A stretch of DNA of 53,069 bases. It comes from Gemmatimonadota bacterium (GTDB lineage Bacteria; Gemmatimonadota; Gemmatimonadetes; Gemmatimonadales; GWC2-71-9). A program made the translations under genes and the position numbers. The first letter of the stretch is position 1; each line of letters begins with the position of its first letter. The notes beneath the pieces are model-generated. The model ran no database searches. It worked only from the letters and a program-made list of their open reading frames with translations, and was not told where the DNA came from. Positions 1 through 53,069 of this stretch are shown here, one piece after another. The stretch covers positions 1-53,069 of the forward strand of contig JAZDCY010000053.1 of NCBI GenBank assembly GCA_036679645.1. Direction: 5' to 3'.

Positions 1-394
1 GGACGCCGCGTCGATTTCGGCGAGACGGCCTTCGACGATCGCGACGCCACCGCCATGGTCGTCCCCGTGCCGCGCCTCGATCCCGGCATCTACACCGTCG
101 CTTGGACGACGCTCTCCAGCGTCGACGGACACACCTGGAACGGCACCTTCAGCTTCACCATCCTCAACCCCGACGGCACCGCCCCCCTCGGCGTCGCCTT
201 CACCCTGGACGTCAACACGCCCGGCCCCCCGGCCGCTGCCGACGCCGCCATGAAATGGATCACGCTTACCGCCACGCTGGCGCTCGCCGGGGCGGCGCTC
301 TTCGCCCTTGTCGTCGCCACCCCGGCCGCGCGTGCGCTTGGCGCACCGGCGGCGCTGTTCGGGCGTCGCGCCGTGGCGCAGGCCTTTAGCGTCG
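1..394 (+). pseudogene. CopC/CopD-like copper-resistance protein, 5' partial, coding sense lost at a REP-like element
   Basis: Frame open from base 1: GRRVDFG...PGIYTVAWTTLSSVDGHTWNGTFSFTI (CopC C-terminal YTVxW..S.DGH motif), followed by a hydrophobic CopD-like first helix. After ~395 the frame just translates repeat DNA. Confidence 0.7.
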
Positions 395-451
395 CCCCAC
401 CGCCTTTCAAGGCGGGCCGCGCGCAGCGCGCCGAGCCGGGGCTTCAGCCCC
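395..451 (+). repeat. REP-like unit A, copy 1 (57 bp, two hairpins)
   Basis: Identical to 1216-1272. Contains hairpins CCGCCT-TTCA-AGGCGG and GGGGC-TTCA-GCCCC. Confidence 0.9.
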
Positions 452-469
452 GGAACACTCGTGTAGCCA

Positions 470-585
470 CGTCCCGCTCCCGCCGGTCTGCGGACCCGCG
501 CTCCCGCGTCCCCGCTGCTCCGCGACCTCGCGCTCCCACTGCTCCGCGACCCCGCTGCTCCCGTTGCTCCCGCTGCTCCACGACC
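470..585 (+). repeat. Degenerate ~9-bp tandem tract (CCGCTGCTC/GCTCCCGCT-like)
   Basis: Repeated gctcccg/ctgctcc units between REP units A1 and B1. Confidence 0.6.
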
Positions 586-619
586 ACACACCGTTAGCCC
601 ATCGACGTCGCCGTCGCAA

Positions 620-670
620 TTCGCGCGTTGAAACGCGCGCTCGGCGCTACGCGGCGCGCCATACAGGCGC
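620..670 (-). repeat. REP-like unit B, copy 1 (51 bp)
   Basis: Matches 1159-1209 with 2 mismatches. Minus strand contains GTAG-CGCCGAG-CGCGCGT-TTCA-ACGCGCG. Confidence 0.9.
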
Positions 671-745
671 GGTCTGCGATGAAAGGCGCCACCGACAGGT
701 GAGAACGGTGAAAGCACTCCGCGCTCACCGTGGCATGTTGGCAGC

Positions 746-1138
746 GTGACCAGCTCCCTCTTCCTCCACCTCACGTGGGCCACGCTTGAACGGCGTCCCA
801 TGATCGGCGCGCCTGTGGCCGAGTTCTTGGAACGGTTTCTCCCAGCGGAGGCGCGACGGCACGGTGCGCAGGTGATCGCACTCGGGGTCGTCTCGGATCA
901 CGTGCACCTCTTGCTGCGAGTCCCGGGCCGATTCGACATCCCCCGTCTGATGCAGGGCCTGAAGGGTGCCAGCGCGCGGGTTGCCAATCGGGATGGGGTC
1001 GGCGTCGTGGGACTCCGTTGGGCCCGCGGGTACGACGCCCGATCCGTCGGTCCACGACGGCTGTCCGCAGTGGCGTCATATATTCGCGAGCAAGCTAGGC
1101 GGCATCCCGACCGGGTGCCTCGGGGTTCGACGTATTGA
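746..1138 (+). mobile_element. tnpA: IS200/IS605-family (Y1 HUH) transposase TnpA, REP-associated
   Basis: LFLHLTWAT N-terminus, HUH motif DHVHLL, LKGAS, RWARGY, catalytic YIREQ (YxxxQ). 130 aa; no tnpB nearby. Confidence 0.88.
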
Positions 1139-1158
1139 GGCAAGTCTAGTCACGCGGG

Positions 1159-1209
1159 TTCGCGCGTTGAAACGCGCGCTCGGCGCTACGCGACGCGCCA
1201 TGCAGGCGC
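1159..1209 (-). repeat. REP-like unit B, copy 2
   Basis: Near-identical to 620-670; starts 20 bp after the tnpA stop. Confidence 0.9.
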
Positions 1210-1215
1210 TTCCCC

Positions 1216-1272
1216 CCCCACCGCCTTTCAAGGCGGGCCGCGCGCAGCGCGCCGAGCCGGGGCTTCAGCCCC
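1216..1272 (+). repeat. REP-like unit A, copy 2
   Basis: Identical to 395-451. Confidence 0.9.
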
Positions 1273-1315
1273 TGCCCATACTTCGCAACAGTCCGGGGCC
1301 CTTAGCTCAGCTGGT
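1273..1315 (+). repeat. Duplicated -10 box, leader and 5' end of tRNA-Ile2 (att-like direct repeat)
   Basis: tgcccatacttcgcaacagtccggggcccttagctcagctggt versus 2980-3020 tgcccatacttcacaacagtttgggcccttagctcagtggt. GGGCCCTTAGCTCAG at 1296-1310 is identical to 3002-3016. Confidence 0.85.
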
Positions 1316-1450
1316 GATTGAATCTTGGTCCACGAGGGTGGCCGCCAACTCGGCGACTACTGCGAAGGCCCGATGCAGGTCGAATTCGGCAGAGTCCCGT
1401 GCTCGTAACACCGCGTGCAGTTGTTCGGGTCGTGCAAGTTGACGTTTCAT
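1307..1450 (-). CDS. Small hypothetical protein (47 aa, MKRQLARPEQ...)
   Basis: ATG-to-TGA ORF read by hand; it stops inside the tRNA fragment. No recognised motif. Confidence 0.3.
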   Translation of the reverse strand: MKRQLARPEQLHAVLRARDSAEFDLHRAFAVVAELAATLVDQDSITS

Positions 1451-1518
1451 GCTTGTATGCTCATTGTCTCAAATTGCCTGCCAAGCAATCATGGCGAAAT
1501 AGAATACCATCTCGTGAG

Positions 1519-1647
1519 ATGATTATGGCTCCCCCCGCGGGAAGGGTGGCAAGCAAAGGCGAGAGCGCACGGAGCGACACGCTCACTCCTGAGCGTCGGG
1601 CCGAGATTGCTCGGGAGGCGGCTGAATACCGGTGGAAGAACTCGTAG
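1519..1647 (+). CDS. Small basic protein with an 'AR...LTPERRAEIAREAA..RW' motif (mobile-element-associated, P63C N-terminal-like)
   Basis: Resembles the GGxARAxxLTPExRxEIARxAAxxRW motif. Overlaps the Fic 3' end convergently. Confidence 0.5.
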   Translation: MIMAPPAGRVASKGESARSDTLTPERRAEIAREAAEYRWKNS

Positions 1648-2833
1648 GAATAACGCCGGTTGTGAACACCGACGTCCCGCTGGCCGTGACCGTTGGCATC
1701 GACGGCTTGGAGGTTTTTGTCTCCTCGAACGGATCATGAATCGCCCGGGGTTCAAGCCCCCGCTTCCGTTCGTCCAGTAGCTTCTTGCTCGCCACATAGT
1801 ACCGGCCCCGCTTTTCCCCCTTCGCGTCAAGCAGTGCTGCTTCCACAAGTGCCCTGAGATCCAGACTTGCCACCTGCTCGCTCACATCAGCGACGGGACG
1901 GTAGGTACTGTTTCGCACCTTGAACCCGGCGGCGGCATCCCACAGGGCCAATGCCGTTCGCTCCGGCAATCCATCATGCGTCACCAGTTCCTCGAAAATG
2001 GTCATTAGTCGTTCTGATTCCCGGGCCCGGCGCAGCAGCGTTTGGGCTTGGAAGCTATGGGCGCGGAGACAGAACCGGATCCACGCATGTGCATCGTTCT
2101 CCGGATGCCAGCTTCCACTGCCCGTGTCGGCCAGAATGTCGTAATACGCCCGATGGCTGTTTCCGAGATACTCCTCGATGCTGGAAAAAGGAGGCTCGAG
2201 GGTTCCGGCGCGACTGAGAACCAGCGTCTGTAAGCAACGGGCCATGCGTCCGTTCCCGTCTGAGAAAGGATGAATCATGACGAGGTTCAGGTGCGCCATG
2301 GCAGCACCCACAAGCTCTGGTGTGTCGCCCGGTGTGGCTAATTGGTCCACGAGTTCGTCCATGAGATCGGGAACCATAACGAAGTAAGGACCCTCGTAGA
2401 CCCGCTGTCCTTTGTCTTCGTCAACAACGAAGACGGCCCCCGGACGCCACAGACCGGGGTTCTTGTCGAGATCGTATTCCAGCATGATGAAGTGCAGGGC
2501 CTTAATGACCCCGGCGGACCATTGAAAATGTTGATCGCGAGACAACCCAAGCACATGCGTCATGGCCCGCCGGTATGTCCCGGTTGCTAGGCGTGTCGCT
2601 TCGTTCGCCTCGACGGCTTCACCCTGCGCCGCCGCCACCACATCGTCCTTGGCGATCTGGTATCCCTCAATGCTGTTGGAGCCCCGAATGACCCGCCCGA
2701 GCGTGCTTCGCCGCAGGAGACCGGTCCACCGCCGTGGTACACGCAGCAGATGGCGAAGGTTGTCCCGCGCCTCGTCAATCTGGGCGATGACCTCATGGTC
2801 CTTTCGGCTCATCTTCGGAGTGGTGTAGAGCAT
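1583..2833 (-). CDS. Fic family protein (AMPylase-like) with probable C-terminal winged HTH
   Basis: Canonical HPFSDGNGRMAR motif, SNSIEG N-terminal motif, C-terminal DLRALVEAALLDAKGEKRGRYY. Confidence 0.92.
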   Translation of the reverse strand: MLYTTPKMSRKDHEVIAQIDEARDNLRHLLRVPRRWTGLLRRSTLGRVIRGSNSIEGYQIAKDDVVAAAQGEAVEANEATRLATGTYRRAMTHVLGLSRDQHFQWSAGVIKALHFIMLEYDLDKNPGLWRPGAVFVVDEDKGQRVYEGPYFVMVPDLMDELVDQLATPGDTPELVGAAMAHLNLVMIHPFSDGNGRMARCLQTLVLSRAGTLEPPFSSIEEYLGNSHRAYYDILADTGSGSWHPENDAHAWIRFCLRAHSFQAQTLLRRARESERLMTIFEELVTHDGLPERTALALWDAAAGFKVRNSTYRPVADVSEQVASLDLRALVEAALLDAKGEKRGRYYVASKKLLDERKRGLEPRAIHDPFEETKTSKPSMPTVTASGTSVFTTGVIPTSSSTGIQPPPEQSRPDAQE

Positions 2834-2960
2834 GGAAATACAGTTACTTTCCCAAAGCAGTGATACAGTTAATATCTATATTTCCATGCCGATGTAAAGC
2901 TACCTCAGGACGACGGCGGCGGGCGCGTCCCCACTGTTGGCCCACAGTCAGGATTTCAAG

Positions 2961-2989
2961 TTGAATTGGGGTGCAGCCATGCCCATACT
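2961..2989 (+). promoter_or_regulatory. Sigma70-type promoter of tRNA-Ile2
   Basis: TTGAAT-17 bp-CATACT, 12 bp upstream of the tRNA. Confidence 0.7.
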
Positions 2990-3001
2990 TCACAACAGTT
3001 T

Positions 3002-3074
3002 GGGCCCTTAGCTCAGTGGTTAGAGCAGCGGACTCATAATCCGTCGGTCGTAGGTTCAAATCCTACAGGGCCCA
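3002..3074 (+). tRNA. tRNA-Ile2 (CAT, lysidine type); elongator Met less likely
   Basis: Cloverleaf: acceptor GGGCCCT/AGGGCCC, anticodon loop CTCATAA, T-loop GTTCAAATC. C4-G69 and C5-G68 pairs and overall resemblance to ileX. CCA is not encoded. Confidence 0.9.
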
Positions 3075-3127
3075 TTACCGCCGCGCCGTACACATGGCGT
3101 CGTGTGGACCCTGTGGCTTCCCCTCGC

Positions 3128-3161
3128 TCGCGCCTTAGCCCCGCCAGCGGCTAAGGCGCGA
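3128..3161. terminator. Strong hairpin downstream of tRNA-Ile2
   Basis: 13-bp perfect inverted repeat TCGCGCCTTAGCC/GGCTAAGGCGCGA; no U-tract. Confidence 0.45.
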
Positions 3162-3260
3162 TCATCGGGTCAAAGCCTACTGGGCTCTCCGTAGCATTGG
3201 TATTCCCCCGCTTTCGCGGACGCTTCCGAACAGGTTCATATTGGGTCAGGAGATGTGCGA

Positions 3261-4349
3261 ATGGCCAAACCCGAGAAACGAACGATAGCGCTTGCACTGA
3301 GCAGCGCGTTGGTCGCCTTCCTCGCCGCCGAAGTAGTGCTTCGTGTGCAACCATGGGTGGATCTCGATGTCGACTATGCTGGGCGGCTGTCCGAGCGGCT
3401 GCACCATGATGAAGACAGGATCGAGGTCGAGCGGTACGGAACGTGTTCGGATGGGTCGCCGCCGTTTCGATTGCTTGCGCTCGGCGACTCGTGGATGGCC
3501 GAGGGAACCATGATCGAGACGATTGCGCGGGAGGCCGCCGACGTGGGATGCACCGAGGTGTGCAACGGAGGGACGGTCTCCTATGCGCCGTCGCTCTACT
3601 TGCTCAAGGGCCGGCAGCTACGAGAGCGCTGCTCGCCTGACCTGATCGTTGTGAACATCGATGCAACCGATGTGGCAGATGAGTGGTACCGCTACCGGAT
3701 ACCGCAGGTCCGCGACCGAACCGGCCGACTAGTTGCCATCCCCATGAGCCACGACGCCCACGATCTGGCTTTCTGGAACGGCATCGCCGCCGCCCACTCG
3801 GGTCCTTCCTACGTTTGGCGCGCCGTCAAGAAGACGTACCATTTGTATGTGTTCATGCCAAAGCTGCGTCAGGTCATAGGACGAGGGGTAATGGACTACG
3901 AACGTTCGATGAGCATTCACCTGGCGACGACATTCACGCCTCCGCAACGCGAGCAGCTGGCGTACTTCTCGGGTGTTTTGACGGAGATGACGAAGGGCCT
4001 CGGCGAGCTCGTCGGCGAGCAGAGACGGGTCGTGGTGACGTACCATCCGCATTTCTTGGGCGCCTCGCGGGACCCCGCGCGCAACCGGTACAACGACGCA
4101 CTGTCCGAACTCCTTCGAGAGGTGGCGGCCGCTACGGGAGTGACACTCGTCGACTGCACTGGCCAGGTCGAGCGCATCCAAGGGGAGGACTACGGCCCGG
4201 CGTTCCAGTGGCCGGACGATCCGTTCTCACACCTGACGGAGGCGGGATACCGTGCCTACGGCGCCTTCGTTGCCCAGACCGTGGTCCCGATCGTCCGTCA
4301 TATGCTCGACGATGGGGAGGACGCCGGTCGTTTCGAATCACCGGGCTGA
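3261..4349 (+). CDS. Membrane-anchored SGNH/GDSL hydrolase family protein
   Basis: N-terminal TM ending AEVVLR, block I LALGDSW, C-terminal SHLTEAGY. Confidence 0.75.
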   Translation: MAKPEKRTIALALSSALVAFLAAEVVLRVQPWVDLDVDYAGRLSERLHHDEDRIEVERYGTCSDGSPPFRLLALGDSWMAEGTMIETIAREAADVGCTEVCNGGTVSYAPSLYLLKGRQLRERCSPDLIVVNIDATDVADEWYRYRIPQVRDRTGRLVAIPMSHDAHDLAFWNGIAAAHSGPSYVWRAVKKTYHLYVFMPKLRQVIGRGVMDYERSMSIHLATTFTPPQREQLAYFSGVLTEMTKGLGELVGEQRRVVVTYHPHFLGASRDPARNRYNDALSELLREVAAATGVTLVDCTGQVERIQGEDYGPAFQWPDDPFSHLTEAGYRAYGAFVAQTVVPIVRHMLDDGEDAGRFESPG

Positions 4350-4504
4350 GATCGGAGCGGGAGACTTCGTACCGCGAATGAATGAGTCTGCTTCCCGCTC
4401 GCATGCGCGACGGCGGGCCGTTCCGTGTCCTGAGGTTTCTCGGCGCGGCTAGGATGCCCTTCTGCTGACGCGGACGCGGGCAAACGCGCTCGTGCCACCC
4501 GATC

Positions 4505-4620
4505 GGGCAACTGCGACGTCGTGAGCCAGGTAGACCGCCGCCATCCCCCCCTCGGCCCAGCAGCCGCAGAACCTCGTAGGCGCCGGAAGTTTCCCCTCGA
4601 AGGCTCTCGGCAAGCGAGTC
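4505..4620 (-). pseudogene. Ser/Thr (Hanks) kinase N-terminal remnant, frameshifted
   Basis: YEVLRLLGRGG / MAAVYLAHDV split by a +1 frameshift in a G7 run (C7 at 4545-4551 on +). Downstream kinase subdomains are absent. Confidence 0.7.
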
Positions 4621-4763
4621 GTGCTCGCCGGCAAACACGCTGGTGCCGTCACGGGTGCCCGCTGGATGGGTGTCCCAGTGAGTATCGACACCCCGAATTA
4701 TCCCCCATACGTTCCTCACCGAACCTTGAGCCCCGCCCCCTCGATGGCGATATTCTCTGACCT

Positions 4764-4854
4764 GAGCACCGAGCACCGAGCACCGAGCACCGAGCACCGA
4801 GCACCGAGCACCGAGCACCTGAGCACCTGAGCACCTGAGCGTCTATGCGTCTGT
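4764..4854 (+). repeat. Tandem repeat: (GAGCACC)x8 then CTGAGCAC/CTGAGCGT octamers
   Basis: Read directly; ends a few bp before tRNA-Val. Confidence 0.95.
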
Positions 4855-4861
4855 CAGTACT

Positions 4862-4935
4862 GGGTGGTTAGCTCAGTTGGTTAGAGCGCCGGTTTCACAT
4901 ACCGGAGGTCACTGGTTCGAATCCAGTACCGCCCA
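4862..4935 (+). tRNA. tRNA-Val (CAC)
   Basis: Acceptor GGGTGGT/ACCGCCC, anticodon arm CCGGT-TTCACAT-ACCGG, T-loop GTTCGAATC. Confidence 0.93.
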
Positions 4936-4945
4936 TTCCCCAAGT

Positions 4946-4982
4946 CAAAGCCCCGCAGAGCGTGCCACTCCGCGGGGCTTTG
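4946..4982. terminator. Intrinsic, possibly bidirectional, terminator
   Basis: CAAAGCCCCGC...GCGGGGCTTTG stem between tRNA-Val and the convergent small ORFs. Confidence 0.7.
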
Positions 4983-5009
4983 CGGTTACGGAAGGACGGA
5001 GATCGGTGG

Positions 5010-5231
5010 CTAGGGCTGAACGGCTATCGCGCCGCTCGACTTGCGGGTCCTGCGTTTGCCGAGGAGCACGAGCCCCCCTCCCCCACCCGTCGCGGAGAAG
5101 GCGAGAATGTCCCAATCATCGGGGGGGTCCGTCAACGCGCTCGGCTCTGCGGGGGGTTCCCCGGCGTTGAGCGCCCTGACGGCGAGGCGTTCGTAGTGAT
5201 CCAACCGGATAATGGGCCTGATGTCGCTCAT
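5010..5231 (-). CDS. Hypothetical protein (73 aa, MSDIRPIIRLDHY...)
   Basis: ATG overlaps the upstream XRE stop (ATGA), preceded by GGAG. Confidence 0.5.
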   Translation of the reverse strand: MSDIRPIIRLDHYERLAVRALNAGEPPAEPSALTDPPDDWDILAFSATGGGGGLVLLGKRRTRKSSGAIAVQP

Positions 5232-5377
5232 GTCTTGCTCTCCACGATGAGGTAGCTGGCCGGACATTCCAGCGCCTTGGCAATCTTCTCGAGCGTTGCG
5301 AAGTCGACGCCCGTCGTCTGGCTAGTCTCGAGCTTGCCGAGCGTCGATTGTGCGATGCCGGTGCGCCGGGTCAACAC
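5228..5377 (-). pseudogene. XRE/Cro-C1 HTH regulator, N-terminally truncated
   Basis: LTRRTGIAQSTLGKLETSQTTGVDFATLEKIAKALECPASYL is a typical XRE helix 2-5 pattern. An in-frame TAG lies immediately upstream. Confidence 0.75.
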
Positions 5378-5558
5378 CTATTATCGGTTAGTTGTCCTCG
5401 CTGGTCCATAGCATAGACGCCACAGCGGTGTGCGGCGTTCAGCTTGTCCAGATAACCGGCAACCGCTGGAAACCTTTTGGCTTAGCTCCCGTAGGGCTCG
5501 CAACCGACCAAAGAGGTCGTGTTTCGAACCGCAACGCCCCCTGGGTGCGGGAGTGGCC

Positions 5559-6803
5559 ATGGATATTCCACGGCGACGCAAGAAGGACAGGAAGAAATAC
5601 CTGTATGGCGGGGCCGCTCTGGGTGCAGTGGTGTTCGTGACCGCCGCCGTGAGTGGTCTCGGTTCGGGCATGCCGTCGGTCGAGCGCTCTACCGTGCTCG
5701 TCGACGTCGTGGAACGTGGGACGATGCTCCGGCAGGTCCGCGGTCCGGGAAGGCTCGTTCCCGAGCAGATACGGTGGGTGCCCGCGGTCACCGCCGGCCG
5801 CATCGAGCGGAAGTACGTACAGCCGGGCACGTCGGTCGATTCCGGAACCGTGCTGCTCGAGCTGAGCAATCCGGACGTACAGCTCGAGATGCTCGAGGCC
5901 GAACGACAGCTGTCGGCTGTACAGGCTGCCCTCGTAAGTCTGCGTACCACTCTCGAAAACCAGCGTCTCAATCAGGCATCGGTGGTGGCATCTGTACGCG
6001 CGCAGTCGCTTCAGGCGCAGCGGGATGCCCGCGCAGCGGAGGAACTCGCAGCGCGCGATCTGATGTCCGCATCCGAGGTAGCCACGGCCCGCGAGCGCGC
6101 CGAAGAACTCGCGACCCGCATGGACCTCGAGGAACAGCGCCTCGTCATAACGACGGAGACGATCGAGCCCCAGCTCGATGTGCAGCAAACACAGGTCGAA
6201 CGACTTCAGAACATCGTGCAGTTCCACCGGCGTCGCATCGCGTCGATGCGCGTCGTGGCCGGAACGAATGGCGTGCTCCAGGACATGCCCATCGAGGAAG
6301 GGCAGTGGGTACTCCCGGGACACACCCTCGCACGCGTCATCCAGCCCCATCGACTGAAGGCCGAGTTGCGCATTCCGGAGGTGCAGGCGCGCGACGTCGT
6401 TCTCGGCCAGAGCGTCATCATCGACACCAGGACGGATACGATCATGGGTCGCGTAGTGCGGATCGATCCCGCCGTACAGAACGGCGCTCTCACCGTCGAC
6501 GTGGCGCTCGAGGGTGAGCTGCCGCCCGGCGCGCGGCCCGATCTCTCGGTCGATGGAACGATCGAGATCTCCCGGATCGACAATGCGCTTTCGGCCGGCC
6601 GGCCTGCGTTCGGGGCCGCCAACAGTACGGTCACCGTGTTCAAGCTCTCGCCCGATCGCAAGACGGCCGAACGAGTGCGAGTCCGTTTTGGACGCGGCTC
6701 AGTGAACGCTATCGAGATCCTCGACGGCCTCATGGAAGGGGACGTCATCATCCTCTCAGACATGTCGCAGTGGGACGGCTACGACCAGATCCGGCTGCGC
6801 TAA
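5559..6803 (+). CDS. Efflux transporter periplasmic adaptor (HlyD/MacA-like)
   Basis: N-terminal TM, lipoyl-like VQPGTSV, coiled coil, beta-barrel; first gene of an ABC operon. Confidence 0.9.
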   Translation: MDIPRRRKKDRKKYLYGGAALGAVVFVTAAVSGLGSGMPSVERSTVLVDVVERGTMLRQVRGPGRLVPEQIRWVPAVTAGRIERKYVQPGTSVDSGTVLLELSNPDVQLEMLEAERQLSAVQAALVSLRTTLENQRLNQASVVASVRAQSLQAQRDARAAEELAARDLMSASEVATARERAEELATRMDLEEQRLVITTETIEPQLDVQQTQVERLQNIVQFHRRRIASMRVVAGTNGVLQDMPIEEGQWVLPGHTLARVIQPHRLKAELRIPEVQARDVVLGQSVIIDTRTDTIMGRVVRIDPAVQNGALTVDVALEGELPPGARPDLSVDGTIEISRIDNALSAGRPAFGAANSTVTVFKLSPDRKTAERVRVRFGRGSVNAIEILDGLMEGDVIILSDMSQWDGYDQIRLR

Positions 6804-6838
6804 CCGTTGCCCAGCTTTAACGGCCGCAAGGAGCCCAG

Positions 6839-7579
6839 ATGAGCCAGACCAATTCCGCGTTGATCACGCTACAGGGTGTTTCGAAGATCTTCTACACGGA
6901 CGAACTGGAGACGCACGCCCTGTCCAACATCGACTTGGAGATTCACGAGAACGAGTACCTGGCCATTGCGGGTCCGTCGGGATGTGGCAAGACGACTCTG
7001 TTGTCCCTGCTGGGCCTGCTCGACACGCCGACATCCGGCACCTACACGCTGGGTGGGCACGATGTCTCGCGGCTGTCCGGTGGGGATCGCGCGGCGGTAC
7101 GGAACCAGCAAGTCGGCTTCATCTTCCAGGCGTTCAATCTCATCGGCGACCTCACGGTGGCCGAGAATGTCGAGCTACCGCTCACGTATCGGGACATCGC
7201 GGCTGCCGAACGGCGCGAGCGGGTGGCGCAGGCGCTCGAGCGCGTGGAGATGGCGCACCGGACCAAACACTACCCATCACAGCTCTCCGGCGGACAGCAA
7301 CAACGTGTAGCCGTTGCGCGCGCCATTGCCGGACGGCCCCTCATTCTCCTGGCCGACGAACCTACGGGCAACCTGGATTCCAAGAACGGCGAAGCGGTGA
7401 TGCAGCTGCTCGACGAACTGCACCGTGATGGGGCCACGGTTTGCGTGGTGACGCACGACGCGCGCTATGCCGAACACGCGCAGCGGGCGGTTCACCTGTT
7501 CGACGGCGAGATCGTGAACGAAGAGAATGGACGCGCCGCGGAACTCCGCGAGCGCGGCGTTGCCGTGGCGAGCGCGTGA
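6839..7579 (+). CDS. ABC transporter ATP-binding protein (MacB/LolD-like)
   Basis: Walker [17 protein letters not shown], Walker [17 protein letters not shown]. Confidence 0.97.
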
Positions 7580-7586
7580 GGCGGCC

Positions 7587-9989
7587 ATGACCACCTTCGT
7601 GCAAGATTTTCGCTACAGTCTGAGAAAGCTCACAAAGCAGCCGGGAGTGACGGCGATCTCGGTGCTCGCGTTGACGCTGGGAATTGGGCTCACCACGACA
7701 ATGTTCAGCATCGTGTACGGCGCGTTGCACCGAGGCCTGCCCTTTTCCGAACCGCACCGCATCATGCACCTCGAGCGCAATAACCTTGCCGAGGACATCC
7801 AGAGCATGGAGGTGACGGTCCACGACTACTACGACTGGCGTGAGCAGCAGACCAGCTTCAACGATCTCGCCGCTTTCTACTCGGGCACGACGAATCTCAG
7901 CGGTTCGGAGGGGCGTCCGGAACGGTTCGACGGTGCCTTCATGACCGACAACGCGTTTAGCGTACTGGGTGTGCAACCGTTCTTGGGCCGTGCGTTCCAG
8001 GAGGGGGATGACGATCCTGGTGCTGCAGCGGTGGTGGTACTGGGGTACGACGCCTGGCAGAACCGCTTTGGCGGCGACACGGACGTGCTTGGGCGCACCG
8101 TGCGGCTCAACAGTGAGCCCACCACCGTCATCGGTGTCATGCCCGAAGGCTTTCGGTTCCCCATTTCCGAAGATCTGTGGCTGCCCATGAAGCAGGATCC
8201 GCTGGAATTGGAACGCGGAACGGGGATCACGCTCGAGGTCTACGGTAGACTGAACGACGGCGTGTCGATGGACGAGGCGGCGGTCGAGTTCGCGACTATT
8301 GCCAAGCGGCTCGAGATGGAATACCCGGAGACCAACGAAGGCGTCGGCTCCGTCATCAAGCCATATACCAAGGAATACATCGGCGACGAAGTGACGGCAC
8401 TGCTCTACACGATGCTCGCGGCCGTCTTTCTCGTGCTGCTGATCGCATGCACGAACGTGGCTAACCTGCTGCTCGCGCGCGCCATTCAACGCAGCAAGGA
8501 AGTTGCTATCCGAGCCTCCCTGGGCGCCACGCGTTTCAGGATCATCATGCAGTTCCTGACGGAGACATTGGTTGTGGCCATGGTGGGGGCGGTGCTCGGC
8601 CTGGGGATCGCGTGGACCGGTGTGCGGCTGTTCAACAATGCGATCGCGGACACGCAGCCCCCGTTCTGGATCGACATCAAGATCGATGGGATCATCGTGC
8701 TCTTCGTGGTGGGGCTCACGGTCATCACAACAATCGTTGCGGGCGTACTGCCGGCGTTGCGGGCGTCCGGCGCCAACGTGAACGAAGTACTGAAGGATGA
8801 GTCTCGTGGGTCCTCGTCGCTGCGCATCGGGAAGCTGAGCAAGGCGCTCGTCACGGCGGAGATCGCGCTGTCGTGTGGTCTGTTGGTTGGCGCAGGGCTC
8901 ATGGCGAAGAGCGTCGTCCAGTTGCGCACGTTCGACTACCCGTTCGAGGCAAACCTGTACACGGCGCGGCTTGGCCTCTTCAAGGGGGATTATCCGGATC
9001 AGGCAAGTCGGACGCAGTTTTTCGAGGAGCTGCGGATGCGGTTGGGTGGCCTGGCCGGCGTCGAGGCGGCTGCTTTGGGCACGGCTCTGCCTGGTCTGGG
9101 CTCCGGCGGCGTCCGCTTCGCGCTCGAGGGCGATGCCTACGAGCGGGATCAGGACTACCCCACCGCGCGATGGGCGGCTGTCACGCCGGGGTATTTCGAC
9201 GCATTTGGCGTCGAGTTGAGCCAGGGCCGCGATTTTGGCGTGCAGGACGCGCAAGACAACCTGCCGGTCGCGATCGTCAACCAGAGCTTCGCGGAGAGCC
9301 CACTAGGGCGGCGCATTCGGCAGGGCACCAGTGACACCGTGGCGTGGATGACGATCATCGGTATCGCGCCAGACATGATGATGGATGGTCTCGATAATGA
9401 CGACCCAGAACCCGAAGGCATTTACGTTGCCGTGGCGCAGAACGACCTGCGTTTCATGAGCCTCGCCGTTCGTGCAACGGCGGCGCCTATGGCGTTGGCC
9501 GGTGCAATTCGCACCGCGGTCAACACGATCGATGCAGATCTTCCCCTCTACTGGGTCGATACGCTCGACGGCAGGGTAGGTCAGGCGTACTGGTTCTACA
9601 ACGTGTTCGGTGTCCTCTTCATGGTCTTCGGCGGAGCGGCGCTCTTCCTTGCGGCCGTTGGGCTGTACGGTGTGATGTCGTTTTCGGTCAGCCGTCGGAC
9701 GCAGGAGATTGGCATCCGCATGGCGTTGGGGGCCGACGACCGCGATGTCGTTGGCTTGATCATGAAACAAGGACTCTGGCAGCTCGGTATCGGGCTCACA
9801 CTCGGCCTCGGCGTGGCGGCCTTGCTCTCGCGAGGGCTGGAGATCGTCCTCTTTCAGGTCGAGCCGTGGGATCCGATGATCTTCGTGGTGATCTCCGGTG
9901 TGCTATTGCTCGTCGGCCTTGCCGCGAACTTCATCCCGGCGAAACGAGCGACACGAGTCGACCCGGTAGTGGCATTGCGCTACGAGTAG
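7587..9989 (+). CDS. ABC permease, duplicated MacB/FtsX (ADOP type)
   Basis: QDFRYSLRKL, LLIACTNVANLLLAR, RTQEIGIRMALGA, C-terminal DPVVALRYE. Confidence 0.95.
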   Translation: MTTFVQDFRYSLRKLTKQPGVTAISVLALTLGIGLTTTMFSIVYGALHRGLPFSEPHRIMHLERNNLAEDIQSMEVTVHDYYDWREQQTSFNDLAAFYSGTTNLSGSEGRPERFDGAFMTDNAFSVLGVQPFLGRAFQEGDDDPGAAAVVVLGYDAWQNRFGGDTDVLGRTVRLNSEPTTVIGVMPEGFRFPISEDLWLPMKQDPLELERGTGITLEVYGRLNDGVSMDEAAVEFATIAKRLEMEYPETNEGVGSVIKPYTKEYIGDEVTALLYTMLAAVFLVLLIACTNVANLLLARAIQRSKEVAIRASLGATRFRIIMQFLTETLVVAMVGAVLGLGIAWTGVRLFNNAIADTQPPFWIDIKIDGIIVLFVVGLTVITTIVAGVLPALRASGANVNEVLKDESRGSSSLRIGKLSKALVTAEIALSCGLLVGAGLMAKSVVQLRTFDYPFEANLYTARLGLFKGDYPDQASRTQFFEELRMRLGGLAGVEAAALGTALPGLGSGGVRFALEGDAYERDQDYPTARWAAVTPGYFDAFGVELSQGRDFGVQDAQDNLPVAIVNQSFAESPLGRRIRQGTSDTVAWMTIIGIAPDMMMDGLDNDDPEPEGIYVAVAQNDLRFMSLAVRATAAPMALAGAIRTAVNTIDADLPLYWVDTLDGRVGQAYWFYNVFGVLFMVFGGAALFLAAVGLYGVMSFSVSRRTQEIGIRMALGADDRDVVGLIMKQGLWQLGIGLTLGLGVAALLSRGLEIVLFQVEPWDPMIFVVISGVLLLVGLAANFIPAKRATRVDPVVALRYE

Positions 9990-9992
9990 GAA

Positions 9993-10058
9993 GTGCGCTG
10001 TGAGCGGTGCGCGTGGCTCGTCGATAGACCCGCGCGCCGCTCACGGCTCACCGCGCAC
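9993..10058. repeat. Inverted array of GTG(A/C)GCN heptamers (hairpin between convergent genes)
   Basis: GTGAGCGGTGCGCG (10000-10013) pairs with CGCGCGCCGCTCAC (10031-10044). Confidence 0.75.
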
Positions 10059-10067
10059 ACCAACAGT

Positions 10068-10123
10068 CTGAGCACCTGAGCACCTGAGCACCTGAGCGTC
10101 TGAGCACCTGTGCTTCTGTGCAA
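10068..10123 (+). repeat. Octamer tandem repeat, CTGAGCAC-like x7
   Basis: CTGAGCAC x3, CTGAGCGT, CTGAGCAC, CTGTGCTT, CTGTGCAA. Confidence 0.92.
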
Positions 10124-10124
10124 T

Positions 10125-11654
10125 CTAGAGAGGTAGTCTCCCACCAAAAGCATAGCGCAGCGTGAATGTCCCCACGAATCGCGTACGTGTTTGGCCCTCA
10201 ATGTGGTCCGCGTTGAAGATCCGATGGACCCCGACGTCGACGAGCGCCGTCGCGTCGAGTGGCAAGTGCAGCGTTGACTGCAGCGCCAATCTCCAGGTAC
10301 GCTCGATTACACCGTCGAAGATGGTCTGTACACCAGCCACTTGGTCGCGCGGCGGGAACGGAAGACGCAGATCTCCCTCTCCCTGGCGAAGGAATGTCAA
10401 TTCGGGGGCCACCAGCAGATTGGGGAGGGGCATGAATCGGATTCGGAGCGAGGCTTGATCGTAGTCAGAGAAGGATCGTGCCAATCCTGTACCGATGCGG
10501 TTCCGGCCGGGAAATACTGCAACGAGCGGCGCTTCATCGGGGGCCGTGGTGCGGTACATGAGATTGGAAACGATCGAATAGCCAATCCAGGCAGTTGTCG
10601 GGCCGACAGGGAACGACATGGTGGCTGTGAGCGCAAATGACGTTGGTTCTTCGTTCTTCGCCGGTGTATTGAAGAGCTGGATGTCGTCAATCGTTAGAGA
10701 TCCCGACAAGCGGACCCGGCCGGCTCGAATCTCGCCGTCTCCACCCACCCACACGTTGCTTACTGTTCGCTTCTCATCCCGTGTTTGGAAGTGCACACGG
10801 AACGGGTTGAGGTTCCATAACTCGAGGCTGCGCCCGGGACCGCTGATGATCTGGCCCTCCCAAATCGCGAGGCTGATCCAGTCCCACGGTGTTCCGGCGA
10901 GCCGATGAGCGACGAAGTAGCGTTCGGTCTCGATGCCGGCGTTGTTCGGGAGGTTGTCCAGCTGTGCCACGAGCATCGTGAGATAGACGCGAGGTGGCCC
11001 AATTCGGAAAAAGAAACTGTCGTAACTGAGTGGCCAAGGTGAAACGAGCAAGCCTGGCATACCCACGGGACCCCAATTACGCGACACTGCGCCGACGTCG
11101 ATGTCGAGGTACTCTGACCGGTATGCGGCGTACGCCTCGAGGAAGCGGACCTTGACCGGCCTGTCGATCCCGCCAAAGTCGGGATCGTGGTCGATGCCCT
11201 TATCCCACTGCGGATGCATCAGTATGAGGCCTGGACCGAATTGCATGGTTAAATTGGCGCCGAACTGTGGCTGCGTGCGTCCCGATCCTTCCTCGCGTAA
11301 GGCGAACGCTGCCCGGCGGGCATGCGTCGAGGTTCGTACCTGGACTTCCCCTTCGAGCGCTATGAAGCGTTCCGAGCTGTCGCTTCGAAACAGGTCCGCG
11401 AGCGTAGCGACACTTCGTCGTTCGGGCCCCGTGAGTTGCGCGGTGTCGACCCGTGCGAGCGCCGTAGCCACGGCACTCACCAGCCAGGGTCGCAGCATAG
11501 GGGACGGGTCCTGCAGTGCGCCCCGGTCAATCAGGTGTTCCAGCAGCGGTGTTGCCCAATGCTCGATCGGGAGATAGCTGTGACCAGGGTATCGCTGCGC
11601 GTGGAGTGGTGCGGCAAGAACCAGCAGCAAAGACAAGCTGGGTAGTGATCGCAT
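10125..11654 (-). CDS. Outer-membrane beta-barrel protein, capsule assembly Wzi-like
   Basis: Signal peptide (APLHA-Q), RPW motif, EAY...RNWGP...GLLVS, RYFVAHRL, alternating beta-strand pattern. Confidence 0.65.
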   Translation of the reverse strand: MRSLPSLSLLLVLAAPLHAQRYPGHSYLPIEHWATPLLEHLIDRGALQDPSPMLRPWLVSAVATALARVDTAQLTGPERRSVATLADLFRSDSSERFIALEGEVQVRTSTHARRAAFALREEGSGRTQPQFGANLTMQFGPGLILMHPQWDKGIDHDPDFGGIDRPVKVRFLEAYAAYRSEYLDIDVGAVSRNWGPVGMPGLLVSPWPLSYDSFFFRIGPPRVYLTMLVAQLDNLPNNAGIETERYFVAHRLAGTPWDWISLAIWEGQIISGPGRSLELWNLNPFRVHFQTRDEKRTVSNVWVGGDGEIRAGRVRLSGSLTIDDIQLFNTPAKNEEPTSFALTATMSFPVGPTTAWIGYSIVSNLMYRTTAPDEAPLVAVFPGRNRIGTGLARSFSDYDQASLRIRFMPLPNLLVAPELTFLRQGEGDLRLPFPPRDQVAGVQTIFDGVIERTWRLALQSTLHLPLDATALVDVGVHRIFNADHIEGQTRTRFVGTFTLRYAFGGRLPL

Positions 11655-11750
11655 GGGCGCAATCTCTACCGTCGAACGTCAAAAGAGCAAGCATGCTTCA
11701 TTGGTAACGGGAGCAGTTCGCTATGCCAGGCTTACAAGGATGAGGAATCG

Positions 11751-12752
11751 ATGGCGAGATTGTCGGTAGAAGCACGTCGTGGTCAACATGTTGAGTCGAC
11801 TCACGAGATCGCGGTAGCTATAGCCAATCACGGCGGGCGCCGGATCGCGTTCTGTGGAAATCCCGACCGCCCGACGTTCTTCCGCTCCGCGACCAAGCCG
11901 TTCCAGGCCCTTCCGCTCGTCGCGGACGGTGCGGCCGATGGGTTCGCGCTCTCAGACGCAGAGCTTGCCCTGGCGTGTGCCTCGCACAGCTCGGAGGTTC
12001 ATCAGGTCGAGTTGGTGCGGCAGTGGCTCGGGCGGATCGGGTGTAAGGAGTCGGATCTGGTCTGCGGGCCGCACCGCCCGCTCTCGCTCGATCTCACCAT
12101 GCGTCCGCCCGGCGACCCGGGCCCGAGCGATACTCGCCCGCGCGGAGGCGTGTTTAGCAACTGTTCCGGCAAGCACGTGGGGATGCTCACCCTCGCGTTA
12201 CACCACGGCTGGTCCATTGAAGGGTACGAGCAGGTCGATCATCCGGTGCAGCGCAGGTGCAAGGAAGAGGTGTCGCGCTGGACCGGCACGCCGATCGACC
12301 AGATCGGTGAGGCGGTGGATGGATGCGGCGTCGTCTGCTTCCAAACCCCGCTCGACGCGATGGCGGCGGGGTTTGCGCGGCTCGGCGTTTCGGATCAGCA
12401 CTCCGCAGTGCGCGTGCGACGCGCCATGATGGCTCATCCGGAGTTGGTCGCGGGTCAGCATCGGTTGTGTACCGCGCTGATGCAGGCGTACCCAAGCGGA
12501 ATCATCGCGAAGGTTGGCGCGGCCGGTGTCTATGGTGTGGCACTACCGAAGCGTGGGCTGGGCATAGCCCTCAAGGTCGAGGATGGGGACGCGCGCGCGG
12601 CCATGGTCGCTCTGCTGGCCGTGCTCGAGGCCCTCGACCTCGACCCCCGGCCGAGCGATGTGCTCCCACGCTTTGCCACGATCCCGGTCCACAATACGCG
12701 AGCCGAGCAAGTGGGCGAGATACGGGCGACGGGTGCCCTGACGTTCGCATGA
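11751..12752 (+). CDS. L-asparaginase, Rhizobium etli type (class 3)
   Basis: RSATKPFQA, ACASHS, NCSGKH, DGCG, KVGAAGV, KVEDG. Confidence 0.92.
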   Translation: MARLSVEARRGQHVESTHEIAVAIANHGGRRIAFCGNPDRPTFFRSATKPFQALPLVADGAADGFALSDAELALACASHSSEVHQVELVRQWLGRIGCKESDLVCGPHRPLSLDLTMRPPGDPGPSDTRPRGGVFSNCSGKHVGMLTLALHHGWSIEGYEQVDHPVQRRCKEEVSRWTGTPIDQIGEAVDGCGVVCFQTPLDAMAAGFARLGVSDQHSAVRVRRAMMAHPELVAGQHRLCTALMQAYPSGIIAKVGAAGVYGVALPKRGLGIALKVEDGDARAAMVALLAVLEALDLDPRPSDVLPRFATIPVHNTRAEQVGEIRATGALTFA

Positions 12753-12889
12753 TACGCGCGGCGCTAGATTGATCCCGTGTTTTCCGTAACCGTGCCGTAC
12801 CGTTGGGCATGCGCGCCCCAATGCCCCTGCCCGGTCTTGCCAACGCCGCGCCCATCACGTGGCGGGACAGGGCCCGGAGCTGGTCGGCC

Positions 12890-13903
12890 ATGAAGTTCAT
12901 CGATCAGACAACCGTGCGCGTCGTGGCCGGTAGCGGCGGGTCGGGGTGTAGTTCGTTCCGCCGCGAGTCGTTTGTCCCCAAGGGTGGGCCCGATGGCGGA
13001 GATGGCGGTCGTGGCGGCAGCATCTTCGTCCAGGGGGACGGGCAGCTCTCGACACTGCTGGACTACCGCTATCGCTCCGTGTGGAAAGCGAATCGTGGAC
13101 AGCACGGCATGGGGTCGAACAAGACGGGCAAGTCGGCGAAGGATATCTATCTTCCCGTGCCGCCCGGTACCGTCATTCGCAATGCGGACTCTGCCGAGCT
13201 GATCGGTGAGATCCTCGAGCCCGGTGACGTCGTGCGCGTGGCCAAGGGTGGGCGAGGTGGCCGGGGAAACGCCCGCTTTGCGACGCCGACGCATCAGGCG
13301 CCCCGCGAGTGGGAACCGGGTGAAGAGGGTGAGGAACGACGTATCGAGCTCGAACTCAAGCTCATCGCAGACGTAGGACTGCTCGGCCAACCGAACGCGG
13401 GCAAGAGCACGCTGCTCTCGGTCCTCTCGGCCGCACGGCCCAAGATCGCGGAATACCCCTTCACTACGCTCACGCCCCAACTCGGTGTGGTCGGGTTGGG
13501 TACCGGACGGTCGTTTGTTCTGGCGGATATCCCGGGGATCATCGAGGGTGCCCACGAAGGACGAGGGTTGGGAGATCGTTTCCTGCGTCACGTTGAGCGC
13601 ACGAAGACGCTCGCGTATCTCATTCCCCTGGACAGCGAAGACGTTCAGGCCGTGTACGACCTGCTGCGCAGCGAGGCTGAGGCATACAGTCCACTGCTCG
13701 CCGTGAAGCCTCACGTGGTCGTGTTCACCAAACAGGATCTCCTCTCGCCAGACGAGCCGCCACCGACGTTGGTAGCTCCCGACGCGCAAGATATCCTGCA
13801 CATCTCGTCGGTCGCGCATCTCGGGATCGATGGGTTGAAGGAGCGGTTGTGGGCACTCGTAAGGGCGCATTCCGCCCCATCGCCTGACATGCCGCTTCCC
13901 TAG
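12890..13903 (+). CDS. obgE: GTPase ObgE/CgtA
   Basis: Gly-rich Obg domain, G1 GQPNAGKST, YPFTTL, DIPG. Confidence 0.97.
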   Translation: MKFIDQTTVRVVAGSGGSGCSSFRRESFVPKGGPDGGDGGRGGSIFVQGDGQLSTLLDYRYRSVWKANRGQHGMGSNKTGKSAKDIYLPVPPGTVIRNADSAELIGEILEPGDVVRVAKGGRGGRGNARFATPTHQAPREWEPGEEGEERRIELELKLIADVGLLGQPNAGKSTLLSVLSAARPKIAEYPFTTLTPQLGVVGLGTGRSFVLADIPGIIEGAHEGRGLGDRFLRHVERTKTLAYLIPLDSEDVQAVYDLLRSEAEAYSPLLAVKPHVVVFTKQDLLSPDEPPPTLVAPDAQDILHISSVAHLGIDGLKERLWALVRAHSAPSPDMPLP

Positions 13904-14992
13904 GTGCCAGACCCGGCGTACGTGGCGCTCGCGCTCACGCCCGGTATCGGGCGTGCCAGACTCGAGGCACTCCTCGCGACGTTCGGCGATGCCGGTCGGG
14001 TGCTGCGGGCGCGGCTAGACGATCTGGCCCAGGTGCCCGGCATGTCGGCCGGGGCGGCAACCGCCGTTTCCCGGTCCTCGAAGGAACAGGGCAGGGTCGC
14101 CATAGAGCGGGCAACGGCCCTTGGGGGAGATGTCCTCCTCCCAGCAGACGCCGCATTCCCCGGTGCGCTGCGTGATATTCCCAATGCACCAACGCTGCTA
14201 TTCGCGGCGGGCAAGCTCGAGTGCCTGCAACCCGCGGCGGTGGCCATCGTCGGAAGTCGCGCGCATTCGCGCTACGGTGCGGAGGTCTGCCGCCATCTCG
14301 CCGCGGGCGTGGCGCGGGCTGGGCTGACGGTCGTGAGTGGCATGGCGCGTGGGATCGATGCCCTGGCACACGGTGCGGCGCTCGATGCGGGCGGCCCAAC
14401 GATCGGCGTTCTTGGCAACGGGCTGGGGGTCATCTATCCATCGGCCAACCGCCTCCTGTACGAACGCGTCGCCGCGGAGGGTTGCCTGCTGACGGAGTTT
14501 CCGCCTGGGGAACGGCCGCACGCCGGGAGTTTCCCCAGGCGCAACCGCCTCATCAGTGGGCTGGCGCGCGTGACGTTGGTCGTGGAGGCGCGCGAGAAGT
14601 CCGGCGCGCTGATCACGGTGGACTGCGCGCTGCAACAGGGACGCGAGGTGATGGTGGTCCCCGGACCAATCACCAGTCCGGTCTCGAACGGATGCAACCG
14701 GCTCATCCAGCAAGGGGCAAAACCGGCACTCGGCCTACGCGACGTGTTGGAGGAATACGGCATGACCGTCAACGACGCGGTGGCGGTCAGTCTCCCAAGC
14801 GATCTATCTGACACGGAACGCAGCACACTTACGCTCTTTGATAGCGGAGATCGTCACATCGACGAGATCGCGGGCGACCTCGCCTGCGGTGTCGCCGAGG
14901 CGCTCGCCGTCCTCACTTCACTGGAAATCCGCGGCCTAGTCACCCAGCGACCCGGCAAGATCTTCCACCGCGCCGTGCCCGTGACCCTTTAG
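13904..14992 (+). CDS. dprA: DNA-processing protein DprA
   Basis: AIVGSR, VSGMARGID, FPRRNRLISGL, SGALIT, C-terminal winged helix. Confidence 0.96.
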   Translation: MPDPAYVALALTPGIGRARLEALLATFGDAGRVLRARLDDLAQVPGMSAGAATAVSRSSKEQGRVAIERATALGGDVLLPADAAFPGALRDIPNAPTLLFAAGKLECLQPAAVAIVGSRAHSRYGAEVCRHLAAGVARAGLTVVSGMARGIDALAHGAALDAGGPTIGVLGNGLGVIYPSANRLLYERVAAEGCLLTEFPPGERPHAGSFPRRNRLISGLARVTLVVEAREKSGALITVDCALQQGREVMVVPGPITSPVSNGCNRLIQQGAKPALGLRDVLEEYGMTVNDAVAVSLPSDLSDTERSTLTLFDSGDRHIDEIAGDLACGVAEALAVLTSLEIRGLVTQRPGKIFHRAVPVTL

Positions 14993-14999
14993 CGTCCCC

Positions 15000-15065
15000 C
15001 TGAGCAACTGAGCAACTGAGCAACTGAGCAACTGAGCAACTGTGCGTCTGAGCGTCTGAGCGTCT
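15000..15065 (+). repeat. Octamer tandem repeat CTGAGCAA x5, CTGTGCGT, CTGAGCGT x2
   Basis: Read directly; fills the dprA-hemW spacer. Confidence 0.95.
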
Positions 15066-15076
15066 AGCTTCTCCCC

Positions 15077-16189
15077 GTGCACATCTACATCCACGTCCCC
15101 TTCTGTCGCCGCCGCTGCTCGTATTGCGATTTCGCCATAGCCGTCCGCCGCGAGGTTCCCGGTCGGCAGTTCACCCAAACCGTGCTTCGCGAACTCGAGA
15201 TCAGGGGCCTACCCGATGCGTCGCCGGGAGCGGGGGTGGACACGCTCTATCTCGGGGGTGGTACACCGTCACTGCTCCCTCCAGATCAGCTCGCGCTCCT
15301 CATTGACGCCTTCGCCATCGCCCGCAGCGCCGAGGTGACGCTCGAGGTCAACCCGGACGACGTCACGCACGAGCACGCGAGCGCGTGGGTTGCCGCCGGC
15401 ATAAACCGGGTCTCGCTCGGCGCTCAGTCGTTTCAGGACCACGTGCTCGCCTGGATGCATCGCACGCACGACGGACGGGCGACGGACCGGGCCGTGGAGA
15501 TCTTGCGGTCCGCAGGGGTCGCCAACATTTCGCTCGATCTCATCTTTGGTCTTCCCACCGAGTTGCATCACGACTTCGCGGCGGACCTGGCACGGGTGCG
15601 GGCGCACGCGCCGGAGCACGTGTCCGTGTATGGGCTGAGCGTAGAGCCCCGCACACCGCTGGCGCGGTGGATCTCGCGGGGAAGAACCACCCCGGTCAAT
15701 GACGACCGCTACGCCACCCAGTTTCTTGAGGCTCACGATGCGCTCACCGGTGCGGGCTTCGAGCACTACGAGATCTCGAGCTTCGCAGCGGGCGCCAGGC
15801 ACCGGTCCCGCCACAACAGTGCGTATTGGGATGGATCGGCGTATCTGGGTGTGGGGCCCTCGGCGCACGGATTCATGGACAACCGTCGCCGCTGGAACGT
15901 CCCACATTGGGCCCAATACGTCCGCCTGGTGGAATCGGGGCAGGACCCCGTCGAGTCTGAAGAGGTGCTGACACGGGAGCAGCAGGACCTGGAGGCGGTC
16001 TACCTCGGGCTCCGCACATCCGCTGGGATTGCGGTCGAACAGACCCCCGGACGAGCCGGAGAAGGCCTTAGCAGAGCAGCCGAGGGGCTGATCCAGTGTC
16101 GTGACAACCGGTGGTGCGCCACTCCCGCAGGCTGGTTAGTGCTCGACACGCTCGTGGCCGGGTTGACCACCTCGGGCGAAGGTGGCTAA
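15077..16189 (+). CDS. hemW: Radical SAM heme chaperone HemW
   Basis: YIHVPFC-RRRC-SYC-DF, GGGTPS, YEISSF, HNSAYW; upstream of hrcA. Confidence 0.93.
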   Translation: MHIYIHVPFCRRRCSYCDFAIAVRREVPGRQFTQTVLRELEIRGLPDASPGAGVDTLYLGGGTPSLLPPDQLALLIDAFAIARSAEVTLEVNPDDVTHEHASAWVAAGINRVSLGAQSFQDHVLAWMHRTHDGRATDRAVEILRSAGVANISLDLIFGLPTELHHDFAADLARVRAHAPEHVSVYGLSVEPRTPLARWISRGRTTPVNDDRYATQFLEAHDALTGAGFEHYEISSFAAGARHRSRHNSAYWDGSAYLGVGPSAHGFMDNRRRWNVPHWAQYVRLVESGQDPVESEEVLTREQQDLEAVYLGLRTSAGIAVEQTPGRAGEGLSRAAEGLIQCRDNRWCATPAGWLVLDTLVAGLTTSGEGG

Positions 16190-16192
16190 TTT
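16163..16192 (+). promoter_or_regulatory. Putative hrcA promoter overlapped by a CIRCE-like 9-9-9 inverted repeat
   Basis: TTGACCACC-TCGGGCGAA-GGTGGCTAA; TTGACC-18-TAATTT. Confidence 0.55.
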
Positions 16193-16215
16193 ACTGTGAC
16201 TACAGAACTTGGGCC

Positions 16216-17247
16216 ATGTCTGATCAACTGAGCGAACGCGAGCGCAAGGTTCTCGAAGCCGTCATCCACACGTATATCGAGACCGCCGAACCGACCGGGT
16301 CCCGGACGATTGCCAAGCGCTATCCGCTGGGCATCTCGGCCGCGACGATCCGCAATACGATGAGCGATCTCGAGGAACGGGGGTTTCTCTACCATCCCCA
16401 CACCTCGGCGGGCAGGATTCCGACCGACAGGGCGTACCGTGCCTACGTGGACCGGCTCATGGTCCGCGACTCGCTCGTGCCCCAGGATCGGCAGGCGTTG
16501 ACTCGGGAGCTGCGCTCCGACTCTGGCGTGATCGAAGACCTCCTGCGCAAGGCAGCGGATGTTCTGGGGGTGCTCACGCGCGAACTGGGTGTTGCCGTGG
16601 CCCCGTCGTTCGATGCGGCAGTGCTCGAGCGGTTGGAATTGATGCAGGTCAGCGCCGATCGGCTCCTCATGGTGCTCGTCATCAGAGGTGGGCTGGCGCG
16701 CACCATCTATCTCGAGCTCGTGAATCAACTCCCGAGCGAGGCTATCGAGGGTGTGGCGTCGGTTCTGAACGAACGACTCTCCGGTCTGACGCTCCGTGAC
16801 ATCCGCACCACGGTCAAGGCTCGGTTGCGCGACACGGCGGCCGGCGCCGGCGACGTGCAACAATTGCTCAACATCTTCATCGAGGAGTCGGACAGCTTGT
16901 TCAATCCGCCCGGTGACGGACGAGACGTGGTGCTCGGAAGCGCACAGCTGTTAGCCGGCCAGCCCGAATTCGCGTCCAATACAGGCATGCGCACTCTGCT
17001 CGACCTCACGGAACGGCGTGACCGGCTGCGCGAGGCGTTGCAGACACGCGAGAGCGGTGTCACCGTCACGATCGGTGGAGAGAATACCGATCCATCGCTT
17101 TCTTCGTTCACGATCGTTACGGCGAGCTACCGGCAGGGCCTCCTGTCCGGCGTCATTGGAGTGATGGGCCCCACGCGGATGCCGTATCGCAAGGTGATGG
17201 CGCTCGTCGAGCACACCAGCCGTCTCGTCGAGGAGTTTGCCCACTAG
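16216..17247 (+). CDS. hrcA: Heat-inducible transcription repressor HrcA
   Basis: SAATIRNTMSDLEERGFLYHPHTSAGRIPT, GPTRMPY. Confidence 0.97.
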   Translation: MSDQLSERERKVLEAVIHTYIETAEPTGSRTIAKRYPLGISAATIRNTMSDLEERGFLYHPHTSAGRIPTDRAYRAYVDRLMVRDSLVPQDRQALTRELRSDSGVIEDLLRKAADVLGVLTRELGVAVAPSFDAAVLERLELMQVSADRLLMVLVIRGGLARTIYLELVNQLPSEAIEGVASVLNERLSGLTLRDIRTTVKARLRDTAAGAGDVQQLLNIFIEESDSLFNPPGDGRDVVLGSAQLLAGQPEFASNTGMRTLLDLTERRDRLREALQTRESGVTVTIGGENTDPSLSSFTIVTASYRQGLLSGVIGVMGPTRMPYRKVMALVEHTSRLVEEFAH

Positions 17248-17248
17248 C

Positions 17249-18394
17249 ATGGCTCGCGACTACTACGACGTGCTGGGCGTTGGCCGCGGCGCACCTGAAT
17301 CCGAAATCAAGAAGGCCTACCGCAAGCTCGCCATGCAGTATCACCCGGACCGAAGCAACGGCGACCGGGACGCGGAAGATCGCTTCAAGGAAGCCACCGA
17401 GGCCTATGAGGTCCTGCGCGATCGGGACAAGCGCGCTCAGTACGATCGCTTTGGGATGGCGGGCATGAAGGGAAGCAGGGGGGGCTTCGGTGGGGTACAC
17501 CCCGATCTTGCGGAAGCCCTCTCGGTCTTCATGCGTGACTTCGGTGGTATGGGTGGCTTCGACGCCATCTTCGGCGGTGGCCAACGGGAGCGCCGCGCGC
17601 ACCGCAGCGGGCAGGACGTGCGCATGACCTTCCGCATCTCGCTGGCGGAGGTCGTGACGGGTGTGACGCGCAAGGTGAAGTTGCGCACGCTCTCACGCTG
17701 CGAGCGGTGTGACGGGACCGGTGCTGACGGCGGGGCGACCGAGACGTGTCACACCTGCGGCGGCGTGGGCGAGGTGCGTCGCGCCACCCAGTCGTTACTG
17801 GGCCGCCTCGTATCGGTCACGGCGTGCCCCACCTGTGGGGGAGAGGGCTCGCTGGTACGCACTCCCTGCGGCGACTGCCGGGGCGAGGGCCGTGTGCGAA
17901 CGGAGAAGACAGTCGATATCGAGGTTCCGCCGGGCGTGTCCTCCAACAACTACCTCACGCTCCGCGGGCACGGACAGGCCGGTCCGCGCGGCGGCCCGGC
18001 CGGCGACCTGATCGTGGTCATCGAGGTGGAGGACGATCCGCGTTTCGAGCGGCATGGGAACGACTTGGTGTACGATCTTCCCGTGTCCTTTTCGGAGGGG
18101 GCGTTGGGACACACGTTTGAGATACCCACGCCGGTCGACACGGTGTCGGTCGGCGTAGATCCGGGCACGCAGTCCGGGACCCTGCTCACGGTGCGCGGTA
18201 AGGGTCTTCCGGATCTCGATTCCGGGCGGTTGGGTGATCTCCACGTGCGCGTGCGGGTCTGGACACCGACCAATCTCACCCGTGAGGCAAAGGATCTGTT
18301 GGCGCAGCTGAAAGAGATGGAAGGCGAGCCGCCAACGGCGGACCGCGGCGGCAGGGGATTCTGGGACAGGGTCAAGGAAGCGTTCGGCACGTGA
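17249..18394 (+). CDS. dnaJ: Chaperone DnaJ
   Basis: J-domain HPD, G/F region, four CxxCxGxG repeats. Confidence 0.97.
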   Translation: MARDYYDVLGVGRGAPESEIKKAYRKLAMQYHPDRSNGDRDAEDRFKEATEAYEVLRDRDKRAQYDRFGMAGMKGSRGGFGGVHPDLAEALSVFMRDFGGMGGFDAIFGGGQRERRAHRSGQDVRMTFRISLAEVVTGVTRKVKLRTLSRCERCDGTGADGGATETCHTCGGVGEVRRATQSLLGRLVSVTACPTCGGEGSLVRTPCGDCRGEGRVRTEKTVDIEVPPGVSSNNYLTLRGHGQAGPRGGPAGDLIVVIEVEDDPRFERHGNDLVYDLPVSFSEGALGHTFEIPTPVDTVSVGVDPGTQSGTLLTVRGKGLPDLDSGRLGDLHVRVRVWTPTNLTREAKDLLAQLKEMEGEPPTADRGGRGFWDRVKEAFGT

Positions 18395-18729
18395 GCGACT
18401 GCCTATTTTGCCGGGTCGTTGCCGGAGAGATTCCGGCGAATGTCGTCGCGAGCGACGAGCGCTACGTAGCGTTCCGGGACATCGAGCCCCAGGCGCCGAC
18501 ACATGTGCTCGTCATCCCGCGCGTCCATATCGCGTCACTCGACGAAGCGGAAGACGCCGAGTTGCTGGGTGGCCTCTTCGCCTTCGCGCGCGAGGTGGCG
18601 CGCCAGTCCGGTGTGGCGGAATCGGGGTACCGCGCGGTGGTCAATACCAACGCCGACGCACAGCAGACGGTGCCGCATCTCCACGTGCACATCATGGGTG
18701 GCCGGAAGTTCAGGTGGCCGCCAGGGTGA
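18391..18729 (+). CDS. hinT: Histidine triad nucleotide-binding protein
   Basis: DCLFC, QTVPHLHVH. Confidence 0.93.
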   Translation: MSDCLFCRVVAGEIPANVVASDERYVAFRDIEPQAPTHVLVIPRVHIASLDEAEDAELLGGLFAFAREVARQSGVAESGYRAVVNTNADAQQTVPHLHVHIMGGRKFRWPPG

Positions 18730-18817
18730 ATCGGAATGGTGAATAATGCGCCGTACGCAGTAAGCGGTGCGCGGTCGCTGGGCCCGCCCACCGCTCGCGG
18801 CGCACCCCTCGCCGCCC

Positions 18818-18846
18818 TTGTCTCCCCCCCATTCCATGCTTAAACT
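18818..18846 (+). promoter_or_regulatory. Sigma70 promoter of rpsU
   Basis: TTGTCT-17-TAAACT; RBS GAGGAG before ATG 18901. Confidence 0.65.
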
Positions 18847-18900
18847 GGCAGGTCTGTCCCGATTGTCGATTTGCGACATAAGAGGGGGTGAGGAGTCGAG

Positions 18901-19086
18901 ATGGCGGAAGTGATCATCCACGAGGATGAGAGCTTCGAACGAGCGCTCAAGCGCTTCAAGAAGAAGTGTGAGAAGGCGGGGATCCTGTCCGATCTCCGTA
19001 AACACCGCCACTACGAGAAGCCGAGTGAGCGTCGGAAGCGCAAGATCAACGCGGCCCGGCGGAAGAACCGTCGAGATCACTCTTGA
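18901..19086 (+). CDS. rpsU: 30S ribosomal protein S21
   Basis: [13 protein letters not shown]...[11 protein letters not shown]. Confidence 0.97.
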
Positions 19087-19162
19087 ACGGCGTGACCGTC
19101 GTCCCCGCCACCGCCCCCTCCGCGGCGCGCGTGCACGAGCGAGGGGCCTGAGCGTGCAGGAG

Positions 19163-21499
19163 ATGCAGGCAGAATTCCCAGGGGTGCATGCGACCAGCGT
19201 CGCCCGCACCCCTTCCACATTGCCCCCGGTTGCCTCAGACGAAACTCTCACCAGCCTCGAATTCCCGGCAGCGCTTGCGGCGGTTGCGGTGTACGCGGCC
19301 AGCGATCCCGGCAGAGCGGCGGTCTCCGCGCGTCGCCCCTGTGCGGACCTAGAGCTGCTGCGTAACGAGCTGGCTACTGTTGAGGAACTTGCGCACGTGC
19401 TCCGGCGCGAAGACCCTTTCCGTCCCGAGCCCGTTCAAGATGTCACGCCGGCCCTCGCCGCGGCCGAGCCGGACGGCGCGGTGATCGAGGGCTCCGCACT
19501 CGCGGCTGTGGGACGGTCGCTCGTCGCTATGCGACTGGTGGCCGAGCAGCTCGACCGGCTGGCGCCCGACGCGCCCCGAACCGCTCGTCTGCGGGTCGAG
19601 ATTGCTCCGCGCTCCTTGGAGCGAGAGATCACGTCAACCGTAGACGAGGACGGACAGGTTCCCGACGGCGCCAACCGTGATGTCGACAGGGCACGCGCAC
19701 GGGTCCGCGACATTCGCGCTCGCCTCCATCGTCTGCTCGAGCAGACGCTCAGGGGGCTCGATGCCCATCAGGCAGCCGGTGATGCGACGGTGACCGTTCG
19801 GAATGGGCGTTACGTCATCCCGGTGGCCAGAGATGCGCGCGGGCGCGTCCCCGGCATCGTGCACGACGAGTCGAACTCTGGTGCGACGCTCTTTGTCGAG
19901 CCACAACAAGCAGTTGAGCTCGCCAACGACCTTCGCGCCGCAGAGGTGGAAGAGACGCGGACAATCCGTGCGATTCTCCGAGCGCTGACCGCGCAACTCC
20001 GCGCCAATCTGCCAACGGTCCACGACGGCTGGGACATGTGCGTACGCGTAGACGATCTCTACGCTCGCGCCAAGTACGCCGTGGAAACGGAGGGCTTTGC
20101 GCCCCAACTCGTGGACGCACCCGGTGCGTTGCGGCTCCATGATGTGCGCCATCCCCTGCTTTTGGCTGAGGGAGTCGATGCCGTACCGTTCGACCTGACG
20201 CTGGCCGAAGATGAGCTGGCGGTCATCGTGAGCGGCCCCAACGCCGGCGGCAAGACCGTGCTCCTGAAGGCCGTCGGTCTGGTGACGGCCCTCGTCCAGG
20301 CAGGTGTCATTCCCCCCATAGGCGAGCGCTCGTGTCTCCCGGTCTTCCGGCGTGTTGTCGTGGATATCGGGGACCACCAGTCAATCGAAGCAAATCTGTC
20401 CACCTTCAGTGCGCACGTGGTGGCGTTACGCACGGCGTTGGAGCTGGCGGGTCCGGACACGTTGGTGCTGCTGGACGAGGTGGGCAGTGGCACCGACCCA
20501 CGCGAAGGTGCGGCACTCGCCGGGGCAGCGTTGATGGCACTGGTCGACGCTGGCACGCGCACCATGGTCACTACGCACCTCACGGAGCTGAAAGAACTGG
20601 CGACCCAGTCCTCGGGTATCGTCAACGCGTCGCTCGAGTTCGATGCCGACGAACTGGCGCCCACGTACCGGCTGCTCATGGGTGTCCCCGGCCGCTCCTA
20701 TGGTTTGGTGATTGCACGGCGTCTTGGAGTGAGTCAATCCGTACTCGATATGGCGGAGCAGCGTATACCCGAAGGAGAGCGTGCACTCGACACGCTGCTC
20801 GCGGAGGTGGAACAGCGCATCGCTCGCGTAGAGGAACGCGAGCGGCACACTGAGGACGAACACGCGCGGCTCCGCGAAGAGGTCGCGGCGGCCGTGCTGC
20901 ACACCGCGGAGTTGGCCGATCGGGAGCGGGCAGCAGAGCAGCGGGAAAGCGAAGTGGAACGCGAGGGCAGGGCTCAGGCCCGCCGTTTTCTGCTCGACGC
21001 GCGCCGCCGCGTGGAGGATGCGTTGGCCGTGGCACGCGCTGCGGTGTCCGAGGCGACCGCGAAGGAAGCGCGCCGTCTAGTAGAAGATGGCATCAGCCGC
21101 GAGGCTGACGAGCTGAAGCGTCTGGAACAGGAGCTGCGCAGGAAGGGCTGGACCGTTCGGGGGAGCCGGACGGATGCCGCGACGGTGGTGGCGCCAACCG
21201 AGTCGCCCGTCGCGTCGCGCGCGCCCGAAGATGCTGCCGCCGTAGCGCTCGATGCCGCCTCGGAGATCGATGTCCGTGGTTTCATGGCCGACGAGGCGCG
21301 GAATGTGGTCCAGCGCGCAATCGATGCGGCGGTCGTGGCCGAGCTGCCGTCGCTGCGCATCATCCACGGGAAGGGAACCGGACGCCTCCGAGTCGTCGTC
21401 GCGGAACTAGCCAAGTGTGATACCCGGGTGCTGCGTCATGCAGTTGCACCAACGCACCAGGGCGGAACGGGTGTCACGATCGTCGAGTTCGGACCATGA
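19163..21499 (+). CDS. mutS2: Endonuclease MutS2 (Smr domain)
   Basis: GPNAGGKT, LSTFSAH, LLDEVGSGTDP, Smr IIHGKGTG. Start is approximate. Confidence 0.93.
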   Translation: MQAEFPGVHATSVARTPSTLPPVASDETLTSLEFPAALAAVAVYAASDPGRAAVSARRPCADLELLRNELATVEELAHVLRREDPFRPEPVQDVTPALAAAEPDGAVIEGSALAAVGRSLVAMRLVAEQLDRLAPDAPRTARLRVEIAPRSLEREITSTVDEDGQVPDGANRDVDRARARVRDIRARLHRLLEQTLRGLDAHQAAGDATVTVRNGRYVIPVARDARGRVPGIVHDESNSGATLFVEPQQAVELANDLRAAEVEETRTIRAILRALTAQLRANLPTVHDGWDMCVRVDDLYARAKYAVETEGFAPQLVDAPGALRLHDVRHPLLLAEGVDAVPFDLTLAEDELAVIVSGPNAGGKTVLLKAVGLVTALVQAGVIPPIGERSCLPVFRRVVVDIGDHQSIEANLSTFSAHVVALRTALELAGPDTLVLLDEVGSGTDPREGAALAGAALMALVDAGTRTMVTTHLTELKELATQSSGIVNASLEFDADELAPTYRLLMGVPGRSYGLVIARRLGVSQSVLDMAEQRIPEGERALDTLLAEVEQRIARVEERERHTEDEHARLREEVAAAVLHTAELADRERAAEQRESEVEREGRAQARRFLLDARRRVEDALAVARAAVSEATAKEARRLVEDGISREADELKRLEQELRRKGWTVRGSRTDAATVVAPTESPVASRAPEDAAAVALDAASEIDVRGFMADEARNVVQRAIDAAVVAELPSLRIIHGKGTGRLRVVVAELAKCDTRVLRHAVAPTHQGGTGVTIVEFGP

Positions 21500-23274
21500 G
21501 TAGCATCCCCGAGGAACTGATCGAGCAGGTGCGTGATGCCGCAGACGTCGTGGAACTCGTCGGCGAGCACGTGCAGCTCCGACGCACCGGGTCCGACTAT
21601 CGAGGGCCCTGTCCGTTTCACGGGGGTAAGCATCGCAACTTCTCCGTGATTCCGCGCAAGCAGATGTACTACTGCTTCGTCTGTCACGAGGGGGGCGACG
21701 TCTTCTCGTTCTACATGAAACACCTCGGCATGGAGTATCCGGCTGCGGTCCGCGCCGTGGCGCAACGCATCGGCATCGCGATCCCGGAGCGGGCGAGCGC
21801 TGGTCCGGATCCACGGGAGCCGCTGTTCTCCGCCGTTGCCGCGGCGCACGATTGGTATCAGCGTCAGCTGCGCGAAGCCAAGGAGGCCGATCGGGCGCGC
21901 CGCTACCTGAAGGGGCGAGGCTTCGATCTGGAGGTGTTGCTGCCCCACGGTCTCGGTTTCGCTCCCGGCGGCAAGGCGTTTCTCGCAGGGATGGCGACCC
22001 TTGGTGTAGAGGAACGCACGCTGGTGGCCGCCGGTCTCGCGGTCGAGCGCGAGGGCAAGACGCGCGCACGTTTCTGGGACCGTCTGCTCTTTCCCATCCA
22101 CGACCTGCGCGGCCGGGCGGTGGGTTTCGGCGGACGCGTACTGGGCGATGGGGAGCCGAAGTACCTCAACTCGCCCGAATCGGAGATCTTCCACAAGGGA
22201 CGACTGCTCTACAACCTGCACGAGGCCAAACAGGCTATCCGGAAGGCAGAACACGCGGTCCTGGTCGAGGGTTACTTCGACGTCATCCGGATGGCCGAGG
22301 CCGGGATCGAGCATGTTATTGCTCCGCTCGGCACCGGGTTCACCGAGGACCAGGCCGCACTGCTGCACCGGTATGCGCCGCGGGTGACACTTCTGTTCGA
22401 CAACGATACTGCCGGGCTGCGGGCCACATTCCGCACCGCCGATCAACTGCTACGTGCCAAGGTACGCGTGGCGGTCGCGAGTCTGCCGGAAGGAGATGAT
22501 CCCGATACGCTGGTCGCCCGCTCCGGACGTCGTGGCATCGAAAAGGTGCTGCGTGACGCCGTCGATGTGTTCGAGCGCAAGATGCAACTCCTCGAGCGCA
22601 AAGGCTGGCTTGCGGACTTGAGCGGCAGGCGGCGCGCGCTCGACCGTCTCCTGCCCACCTTGCGCGCCGCGGCGGATCCGGTCACACGGGATCTCTACCT
22701 CACACGGGTGACCGAGGCCCTCGGCGTGTCGCGCGACGCCGTGCTGCGCGAGATGCAGGAACGCGCGCCCGCACGTCCCGTTCAGCGACCGCTTACCTCT
22801 CCGGCCCCGTCGCGGCAGGTCAGTCTGGCGCGGGCCGAGCGGATCGTCCTGCTCGCCATGCTGCACGATCGCGACCTGCGCCAGCGCATTATCGATGTGG
22901 GCGTCGATCAGGGCACTCTTGCGCCTGTGGCTCGAGAGGTGTTTACGCTTCTCGTGGAAAAGCCGCCGAACGTCCCGCCGGGAGAGCTGTTGGATCGGCT
23001 CGATGGCGACGCGCAGCAGGCACTCGAGAGCTTGCTGCGTGAGCCTTGGCCCCAGGGAGACGGTGTGACGGTGGTGGCAGCCTCGCTCGACGAGTTGCGG
23101 GGCCGGCCGCTCGAGCACGAGATCGCACAGCTCAACCGCGCAATCCCCTTAGCGCGTGATGAGGACAAGCCTGACCTGCTCCGGCAGAAAGAGGAGCTGA
23201 GCCGCCGGCTCAACGAACTGAAACCAGGAAGAAGGTGGAACGTGATACGTACGAGGAGGGGAAGTGCACGCTGA
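21496..23274 (+). CDS. dnaG: DNA primase
   Basis: CPFH...CFVC zinc finger, KYLNSPE, EGYFDV, TOPRIM FDND, DPD. Confidence 0.97.
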   Translation: MSSIPEELIEQVRDAADVVELVGEHVQLRRTGSDYRGPCPFHGGKHRNFSVIPRKQMYYCFVCHEGGDVFSFYMKHLGMEYPAAVRAVAQRIGIAIPERASAGPDPREPLFSAVAAAHDWYQRQLREAKEADRARRYLKGRGFDLEVLLPHGLGFAPGGKAFLAGMATLGVEERTLVAAGLAVEREGKTRARFWDRLLFPIHDLRGRAVGFGGRVLGDGEPKYLNSPESEIFHKGRLLYNLHEAKQAIRKAEHAVLVEGYFDVIRMAEAGIEHVIAPLGTGFTEDQAALLHRYAPRVTLLFDNDTAGLRATFRTADQLLRAKVRVAVASLPEGDDPDTLVARSGRRGIEKVLRDAVDVFERKMQLLERKGWLADLSGRRRALDRLLPTLRAAADPVTRDLYLTRVTEALGVSRDAVLREMQERAPARPVQRPLTSPAPSRQVSLARAERIVLLAMLHDRDLRQRIIDVGVDQGTLAPVAREVFTLLVEKPPNVPPGELLDRLDGDAQQALESLLREPWPQGDGVTVVAASLDELRGRPLEHEIAQLNRAIPLARDEDKPDLLRQKEELSRRLNELKPGRRWNVIRTRRGSAR

Positions 23275-23983
23275 TCTACCGACGTTGCTGGAGTTGCAAC
23301 AACGTGATAAGACGGTGCAACAATTTCGTGACGAAATGGCCGCTCTCGATCCCGAGATTGCGGAACTCGACGCCAATCTCGGCGCGTGTCAGGAACGCCT
23401 GGATGCGACGCGGAAGGCCGCATTAGAAGCGGGCGAGTACCGGACCGAACTAGAGGAGAAGATTGAGGAATTCAAGCAGCTGCAAGAGCGCAAGCGTCAG
23501 AAGCTCGAGTGGGTGCGGGGCGCGAAGGAGGCGGCGACGCTGATGGCGGAGCTGGATCTGGGCAAGAGTGTATTGGCGAAAGAAGAAGCAGAATGGGTTC
23601 GCTCTGCCGACAAGGTACAGGAGACGGAACTCAGGGCCGCTGAAGCCGAAAAGGCTGTGCAGGAGACGAAAGACGGGCAGGGCGCACGGCGTGATGAGAT
23701 TGCAGTGGTGCACGCGGAGGCGCAGGTGAAGATCACCGCAGCCGAGGCCGAGCGGACAACTGTTGCTGCTGGCGTGCCCAAGCCGCTGCTCACGCAGTAC
23801 GAGCGCATCCGCAAAGGGCGCGCCCCCTTTGCCGTATATGCGCTGCACGGAGGCGCCTGCGGGCATTGCTTCACGGCTGTGCCGCTTCACCGGCGCCAAG
23901 AGTTGCTCAACGGTAGCCGTATCATCACGTGCGAGGCGTGTGGAGTCATGATCTATGAGGACGAGGCTGTGCCATCGGAGTGA
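23264..23983 (+). CDS. Coiled-coil protein with C4 zinc ribbon (DUF164-like)
   Basis: Long coiled coil, then CGHC...CEACG. Confidence 0.88.
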   Translation: MHADLPTLLELQQRDKTVQQFRDEMAALDPEIAELDANLGACQERLDATRKAALEAGEYRTELEEKIEEFKQLQERKRQKLEWVRGAKEAATLMAELDLGKSVLAKEEAEWVRSADKVQETELRAAEAEKAVQETKDGQGARRDEIAVVHAEAQVKITAAEAERTTVAAGVPKPLLTQYERIRKGRAPFAVYALHGGACGHCFTAVPLHRRQELLNGSRIITCEACGVMIYEDEAVPSE

Positions 23984-25689
23984 CGCTCCTTCCGTCACGC
24001 TGGGCGGTGCGCGAGGAACCGGATGACTCGCAGGTGGCCACCCTTGCCCATGCCCTGAACCTGCCCATCCCGCTTGCGCGAATTCTGGTGCAACGCGGGC
24101 TCGGCGGGGAGACAAACGCGCGGCAGTTTCTCCGCCCTTCATTGGACGGGCTGTCCAATCCGCTCGACCTTCCCAACATGGAGCCGGCGGTCGCGCGGAT
24201 CGTCACCGCAATTCAAGACGGTGAACTCATCCTCGTCCACGGCGACTACGACGTCGACGGACAGAGCGCCACCGCGCTGCTCACACGCGCCCTACGCCTA
24301 GCCGGCGCCACCGTCACCCCTTTCATCCCCAACCGCTTGGTGGACGGTTACGATCTTGGCCCCGCTGGCGTGCGCGAGGCAGCGCAGTCCGGTGCGCGTC
24401 TCATCGTGACGTGCGATTGCGGCACGACGGCCACAGGCGCGGTCGAAGAGGCCGCCTCCCACGGTATCGACGTGGTGGTGACGGATCACCACACGCCCGG
24501 CGAGAGGCTGCCGGCGGCGGTCGCCGTCGTGAATCCGCGACTCGGTGACCCGGAGGCCGATGCGGCCGATCTGTGTGGCGCCGGCGTAGCCTTCAAGCTG
24601 GTGCAGGCGGTGTGCGCCAGCCTGGGGATTTCGCAGCATCTCCCGTTTCATTTCCTCGACCTCGTAGCGCTTGCGACCGTCGCGGATGTCGTTCCTCTGA
24701 GGCGGGAAAACCGCGTGCTGGTCCGCTTTGGACTGAAGCAGCTCGCGAACTCGCGGTGGCCGGGTATTCGTGCCTTGCTCTCGGTAGTCGGGCTGGCCGG
24801 CCGGCCGGTGCGCGCGGGCCACGTGGGGTTCGTTATTGGACCTCGTCTGAACGCTGCGGGGCGGATCGGGGAGGCAATGGACGGCCTTGCGCTTCTCCTT
24901 ACCGATGACGAACGGGACGCGCTAGATCGTGCGCGGCGGCTGGACACGCTGAACGCGCAGCGGCAGGAGATAGATCAACGGATCCTCGATCAGGCCATTG
25001 AGACGGTCGAGCAAGAAATCGATCTCGACGACACGTTCGGACTGGTGCTTGCGCGTGAGGATTGGCACGCGGGCGTCATCGGCATCGTTGCATCCCGACT
25101 GGTGGAACGATATGCCAGACCGGCCATTCTCATCGCGCTCACAGACGACACTGGCAAGGGGTCGGGTCGGAGTATCGCGGGCTTCGATCTCCACAGCGCC
25201 CTCGTCGCGTGCGCACCGCACCTGCAACGGTTCGGCGGGCATAAGATGGCCGCTGGCCTCACGATTGCACGAGGCGATGTCGACGCGTTTCGCGACGCGT
25301 TCGACCAGGTCGCTCACGACCGGTTGAGCGCCGACGACCTCGTTCCCACCCAACGCATCGACCAGGTCGTTGCACTCGACCGCATGGACGGAGAGCTGGA
25401 GCGGCTGCTGCGACATCTCGAACCGTGCGGAGCCGGCAATCCGGCGCCCGTATTTGGCGTCGAGCGCGCGAACGGGCGGGGACCGCGCCCCGTCGGGACC
25501 AACCACCTGCGGTTCACACTCGATGACGGTCACGCGCGTCTCACTGCCATCGGGTTCGGGTGGGCGGACCGCGTGGAGCCCTCTTGGTGGGACAGGCCAC
25601 TGGACGTCGCCTTCAGGCTCGAGCGGGATGATTGGGGCGGTGTCCCGAAGATCCAGGCGCGCGTGCTGCAAATCCGGCCCTCGGCGTAG
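23980..25689 (+). CDS. recJ: ssDNA exonuclease RecJ
   Basis: GDYDVDG, TDHH, GPRLNAAGR, GSGRS, GGH. Confidence 0.97.
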   Translation: MTLLPSRWAVREEPDDSQVATLAHALNLPIPLARILVQRGLGGETNARQFLRPSLDGLSNPLDLPNMEPAVARIVTAIQDGELILVHGDYDVDGQSATALLTRALRLAGATVTPFIPNRLVDGYDLGPAGVREAAQSGARLIVTCDCGTTATGAVEEAASHGIDVVVTDHHTPGERLPAAVAVVNPRLGDPEADAADLCGAGVAFKLVQAVCASLGISQHLPFHFLDLVALATVADVVPLRRENRVLVRFGLKQLANSRWPGIRALLSVVGLAGRPVRAGHVGFVIGPRLNAAGRIGEAMDGLALLLTDDERDALDRARRLDTLNAQRQEIDQRILDQAIETVEQEIDLDDTFGLVLAREDWHAGVIGIVASRLVERYARPAILIALTDDTGKGSGRSIAGFDLHSALVACAPHLQRFGGHKMAAGLTIARGDVDAFRDAFDQVAHDRLSADDLVPTQRIDQVVALDRMDGELERLLRHLEPCGAGNPAPVFGVERANGRGPRPVGTNHLRFTLDDGHARLTAIGFGWADRVEPSWWDRPLDVAFRLERDDWGGVPKIQARVLQIRPSA

Positions 25690-26205
25690 GTGCGCATCAT
25701 CGCCGGTACGTTGCGCGGACGCGCCGTCCGGCCGCCGCGTGATCGGCGGGCCCGACCGACCTCAGATCGCGTCCGCGAGGCATGGTTCGCGATTCTCGGC
25801 GATCGGGTCCGAGGGGCGCGCGTACTGGATCTCTTTGCGGGGTCGGGGGCATTGGGCCTCGAGGCGTTGTCGCGCGGTGCCGAGCAGGCCACCTTTGTGG
25901 AACTCGTACCGGCGACCCTGCGGTCGCTGCGGGAGAATCTGCGCGCCCTCGACCTGACCGAGCAGGCGAGCACGTATCGCGGGGAGGCCCTGCGGTTTGC
26001 CGCAAAGCTCAGCTCCGGTGCCTACGACATCGCGTTTGCCGATCCCCCCTATGACACGGATCAGGCCGAACAGCTGGTAACGGTGTTCCGCGATACGCCA
26101 TTTGCGAGCATACTCGGTGTGGAGCACACCTCGGCCAACGCCCTCGCCGGAGACGACACGCGACGCTACGGCAACGTCGCCCTGACCTTCTGCTACGAGC
26201 CATGA
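25690..26205 (+). CDS. rsmD: 16S rRNA m2G966 methyltransferase
   Basis: RPTSDRVRE, LDLFAGSGALGLEALSRGA, DPPY. Confidence 0.95.
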   Translation: MRIIAGTLRGRAVRPPRDRRARPTSDRVREAWFAILGDRVRGARVLDLFAGSGALGLEALSRGAEQATFVELVPATLRSLRENLRALDLTEQASTYRGEALRFAAKLSSGAYDIAFADPPYDTDQAEQLVTVFRDTPFASILGVEHTSANALAGDDTRRYGNVALTFCYEP

Positions 26206-26684
26206 CACGCACCGCCATCTATCCAGGTTCGTTCGATCCGGTGACCCGCGGCCACGAGGACATCATTCGGCGCAGTACGCGTCTGGCCGACAGCGTGATC
26301 GTGGCCGTAGCCGAGAATATCGGGAAAGCGCCGCTGTTCACGATCGACGAACGACTGGCGTTTCTCCGCGCCGCCACTGAAGATGTCCCCAACGTCACCG
26401 TGCACGCCTTCGACGGACTACTCGCAGACTTCGCGGCTTCCGTGGGCGCGTCGGTGGTGGTGAGAGGCCTGCGGGCTGTGAGCGACTTCGAGTACGAATT
26501 CCAGATGGCGCTCATGAACCGTCAACTCCATGCGGATCTCGAGACGGTCTTTCTCGTGCCGGGTCTCGAACTCACCTTTCTGAGTTCGAGTCTGGTCAAG
26601 GAGGTGGCACGATTTGGGGGTGACATCACGCCCTTTGTCCATCCCAAGGTGAGTGCGGCACTTCAGGCGAAGTTCTCCGCGTGA
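26202..26684 (+). CDS. coaD: Phosphopantetheine adenylyltransferase
   Basis: YPGSFDPVTRGH, RGLRAVSDFEYE, SSSLVKE. Confidence 0.97.
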   Translation: MTRTAIYPGSFDPVTRGHEDIIRRSTRLADSVIVAVAENIGKAPLFTIDERLAFLRAATEDVPNVTVHAFDGLLADFAASVGASVVVRGLRAVSDFEYEFQMALMNRQLHADLETVFLVPGLELTFLSSSLVKEVARFGGDITPFVHPKVSAALQAKFSA

Positions 26685-27646
26685 CATTCCGGGAAGGCCT
26701 ACATCGCCGTGCAGCGGCGGTGGAGGGACACGTGGTCCTCGTGGAAGGCTGGGACCCACGCGTCCGTGCTGCCGCCGAGCGCCTGCGGCAGTTGGGTATC
26801 CGCCGGGTGACGCTGCTAGACGAACGGGTTGAGCAGGATCCGTCGCTCGACGACGTGGCCCAACTGCTCCGGGAGCGGAAACCCGATCGGTTGGCGGACT
26901 CGGACGAGGCGCGAGAGTTGGCCCGGCGCCCCCTACACTTCGCCGCGGGGCTCGTTGCCCTGGGTCTCGCCGATGCCGCGGTCGGGGGCGCGACCTGTCC
27001 CACGGCCGACGTACTCCGCGCCGCACTGTGGGCCATCGGTCCGGCGGACGGCATCGAGACGGTCAGCAGCTCCTTCTACATGGTGCTGGCCGCCCCCGTC
27101 CCGGATGTGCCGGAACGCTCGGTGCTCACGTTCACGGACGCTGGGGTCGTGCCAAATCCCACGCCGGAGCAGCTGGCCGAGATCGCCGCGGTCGCTGCGG
27201 ACGACAGGGCACGCATCGTGGGCGATTTGCCTCGCGTTGCCTTCCTCTCGTTCTCGACCAAGGGCAGTGCCACGGGACCCCGGGTCGATCGGGTGGTCGA
27301 GGCGGTCGGGCGTTTCTCAGAACTCCGACCGGATGTGGTCTGCGACGGGGAGCTCCAGGGGGATGCAGCCCTCGTGCCGGCGGTGGCCCTTCGGAAGGCT
27401 CCGGAGTCGCCGTTGCGGGGGGAAGCCAACGTTCTGGTGTTCCCTGACCTTGACAGCGGCAACATTGCATACAAACTGGTGCAGCGGCTCGCTGGCGCCT
27501 CGGCGATCGGTCCGATCATCCAGGGACTGGCCCGGCCGATGGCCGACCTGTCGCGCGGAGCGACGCCCGACGACGTAGTGGATGTGGCGGCCGTTGCACT
27601 GCTCCAGTCAGTGCCTGCGGAACGCCCCGAATTGGAGGGGAAATGA
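26681..27646 (+). CDS. pta: Phosphate acetyltransferase
   Basis: LSFSTKGSA, DGELQGDAA, FPDLDSGNIAYK, DLSRG. Confidence 0.92.
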   Translation: MTFREGLHRRAAAVEGHVVLVEGWDPRVRAAAERLRQLGIRRVTLLDERVEQDPSLDDVAQLLRERKPDRLADSDEARELARRPLHFAAGLVALGLADAAVGGATCPTADVLRAALWAIGPADGIETVSSSFYMVLAAPVPDVPERSVLTFTDAGVVPNPTPEQLAEIAAVAADDRARIVGDLPRVAFLSFSTKGSATGPRVDRVVEAVGRFSELRPDVVCDGELQGDAALVPAVALRKAPESPLRGEANVLVFPDLDSGNIAYKLVQRLAGASAIGPIIQGLARPMADLSRGATPDDVVDVAAVALLQSVPAERPELEGK

Positions 27647-27978
27647 GCTTCACCCTGCGAAAAGATGAGAGCGGCATTGTCGTCGTCGGCGTCGATGGCC
27701 AGCTCATCGTAGGAAACCGTCACGAACTGAAGCAGAAGGTCCTCGAGGCTGTGGAAAGTGGCGAGCGCAAGGTGCTCGTCGACTTTACCAATACCGGCTA
27801 TATCGATTCGTCGGGACTCGGGGTGCTGGTATCACTCGCCAAGAAGCTCCGCGAGGAGGGTGGCGAGATGCGGCTTGCCGCTCTCAACCCAGACCTGCGG
27901 ACGCTGTTCGAGCTGACCAAACTCGACACGCTCTTCAACATCACCGACTCGCTCGACGACGCGCTCTCCTCGTTCTGA
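27643..27978 (+). CDS. STAS-domain anti-sigma factor antagonist (RsbV-like)
   Basis: YIDSSGLGVL phospho-Ser motif. Confidence 0.93.
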   Translation: MSFTLRKDESGIVVVGVDGQLIVGNRHELKQKVLEAVESGERKVLVDFTNTGYIDSSGLGVLVSLAKKLREEGGEMRLAALNPDLRTLFELTKLDTLFNITDSLDDALSSF

Positions 27979-27982
27979 CCAC

Positions 27983-28447
27983 GTGAGCGCTTCGCTTCGG
28001 GTCTCGGTGAGCAAGAGCGTGTCGGCGGCGTTCGACTCGATGACCGCACAGGTCTCGGTGCGCGTCCCCACCGATCTCGAGGTCGTCGAGGAGGCGGTGG
28101 ACGTCGTCGCACGCCATTGTCTGTTGACCGGTCTGCCGCCCCGGCGCGCGCGCTTCAACTTGCGCGTGGCCCTGTGCGAGGCGCTTTCCAACGCCATCAT
28201 CTACGGCAACCAGATGGACCCGGCCAAGGTGGTCGTGGTGGAGATCAACGCGACGGACCACCACGTGACGATCCGGGTGGAGGATGAAGGCAACGGGTTT
28301 GATCCATCGGCCGTGCCGGAACCGTCACTCCCGGATGATATCGAGGCCACCGGTGGCCGCGGTTTGTATCTGATACGCAAGCTCGTCGACGACGTCTACT
28401 TCAACGACCAGGGAAACGCCATCTGCATGGTCCTGCGCCGCGCCTAG
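27983..28447 (+). CDS. Anti-sigma factor/Ser kinase (RsbW-like HATPase_c)
   Basis: EALSNAIIYGN, DEGNGFDP, GGRGLYLI. Confidence 0.92.
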   Translation: MSASLRVSVSKSVSAAFDSMTAQVSVRVPTDLEVVEEAVDVVARHCLLTGLPPRRARFNLRVALCEALSNAIIYGNQMDPAKVVVVEINATDHHVTIRVEDEGNGFDPSAVPEPSLPDDIEATGGRGLYLIRKLVDDVYFNDQGNAICMVLRRA

Positions 28448-28536
28448 AACGGCTCGACGCCATCCTCCGGTCGCTCGGCACCCTCGTCGGACATCCTCTC
28501 CGCCTCTGGCGCGACTCGACCTCCGGGCTCAGCGCC

Positions 28537-29970
28537 GTGGCGGGCGAAGGTGCGGACGACCGGCCCCCACCCGAACCCGGCGCGAGCGACGAGGGGTTTC
28601 GGTGGGGCGCCTCTTGGTTCGCACCTGTCCCGGCCGTCTCCGGCTATTGGGTCGAGATCTCTGATAGTGGCAAAGCCGCCGCAGATCGAATTGCGCCCTT
28701 GCTCTCCCAGTTACTCGGCGGGGAAACGGACTCTCTCGCGCTGGTACAGCAACTGGCGGACCGGTACGAGGAAATCGAGCTGCTGTACAGCATCAGCGAG
28801 ACGCTGGGTGGCGCAATCGGGCTGGGCGAAGCCACCCGGACAATCGTCCGGGAAGTGGCCACCGTTGTCGGGGCCCGTCGCGCATCGATCCTGGTGCACG
28901 ACGCAAAGGCAGATGTATTGCGGCCGGTTGCCGGGTGGGGAATTGACGTCGAGAGCTTTGACCCCATCGAAGTGGGAGACGACTGCTCGATCGCCGCGCG
29001 CGTCTTCCGTGAACAGCGCATCATCCGCTACGACCCCAGAAGTGGTGAGGAACCGCCGCCGTGTGAGCCCGGACGCGCCTACCGCGGCGCCGCGTTCCTG
29101 TCCGTTCCCATCGTGCACGCCCGGCCTAACGAGACGCCCCAGCCCATTGGCGTACTGAACGTCACCGATCGAACGGGAACCGATGCGTTCTCGGAAAACG
29201 AAATGCGGCTGCTTGCCGCGGTCGCCAATCAGGTCGGGGCCTCCATAGAGAATGCACGTCTTCTCGAGCGCGACCGTCGTCGGCAGCGGATGAGTCGCGA
29301 GATGGAGCTCGCGCACGATCTCCAGCTCAAGTTGCTGCGCCCGCGGCCGATCAAGGGCGTAGATCTCGCGGCGCGCTGTCTGCCGGCAGAGAGTGTGGGC
29401 GGTGATTTCTACAACGTGTTACAGCTGTCCGATCACCGCGTGGGTGTCATGCTCGGCGACGTATCGTCGCACGGGTTCGCCGCGGGAATCCACGCCGAGG
29501 AGGCGGCCTCACCGGACGAAGCGCTGCGACAACTGCTCGATTCTGTCGGCGAAGAGCTGGAAGAAACGGAGATGTTCCTCACCATCTTCTACGGCGTGGC
29601 AGATACGGTCCACGGGTGCGTACGGTACGCCAACGCGGGCCACCCGCACGCCTTTCGGATCGATGTTGATGGGAGCGCGACCCGTCTCGGCGCAACGTCG
29701 GCCCCCCTAGGCCTGGCCCCCCGCGACAAGATCGCCGGGGCCGATGGGCCATGGACCCGCGCCGAGGACACGCTGTTGCTCTTTTCCGATGGTGTGGCCG
29801 ACGCGCAGGACGAGAGCGGTGAACGATTCGGCGAGGACCGAGTGCTTTCGCTCGTCGTCAAGCACCGCCGCGAAGGCCCCGAAGCTACGGTGGACGCCGT
29901 CCTGAGCGCACTGGAAGCGTATCAGGCCGGTACGCGCGACGACCGCACCATTCTGGTGTTCAATGCCTGA
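28537..29970 (+). CDS. GAF + PP2C/SpoIIE phosphatase (RsbU-like)
   Basis: GAF domain, VGGDFY, GDVSSHG, NAGHP, FSDGV, DDRT. The true start may lie ~100 bp upstream (open frame, no canonical start). Confidence 0.9.
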   Translation: MAGEGADDRPPPEPGASDEGFRWGASWFAPVPAVSGYWVEISDSGKAAADRIAPLLSQLLGGETDSLALVQQLADRYEEIELLYSISETLGGAIGLGEATRTIVREVATVVGARRASILVHDAKADVLRPVAGWGIDVESFDPIEVGDDCSIAARVFREQRIIRYDPRSGEEPPPCEPGRAYRGAAFLSVPIVHARPNETPQPIGVLNVTDRTGTDAFSENEMRLLAAVANQVGASIENARLLERDRRRQRMSREMELAHDLQLKLLRPRPIKGVDLAARCLPAESVGGDFYNVLQLSDHRVGVMLGDVSSHGFAAGIHAEEAASPDEALRQLLDSVGEELEETEMFLTIFYGVADTVHGCVRYANAGHPHAFRIDVDGSATRLGATSAPLGLAPRDKIAGADGPWTRAEDTLLLFSDGVADAQDESGERFGEDRVLSLVVKHRREGPEATVDAVLSALEAYQAGTRDDRTILVFNA

Positions 29971-29972
29971 AC

Positions 29973-30060
29973 GGTGAGCCGTTAGCAGTGCGCCGTGCGC
30001 GGGAGCCCCGGTGACCCGCTCACACCCGCGCACCGCTCACGGCGCACCGCGCAAGGCGCA
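29973..30060. repeat. Inverted array of GTG(A/C)GCN heptamers
   Basis: GTGAGCC-GTTAGCA-GTGCGCC-GTGCGCG ... CGCGCAC-CGCTCAC-GGCGCAC-CGCGCA. Confidence 0.7.
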
Positions 30061-30073
30061 CCTCTGACGGTTC

Positions 30074-30886
30074 ATGGGACGGCGACTCGGCCAGCATTTC
30101 CTGCACGATCCGCGCATCCTCGATCGAATTATTGCCGCGATCGATCCCGCGCCGAACGACGTCGTGCTCGAGATCGGGGCGGGGTGGGGGACCCTCACGC
30201 GGCGGCTGGCCCCGCGCGTCGGGTCGTTGGTCGCCATCGAGAAGGACAAGCGGCTGGCCGCCGCTCTGACGGGTGCGTCGAACGCCACGCCGCATACACC
30301 GCTGCCAGCGAATGTGTCGGTTCTCGCTGCCGACGCGCTGCGGGTGGATTGGCCCGAGATCGTGGATGCGCCGCCAGGTACAGCGTGGAAGATCATCGGG
30401 AACGTCCCCTATCAGATCACGACCCCGCTCATCCAGAAGGCGCTCAGCCCGCCCCCGCCCCTGCCGATCGTGATCGTCTTTCTGATTCAGAAAGAGGTCG
30501 CCGATAGGCTGACCGCATCTCCGGGTGGCAAGGACTACGGGGCACTTTCGGTCGGAGTGCAGGCGAGTGCATCGGTAGAGCGTCTGTTCGTGGTGCGGCC
30601 CGGCGCGTTCGTACCGCCGCCGGCCGTCGACTCGGCGGTCGTGCGGATCACACCGCGCGCCGACCCCCTCGTGTCGCCGGACCGGGCGGCCGCGTTTCGC
30701 TCGTTTGTGACGGGTCTGTTTGGACAGCGACGGCGGCAGGTGAGACGGGGCCTGCGCACGGTGCTCGGGCTGGACCGCGATCGGGTCGTGACACTGCTGC
30801 GCGAGGCCGGCGTCGCGCAAGATGCGCGGCCGGAGACGCTACCCCCCGCAACGCTCGTCCGGCTCTTCGATCGCTCTGTCCGTTGA
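30074..30886 (+). CDS. rsmA: 16S rRNA dimethyltransferase RsmA/KsgA
   Basis: LGQHFL, LEIGAGWG, GNVPYQIT, FVPPPAVDS. Confidence 0.96.
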   Translation: MGRRLGQHFLHDPRILDRIIAAIDPAPNDVVLEIGAGWGTLTRRLAPRVGSLVAIEKDKRLAAALTGASNATPHTPLPANVSVLAADALRVDWPEIVDAPPGTAWKIIGNVPYQITTPLIQKALSPPPPLPIVIVFLIQKEVADRLTASPGGKDYGALSVGVQASASVERLFVVRPGAFVPPPAVDSAVVRITPRADPLVSPDRAAAFRSFVTGLFGQRRRQVRRGLRTVLGLDRDRVVTLLREAGVAQDARPETLPPATLVRLFDRSVR

Positions 30887-30911
30887 CGGCCTCCCCGGGC
30901 ACGCGCTAGTA

Positions 30912-30929
30912 TTGTGAAATCTTTCACAA
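30912..30929. promoter_or_regulatory. Rex operator
   Basis: TTGTGAA-ATCT-TTCACAA, exact Rex consensus 6 bp before the rex ATG; adjoins TTGACG-18-TAGTAT. Confidence 0.93.
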
Positions 30930-30935
30930 TAGCCG

Positions 30936-31556
30936 ATGCCGAAGATCGCCGAGTCCACCGTCCGCCGCCTCTCTCTCTATCTCCGTTTCCTCGAGGAATT
31001 CGAGGAAGAAGGTATCGCCACCGTCTCTTCAGATGAGTTGGCGCAACGAGGAGGCACAACCTCGGCGCAGGTGCGGAAGGACCTCTCGTTCTTCGGGTCG
31101 TTCGGCAAGCGGGGACTGGGCTACTCGGTACCGGAGCTGAGCGCCACGCTGCGCGACATTCTGGGTCTCGAGCGGTCGTACCGTGTTGCAGTCATCGGGG
31201 CAGGAAAAATCGGGAGCGCGCTCGTGAACTACGGTGGTTTCGTGAGTCGGGGATTTCACGTCGACTGGATCTACGACAACGATCCCGCGAAGATCGGGGC
31301 CAGCTGGGATGGCGTTGAGGTTGCCGACGTGACCCGGCTCGAACGAGATCTACGCCGTACCACACCCGATATCGCGATCATCGCCACGCCGTCAGACAGT
31401 GCACAGGAAACGGCCGAGCGCCTGGTCGCGCTTGGGGTCAAGGCCATCCTCAACTTCGCACCCATCCAGTTGTCCGTTCCCGATGACGTTACCGTCAAAA
31501 ACGTGAACATGGCCATCGAACTCGAGACGTTGAGCTACGCGTTGCGGAATCGCTAG
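30936..31556 (+). CDS. rex: Redox-sensing repressor Rex
   Basis: RRLSLYLR, QVRKDLSFFGSFGKRGLGY, GAGKIG, ILNFAP. Confidence 0.98.
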   Translation: MPKIAESTVRRLSLYLRFLEEFEEEGIATVSSDELAQRGGTTSAQVRKDLSFFGSFGKRGLGYSVPELSATLRDILGLERSYRVAVIGAGKIGSALVNYGGFVSRGFHVDWIYDNDPAKIGASWDGVEVADVTRLERDLRRTTPDIAIIATPSDSAQETAERLVALGVKAILNFAPIQLSVPDDVTVKNVNMAIELETLSYALRNR

Positions 31557-31566
31557 ATTGCGGCAC

Positions 31567-32799
31567 ATGCAGCCCGTCCACGTAGCATCCGAAATCGGCC
31601 CCTTGCGGGCCGTCTTGGTACATACACCAGGGAACGAGCTGCTCGCGGTCACGCCCGGCACCCGCGAAGACTATCTCTACGACGATATCATCGACATCGA
31701 GATCGCGCGGAAGGAACACCAGAAGATGGTGGCGGTGCTCGAACGGTTCGCCACCATCTACGAAACGCGTGATCTCCTGACCGACGTGCTGGAGCACGAG
31801 GAGGTCCGCAAGCTGCTCATGGCGCGTGCGACCGACGTCGTGCCATCCGACGCGCTCGCGAGACAGTTCGCCGATCTCCCGGCGGCGGAGCTGGCGATCC
31901 TGCTAATTGAGGGCCAGCGCGAACAGGCGGGGCCGATCGGCCTGGCGCTCAATGAAGTGGGGTACGCACTCCCGCCCGTTCCCAATCTTTTCTTCACGCG
32001 TGATGTCGGGATGGTCGTTGGCGATCACGTCATGGTCGGTGCCATGCGCCACGCGGTCCGATGGAGCGAAGAACTGATCTTCAAGGCACTCTTCCAGTAC
32101 CACCCAGAACTGCGGAACGCGGGCGTGTTGTACGACGGGTCGGCTGAGCGGCGTCTCAACTACACGTTGGAGGGCGGTGACGTCCACCCGGTCAGACACG
32201 ACACGCTAATCGTCGGGTTCTCCGATCGCTCCAGTCCGGCCGCGCTAGACCGGCTGTGTGAGTTGGTGTTCGAGCAGACGCCGGTCACGGAGGTGCTCGT
32301 CATCGTGATGCCCGGAGAGCGCTCGGCAATTCACCTGGACATGATCTTCACCCAGGTCGACCGCGGACTCTGCACGATCTACCCACCGCACTTCATTGGT
32401 CCCGAGCGGCTGCCCGTCTTGCATCGACGGAAGGGGCGTGATGGGGTGAAAGAGATGCCGAATTTCTTCGCCGCCCTTCACGCCGTGGATTTCCCACTTG
32501 AACCCATCCTCTGCGGTGGGCAGAGCCGACCGGTCCAGGAGCGCGAGCAGTGGGCCTCGGCGTGCAACTTCGTCACCGTCCGGCCCGGGCTCGCGTTGGC
32601 CTACCGGCGAAACGAGGAAACGCTGGCCGAATTCCAGAAGCAGGGTTTCCAGATAGTGGAGTCGCTCGCTTTCCTGACGCGAGAGAAAGAGATCGACGAC
32701 GACCAGCGGGCTGTTATCACGATAGAGGGAGCCGAGTTGGTGCGCGGGGGCGGTGGCCCCCGCTGCATGACGCTGCCGCTGCGGCGCGACGATCCATGA
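31567..32799 (+). CDS. arcA: Arginine deiminase
   Basis: SEIGPL, NLFFTRD, LEGGDV, HLD, RGGGGPRCMT. Confidence 0.93.
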   Translation: MQPVHVASEIGPLRAVLVHTPGNELLAVTPGTREDYLYDDIIDIEIARKEHQKMVAVLERFATIYETRDLLTDVLEHEEVRKLLMARATDVVPSDALARQFADLPAAELAILLIEGQREQAGPIGLALNEVGYALPPVPNLFFTRDVGMVVGDHVMVGAMRHAVRWSEELIFKALFQYHPELRNAGVLYDGSAERRLNYTLEGGDVHPVRHDTLIVGFSDRSSPAALDRLCELVFEQTPVTEVLVIVMPGERSAIHLDMIFTQVDRGLCTIYPPHFIGPERLPVLHRRKGRDGVKEMPNFFAALHAVDFPLEPILCGGQSRPVQEREQWASACNFVTVRPGLALAYRRNEETLAEFQKQGFQIVESLAFLTREKEIDDDQRAVITIEGAELVRGGGGPRCMTLPLRRDDP

Positions 32800-33662
32800 G
32801 CGCGTCTGGCGTCACTGCGCATCCCGACGGGACGCTGGTTGAGCGCGCGTTGTCATACCTCGATGCCGGGCCGGCCGCCAGTCCTCAGATCACCCGGGAC
32901 ATTCTGGGTATCCCGCTCGCCACCGACGTGGTTGCCGAACGGCTCGCCGTGGCTCTCTTGGGGGCCGACCCCCGGGTTCGACGCGACCAAACCGGGAACT
33001 GGCGTCTTGCCGATGCCCGGCCCGCGCTCACGGCGCTGGAAGACTGCGCCTTCGCCGTGGTGGACGTTGAAACCACCGGCTCGCGAACCCGCGGGGTCGA
33101 TCGGATCACCGAGATCGCAGTGGTCGTCGTCAGCCGCGGCAAGACCGAGACGGTCCTGGAGACGTTGGTGAACCCGGAACGGGTTATATCCCAAGCGGTT
33201 ACGCGCATCACGCGGATTACCAACGAGCTGGTGCGCGACCAACCGACGTTTCGGGAGATCGCCGATGACGTGCTTAGTGCCCTGGCCGGGCGGGTATTCG
33301 TGGCGCACAACGTCGGCTTCGATTGGGGTTTCGTGTCTCGTGAGATCCTGCGCGCGCGCGATGTGCGGCTCGACGGGGCGCGCCTCTGCACTGTCCGGCT
33401 GGCGCGGCGACTCGTGCCCGGCCTAAAACACCGGGGACTGGATAGCCTCGCTCGCTACTTTGGGCTCGAGATCGAGCAGCGTCATCGTGCCGGAGATGAC
33501 GCGCGCGCCACGGCTGGAGTGCTCCTACGGCTGCTCGGTGCCGCCGTGGAGCAGGGGGCGCGGACCCTCGCTGATCTGGCGGAGATGGGCAAACGTGGTA
33601 GGGGGCGCAGGAGAAGGCGGCGGCGTGGGCCGGCCGGGCCTACGTCAATGGAAGAGGTATGA
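32796..33662 (+). CDS. DEDDh 3'-5' exonuclease (DnaQ/Pol III epsilon-like)
   Basis: VVDVETTG, AHNVGFD, HRAGDDA. Confidence 0.92.
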   Translation: MSASGVTAHPDGTLVERALSYLDAGPAASPQITRDILGIPLATDVVAERLAVALLGADPRVRRDQTGNWRLADARPALTALEDCAFAVVDVETTGSRTRGVDRITEIAVVVVSRGKTETVLETLVNPERVISQAVTRITRITNELVRDQPTFREIADDVLSALAGRVFVAHNVGFDWGFVSREILRARDVRLDGARLCTVRLARRLVPGLKHRGLDSLARYFGLEIEQRHRAGDDARATAGVLLRLLGAAVEQGARTLADLAEMGKRGRGRRRRRRRGPAGPTSMEEV

Positions 33663-34573
33663 CCACGCCCTTGGCCGTCCCGTTTCAGGTGGGTCAGCTG
33701 CGCTGCTGGGCTCTCGACGGCGGTCGGCAGCGGCTCGACGGTGGAGCCATGTTCGGAGTCGTGCCGCGTCCCCTCTGGGAGCGGCAGATCGCCCCGGACG
33801 AACGGAACCGAATCCCGCTGGCCCTTCGATGCCTGCTGATCGACCATCCTGAGGGCCCGGTGCTTGTGGATACGGGCGTGGGAAACAAGGAATCCGAGAA
33901 GTTCATCGACATTTATGGCGTTGATAACGTGGGTGACGGAGGCCATACGAGACTCGATGATGCCCTTGCTATTGCTGGGGTTACGGCATCAGATATAAAG
34001 TATGTTGTGAACACACATCTCCATTTTGACCACGGTGGCGGAAACACGTGTGTAGATGTGGGTAATGGTGCGGTTGGGGACGCTGCGAGCCCACGGCCCA
34101 CATTCGAGAATGCCACCTATTTTGTGCAGGCGCGGGAGCTGGAGTTTGCCCGTCGGCTCAACGAACGCATAGCCGCGAGCTATCTGCCACCCAACTTCGA
34201 GCCGGTGGCCGCCGCCGGGCAGTGGCAGCTGGTCGATGGCGAGGCGGAGATCCTCACGGGTGTGCACTCGCTCCCCACACCGGGGCACGTACCTTTTCAC
34301 CAGTCGATAGTGGTGACCGATGGTGGTGAGACTGCGTGTTTCGTGGGAGACCTGATCCCGACCGCCGCGCACCTGCCATTGCCGTGGATCATGGGATACG
34401 ATCTCGACCCGCTGCTCACGCTCGAGACCAAGCGCTGGTTCCTGGAGCGCGCCACACGCGAACAGTGGTTTCTGGTGCTGGAACACGACCCCGGCGAGGG
34501 AATGGGACGCGTGGTCGCCGACGGGAAGCGCCATCGGCTGATTCCGCTTGACACTCCAACGGCCGCGGGGTAG
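33659..34573 (+). CDS. MBL-fold metallo-hydrolase (YtnP-like)
   Basis: LDGGAMFGVVPR, THLHFDHGGG, GH, WIMGYD. Confidence 0.92.
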   Translation: MTTPLAVPFQVGQLRCWALDGGRQRLDGGAMFGVVPRPLWERQIAPDERNRIPLALRCLLIDHPEGPVLVDTGVGNKESEKFIDIYGVDNVGDGGHTRLDDALAIAGVTASDIKYVVNTHLHFDHGGGNTCVDVGNGAVGDAASPRPTFENATYFVQARELEFARRLNERIAASYLPPNFEPVAAAGQWQLVDGEAEILTGVHSLPTPGHVPFHQSIVVTDGGETACFVGDLIPTAAHLPLPWIMGYDLDPLLTLETKRWFLERATREQWFLVLEHDPGEGMGRVVADGKRHRLIPLDTPTAAG

Positions 34574-34576
34574 CTT
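34548..34576 (+). promoter_or_regulatory. Sigma70 promoter of infC-rpmI-rplT
   Basis: TTGACA-17-TAGCTT. Confidence 0.8.
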
Positions 34577-34584
34577 GGGTTGCT

Positions 34585-34730
34585 AAATACAGGCAAGTAA
34601 GCGTCTTACGCTTCACCCTCCTGCCGCCGTGCGGACACGGCGCGCGTCCAGGGTTCCGATGTTGCCCCCGGGATCGGTCCATCCGGGGCGACCAGCGGAT
34701 TCCGAGGGGTCTTGGGTCCGCTTTTTTGTT
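34585..34730 (+). promoter_or_regulatory. Structured infC leader with intrinsic terminator (L20-leader-like attenuator)
   Basis: Hairpins AAGCGT/ACGCTT and 34661-34692; terminator AGCGGATTC/GGGTCCGCT plus T6 (34694-34727). Confidence 0.6.
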
Positions 34731-34754
34731 ACCGGAGTACAGAGGAGGCAGAAC

Positions 34755-35276
34755 CTGGCAAGTCCGAGCGACACAACCCGTGTTCGTATCAACCGGCAAA
34801 TTCGGATCAGTCCGGTCCGACTGGTAGATGCGGACGGCTCCCAAGTTGGGGTGGTACCAGTCGATGAAGCGTTGCGGCTGGCGGAAGAAAGAGAGCTGGA
34901 TCTGGTAGAAGTCGCTCCGCAGGCGCGGCCGCCCGTGGTCAAGATCATGGACTACGGGAAGTACAAATTCGAGCAAGCGAAGGCCGCTCGGGCGGCGAAG
35001 AAAAAACAGCACATCATCCATATCAAGGAAGTGAAGTATCGCCCGGGTATAGATGACCACGACTTCGACTTCAAGACGCGTCACGCTCGCCGGTTCCTGG
35101 AAGAGGGCAACAAGGTCAAGCTGACGATGATGTTCCGGGGTCGGCAGGTGACGCACCCCGAATTGGGCCGCGCAGTGCTCTATCGCGTGTTGGAGGAAGT
35201 CAACGATATCGCGAAGGTCGAGGCGGAACCAAAGCTCGAGGGGCGCAACATGACAATGGTGTTAGCCCCAAGATAG
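34755..35276 (+). CDS. infC: Translation initiation factor IF-3 (probable CTG start)
   Basis: [36 protein letters not shown] ends 6 nt before CTG. Confidence 0.95.
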
Positions 35277-35300
35277 GGCGGGAAGGCGGGAAGGCGGGAT
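35277..35300 (+). repeat. GGCGGGAA x3 octamer repeat
   Basis: Directly after the infC stop. Confidence 0.7.
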
Positions 35301-35391
35301 GGGCACCGATGCATGTTCGCGCTCCCAACCCCGGGCGTCAGCCCGGGGTTCCCGGGGTAGACGAAAACGATGCGGGCGTAAAGGAACGACG

Positions 35392-35586
35392 ATGCCGAAG
35401 CAAAAGACCAGACGCGCTGCCGCGAAGCGGTTCAAGTTGACAGGGAAAGGTCGCGTGAAGCGCATGCGGGCGTACAAGAGTCACATCCTGACCAAGAAGA
35501 GCCAGAAGCGGAAACGGCGCTTGCGCAAGTCGACCTTGGTCTCGAAAGCTGACGAGAAGAACATCAAGCGGCTGTTGCAGTCATAG
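35392..35586 (+). CDS. rpmI: 50S ribosomal protein L35
   Basis: [27 protein letters not shown]. Confidence 0.98.
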
Positions 35587-35596
35587 GAGCGGTAAG

Positions 35597-35950
35597 ATGC
35601 CACGAGCGACGACAAACGTTGCCCGCCTCAAGCGGAAGAAGAAGATCATGCGCGCGGCCAAGGGCGCGCGCGGCGCCAGGAGCAAGCTCTACAAGACGGC
35701 GAAAGAAACCGTTGAGCGGGCCATGCGGTACGCGTACCGCGATCGACGGAACAAGAAACGAGAGTTCCGACGGCTCTGGATTATCCGTATCAACGCGGCC
35801 GCCCGCCAGCACGACATGTCATACAGTCGATTTATGGCCGGACTACGGAACGCAGGAGTCGAGATCAATCGCAAGATGCTGGCGGATCTCGCCGTCCACG
35901 ATCCGGCCGCCTTTGGAGAACTCGCAGCGGTCGCGAAGAAGGGGAAGTAG
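35597..35950 (+). CDS. rplT: 50S ribosomal protein L20
   Basis: [36 protein letters not shown]. Confidence 0.98.
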
Positions 35951-35980
35951 GACGGCGCCTCCGCCGGGGGTTCACCCAGC

Positions 35981-37006
35981 ATGGCGCAGACATCAGTAGA
36001 CGCTCAACTCACACACATCGCGGCGGCACTCGACCAGATCGAGACCACCGACGCGGATGCGCTCGACCAGCTTCGTACCTCGCTGCTCGGCAGGAAGTCC
36101 GGCGCGCTCACCCAACTGCTCCGCTCGCTGCCCAGCCTGGAGCCCGCCGAACGACGGCAGGTCGGCAAGCGCGCTAACGTCCTGAAACGCGAGATCGAGG
36201 CGGCTCTCGAGGCGCGGGGGTTGGCGCTGGCCAGGCCGACCGGTGCCGTATCCGACCAGGACCTCACGATGCCCGGCCGACGCCGCTGGCATGGAGCGCT
36301 GCATCCACTCACCCAGGTCATCGACGAGATCTGCGGCATCTTCCGCGAGTTGGGCTTCTCACGCACCGTCGGTCCCGAGGCGGAGACGGAAGAGTACAAC
36401 TTCACGAAGCTGAACATCCCGCTGGACCACCCGGCGGCCGACATGCAGGACACGTTCTATCTCAAGCCGCATGTCGTGCTGCGGACACACACGTCGCCGG
36501 TCCAGGCGCGCACGATGGAGCGGCACGAACCGCCCATCCGCATCGTCGTGCCCGGCCTGGCATATCGTCGCGATCCGTTCGACGCGTCCCACGCACCGGT
36601 CTTCGATCAGATCGAGGGACTCGTCATCGATGAGGGCGTGAGCTTTGTCGATTTCAAGGCGGCGATCGACTACTTCGCCAGACGGTTCTTCAGCGCTGAC
36701 ACGGCCGTGCGTTTTCGCCCGTCCTATTTCCCGTTCACGGAGCCGTCCGCCGAAGTCGATGCGCAGTGTCAGATCTGCGGTGGTGATGGCTGTTCGGCGT
36801 GCAAGCAAACCGGCTGGATGGAGATCATGGGTGCGGGCATGGTACATCCGGCCGTTATCGAGAACTGTGGTCTCGATGCGGAGCGCTACACCGGCTACGC
36901 ATTCGGTATGGGGCCGGCGCGCATCGCAATGGTGCGGTACGGCATTCCGGACATTCGTATGTTTTTTGAGAACGACATGCGCTTTCTCGATCAGTTCCTG
37001 GACTAG
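35981..37006 (+). CDS. pheS: Phenylalanyl-tRNA synthetase alpha subunit
   Basis: LRTHTSPVQ, YFPFTEPSAE, GYAFGMG. Confidence 0.98.
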   Translation: MAQTSVDAQLTHIAAALDQIETTDADALDQLRTSLLGRKSGALTQLLRSLPSLEPAERRQVGKRANVLKREIEAALEARGLALARPTGAVSDQDLTMPGRRRWHGALHPLTQVIDEICGIFRELGFSRTVGPEAETEEYNFTKLNIPLDHPAADMQDTFYLKPHVVLRTHTSPVQARTMERHEPPIRIVVPGLAYRRDPFDASHAPVFDQIEGLVIDEGVSFVDFKAAIDYFARRFFSADTAVRFRPSYFPFTEPSAEVDAQCQICGGDGCSACKQTGWMEIMGAGMVHPAVIENCGLDAERYTGYAFGMGPARIAMVRYGIPDIRMFFENDMRFLDQFLD

Positions 37007-37008
37007 CC

Positions 37009-39384
37009 ATGTACGCGTCACTGAACTGGATTGGGGACATGCTCGGCCGCGAGCTAGACGCGGCGGATACGGCCCGACGCCTCACCATGTTGGGAGCGAC
37101 CGTGGACGTGGTGGAGCGCGTGCATGAGGACCTGTCGGAGATCGTCGTTGGATTGGTCGAGCGAGTCGAGCGCCATCCCAACGCCGATCGACTCTCACTG
37201 TGTCTGGTGGACGCGGGCGACGGCGGCGGGAGCGTAGAGGTCGTGTGCGGCGCGCCGAACGTCCAAGCGGGAACGAAGTACCCGTACGCGGCGTCCGGCA
37301 CGGTCTTGCCGGGCGGTCTAAAGTTGACCAAACGGAAGATTCGCGGCGTCGTCTCGAACGGAATGCTCTGCTCGGCCCGAGAACTCGGACTGGGCCAGGA
37401 TCACGAGGGGATCATGGCTCTCAGTACCGATGCAACACCGGGCACGCCTCTGCTTGATGTTCTGCGCCTCGCCGATACACGGCTCGACATCGATGTAACG
37501 CCCAACCGGCCCGACCTTCTCTGCCAAAAGGGCATTGCACGAGAGCTTGCTGCTGTCCTGGGTGAGGTGGTGAAACTCTCTCCCATCGCCGGGGCCGCCA
37601 CCGTGGCGCTCGCACCGCGTAGGGCGGAGGCCGCGGGACACGTTGGGGGAATCGAGGTCCGCCTCGACGATACCGACGGTAGCCCACGCTACATCGCTGC
37701 CGTAATCGAGGGGGTGGAGATCGGTCCCTCGCCGCAGTGGTTGCAGGCGCGGCTCCACAGCATTGGTACGCGGCCCATCAATAATGTCGTCGATGCCACC
37801 AACTACATCCTGCACGAACTCAACCAGCCGCTCCATGCGTTCGATCTCCGCAACCTCCGCGAGGGGGCGCTCATTGTGCGGCGTGCGGCGCGGGGTGAGA
37901 GGCTGCGCACTCTCGATGGCGTGGACCGCACGCTCACACCGGACATGACCATGATCTGCGACGGGAAGGGACCGATCGCCGTTGCGGGGGTGATGGGTGG
38001 TGCGGATTCCGAGGTCACCGACGCGACAACCGATGTGCTGTTGGAGTGTGCGTATTTCGATCCCAAGCGGATTCGCGCAACCCGATCGGCGCTCAAGATG
38101 AACACGGACGCATCGTTCCGGTTCGAGCGGGGCATCGATCTCGAAGGTATGACGGGGGCCGTGCGCCGTGCGGTCGAGCTGATCATGGCTGTCGCAGGCG
38201 GCCGTGAGCCCGAAGCCGCGTTGGACCTCTACCCGCATCCCGCAGGCCAAACGACGGTGTTCCTGCGGTCCGCGCGCGTGGCGCACCTCTTGGGCGTCGA
38301 AATCTCGCGGGGCGAGATCGAACGACATCTCACGAGTGTCGGCTTCACAGTCGCCCCTCGGGACGATCGCATGGCGGTCCAAGTGCCCGGATGGCGGCCC
38401 GATGTCAGACGAGAGGTGGATCTCATCGAGGAAGTGGCGCGCCTCCACGGCTACGACGCATTTCCTGTGGAAATGCGCCCGTTTCGGCCGACCACCGTTC
38501 CCGATGCCCCGAGTGAGCTGGTCGCGGCGCGCATCCGGCGGATGCTGTGCGCACTTTCCCTCCACGAGGCCCGGACCATGCCGTTGGGACCGCCCGTGGG
38601 TAGCGAGCCGCAAGAAGTGCTGAACCCGCTGTCGGCAGACGAGGCTTACCTGCGGACGGCGCTCTTGCCCGGCTTGGTGCGGTCGGTTGAGGGGAACTGG
38701 GCGGCGGGCGTCCGCGACGTGCGGCTCTTTGAGATTGGGAGGGTCTTTCGCGCGAGCTCCGGTGATCAGCCGCCCGACGAGACCATTCGGTTGGCTGGCG
38801 TATTGACCGGAGCACGCGAGCCCGGCCATTGGATGGGGTCGGGCTCTGGCGGCGACCTCGACCTGTGGGACGTGAAAGGTATGTTAGAGGAGGCTGTGCG
38901 GGTCGCGGCGGGGCCGGGCACGCGCCTAAGTCCAAATGGGAACGGCGGTTGGGATGTCCAGACGTCCGGCGAGACGGTGGTTGGGGAAGCCGGGCCGGTC
39001 GATGCAGATGCCCCACCATGGGCCGGCCCGCTATTCGGGTTTGAGCTGGACGTGACGGCTAGACCGTCTGAGGGAGGGGGGGATCGCTTCATGCCGCTGC
39101 CGGCGACCCCGGCAGTGGAGCGGGATGTCGCGCTGGTCCTGCCTCCTGGGGTCACCGTAGCCCAAGTGGAGGATATCGTGCGGCGCAGCGCCGGTCCGCT
39201 ACTGGAGGCGTGCTCGGTGTTCGACGAATACCGCGGATCGGACCTGGCCGGCCGATCGGTCGCGTGGCGGCTGATCTTCCGTCACCCCAACCGAACCCTG
39301 CGGGACGCGGAAGTGGCGAAGGCAGAGAAGAAGGTACTGGCCGCATTGAGGGAGGAGCTCGGTGTCGAACGACGAGAGTCCTGA
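37009..39384 (+). CDS. pheT: Phenylalanyl-tRNA synthetase beta subunit
   Basis: HPNADRL, VCGAPNV, TPNRPD, DLIEEVAR, C-terminal FDX-ACB domain. Confidence 0.98.
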   Translation: MYASLNWIGDMLGRELDAADTARRLTMLGATVDVVERVHEDLSEIVVGLVERVERHPNADRLSLCLVDAGDGGGSVEVVCGAPNVQAGTKYPYAASGTVLPGGLKLTKRKIRGVVSNGMLCSARELGLGQDHEGIMALSTDATPGTPLLDVLRLADTRLDIDVTPNRPDLLCQKGIARELAAVLGEVVKLSPIAGAATVALAPRRAEAAGHVGGIEVRLDDTDGSPRYIAAVIEGVEIGPSPQWLQARLHSIGTRPINNVVDATNYILHELNQPLHAFDLRNLREGALIVRRAARGERLRTLDGVDRTLTPDMTMICDGKGPIAVAGVMGGADSEVTDATTDVLLECAYFDPKRIRATRSALKMNTDASFRFERGIDLEGMTGAVRRAVELIMAVAGGREPEAALDLYPHPAGQTTVFLRSARVAHLLGVEISRGEIERHLTSVGFTVAPRDDRMAVQVPGWRPDVRREVDLIEEVARLHGYDAFPVEMRPFRPTTVPDAPSELVAARIRRMLCALSLHEARTMPLGPPVGSEPQEVLNPLSADEAYLRTALLPGLVRSVEGNWAAGVRDVRLFEIGRVFRASSGDQPPDETIRLAGVLTGAREPGHWMGSGSGGDLDLWDVKGMLEEAVRVAAGPGTRLSPNGNGGWDVQTSGETVVGEAGPVDADAPPWAGPLFGFELDVTARPSEGGGDRFMPLPATPAVERDVALVLPPGVTVAQVEDIVRRSAGPLLEACSVFDEYRGSDLAGRSVAWRLIFRHPNRTLRDAEVAKAEKKVLAALREELGVERRES

Positions 39385-39658
39385 GTTCCAGGCACTCGAC
39401 GAGCTGGAAACGGTCGTCCGCAATCTGGCAGACCAGATGGCGGCGTGGCGCCGCCGCGCCCTCAAGGCGGAGACTCAGCGGTCCGAGTTCGGTGCCGACC
39501 ACGACGTGGTGGGAACGCGAGAACGGATCGTAGAGTTGGAACAGACAAACGCCGACTTGCGCAACCGACTGGACAGTGCGCGGGAACGTGTGGACCGCCT
39601 CGTCGGGCGGTTGCGCTTTCTCGAGGAACAGGCCGGCGTGGAGGAGCGAGCGGGATGA
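39362..39658 (+). CDS. Short coiled-coil protein (ZapB-like)
   Basis: Coiled coil located between pheT and zapA. Confidence 0.65.
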   Translation: MSNDESPEFQALDELETVVRNLADQMAAWRRRALKAETQRSEFGADHDVVGTRERIVELEQTNADLRNRLDSARERVDRLVGRLRFLEEQAGVEERAG

Positions 39659-39990
39659 GTGTTAACCGAACGGTGGTGCGGGTCCAGATCGGAAGCGAAG
39701 AGTACTCATTGCGGTCCGATCGATCGGAGGAGTACACGCGCTCCGTTGCGGAGCATGTGGATCGCGCCCTGAAGGATGTCATGTCGACGGGGACGATGGT
39801 CGAATCACACAAGGCGGCCATCCTCTCCGCATTGGCAATTGCCGACGAGCTGTTCCAGGTCAAGGCGTCGAAGGCCGAGTTGACGCAACGGCTCAATACG
39901 CTGTCGGCCGAATTGTCGCGGCTGCTGCCGCCCGCGAAGCGGGCCTCCCGTACCACCGGGTCATTTGCGTCGGCCGGAGACAGCGCGTAA
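39655..39990 (+). CDS. zapA: Cell division protein ZapA
   Basis: VRVQIGSEEYSL, AAILSALAIADEL; pheT-zapA-rny synteny. Confidence 0.88.
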   Translation: MSVNRTVVRVQIGSEEYSLRSDRSEEYTRSVAEHVDRALKDVMSTGTMVESHKAAILSALAIADELFQVKASKAELTQRLNTLSAELSRLLPPAKRASRTTGSFASAGDSA

Positions 39991-40117
39991 TAATTAAGGG
40001 AGCGTGAAGGCGCGGCCCCTGGCCGCCCGTCGCGAACCTCTAAGTGCAGCGCGGCGCCCGCCCCCCCAAAGGGTGGTAGCGGCCGCTGGAGATAGATTCC
40101 ATGATAGTGGACCCGGT
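39955..40117 (+). ncRNA. ssrS: Probable 6S RNA
   Basis: Between zapA and rny. Closing stem ACCGGGTC/GACCCGGT, A/T-rich bubble followed by GGGAGC, and GGCGCCCGCC on the 3' side. Confidence 0.55.
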
Positions 40118-41678
40118 CCTGATGTGGGGTTTGACCGTTCTCGGCGCAGCAACCGCCGGAGCGGTTTTTTATGTGGGCCGACGCACGGAGCGGCGGCGGG
40201 CCGAAGCCGAGGGCCGTGCTGGGGCCCAGCAGGCCGAGCGGTTTCTCGCCGATGCGCGCCGGGAGGCGGAGGCGACGCGGTCCGAGGCCGTCGTGAACGC
40301 CAAGGAAGAGATCATCCGGGCGCGCGAGAAGTGGGAGGGGGACGCAAAGGAGCGCCGCGAAGAACTCGAGCGCCACGAGCAGCGTCTCGACGGGCGCACA
40401 GCGCTGATCGACCGGAAGTTGGACACGCTGGAAACCCGGGAAACGGTGATCGCCACGCGCGTCGCGGAGCTGGAGGCCCGCGAGCAGCACTTTGCCGATG
40501 AAGAGGCACGCGTTGCCGAGTTGATTGCGCAACACCGCGCCAAGCTCGAGAGTGTCTCGGGCATCACCGCGCAGGCTGCCAAGGCACAACTCGTCAAGGA
40601 GATGGAAGACGAAGCCAAGAGTGATGCGGCTGCGCTCATCCGGGATCTACGCGAGGAAGCGAAGCGGACCGCCGACAAGGAAGCGAAGAAGATCGTCGCA
40701 CTCGCCATTCAGCGCATTGCCGCGGAGCACACCGCGGAAACTACGGTCTCGGCGGTCTCGCTGCCCAACGACGAGATGAAAGGTCGCATCATCGGCCGGG
40801 AAGGGCGCAACATTCGGGCGTTCGAGACCGCGACGGGCGTGGACGTGATTATCGACGACACGCCGGACACTGTGGTCATCTCGTGTTTCGAGCCCATTCG
40901 GCGCGAGACGGCGCGTCGGGCCCTCGAACAGCTCATCTCGGACGGCCGCATCCATCCCGGCCGGATCGAAGAGGTCGTGGCCAGCGTTCGCAAGCAGCTG
41001 GAAGCCGAGTTGATCGAGGCGGGCGAGCAGGCGGTATACGATGTCGGGGTACACGGCCTGCACCCCGAGCTGATCAAGCTGATCGGCCGCATGAAGTACC
41101 GTACCTCGTATGGGCAGAACATCCTGCAACACTCCAAAGAGGTCGCGTGGCTGGCAGGGATGATCGCCGCTGAACTGGGCCTCGATGTCCCGTTGGCAAA
41201 GCGCGGCGCGCTGCTACACGACGTGGGAAAGGTGCTTACCCACGAGCACGAGGGCACGCACGTCGAGTTGGGTGTCGAGATGGCTCGCAAGTACGGCGAG
41301 AATCCTATTATCATCAACGTCATCGCAGCGCACCACGATGACGTCCCCCACGAGTCCACAGTGTCGGTCGTCGTGCAGGCCGCCGATGCGGTGAGCGGTT
41401 CACGCCCCGGCGCGCGACGCGAAGCGTTTGAGACGTATGTGAAGCGACTCACGAACCTGGAGTCAATTGCAACCAGCTACGACGGCATTGAAAAAGCATA
41501 CGCCATTCAAGCTGGGCGCGAGATACGCGTCGTGGTCATGCCCGACTCGGTCGATGACGACAAAGCGTCCGAGCTGTCCGAGACCATTGCACGGCGCATC
41601 GAGCTCGAGCTCCAGTATCCCGGTCAGATCAAGGTTGTTGTCGTTCGCGAAACGAGGGCCATCGACTTTGCCCGCTGA
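40101..41678 (+). CDS. rny: Ribonuclease Y
   Basis: N-terminal TM, coiled coil, KH motif KGRIIGREGRNI, HD motif LLHDVGK. Confidence 0.98.
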   Translation: MIVDPVLMWGLTVLGAATAGAVFYVGRRTERRRAEAEGRAGAQQAERFLADARREAEATRSEAVVNAKEEIIRAREKWEGDAKERREELERHEQRLDGRTALIDRKLDTLETRETVIATRVAELEAREQHFADEEARVAELIAQHRAKLESVSGITAQAAKAQLVKEMEDEAKSDAAALIRDLREEAKRTADKEAKKIVALAIQRIAAEHTAETTVSAVSLPNDEMKGRIIGREGRNIRAFETATGVDVIIDDTPDTVVISCFEPIRRETARRALEQLISDGRIHPGRIEEVVASVRKQLEAELIEAGEQAVYDVGVHGLHPELIKLIGRMKYRTSYGQNILQHSKEVAWLAGMIAAELGLDVPLAKRGALLHDVGKVLTHEHEGTHVELGVEMARKYGENPIIINVIAAHHDDVPHESTVSVVVQAADAVSGSRPGARREAFETYVKRLTNLESIATSYDGIEKAYAIQAGREIRVVVMPDSVDDDKASELSETIARRIELELQYPGQIKVVVVRETRAIDFAR

Positions 41679-42552
41679 TATCATTGACGGCAAGCAGATC
41701 GCCGCCAAAATGCGAGCCGATCTCAAACCCGAAATCGAGACCTTGACGGCACGTGGCGTTACGCCGGGACTGGCCGTCGTGCTCGTCGGAGAGAATCCGG
41801 CGAGCCAGGTTTACGTACGGATGAAGGGCAAAGCGTGTGAGGAGGCCGGCATCTACAGCGAGCAAATCGATCTTGCCGTGGACACGCCGGAAGATGAGTT
41901 GCTCGACGTCGTCGAACGACTGAACGCCGATCCCAAAATCCACGGCATGCTGGTTCAGCTTCCGCTACCGGACCACATAGGCGAGAACCGCGTGTTGCAT
42001 CGCATCCTGCCCACCAAGGACGTCGACGGGTTCCACCCGGAGAACGTGGGCAAGGTGTCGATCGGCGACTCGACCGGTTTCGCGCCCGCCACACCCGCCG
42101 GCGTTCAGCAGATGTTGTTGCGCAGCGGCGTCGCAACCGCCGGCGCGCACGCGGTCGTGGTCGGCCGATCGAACATCGTGGGCCGTCCCATGGCATCGCT
42201 GCTGCTGCACAAGGCAAAAGGCGCCAACGCCACGGTCACTGTATGTCACTCTCGTACGAAAGACATGGCAGCCATCACGCGACAGGGCGACATTCTGATC
42301 GTCGCTATTGGCAAACCGGAGTTCGTGACAGGGGACATGATCAAACCGGGTGCCGTGGTGATCGATGTCGGTGTCAACCGCGTCGACGATGCACAGGCCA
42401 AGAAGGGCTATCGTCTGGTGGGCGACGTCGCGTTCGACGAGGCACGGGAGGTCGCATCGGCTATCACGCCGGTCCCGGGTGGGGTAGGACCCATGACGAT
42501 CACGATGTTGCTCTACAACACCGTACAGGCCGCGAGGCAGTGGGCGAGCTAG
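41668..42552 (+). CDS. folD: Methylene-THF dehydrogenase/cyclohydrolase
   Basis: IIDGK, YVRMK, KDVDGFHP, TPVPGGVGPMT. Confidence 0.97.
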   Translation: MPADIIDGKQIAAKMRADLKPEIETLTARGVTPGLAVVLVGENPASQVYVRMKGKACEEAGIYSEQIDLAVDTPEDELLDVVERLNADPKIHGMLVQLPLPDHIGENRVLHRILPTKDVDGFHPENVGKVSIGDSTGFAPATPAGVQQMLLRSGVATAGAHAVVVGRSNIVGRPMASLLLHKAKGANATVTVCHSRTKDMAAITRQGDILIVAIGKPEFVTGDMIKPGAVVIDVGVNRVDDAQAKKGYRLVGDVAFDEAREVASAITPVPGGVGPMTITMLLYNTVQAARQWAS

Positions 42553-43709
42553 ACCTTTTCTCCAGCACGGCAGCGGCTTCGACGGACGGCGCGTGGTCAG
42601 TCTCGCAGGTGACGGCTCACGCGCGTCGTCTTGTAGAGTCGGGTTTCATTCGGCTGTGGGTGAAGGGTGAGGTAACCGGATTCAAGTCGTACCGTAGTGG
42701 CCACTGGTACTTCTCGTTGCGCGATCGTCAGGCGCAGGTCCGCTGCGTCATGTGGCGTACCGACAACCAGGCCATTCGCACACCGCTCGAGGACGGAATC
42801 GAGGTCTTCGTGGAGGCGCGCCCGACGGTATGGGAAGAGCGTGGCGAGTTCCGGCTCACGGTCAAACAACTCATCCCCACTGACGTGGGCGGGCTATGGC
42901 AGCTGCGGCTCGAAAAGGCGAAGGCTGCGCTGGCGGCCGACGGACTGCTCGACCCCGCGAGGAAGCGCCCCCTGCCTGCGTTCCCCGCGCGCATCGCCAT
43001 CGTAACGAGCCCTGATGGAGCGGCGCTACGCGATGTGGTCACCGCGACACGACGTCGGTGGCCGGTCGCACGGTTGCTCCTCGTGCCGGCGCGGGTGCAG
43101 GGGGAACTGGCCGAGCCGGAGTTAGTTGCCGCGATCAAACTCGCCGATCGTATTGCACCCGATCTCGTGATTCTGACGAGGGGCGGCGGATCGCGCGAGG
43201 ATCTGTGGGCATTCAACAGCGAATTGGTTGCCCGGGCGCTCGCGGCTCTGTCGGTCCCCACTATCTCGGCGGTTGGGCACGAGACCGACATCTCGCTCAC
43301 GGACCTGGTGGCCGACGTGCGCGCGGCGACCCCTTCAGCGGCGGCTATTGCGGCGGTGCCCGATCACGCCGCGGCGACCGCGCGCGTGGACGCGATGGCG
43401 CGTCGCCTCGCCACCACGCTCGTCGCGCGGGTCGAGCTGGGCGGGCAACGGCTCGATCGAACAGAGGACCGGCTCCACGCAGCGTTGACGACGCGGCTCG
43501 ACCACGCGCGCTCCCGCGCTGACGGTCTGGGCGCCGCGCTGCACGCGCTCAGCCCGCTACGCGTACTGGCACGCGGATACGCCGTTGCGCGGGACGGGAG
43601 TGGACGGGTCCTCAAGCAAGTCGGTCAATTCTCACCGGATTTGCCATTCACTCTGACCGTCTCTGACGGCGACGTGGCGGTCCGCACGGAGCGCGCGCGG
43701 CATGAGTAG
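42540..43709 (+). CDS. xseA: Exodeoxyribonuclease VII large subunit
   Basis: SGHWYFSLRD, RGGGSREDLWAFN, SAVGHETD, LARGYA. Confidence 0.96.
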   Translation: MGELDLFSSTAAASTDGAWSVSQVTAHARRLVESGFIRLWVKGEVTGFKSYRSGHWYFSLRDRQAQVRCVMWRTDNQAIRTPLEDGIEVFVEARPTVWEERGEFRLTVKQLIPTDVGGLWQLRLEKAKAALAADGLLDPARKRPLPAFPARIAIVTSPDGAALRDVVTATRRRWPVARLLLVPARVQGELAEPELVAAIKLADRIAPDLVILTRGGGSREDLWAFNSELVARALAALSVPTISAVGHETDISLTDLVADVRAATPSAAAIAAVPDHAAATARVDAMARRLATTLVARVELGGQRLDRTEDRLHAALTTRLDHARSRADGLGAALHALSPLRVLARGYAVARDGSGRVLKQVGQFSPDLPFTLTVSDGDVAVRTERARHE

Positions 43710-43926
43710 CGAGTCCACGTTCCGTGAAGAACTGGAGCGGCTCGAAGAGATCGTCCGGCTCCTCGAGGGAGAAGAGATCGATCTCGATTCCGCAATTCAG
43801 CTGTTTGAGGAGGGTGTCAAGCGTCTGCGCGTCGCGCGCGAGCTGCTGGGCCGTTCGGAGCGGGCCGTGAAGAAGATCGTCGCGGAAGCCAACGGTGAGT
43901 ATCGCGAGGAAGATCTCGACGTCTGA
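43702..43926 (+). CDS. xseB: Exodeoxyribonuclease VII small subunit
   Basis: LERLEEIVRLLE...LFEEGV. Confidence 0.94.
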   Translation: MSSESTFREELERLEEIVRLLEGEEIDLDSAIQLFEEGVKRLRVARELLGRSERAVKKIVAEANGEYREEDLDV

Positions 43927-44812
43927 GGTCACGACGTTTCTGGACGAGGCCCGCACGCGAGTCGATGCGGTGCTGGCCCGATGGGCGGAGACCGTTGAGG
44001 CCGATCCCGGAGGTGTGGTGGGTGAGGCGATCGCGTACGGCCTGCGCGGTAACGGCAAACGATTCAGGCCGGGACTCCTGCTTGCGGTGTTCCAGGAGAC
44101 CGGCGGCAGTGGTCTTGCCACCGAGTTGGCCGCCGCGGTGGAGGTCGTGCATACCTACTCCCTGGTCCACGACGATCTCCCATGCATGGACGACGATGCG
44201 CTGCGACGCGGCCGCGCCACAACACATCGCGTGTATGGAGTGGAGGTTGCTACGGTCGCGGGGTTCAAGATGGTGCCGCTCGCAGCGTCGATCTTGTCGG
44301 TGGGCGCACGACACCTCGACCTGGACCGGGCGGAAACCCGGCGCTTGGCACGTATCCTGTTTCGCGCGGCGGGTGTCGACGGGATGATTGGCGGCCAGGT
44401 CATGGACTTGGAGGCGGAGGGCCGGTCGCTCGACCTCCCAGGGCTGACGGCCGTGCACCGCGCCAAGACCGGGGCCCTCATTACGGCCAGTGCAGTCATG
44501 GGGGTGGTTGCGGCCCGGGCAGGCCGTGAAACAGAGCGGGCGGTCGGGCAGTATGCAGATGAAGTTGGATTGGCCTTTCAGATAGTCGATGACGTGCTCG
44601 ACGCCACCGGCAGCACGGAGGAACTGGGTAAGACGGCCGGCAAAGACGCGCGGCAGCGCAAGGCCTCGTACAGCGCCTTGCTGGGGGTTGACGCGGCACG
44701 CGAGGCGGCTCGAGCCGGAGTCGGACGCGCTATAGACCATTTGGGGCGGGCCGGGATAGATTCAACACTGTTGTGCGGGCTTGCCCACCGCATCGTCGAA
44801 CGCAGTTTCTAA
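43895..44812 (+). CDS. ispA: Farnesyl/geranylgeranyl diphosphate synthase
   Basis: HDDLPCMDDDALRRG, FQIVDDVLD, LGKTAGKD. Confidence 0.92.
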   Translation: MSIARKISTSEVTTFLDEARTRVDAVLARWAETVEADPGGVVGEAIAYGLRGNGKRFRPGLLLAVFQETGGSGLATELAAAVEVVHTYSLVHDDLPCMDDDALRRGRATTHRVYGVEVATVAGFKMVPLAASILSVGARHLDLDRAETRRLARILFRAAGVDGMIGGQVMDLEAEGRSLDLPGLTAVHRAKTGALITASAVMGVVAARAGRETERAVGQYADEVGLAFQIVDDVLDATGSTEELGKTAGKDARQRKASYSALLGVDAAREAARAGVGRAIDHLGRAGIDSTLLCGLAHRIVERSF

Positions 44813-44826
44813 TCCTGGTCTGGACT

Positions 44827-46725
44827 ATGGGTCTACTCGAGAACATCGCATCTCCAGCCGACGTCAAAGACCTGCCAAGCGAGCAGCTGCAGGAGCTTGC
44901 CGACGAGGTGCGACAGCGGCTGATCGACGTGGTATCTCAGACGGGTGGACACATCGGTGCCGGTCTTGGCGTGGTCGAGTTGACCGTGGCGCTCCTTCAT
45001 GAGTTCGACTCCCCGCGCGATAAGATCCTGTGGGATGTTGGACACCAGGGCTATCCCTGGAAGGTGTTGACCGGCCGTAACGACCGCTTGCCCACGTTAC
45101 GCCAGGCAGACGGACTGTCTGGGTTCCTGCGGCGTACCGAGAGCGAGCACGATCATTTTGGCGCAGGCCACGCGGGCACTGCCCTCTCGGCCGCGCTGGG
45201 CATAGCCGCCGCGCGCGACCTGCGCGACGATGACTTTCAGGTGGTCGCGGTCGTTGGCGATGGAGCCATGACCTGCGGTTTGCCCTATGAGGGATTGAAC
45301 AACGCAGGCCACTCCGAACGCGATATCCTCATCGTGCTAAACGACAACGGGATGTCAATTGCGCCCAATGTGGGCGCCATCAACAAGTACTTGGGATCGG
45401 TGATCGCGAGTCCGGCGGCCAATCGAATGCGCGAGCGGGTGAAGATCGCCATCGAAAAGGCGTCACACGTGGTTGGCGGCAAACGGATGCTGGACTTTGC
45501 GCGCACCGTCGAAGAGAGCATCAAGAACCTCTGGTCACCCGGCATGTTGTTCGAAGAATTCGGGTTCCGTTACTTCGGCCCGATCGACGGACACGATATC
45601 CCCGCCATGCTTCGCACGTTCGAGATGGTCAGGGCACTGCGTGGGCCGCGCATTGTGCACGTGATTACGGAAAAGGGAAGGGGGTTTCCCCTCGATGCCC
45701 CCGACCTCGAGAAGTTCCACGCTCGGAAGCCGTACGATCCGGTGACGGGCGAGCTGTTGCCGTCGAAGCAGGGCCCACCGTCGTGGACCAGTGTGTTCGG
45801 CAATGCCATCGCGGATCTCGCCGCCGAACACCCGGAGATCGTGGCGATCACCGCGGCCATGCCGTCGGGCACCGGCACGAACATCTTCCAGAAGAGATGG
45901 CCCGACCGGTTCTTCGATGTCGGGATCGCCGAAGGGCACGCAACTACCTTTGCAGCGGGTCTCGCGACGCAGGGTATCCGGCCGATCGTGGCCATCTACT
46001 CCACGTTCCTCCAACGTGGGTTCGACTCCATTGTCCACGACGTCGCGATTCAGAACCTCCCGGTGCTGTTCTGTATGGACCGCGCTGGCATGGTCGGCGT
46101 CGATGGACAGACGCACATGGGGCTGTATGACATTCCGTACATGCTCGCCATCCCGAACATGACGGTTACGGCCCCCAAGGATGGCCCGGAGCTGGTCGGG
46201 TTGCTGCGGTGCGCACTGCAACACGATGGTCCGTTCTCCACACGGTATCCGCGTGACAACGCACCGTCGGCGGTCGCGCCGGCCGCAGAGGTAGCCGCGG
46301 TCAGCTACGCATCGTGGGAGACGCTGCGTCAGGGTAACGAGTGTGCCATCCTTGCGGTGGGTGTGATGTGCCAGCCCGCCATCGCAGCCGCGGAACTGCT
46401 CGACGCTGACGGCTTTGACGTCACAGTGATCAATTGCCGGTTCCTCAAGCCCATGGACGAGTCTACCTTGGGCAGCGTGCTCGAGAGTCACCGCCTCTTG
46501 GTCACGGTCGAAGACGGTACGGTCGTCAACGGGTTCGGTGCTACCGTGGCGCGGCGGGTAGACGAACTCGCGCCGGAGGTGCGGGTGACGTGCATGGGCG
46601 CGCCCGATCGAACCTACGAGCACGCCCCCCGCGCGCAGCAGCTCGCCGCGGTCGGGCTGGACGCGCGCGGCATCGCGGAGCGAGTCCGGGCACTCGCGGC
46701 GCAGGAAAGCCTCTCGCACACATGA
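44827..46725 (+). CDS. dxs: 1-deoxy-D-xylulose-5-phosphate synthase
   Basis: WDVGHQ, GDGAMT...LNDN, YSTFLQR, DRAG. Confidence 0.98.
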   Translation: MGLLENIASPADVKDLPSEQLQELADEVRQRLIDVVSQTGGHIGAGLGVVELTVALLHEFDSPRDKILWDVGHQGYPWKVLTGRNDRLPTLRQADGLSGFLRRTESEHDHFGAGHAGTALSAALGIAAARDLRDDDFQVVAVVGDGAMTCGLPYEGLNNAGHSERDILIVLNDNGMSIAPNVGAINKYLGSVIASPAANRMRERVKIAIEKASHVVGGKRMLDFARTVEESIKNLWSPGMLFEEFGFRYFGPIDGHDIPAMLRTFEMVRALRGPRIVHVITEKGRGFPLDAPDLEKFHARKPYDPVTGELLPSKQGPPSWTSVFGNAIADLAAEHPEIVAITAAMPSGTGTNIFQKRWPDRFFDVGIAEGHATTFAAGLATQGIRPIVAIYSTFLQRGFDSIVHDVAIQNLPVLFCMDRAGMVGVDGQTHMGLYDIPYMLAIPNMTVTAPKDGPELVGLLRCALQHDGPFSTRYPRDNAPSAVAPAAEVAAVSYASWETLRQGNECAILAVGVMCQPAIAAAELLDADGFDVTVINCRFLKPMDESTLGSVLESHRLLVTVEDGTVVNGFGATVARRVDELAPEVRVTCMGAPDRTYEHAPRAQQLAAVGLDARGIAERVRALAAQESLSHT

Positions 46726-47597
46726 TCGTCGGGGTTTTCGCCAACCCCGCCTACATTGGCCTCGGCGATCTGCTCGAGCGCCTCACCAAGAGCGCACCCA
46801 AGCACGGCCTGACGCTCCTGCCGGAGCGCGCACTGGTCTCCCAGTGGCCGCTCGACGGCGAGCCACTGGATCTCGAGGCTTCACCGCCCGACCTAATCAT
46901 CTGTCTTGGTGGCGACGGGACGCTCTTGCGCACTGCCCGCGCCGTCGGCAGGCATGAGATCCCCATTCTCGGCGTCAAGGTCGGACGCGTTGGCTTTCTC
47001 ACCAGCGTTACGCCCGCTACGCTTGACGCTGCGGTGGCCGCGCTCGGCGCGGGTAAGTACTCCGTAGACCGACGACGCACGCTGCGTGCGACGATCCGTG
47101 GACCCGACGACAACGCCCGCAGTGAAGGCACCGCACTCAACGATGTCGTCGTTCACAAGGCAGGCGTAGCACGCGTCATCCGCCTTCGGGTCACCATGGG
47201 TGAGGAAGAGATCGGCATGTTCAGCTCCGATGGTCTCATCGTCGCCACACCAACGGGTTCGACCGCCTACTCGCTCAGTGCCGGCGGTCCCATTCTCTTC
47301 CCAGGTGTTGACGCACTCGTTGTCACTCCTATCTCGCCACACACCCTCGCTGTCCGGCCAATCGTCGTTCCTGGGGACGTACCCATAAGCATTGAGGTGC
47401 CACCGCCCCGCGGTGAAGAGGAGGTGCTGGTCTCATACGACGGGCAAGTCGGCGAGGCACTGGGTGACGGAGAACGTGTCCTGATCACCCGAACGTCGTA
47501 TTGCGTCGGTTTGATTCGCATCGAGTCAGAAGGGTTCTTCACGCGGCTTCGTCGGCAACTACAATGGGGTGACCTCACCGATCGAGAACGGACCTGA
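46722..47597 (+). CDS. nadK: NAD kinase
   Basis: GGDGTLL, LND, TPTGSTAYSLSAGGP. Confidence 0.96.
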   Translation: MIVGVFANPAYIGLGDLLERLTKSAPKHGLTLLPERALVSQWPLDGEPLDLEASPPDLIICLGGDGTLLRTARAVGRHEIPILGVKVGRVGFLTSVTPATLDAAVAALGAGKYSVDRRRTLRATIRGPDDNARSEGTALNDVVVHKAGVARVIRLRVTMGEEEIGMFSSDGLIVATPTGSTAYSLSAGGPILFPGVDALVVTPISPHTLAVRPIVVPGDVPISIEVPPPRGEEEVLVSYDGQVGEALGDGERVLITRTSYCVGLIRIESEGFFTRLRRQLQWGDLTDRERT

Positions 47598-47600
47598 CCC

Positions 47601-49301
47601 GTGCTGACCGAACTACGCGTGCGCGACCTGCTCGTGATCGCCGATGCCACGCTTGCGCTGCGCCCCGGACTCAACGTGCTAACCGGCGAAACCGGTGCGG
47701 GGAAGTCGATGCTGATCGACGCACTCGCACTGCTCCTCGGCGAGCGGGCCACGGGTGATCTGGTCCGGCCGGGGCGCGATCGGGCCGTGGTCGAGGCGGC
47801 GTTCGAGGCAGGGGACGAGACGCTTGGCGCGGGGCTGGCACGGGCGGCTGACGCGGCCGGAGTCGATCTCGAAGATGGCCGCCTCGTCGTGCGGCGCGAG
47901 ATTCGCGCGTCGGGACCCAACCGGGCTTGGGCGAACGGGAGCCCGGCCACAGTAGGTAGTCTCGCCACCCTCGGGCGCATGCTGGTCGATCTCCACGGCC
48001 AGCACGAGGCGCAGTCGTTGCTCCGCAGAGCCTCGCAGCGTGACATGCTCGACGCCTTTGCCGATGCGCAGGCACTGCGCGAGCGGGTCACGACAGACTT
48101 TGAAGCAGCCGCACGGTGCAGGGACGAGGAAGAAACCCTGCTACGTCGCCGCGACGAGATCACCAAGCGGGCGGACTACTTGCGCCACGTCGTGCGCGAG
48201 ATCGCCGACGCGGCACCCACGGCTGGCGAAGACGAGAGGCTCGCGGCGGAGGCCAAGCGCCTGGCGTCGAGCGAGGAGATCACGCGACTCGGCGAGGAAT
48301 TGGCCGGAGCCCTCGATGATGAGGAGGAGGGGACGCTCCATCGGCTGGCCGCCGCGGACAGGGCGCTGAGCCATCTCGAACGGCTCGACGATACCGTCGC
48401 GGGATGGCGGGACCTGCTCGACACTACCTATGCCGCGGCCGAGGAGTTGGCACGCGTCGCCCGTGAATACGCCGGATCCGTCGACCTCGATCCGGCTCAC
48501 CTCGACGAGGTGGAACGCCGGCGCGATACGCTCTTTCGCTTGACCCAGAAGTACGGACCGGGTCTCGACCGAGTGCTCGAGACGGCTGCCGAGACGCAGC
48601 GGGAGCTGGAACTCCTCGATACCGCAGAGTTCGACCTCGCTAGCATACGCGAGCGGCGGGAGGTTGCGGAACGCGCACTCGCGGATGCGGCGGCGCAACT
48701 GACGGCTGCCCGCACGGCAGCAGCCGGCCGGCTGTCGCGGGATGTCGGGAAGTTGCTACCGGGTCTTGGAATGCCCGGCGGGACGTTTAGCGTCGACGTT
48801 GTACCGGCACCGGCGGTGAGCGCTTCCGGTGGCGATCGCGTGACATTCTTAGTGCAACTCAACGTCGGCCTGGAAGCCCGCCCACTCGCCGATGTAGCGA
48901 GCGGCGGTGAGCTGTCGCGCCTGATGTTGGCGCTCAAGGTCGTCCTGGCACGACACGACGCCGTGCCAACGTTGGTGTTCGACGAGGTCGATCAGGGTAT
49001 CGGCGGCGAGATCGGAAACCAGGTGGCCGAGGCACTCTCTGAGGTCGCACAAACACGTCAGGTACTCGTGATCACTCACCTTCCGCAGATCGCGGCGCGG
49101 GCAGCCAACCACCTGCGCATTGCCAAACGACGCCAGCGCGGCATGACCACGGCAACCGTGGAAGTTCTACAGGGCGCCGAGCGCGAACGCGAGATTGCGC
49201 GCATGCTCGGCGATGCGGAAGACTCGTCGCTGCGACAGCACGCCGGGCAACTCCTGGCAAGTGCGGGACGCGGGGGAAACGGGCGCTCGGCGTCGGGCTA
49301 G
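47601..49301 (+). CDS. recN: DNA repair protein RecN
   Basis: TGETGAGKS, ASGGELSR, FDEVD, ITHLPQIAA. Confidence 0.98.
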   Translation: MLTELRVRDLLVIADATLALRPGLNVLTGETGAGKSMLIDALALLLGERATGDLVRPGRDRAVVEAAFEAGDETLGAGLARAADAAGVDLEDGRLVVRREIRASGPNRAWANGSPATVGSLATLGRMLVDLHGQHEAQSLLRRASQRDMLDAFADAQALRERVTTDFEAAARCRDEEETLLRRRDEITKRADYLRHVVREIADAAPTAGEDERLAAEAKRLASSEEITRLGEELAGALDDEEEGTLHRLAAADRALSHLERLDDTVAGWRDLLDTTYAAAEELARVAREYAGSVDLDPAHLDEVERRRDTLFRLTQKYGPGLDRVLETAAETQRELELLDTAEFDLASIRERREVAERALADAAAQLTAARTAAAGRLSRDVGKLLPGLGMPGGTFSVDVVPAPAVSASGGDRVTFLVQLNVGLEARPLADVASGGELSRLMLALKVVLARHDAVPTLVFDEVDQGIGGEIGNQVAEALSEVAQTRQVLVITHLPQIAARAANHLRIAKRRQRGMTTATVEVLQGAEREREIARMLGDAEDSSLRQHAGQLLASAGRGGNGRSASG

Positions 49302-50935
49302 CGCGTACCGCCGATCGGCTCCTCTTCTTCTGGTGGGGGCGGGGGTGGCGGCGGCGGAGCACCCCACAAGGTGTAGAACAACCGCAGGCTGATTGTGAGG
49401 CGGTTGCTCTTGGGCGTGGCACCGCCACTACCCGAAAACGCCGAGCGATAGTTCAGGCCCGCCTCGATGGGCAGCGATCGGCCACGCCGGCCTTCTTGTG
49501 TGCGGTACCACAACCCGGCCCCAAAACTCCACGTCTGCCGCTCGGTCAGGGCTTCCAATGCAGGTATCTGCTGACCGTTCATGGTGAACGTGTCGCCGCC
49601 CTTGCGAAAATACGCGGCGGAAAGGAACACGCGGAATCTGTCGTTCAATCGCAGCAGCGGGTGGACGCTGGCCCTGAACACATCCCCGAGGTTCCGCTCG
49701 ACGAGAACCAGGCTCGCCGCCGGTGCGATCGGGGCATCGGCACGTGCGACGCGACGGTCCAGGCGATCCGACAGTTGCAGCGTGTAGGCTGCGTTGAACC
49801 AGACGCCAAGCCGGTTCCCGGGCTCTAACGCACCGTCGACGGTCCACTCCAGATCCAATTGACGGTCTCCCGTGCCGATATCGAGATACTCGTTAGGCAG
49901 GTCCCGGATGCCTGTCGGGAGGCGCGCCGCGGCTCCAACGACAAGATGAAGGCTGGGTCGCTGTGCAACACCGAGGCGCAGACCAATGCGCGCGTCGCCA
50001 AAACGAGAGAGCTTGGCGGGCTTTTCTGGATCGAGCGTGCGGGCAGCGTATCCGAACTCCGACCCCGTGAGAATCGCGTTCACGATACCGTCTTCGAGGG
50101 GCACAGTCGGGAGGGGGAGTGTCCCGGCGAGTCCAGCTTGTCCCAACGTTTGCAAGTCGAACGAGAGCGCCGCTAGCGCACTCGCAATTGCCACGCCTTC
50201 GGGCGAAGCAGCCAGGGGAGCGAACGGAGGAAGCTCCGGCGTCAGCTCGCCTGCCGGGGACAGTCCTGTGAGCCCCTGTACGCCGGCCGCCAACGCGGTC
50301 GCCCGCGTCACCACCTCCTGGGCGAGATCGCACGTGGTCGACGGACAGCCAAATGTCCCCGCCGCTAGTTCCGCTTCGACCGCGGTGATCGCCGCCTGAA
50401 GCTCGTTCAAGAGGGCGCTCACGTCGTCGATCGCGGTCGCGTTCCCCGCTACACCCGCGACCTGGTTCCACCCCACGTTGGCGCCCGTCGTGTCGAGCGA
50501 GGTGGCCGAGTGGATGCGGGTCGTTACAATGGGCAGCGTGGCAGTCAGAGTGAGACGATCCGAGAGGCCCACCGACAGATCGAACGGGAACCAGCGAATG
50601 TCCCCATCCTGCTTCGCCGTGAACCGGCCCGCGTTCATCAGGTAGCTCGCGTCACCAGTGAGCGATCGAACCGCCGCCTCCGCCGTCACCAGCGTCGGCA
50701 GGAACCCGGTCCCCAGCTGGTCGGCGCTGAAGAACCGGCCGAGTGCGAACTGCTCTCCGTCGCTATCGAACAGCAGATCGAAGTTCGAGTAGGACGGCTC
50801 GAAGCTGACCCGGAGCACTCCGCGTGGGACCACGTATGGGTCCGGCAGTTGCTGCGCCCGCCCCGTGGTGGGCAGGAGGGTCAGGACGGTGAGGACGGTG
50901 AGGACGCCCTGGCGACACATCGAGGTCGTGATCAT
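49298..50935 (-). CDS. Hypothetical exported/outer-membrane beta-barrel protein with helical insert and poly-Pro tail
   Basis: Signal peptide (TGRA-QQ), alternating aromatic beta strands, FGDARIGLR, LPTG, GTGD. Start is approximate. Confidence 0.6.
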   Translation of the reverse strand: MITTSMCRQGVLTVLTVLTLLPTTGRAQQLPDPYVVPRGVLRVSFEPSYSNFDLLFDSDGEQFALGRFFSADQLGTGFLPTLVTAEAAVRSLTGDASYLMNAGRFTAKQDGDIRWFPFDLSVGLSDRLTLTATLPIVTTRIHSATSLDTTGANVGWNQVAGVAGNATAIDDVSALLNELQAAITAVEAELAAGTFGCPSTTCDLAQEVVTRATALAAGVQGLTGLSPAGELTPELPPFAPLAASPEGVAIASALAALSFDLQTLGQAGLAGTLPLPTVPLEDGIVNAILTGSEFGYAARTLDPEKPAKLSRFGDARIGLRLGVAQRPSLHLVVGAAARLPTGIRDLPNEYLDIGTGDRQLDLEWTVDGALEPGNRLGVWFNAAYTLQLSDRLDRRVARADAPIAPAASLVLVERNLGDVFRASVHPLLRLNDRFRVFLSAAYFRKGGDTFTMNGQQIPALEALTERQTWSFGAGLWYRTQEGRRGRSLPIEAGLNYRSAFSGSGGATPKSNRLTISLRLFYTLWGAPPPPPPPPPEEEEPIGGTR

Positions 50936-51029
50936 GGCCGCGGGAAATGTACCCAGCGCGGTCAAGAGAATGGGGCGGCCGGGCCTTGCGAGCCGACCGC
51001 CCCCTCTCAACCGAGTCCGCGCGAGATCC

Positions 51030-52487
51030 CTATGGTATCGCGGAGATCGAGGTTCCGTAGGCCGCGTTGATGGCGGCAACCAGCGCGTTGGCTACTGCCT
51101 TGTGCGTAGAAGCGCTGGGATGGAAGCCATCGAGGCTGATGGCGGTGCCGAACGGCGTATTCAGCGTCTCGGACGGGGCCGCCGTGCCCGGGAAGGCCGG
51201 GAACGGCCGAATTGCCGTCGGATCTGCCAGGAGCTGCAACAGGAGAGCGTTAGGATCGAGAAACACCCAATCCCGTTCGTCGGCTTCCGCCTTGATCGCC
51301 ACGTTGTATTGCGTCACGGCGGCGAAGATATTCGCCACCTCCGCCGCGGTCACCGCGTCGGCCACCGAACAGTCGACCGTGGTCGGCGCCGGGATCAACG
51401 CGCTGTCGGGCACGATCGGTGCGCCGCCGAGCGCCATCAGCACCTGTCCGGCAAAGGTGAACAACGAATCGACCGTGGCGGAATCAACTGCGCGCGCGCT
51501 GGCCGTGGACAGCAGCGGCCCTCCCATGTGGAACGGCACGGAGGCCCACGCGGTATCGGTAGCCGTCAACGGCACGCTGGCGAGACAGTTGAGATTCACA
51601 TCCAAGAAATTCGCGCTCACGCCAATAGCGGTGAGTGTCGTCCCCGGTGGAACACCCGGCACCGTCTGGAACGCCGAGTCGAGGCCGTTCTGCGCCAGGG
51701 CGTCGAACTGCGCCTCGAATCCCTTCCAGACACGTCCCTGGGTGAGGTACGGCGCCGACGCTACCTGGACCGTGCCGAACAACACGCCCCCCTGAATGGA
51801 TGGGATTGCGTCCAGGCCGTCCATCATCATGGCGTATTCCGTCGCAAACGTCGCCGGATCTTTCACGAGTGACGGGTCGCCCGCGTTCCCGACCTCGAGC
51901 ACCGCGCCAAGAGCGTCGTTGTTGCCGATGAACACCGTGACGAATGTCGGATTGGCAGCGGCGGCGGCCTCGAGCTGTGTGCGTCCGCCCAGGAAGAAGC
52001 TCGTGAGCGCGTTCCCACTGGAGGTGGGCGCCAGATTGTTGGTGGCGTCGATGGCCGCTGCACCGGGGACCGCCACATTGTGCAGCACATGTGGTAACGG
52101 TGCCTGCCGCAGGGCACATGGTATAGTGCTGAGCCGTTCCTGCGTGAAGATGTTGACGATGGGCGCGGGGCAGCCCGGCTTGTTCATCAGCGGGACATTG
52201 AAGGTCTCACCCACCGTGTGTCCCATCGCCTGCGCCAACAACACCGCGTACGACTGGAGCTGAGTCGAGTCGTTGATCCCTCCCGACTGAAATCCCGCCG
52301 TTATGCTGTTCCCGATCGCGACATAGCTCTGAAGGAGCGCCCCGCCGGACGGTGTTGGAAGAACTACCGGCTGTACGACTTCGTCATCACAACCGCCGAC
52401 CAGCACCGCAAGGGCCAGCATGGCTGCCCCGGACCAGCGTCGGTTACCTGAGAATACGGACATTGCGAGTCTCCGAAGCGTGTGCAT
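51030..52487 (-). CDS. SGNH/GDSL lipase-like lipoprotein
   Basis: Lipobox LVGGC, YVAIGNSITAG, IGNND, SLDGFHP. Confidence 0.88.
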   Translation of the reverse strand: MHTLRRLAMSVFSGNRRWSGAAMLALAVLVGGCDDEVVQPVVLPTPSGGALLQSYVAIGNSITAGFQSGGINDSTQLQSYAVLLAQAMGHTVGETFNVPLMNKPGCPAPIVNIFTQERLSTIPCALRQAPLPHVLHNVAVPGAAAIDATNNLAPTSSGNALTSFFLGGRTQLEAAAAANPTFVTVFIGNNDALGAVLEVGNAGDPSLVKDPATFATEYAMMMDGLDAIPSIQGGVLFGTVQVASAPYLTQGRVWKGFEAQFDALAQNGLDSAFQTVPGVPPGTTLTAIGVSANFLDVNLNCLASVPLTATDTAWASVPFHMGGPLLSTASARAVDSATVDSLFTFAGQVLMALGGAPIVPDSALIPAPTTVDCSVADAVTAAEVANIFAAVTQYNVAIKAEADERDWVFLDPNALLLQLLADPTAIRPFPAFPGTAAPSETLNTPFGTAISLDGFHPSASTHKAVANALVAAINAAYGTSISAIP

Positions 52488-52493
52488 GGTCGT

Positions 52494-53069
52494 CTAGAAC
52501 ATGAAGGTGAGCGAGAGTCCGAACAGATTTGCCGAGAACTCGTACAGCCCAGAGGTGAGGGCGAGCAGATCGGCCGTAGTGGTCTCGCTCGGAAGTGGGC
52601 CACGCACTCGACCGCGCCGGTCCTGCTGGCGGATGTACTGGTACGCGGCATCGAACCGGAACGTGCCGCTGAGCTGGCGCCCGTACCCTACCGTGATCTC
52701 GTTTCGTTTTCCCTCTGGAAGAAGCGGCGTCACGGTCTGGGGGGGAGCGGCGGCTTCGTGGTACAGGTATCCCGCCCGGAACGTCCCGGTCTCGCTCGGC
52801 GACCACTCGACGCCGACACGAAAGCCGTTGGTATTGTCGTAGCCCTCGGCGAGTGCCAGCTGGGCGCCGTTCTCGAAATCGGCGACGAGCGAATCGAAGG
52901 TCGCCCAGCGCACGTGCTGCCAGTCCGCGAGGATCATGAGATGATCGCTTGGCCGGACGGCAATGCCGGCGACGATCTGCGCGGGCATGGTGATGGTCGC
53001 CGTAACGCCCTGAGTCCCAAAGGGACCGCCCGAGTCGAAGAACGGCGCGACGACCGCGTCCAGCGGCAG
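52494..53069 (-). CDS. FadL/OmpP1/TodX-family outer-membrane transporter (5' part outside window)
   Basis: TITMPAQI, WATFDSL, FRVGVEW, RAGY, PLLPE, C-terminal Phe. Confidence 0.8.
   Translation of the reverse strand: MPLDAVVAPFFDSGGPFGTQGVTATITMPAQIVAGIAVRPSDHLMILADWQHVRWATFDSLVADFENGAQLALAEGYDNTNGFRVGVEWSPSETGTFRAGYLYHEAAAPPQTVTPLLPEGKRNEITVGYGRQLSGTFRFDAAYQYIRQQDRRGRVRGPLPSETTTADLLALTSGLYEFSANLFGLSLTFMF

Follow-up and report, generated by a model that had tools for sequence, protein, structure and literature searches.

IS200/IS605 transposases and group 3 RAYTs pick their cut site through a four-base guide 5' of a hairpin, and in the guide GTAG the AG selects CT and the TG selects CA (PMC8266576). 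IS200 TnpAs are obligate dimers, a state they owe to three features that RayT lacks, namely a Thr, a Pro and a long first strand; RayT is monomeric, and how it could coordinate its cuts at the two ends of a unit is not readily explained (PMC3479197). REPINs were defined with a spacing of 71 bp, and a RAYT dimer has been proposed (PMC3116915). [quoted passage not shown] (2018; PMC6006769), which has a CnGA foot as in the locus described here, resembles both IS and REPtrons and was regarded as a possible evolutionary intermediate.

We analysed a window of 53,069 nucleotides, which is contig C50 (JAZDCY010000053.1) of a Gemmatimonadota genome from its base 1 onwards. Judged by sequence, it probably holds a REPtron- or REPIN-like system that is run by an IS200-type enzyme, is mostly sedentary and is accompanied by a dispersed family of GCCGAG-footed double hairpins. 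The repeat family is apparently undescribed and common in one Gemmatimonadota family, and the system is likely a new branch of an arrangement already in print. A full-text literature search, with most subscription papers, figures and the Bertels member lists outside its scope, returned no description of this clade or repeat, and neither CCGAG nor Gemmatimonas was found in the accessible part of PMC3733652.

Layout of the locus

The tnpA gene (746–1138, plus strand) encodes a 130-aa HUH/Y1 transposase of class 1 type, as identified by Pfam, NCBIfam and motifs, with no adjacent tnpB. It is flanked by two kinds of repeat unit, each of which, read away from the gene, consists of an inner hairpin, a linker, GCCGAG and a 7-bp outer hairpin with a TT[CT]A loop, usually followed by AA. 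As originally predicted, unit A (57 nt) occurs at 395–451 and 1216–1272 without mismatch, unit B (51 nt) at 620–670 and 1159–1209 with 96% identity, and the cores of A and B lie on opposite strands.

The first copy of unit A (395–456, plus strand; DNA fold z −3.2) comprises an inner hairpin with TTCA loop (400–415), the foot GCCGAG (430–435) and the 7-bp outer hairpin with TTCA loop (436–453), followed by AAC. Sequence comparison places a spacer with internal short direct repeats (457–619) between it and the first copy of unit B (620–671, minus strand), in which the inner hairpin (671–655), an incidental GTAG (650–647), the foot GCCGAG (645–640), the outer hairpin with TTCA loop (639–622) and AA follow one another away from the gene. 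A degenerate inverted copy of the inner hairpin region of A, 82% complementary to 401–422, occupies 667–688 (minus strand). Downstream of the gene, the second copies of B (1159–1209, minus strand; foot CCGAG 1183–1179) and A (1216–1272, plus strand; foot CCGAG 1252–1256) are the left and right halves of a doublet. The palindromic A-B-tnpA-B-A parse of the original prediction is partly a product of assembly, and the repeated unit is this inverted B-A doublet. No sigma-70 promoter or terminator pattern was found in 380–1400, and an Rfam search gave no match for the repeats, only tRNA passing.

The transposase belongs to class 1

The prediction of a lone HUH transposase with an IS200-type YIREQ motif was confirmed. 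TnpA carries H52-V-H54, W92, Y112-x3-Q116 and H120 (YIREQARRH; WA) and has no C-terminal tail; H54, W92, Y112, Q116 and H120 are invariant across 31 aligned relatives. It scored 73 bits with Pfam Y1_Tnp and 59.6 bits with the NCBIfam IS200/IS605 model (cut-off 55), and only 26.1 with the NCBIfam RAYT model NF047646 (cut-off 80), which identifies it as an IS200-type enzyme. The short core without an extra domain, the Y-x3-Q motif and the HUH motif are those of class 1.

A profile built from the alignment of 31 relatives matched the ISDra2, IS608 and archaeal IS200 TnpAs in the PDB, and E. coli RayT was not found there at E-values up to 1. The AlphaFold model (pLDDT 93.6) gave ISDra2 and IS608 as best matches by E-value and RayT at rank 30; superposition of the single chain had its lowest rmsd on the monomeric RayT (2.7) as against 5–13 on IS200 TnpAs, whereas E-values favour the latter. 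The first strand is long (residues 4–13), Ser or Thr is present at position 100 in 31 of 31 relatives, and Pro at position 60 in 24 of 31; this Pro coincides with the IS608 position or precedes it by one residue, and is one residue off in the TnpA of the window. Because of these three features, a dimeric enzyme is favoured, and TnpA probably keeps the IS200 dimer, whereas RayT is a monomer.

Phylogenetic placement was based on two trees whose group labels were assigned by motif and not from published member lists. Tree 1 had 47 rows after wrong-frame, partial or unpicked ORFs were dropped and near relatives thinned; tree 2, also with near relatives thinned, added eight rows of class-3-like proteins that had been located by way of the class 3 repeat. 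In tree 1 TnpA lies in class 1 (98/97), outside IS200/IS605 (98/99) and the subclass-1.2-like rows (98/88). In tree 2 the TnpA clade (86/88) is one of four class 1 lineages (92/87), the IS200/IS605 clade (89/98) leaves it out, subclass-1.2-like proteins are separate (100/99) and class 3 stands apart (99/97). The protein is thus inside class 1 and not between classes, and the original label of an IS200/RAYT intermediate does not hold in a phylogenetic sense.

Two assignments fit poorly on these and related grounds. The mobile IS200/IS605 elements (subclass 1.1; IS608, ISDra2, IS200) share with TnpA the HUH motif, Y-x3-Q and short core and are closest in solved structure and sequence, but TnpA lies outside their clade, has no tnpB and no near-identical gene copies (its own paralogs are 47% and 39% identical in aa), and its surroundings consist of inverted multi-copy units. 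RAYTs or TnpA-REPs (class 2) are disfavoured by YIREQ in place of Y-x3-NP, the low RAYT profile score and the CCGAG foot in place of GT[AG]G.

At least 29 of the top 150 profile matches (among them P0124, P0127, P0128, P0135 and P0137), mostly subclass-1.2-like, are proteins of 253–315 aa with two tandem Y1 domains. In several, the catalytic Tyr of the first half is replaced by Phe or a different residue, with the second half intact; from their sequences, these could be single-chain TnpA dimers with one active site.

A dispersed family of CCGAG-footed double hairpins

The idea that the repeats form a REP-like family of their own was borne out by a genome-wide count, in which 43 dispersed hairpins carried a CCGAG foot; this removes the possibility that the units occur only at this locus. 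CCGAG stood directly 5' of 43 of the 160 genomic seven-bp hairpins with TT[CT]A loop, and the next 5-mer 5' of only 5. Looser hairpin scans did not raise CCGAG above permuted feet, fixed geometry being needed. The proposed link to GTAG-REPs failed: the GTAG noted in unit B is present, but lies 7 nt off the stem with CCGAG intervening and is found within 12 nt of only five of the 43 copies (four B copies and one other). GTAG was thus ruled out as foot, also because GT[AG]G is at background around homologs, where the equivalent pattern was found at 5 of 60 loci as against 31 of 89 controls.

The stems covary. With hairpins selected on foot and loop only, 212 of 357 cells were paired in the own genome (shuffles: mean 125, maximum 156) and 226 of 294 in relatives (mean 137, maximum 167); without a pairing filter, covariation exceeded all 1,000 shuffles. 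Conservation past the outer hairpin is limited to about two bases (AA), with no target tetranucleotide, and the commonest flanking 16-mer has 12 copies. Eleven of the 43 copies overlap crudely called genes, which cover 84% of the genome, and many copies lie just after genes.

Nine foot-to-foot pairs 64–74 nt apart were counted in the genome, one in the window, one on C38, four on C8 and one each on C9, C68 and C75. PF01797 has only four matches in the genome (C50, C53, C92, C99), and B-A doublets on C8, C9, C68 and C75 are without the gene. In the predicted fold of the doublet the two feet pair with each other and leave the outer hairpins free (z −1.3 and −3.0). The organisation is that of REPtrons and REPINs, with foot-hairpin repeats flanking the gene, further copies dispersed mostly between genes, and inverted doublets. 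At C38:48900–49810 (G000), on a contig without a Y1 gene, five double-hairpin units that represent a further subtype were observed in tandem, 180–215 nt apart.

Two related paralogs in the genome have repeats of their own. The C53 paralog (47% aa identity) is flanked by an inverted repeat subtype with its own dispersed copies. The C92 paralog (39%) is flanked by a second repeat family with 37 pattern matches, both strands counted, which is present at C92:24800–25600 (G000; L002) and dispersed, and has a CCCCGGGC stem, a GTCA loop and 20 copies of its commonest 16-mer. TnpAs of the C92 type form a separate clade (98/88) with homologs in relatives.

Distribution and retention among relatives

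Sixty homologous loci were collected from species-representative genomes through one peptide pattern, so that they are kin and not independent; 55 are titled Gemmatimonadota. With the pattern widened for 5-nt loops, the motif is present on both flanks of 48 of 60 homologs and of 10 of 89 controls, and, with the stricter first pattern, on those of 32 of 60 and 2 of 89. The number of units in the arrays differs between orthologous loci.

The repeat-pattern count covered 121 genomes of the class. The own genome had 46 matches (control 5), and counts of at least 24 were reached by seven of 22 genomes of the same family and by none of 98 others (maximum 13). Six of the seven repeat-rich family genomes have a homolog above 130 bits. 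Among 55 genomes searched, strong homologs were confined to the family of the window, and none of the homologs in 33 genomes outside it exceeded 65 bits. Exceptions are G254 and G276, which have strong homologs yet background counts, and G288, with many repeats and only a 101-bit match.

Some orthologous sites are retained across species, one pair of loci (L074/L079) being 75% identical along 2,962 nt that include the gene, a second (L067/L075) 87% and a third (L047/L055) 76–90%. Of 106 flanks, no more than 41 have context in common with another locus, the other 65 having none. Gene pairs within a genome are 72–94% identical in nucleotides and none of 13 reaches 95%, the highest being unlinked copies in G019 at 94.4%, with the reservation that draft genomes can collapse copies. 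Several within-genome pairs at 90–94% together with mostly unique flanks indicate that the gene moves or duplicates; orthologous sites that are kept, few shared flanks and pairs below 95% thus suggest that it persists and also relocates or duplicates slowly.

The comparison of orthologous loci for empty sites, put forward with the original prediction, gave retention at some sites across species and no clean empty site. At the tRNA-Met locus of relatives, where such a site was sought, G001 (same genus, without tnpA upstream of the matching tRNA) and G002 lack tnpA, and the flanks do not align; in the G021 stretch the tRNA was not located. A locus titled Burkholderiales is nearly identical, flanks included, to a Gemmatimonadales locus (L037/L039), which is probably bin contamination.

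Proposed mechanism and alternative explanations

In the REPtron-like reading, TnpA would bind GCCGAG-footed hairpins as its substrates and would cut and rejoin single-stranded DNA at them, whereby gene-less inverted B-A doublets would spread in REPIN-like fashion. The last four foot bases, CGAG, may be the guide, and the analogy to AG in GTAG would suggest C|T, and perhaps also C|C, as the sites they select. A probably dimeric enzyme would act on exposed single strands, pairing of the two feet within a doublet would hide them and limit activity, and the tandem arrays beside the gene would come from local amplification. We tentatively suggest an independent domestication within the IS200-type class, in which a still-dimeric TnpA mobilises REPIN-like doublets via a CGAG guide.

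The locus resembles REPtrons and REPIN-RAYT systems (class 2; E. coli RayT, P. fluorescens REPINs) in the inverted foot-plus-hairpin units that flank the gene, the dispersed inverted doublets about 70 nt apart, the paralog-specific repeat families and a foot ending in AG. It differs from them in having neither a GTAG foot nor YxxxNP, in a RAYT model score far below cut-off and in a profile that misses RayT in the PDB. Modest copy number, mostly unique flanks, the lack of a clean empty site at the loci compared, the exceptions G254, G276 and G288, the shifted Pro and the low rmsd on RayT count against the REPtron-like reading. If it is true, REP-like systems extend beyond the proteins of class 2 and class 3. 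A dimer could then make the cuts at the two doublet ends in concert, for which the structure of the monomeric E. coli RayT has no explanation, and separate domestications may have taken up an old guide, the CnGAG foot that class 3 has as well. The locus would be a tractable system for REP doublet movement: guide-directed cutting and the excision of doublets could be tested directly on an IS200-type enzyme that is compact (130 aa), has a doublet family of its own and goes with a foot other than GTAG.

The strongest alternative, unlikely in our judgement, is a slow, ordinary IS200-like IS, with B-tnpA-A as the autonomous element and the B-A doublets as internally deleted, MITE-like derivatives, without any domestication. 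A short class 1 protein without extra domain fits this explanation, as do the placement of the gene with a B half on one side and an A half on the other in L054, L057, L069 and L070, the second tandem copy that begins in L058, the 94.4% identical unlinked copies in G019 and the many unique flanks. Against it, the two feet sit on opposite strands, while elements of the IS200/IS605 type transpose in a strand-specific manner (PMC8266576), and placement of TnpA in the IS200/IS605 clade was narrowly rejected (AU p 0.041). The lack of 95% duplicates in 13 pairs, orthologous retention at 25% divergence and the conservation of little more than AA beyond the outer hairpin, with no target tetranucleotide, also argue against an ordinary IS; a search of 72,556 plasmids, in which the phylum is probably scarce, yielded no match at 60% identity or above and weighs little on the same side. 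The REPtron-like reading is therefore favoured, although the two are not fully exclusive.

It is improbable that the locus belongs to an already described group, namely Bertels IS200 Group 3 or Quentin subclass 1.2 or class 3. The consulted portion of PMC5581495 presents Group 3 as an IS200-family protein with no recent duplicates, absent from plasmids and with abundant, repeated flanking 16-mers, for which a link to RAYT domestication was proposed; the locus behaves alike, but its likeness is qualitative, by behaviour and not by member sequences, the Group 3 repeats having been counted as 16-mers. Class 3 shares a Q-type tyrosine motif, W[TA], several flanking hairpins, dispersed copies and repeats starting with the same CnGA(G), and a sister relation of the TnpA clade to it was compatible with the data (AU p 0.124), the profile comparison with class 3 covering only 74 columns. 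Class 3 was nevertheless rejected: its proteins have Y-x4-Q, about 178 aa and an N-terminal extension, go with bulged hairpins that have a GTNA loop and group in a clade of their own (PMC6006769 for the published features), whereas the present ones have Y-x3-Q, 130 aa, TT[CT]A loops and two hairpins per unit. A class-3-like query gave one weak match in 61 genomes of the same family, and at 74 viral-contig loci with class 3 repeats (L093–L166) our profile found no Y1 gene within 1.5 kb.

Subclass 1.2 resembles TnpA in its class 1 membership, low copy number, divergent paralogs and His after Q (Y-x3-Q-x3-H here). It was rejected because its proteins have WQ, Q-x2-HH and a C-terminal tail and a clade of their own, and TnpA and its relatives have WA or WE, Q-x3-H and no tail; the available list of Quentin et al. 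(2018) also gives no REPs for it. In our set, subclass-1.2-like tnpA genes at L022 (G005:C188), L182, L188 and L190 have outward-facing repeated hairpins. Among the supplements seen, 'Gemmat-' had no match in those of Quentin and Gemmatimonas none in that of Bertels.

There is little chance that the repeats are RNA or DNA elements of the host, dispersed by another agent, into which tnpA merely inserts as a target. The gene-between-halves layouts do resemble insertion into a doublet and many copies follow genes directly, but each paralog has its own repeat subtype, the repeats and the TnpA clade are distributed alike at family level, enzymes of this class are known to have a foot plus hairpin as substrate, and the repeats show neither an Rfam match nor a terminator pattern.

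Assembly of the locus

Read depth was taken from the contigs of one public run, possibly the source sample, in which 86% of sampled words are present. A unique 564-nt contig of this run spans 624–1187 at a depth of 102.6 and the right doublet (1163–1272) has a depth of 199.9, about double, from which we conclude that B-tnpA-B and the duplicated doublet are real; 1273–3046 has a depth of 89.5. That the duplication is an assembly artefact, a caveat of the original prediction, is scarcely conceivable, since separate contigs, possibly of the source sample, carry B-tnpA-B and the double-depth doublet and the same layout recurs in the 48 of 60 homologs, and the caveat applies to the edges only (394/395 and 1272/1273), C38 ending in the same repeat.

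At the left edge, bins over 1–321 have a depth of 2.5–3.3, compared to 89–103 in unique stretches to the right. Positions 1–394 (plus strand; Pfam CopC) hold a fragment of a copC-copD fusion gene that ends at the repeat and corresponds to residues 87–218 of a 785-aa CopC-CopD-cytochrome homolog (69% identity). The middle part of this homolog has no match in the genome, and elsewhere only aa 43–146 (34%) and the C-terminal cytochrome region match. The fragment is probably foreign, from another organism and outside the element, and the 394/395 join chimeric; the alternative, a resident copC gene into which the element inserted, is disfavoured by the depth drop and the missing remainder of the gene.

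The reverse-complemented contig C38 ends in flank-B-A-spacer-B-A, its last 57 nt being identical to 395–451 and its last 114 nt to 1159–1272; the spacer between its two doublets is a 152-nt variant with an 18-nt deletion and few other differences. Judging from these matches, unit A copy 1 likely belongs to a B-A doublet as its right half, the left half lying at the C38 end, and the true locus likely reads flank-BA-spacer-BA-spacer-B-tnpA-BA with the array continuing on C38, or has one doublet fewer. At the right edge, the public-run contig under 1273–3046 extends left through an intact end of A and 37 further letters, so that the last stem bases of A copy 2 and about 42 nt in all are missing from the window at 1272/1273.

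Neighbouring genes

On the far side of the array, C38 (L181) carries at 428–3183 ORFs that, going by their translations, we take to be HPr-kinase-like, nucleotidyltransferase-like and PqqD-like. To the right of the element, a promoter-like stretch and the 5' end of a tRNA-Met(CAT) gene (3001–3075) are duplicated upstream (1273–1313 and 2977–3016). The two tRNA 5' stretches bracket an island (about 1314–3000) with a gene for a 416-aa Fic-domain protein (1583–2833, minus strand), which, by this arrangement, looks like an insertion at the tRNA 5' end that restored the tRNA. The same-genus genome G001 carries other genes at the position of this island.

Follow-up and report, generated by a model that had tools for sequence, protein, structure and literature searches.

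How did 1.7 kb of DNA carrying a Fic-domain gene come to lie between two copies of the start of a tRNA gene that has one intact copy in the assembly? The question is raised by a contig from a Gemmatimonadota bacterium, JAZDCY010000053.1 (positions 1 to 53,069), and the whole of this 53,069-nt stretch is referred to below as the window. The features relevant to the answer lie near its left end, where the interval between the two copies is called the islet.

746..1138, plus strand: IS200/IS605-type Y1 transposase gene, a neighbour outside the islet (profile match)
1159..1272, plus strand: REP-like double-hairpin unit (B+A), one of a repeat family spread over the genome, also a neighbour (repeat comparison)
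1273..1295, plus strand: left promoter-like copy, with the -10 hexamer CATACT (1277-1282) and leader; its -35 is absent from the window and present in the contig of run X1
1296..1315, plus strand: first 20 nt of tRNA-Ile2 as a displaced 5' fragment that stops in the D-loop, likely a trimmed attL
1307..1450, minus strand: 47-codon ORF with its stop inside the tRNA fragment, possibly a truncated gene or a non-gene (ORF list)
1525..1647, plus strand: 40-codon basic ORF, a truncated or short form matching the C-terminal half of a protein of ~80 aa
1583..2833, minus strand: Fic-domain gene, 416 aa, with an intact HPFSDGNGRMAR motif, cargo (Pfam PF02661)
2930..2948, plus strand: direct repeat CCCAC(A/T)GT x2, period 11 (12 in relatives), likely an arm-type site (regex, sole match in the 4.05-Mb genome)
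2961..3001, plus strand: element-type promoter-like region, TTGAAT-17-CATACT and leader, predicted from sequence to drive the tRNA
3002..3074, plus strand: intact tRNA-Ile2(CAT), present once in the assembly, presumed attR

The repeat pair and its cargo

An earlier note on this DNA had placed a two-copy repeat at 1273-1315 and 2980-3020, and both positions agree with the sequence. The copies share an exact 15-mer (1296-1310 and 3002-3016) and their leaders are 84% alike over 31 nt. Overall, they match each other with a BLAST E of about 2e-7 in the 4.05-Mb genome, and the leader match alone scored higher than every one of 300 base-shuffled versions of the 5.8 kb around it. The right copy belongs to a full CAT tRNA recognised by ARAGORN, preceded by TTGAAT-17-CATACT (hexamers at 2961-2989), as the same note had read it. 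This tRNA is Ile2 by elimination among the three CAT tRNAs of the genome, the other two of which we take to be initiator and elongator Met from their identity features. The left copy does break off in the D-loop, its end falling after 1315, and its D-loop has one C more than that of the intact gene. The G+C content of the islet (0.55-0.62) is below that of the genome (0.64), but as the region to the right is similar, base composition adds little.

The Fic gene and two micro-ORFs reported between the copies were confirmed by ORF calls and Pfam. The N-terminal region of Fic carries SNSIEG, presumably the Fic auto-inhibitory motif. Fic is not vertically conserved: homologues (E <= 1e-40) are patchily distributed, occurring in 9 of 401 family genomes, this one included, and none of the other eight copies has a tRNA in the flanks fetched, which extend up to about 6 kb on each side. 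The ~80-aa counterpart of the small basic ORF is convergent with Fic in three of eight Fic relatives, and in two of these three (G640 and G073) an IS1-like transposase gene diverges from it. Since the pair recurs, twice beside such a transposase, it appears to be mobile cargo. The minus-strand micro-ORF had no Pfam family, no relative among the fetched loci and only low-overlap matches in the atlas. A 544-nt contig from a second study, which differs by 38 substitutions and 30 gap letters, connects the 5' part of Fic with the start of the tRNA; the linkage between Fic and the tRNA therefore exists in another organism. Upstream of Fic, ATACAGTTA occurs twice (2836-2870), and the same motif precedes the two closest Fic relatives (L110 and L111). 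This pair could be a putative autoregulatory operator.

The left junction

In the window, the left copy directly follows the REP unit, and the earlier note had concluded that it lost its -35 there. Contig data speak against this. Run X1, which holds a fraction of 0.97 of the sampled words and may be the sample of origin, yielded one contig covering 1273-3046 with 0 differences at a depth of 89.5. This contig does not join 1272 directly: after the end of the REP unit it has 37 other letters plus GGAAC (42 beyond the window), among which TTGAAA stands exactly 17 nt before the CATACT of the left copy. Considering these 42 extra letters and the -35 they contain, the junction at 1272/1273 is probably an assembly error. 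A minority deletion allele may nevertheless be present in the population, as contigs drop rare variants. With the X1 letters in place, inspection shows the two promoter regions agreeing at about three-quarters of the positions between the -35 and the start of the tRNA. Runs X2 and X3 gave only short pieces of the islet.

Another contig of the same assembly (C38) ends at exactly the REP base where the REP of the window meets the left copy, which also points to an assembly break. Its depth (97.6) matches that of the window, it carries the genes that flank tRNA-Ile2 in G002, G010 and G161, and the B+A repeat unit has about twice the single-copy depth. The true order is likely to be C38 flank, REP, transposase, REP and left promoter. 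In run X1, depth is 3.6-7 over positions 1-400 of the window, which hold a piece of a CopC-like gene, compared with about 90 for the rest; the start of the contig is therefore likely chimeric and joined via a REP unit. What looks like REP-caused loss of a promoter can thus be an assembly error.

Several features of this neighbourhood were recorded in their own right. The Y1 transposase, which passes the cut-off of the IS200/IS605 model but not that of the RAYT model, lies between B/A hairpin units (window 395-1272 and the first 385 nt of L109, on C38), and B+A units in the assembly outnumber what read depth supports. Further along C38 (L109:359-3189), a cassette of PqqD-like, kinase-like and nucleotidyltransferase (PF14907) genes stands between a DUF2279-like gene and the REP unit. 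It is absent at the empty site of G002 and is possibly cargo of an earlier insertion.

The right-hand end and an integrase family

The hexamers at 2961-2989 have 8 of 12 consensus letters, and for this reason were not listed by a promoter scan. In G001, a genome of the same genus, the region upstream of tRNA-Ile2 is 90% identical to window 2922-3074. That region can in turn be aligned, at 71% over 205 nt, to the terminal part of an intact integrase gene of the family described below, on another G001 contig. The alignment spans the last codons of the integrase, the repeat and the same type of promoter, which in that place precedes a degenerate Lys-like 5' half. The right-hand end of the islet matches the same intact element end directly (72% over 74 nt). 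Considering that both Ile2 ends match the end of an intact integrase gene, the right-hand promoter belongs to the element, and its position and conservation suggest that it likely drives the restored tRNA.

The last 23 nt before the tRNA were also compared. Here, the right copy agrees with the left at 19 positions, with the Ile2 site of G001 at 21, with the Lys half of G001 at 17 and with empty sites at 12 and 10. The left copy agrees with G001 at 17 positions and with empty sites at 13 and 11. As the left leader resembles the element type and is unlike the empty sites, an earlier insertion of the same family, and hence stacked insertions, is a somewhat better explanation of the left promoter than a single insertion into a native one.

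The integrases concerned, defined here from L059, are referred to as Gemmatimonadales CCCAC(A/T)GT-repeat integrases (PF00589). In G326, a 363-aa tyrosine integrase gene ends 78 nt before tRNA-Ile2, and its relatives (E <= 1e-30) occur in 32 of 401 family genomes. Thirty integrase loci were compared: 20 face the 3' end of a tRNA, four have a full tRNA downstream in the same direction, two have a downstream 5' half and four have no tRNA. The tRNAs targeted are Ile2, Lys, Leu, Phe, Met and Sec (L076-L105 and L121), and the family uses both orientations, including both at tRNA-Ile2. A quick tree, in which four rows were under half filled, grouped the G001 integrase with three other 5'-class members (SH-aLRT 89). 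Orientation changes five times in this tree, and at least two changes are forced by starred branches.

Many loci of the family have the CCCAC(A/T)GT direct repeat just past the integrase stop codon. The window has its repeat 53 nt before tRNA-Ile2, and the family, as defined here, has the repeat between the integrase end and the tRNA. Its position and conservation make it a likely, although putative, arm-type site. A scan of 401 genomes with the repeat pattern proved too narrow, as it missed known period-12 cases and returned matches at about the level of the reversed control; its matches were left out of the argument.

Neither an integrase nor a remnant was detected in the window, C50 or C38 with a profile of the 32 family proteins, and the absence of an integrase from the islet noted earlier therefore holds for the window and C38. 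The islet is accordingly assigned to the family from its DNA ends only. Its own genome (92.67% complete) had no relative at E <= 1e-30, and the best match to the profile was a weak generic recombinase (E 3e-12) on C51. The earlier suggestion that the element is either decayed or mobilised in trans stands in its first part; mobilisation in trans is unlikely because no family integrase was found in a 93%-complete genome. Viral contigs contained no relative of the family integrase. The tRNA 5'-half pattern was found at four loci in these contigs, one of them with a 5' half only.

Empty sites and parallel cases

Empty-site alleles exist at the level of species, in two other species. The DUF2279-like gene abuts tRNA-Ile2 in G002, and in G010 it lies under 1 kb from the tRNA, with no second copy. 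Its orthologue in the genome studied here is on C38, which ends in the same REP unit. We found no near-identical strain lacking just the 1.7 kb and, allowing up to 2 mismatches, no older 5' fragment beside the DUF2279-like gene on C38.

The exact 15-mer is present in 164 of 401 phylum genomes and occurs twice in 10, this genome and G175 included. As the reversed-control 15-mer also matches about 19 times in the 401 genomes, two copies in a genome are not evidence alone, and only inspected pairs were used. These came from eight of the ten genomes, since our own was treated apart and G175 was counted only. Two of the eight have a 5' half ending at the anticodon loop and a full tRNA-Ile2 on one contig, 573 bp apart in the case of G161 and 5.6 kb apart, with no integrase seen, in G386. 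The half and the full gene are on separate contigs in G164, where an integrase gene lies beside the full gene, and in G336. G399 has a 5' half after an integrase gene, plus one degenerate copy, while the second copy of G326 runs off its contig. The last two (G140 and G384) have two full genes each, on separate contigs. Two tandem intact tRNA genes, which would speak for simple duplication, were found in none of the eight.

A scan of all GTDB species added L154: its neighbours are conserved, its 5' half is degenerate, and the 7 kb of cargo before an arm-like repeat and the full gene contain no family integrase. Records that share this architecture come from Gemmatimonadales or Gemmatimonadota. 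Among eight truncated Ile2 5' fragments from other records, seven reach the anticodon loop and stop there or just past it (G161, G386, G164, G336, G399, L154 and the viral L160). The eighth, the 14-nt fragment of G018, is a product of tandem duplication of a gene upstream. In G001 and G147, a search at up to 2 mismatches detected no left 5' fragment, and a pattern scan of metagenomes returned a single locus, a plain tRNA with no second copy. The duplication in G018 (L041), in which an outer-membrane gene unit ends 14 nt into tRNA-Ile2, represents a second route to short 5' fragments.

Proposed origin and alternatives

The reading that we favour, and consider quite probable, is that the islet is a decayed, integrase-less remnant of a tyrosine-integrase island that recombined in the anticodon loop of tRNA-Ile2 in the 5'-fragment orientation, leaving the tRNA on an element promoter. 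The circular element would have had an attachment region in the order integrase, arm repeat, promoter and tRNA 5' half. Recombination with the resident gene would leave the old promoter and 5' half behind on the left and rebuild a full tRNA on the right. The integrase gene would then have been lost, while the arm repeat at 2930-2948 and the Fic cargo remained. A deletion would have shortened the 5' half on the left, originally of about 40 nt, to 20 nt, taking the crossover region with it. Without that region in the left half, the element would have no way left to excise precisely, and the right-hand promoter would be fixed in place. From the ends and the relatives we infer that crossover took place in the anticodon loop, that the promoter functions, that the integrase was lost later and that a deletion did the trimming. 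Some features count against an origin as an island: the repeat of the window has a period of 11 instead of 12, no left arm site remains, and the 20-nt fragment is shorter than in all island cases seen.

The earlier note had proposed that an element inserted in the 5' part of the tRNA and supplied a replacement promoter and 5' end. This was right in outline, as the displaced 5' piece and the element-borne promoter stand, but the D-loop does not hold as the insertion point. A crossover in the D-loop, at a sub-site outside the three usual bacterial ones and with the left copy as an untrimmed attL, is in our view unlikely. The left copy does end cleanly in the D-loop, and archaeal att sites can extend over this loop, with pTN3-type cuts that may border it, according to the sections of PMC8371274 on these integrases. 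However, the only comparable fragment that stops short of the anticodon loop is the product of gene duplication in G018, and the D-loop break is therefore probably a later deletion. Likewise, a one-base indel separates the copies four bases before the break, where they have no 7-bp identical overlap. Integrase crossover generally needs such an overlap. The position of the 47-codon ORF stop inside the tRNA fragment also fits a deletion.

We give an equally low probability to a local duplication of the promoter and tRNA start that later decayed, with Fic coming in independently afterwards, for example on an IS1-like transposon. The 14-nt tRNA start of G018 shows that tandem duplication can produce such a fragment, and Fic may have travelled separately, given that its pair with the small ORF adjoins IS1-like transposase genes in G640 and G073. 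Nevertheless, repeat and genome comparison found nothing else duplicated around the two copies, flanks included, and no tandem intact pair was present in the inspected two-copy genomes. The islet contains no IS1-like transposase gene, and a local duplication leaves the arm repeat and the integrase-linked promoter unexplained. Still less probable is mobilisation by the adjacent HUH (Y1) transposase, which had been named as a candidate and which we rejected. Its REP unit abuts the left copy in the window, but that abutment is probably the assembly error described above. On both sides the transposase gene has hairpin repeats of its own, copies of which are found at many further sites of the genome, and no REP-type hairpin is found at the right end of the islet. 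One other fetched locus had a homologue, about 8 kb from its tRNA, and islet relatives with the same ends have no Y1 gene (G001 and L154). Moreover, Y1 transposases are not known to duplicate their targets. Finally, we see scarcely any chance that assembly created the left copy. Other faults of assembly do affect the first 1.3 kb of the contig, but a single X1 contig spans both copies without a difference, and these are too different from each other for a collapsed repeat.

Beyond the remnant of a tyrosine-integrase island that we favour, a wider scenario is put forward tentatively, as its chances fall slightly below even. One Gemmatimonadales integrase family would flip between both orientations at tRNA genes and, in this lineage, would have given the single tRNA-Ile2 gene a new promoter two or more times. 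The deletion at the left site would have fixed the last of these promoters, leaving an essential gene on a domesticated mobile-element promoter.

Other features around the tRNA genes

The region to the right of the islet has further marks of insertion. Window 3128-3190 holds a hairpin and, behind it, a degenerate copy of the 3' end of tRNA-Ile2, some 95 nt downstream; comparable echoes of the 3' end are seen after tRNA-Ile2 in G001, G002, G019 and G161. Between tRNA-Ile2 and tRNA-Val the window has an SGNH/GDSL-like gene (3255-4349); in G001, G010, G012 and G021 the distance between the two tRNAs is 50-300 nt. This gene is another insertion at the tRNA-Ile2 hotspot. After tRNA-Val, a hairpin and an HTH fragment are found at 4946-5377, and because G001 has an integrase-like ORF at the same place, the fragment is probably the remnant of a 3'-class island. 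A tandem repeat of heptamers and octamers (GAGCACC) stands before tRNA-Val at 4764-4840, and unrelated heptamer runs flank these tRNAs in several relatives.

Relation to known systems

The account of the Islander catalogue gives 159 of 3,919 islands with a 5' fragment (PMC4383910). Recombination at the 5' side is described as considerably less frequent in PMC6563490, where Zhao and Williams 2002 is cited; the same work is in the references of PMC1635311. The islet resembles these islands in that a 5' fragment lies upstream of a full tRNA gene in the same orientation (1296-1315 and 3002-3074) with foreign cargo between them, and its relatives carry a tyrosine integrase gene next to the restored tRNA. 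It differs in having no integrase, which Islander requires, and in its length of 1.7 kb, below the operational 2-200 kb range of that catalogue (PMC4383910). Its fragment of 20 nt has no anticodon loop, and both of its promoters appear to be of the element type. Islander expects a crossover in the anticodon loop or T-arm with a block of identity reaching it; the fragment here ends in the D-loop, and seven of the eight fragments in other records extend to the anticodon loop. The islet works like a member of the 5'-fragment islands in the form of a decayed remnant and is not a member that Islander could catalogue.

The pTN3-like integrases of Thermococcales are a further parallel. As PMC8371274 describes them in its treatment of tRNA sites, they use the tRNA gene's 5' half as attB and the rebuilt tRNA is expressed from a promoter of the element, an arrangement seldom seen in bacteria. 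They are archaeal and suicidal, their gene being split by integration, whereas in the family described here the integrase gene remains in one piece, with its end ahead of the arm repeat and promoter. REP/RAYT and IS200/IS605 Y1 elements fit the neighbour at 746-1272 and have no mechanistic link to the islet ends.

The islet is thus a decayed new example of a known and rare island class, whose 5' polarity was already catalogued. We found no description of such islands in Gemmatimonadota in a literature search that covered few subscription papers. As an example of this rare insertion polarity, the islet points to a mobile element that would have taken over the transcription of a normally essential tRNA. 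Remnants of this kind escape island finders that require an integrase, and an integrase family with both orientations offers a usable system for how an attachment region reverses.
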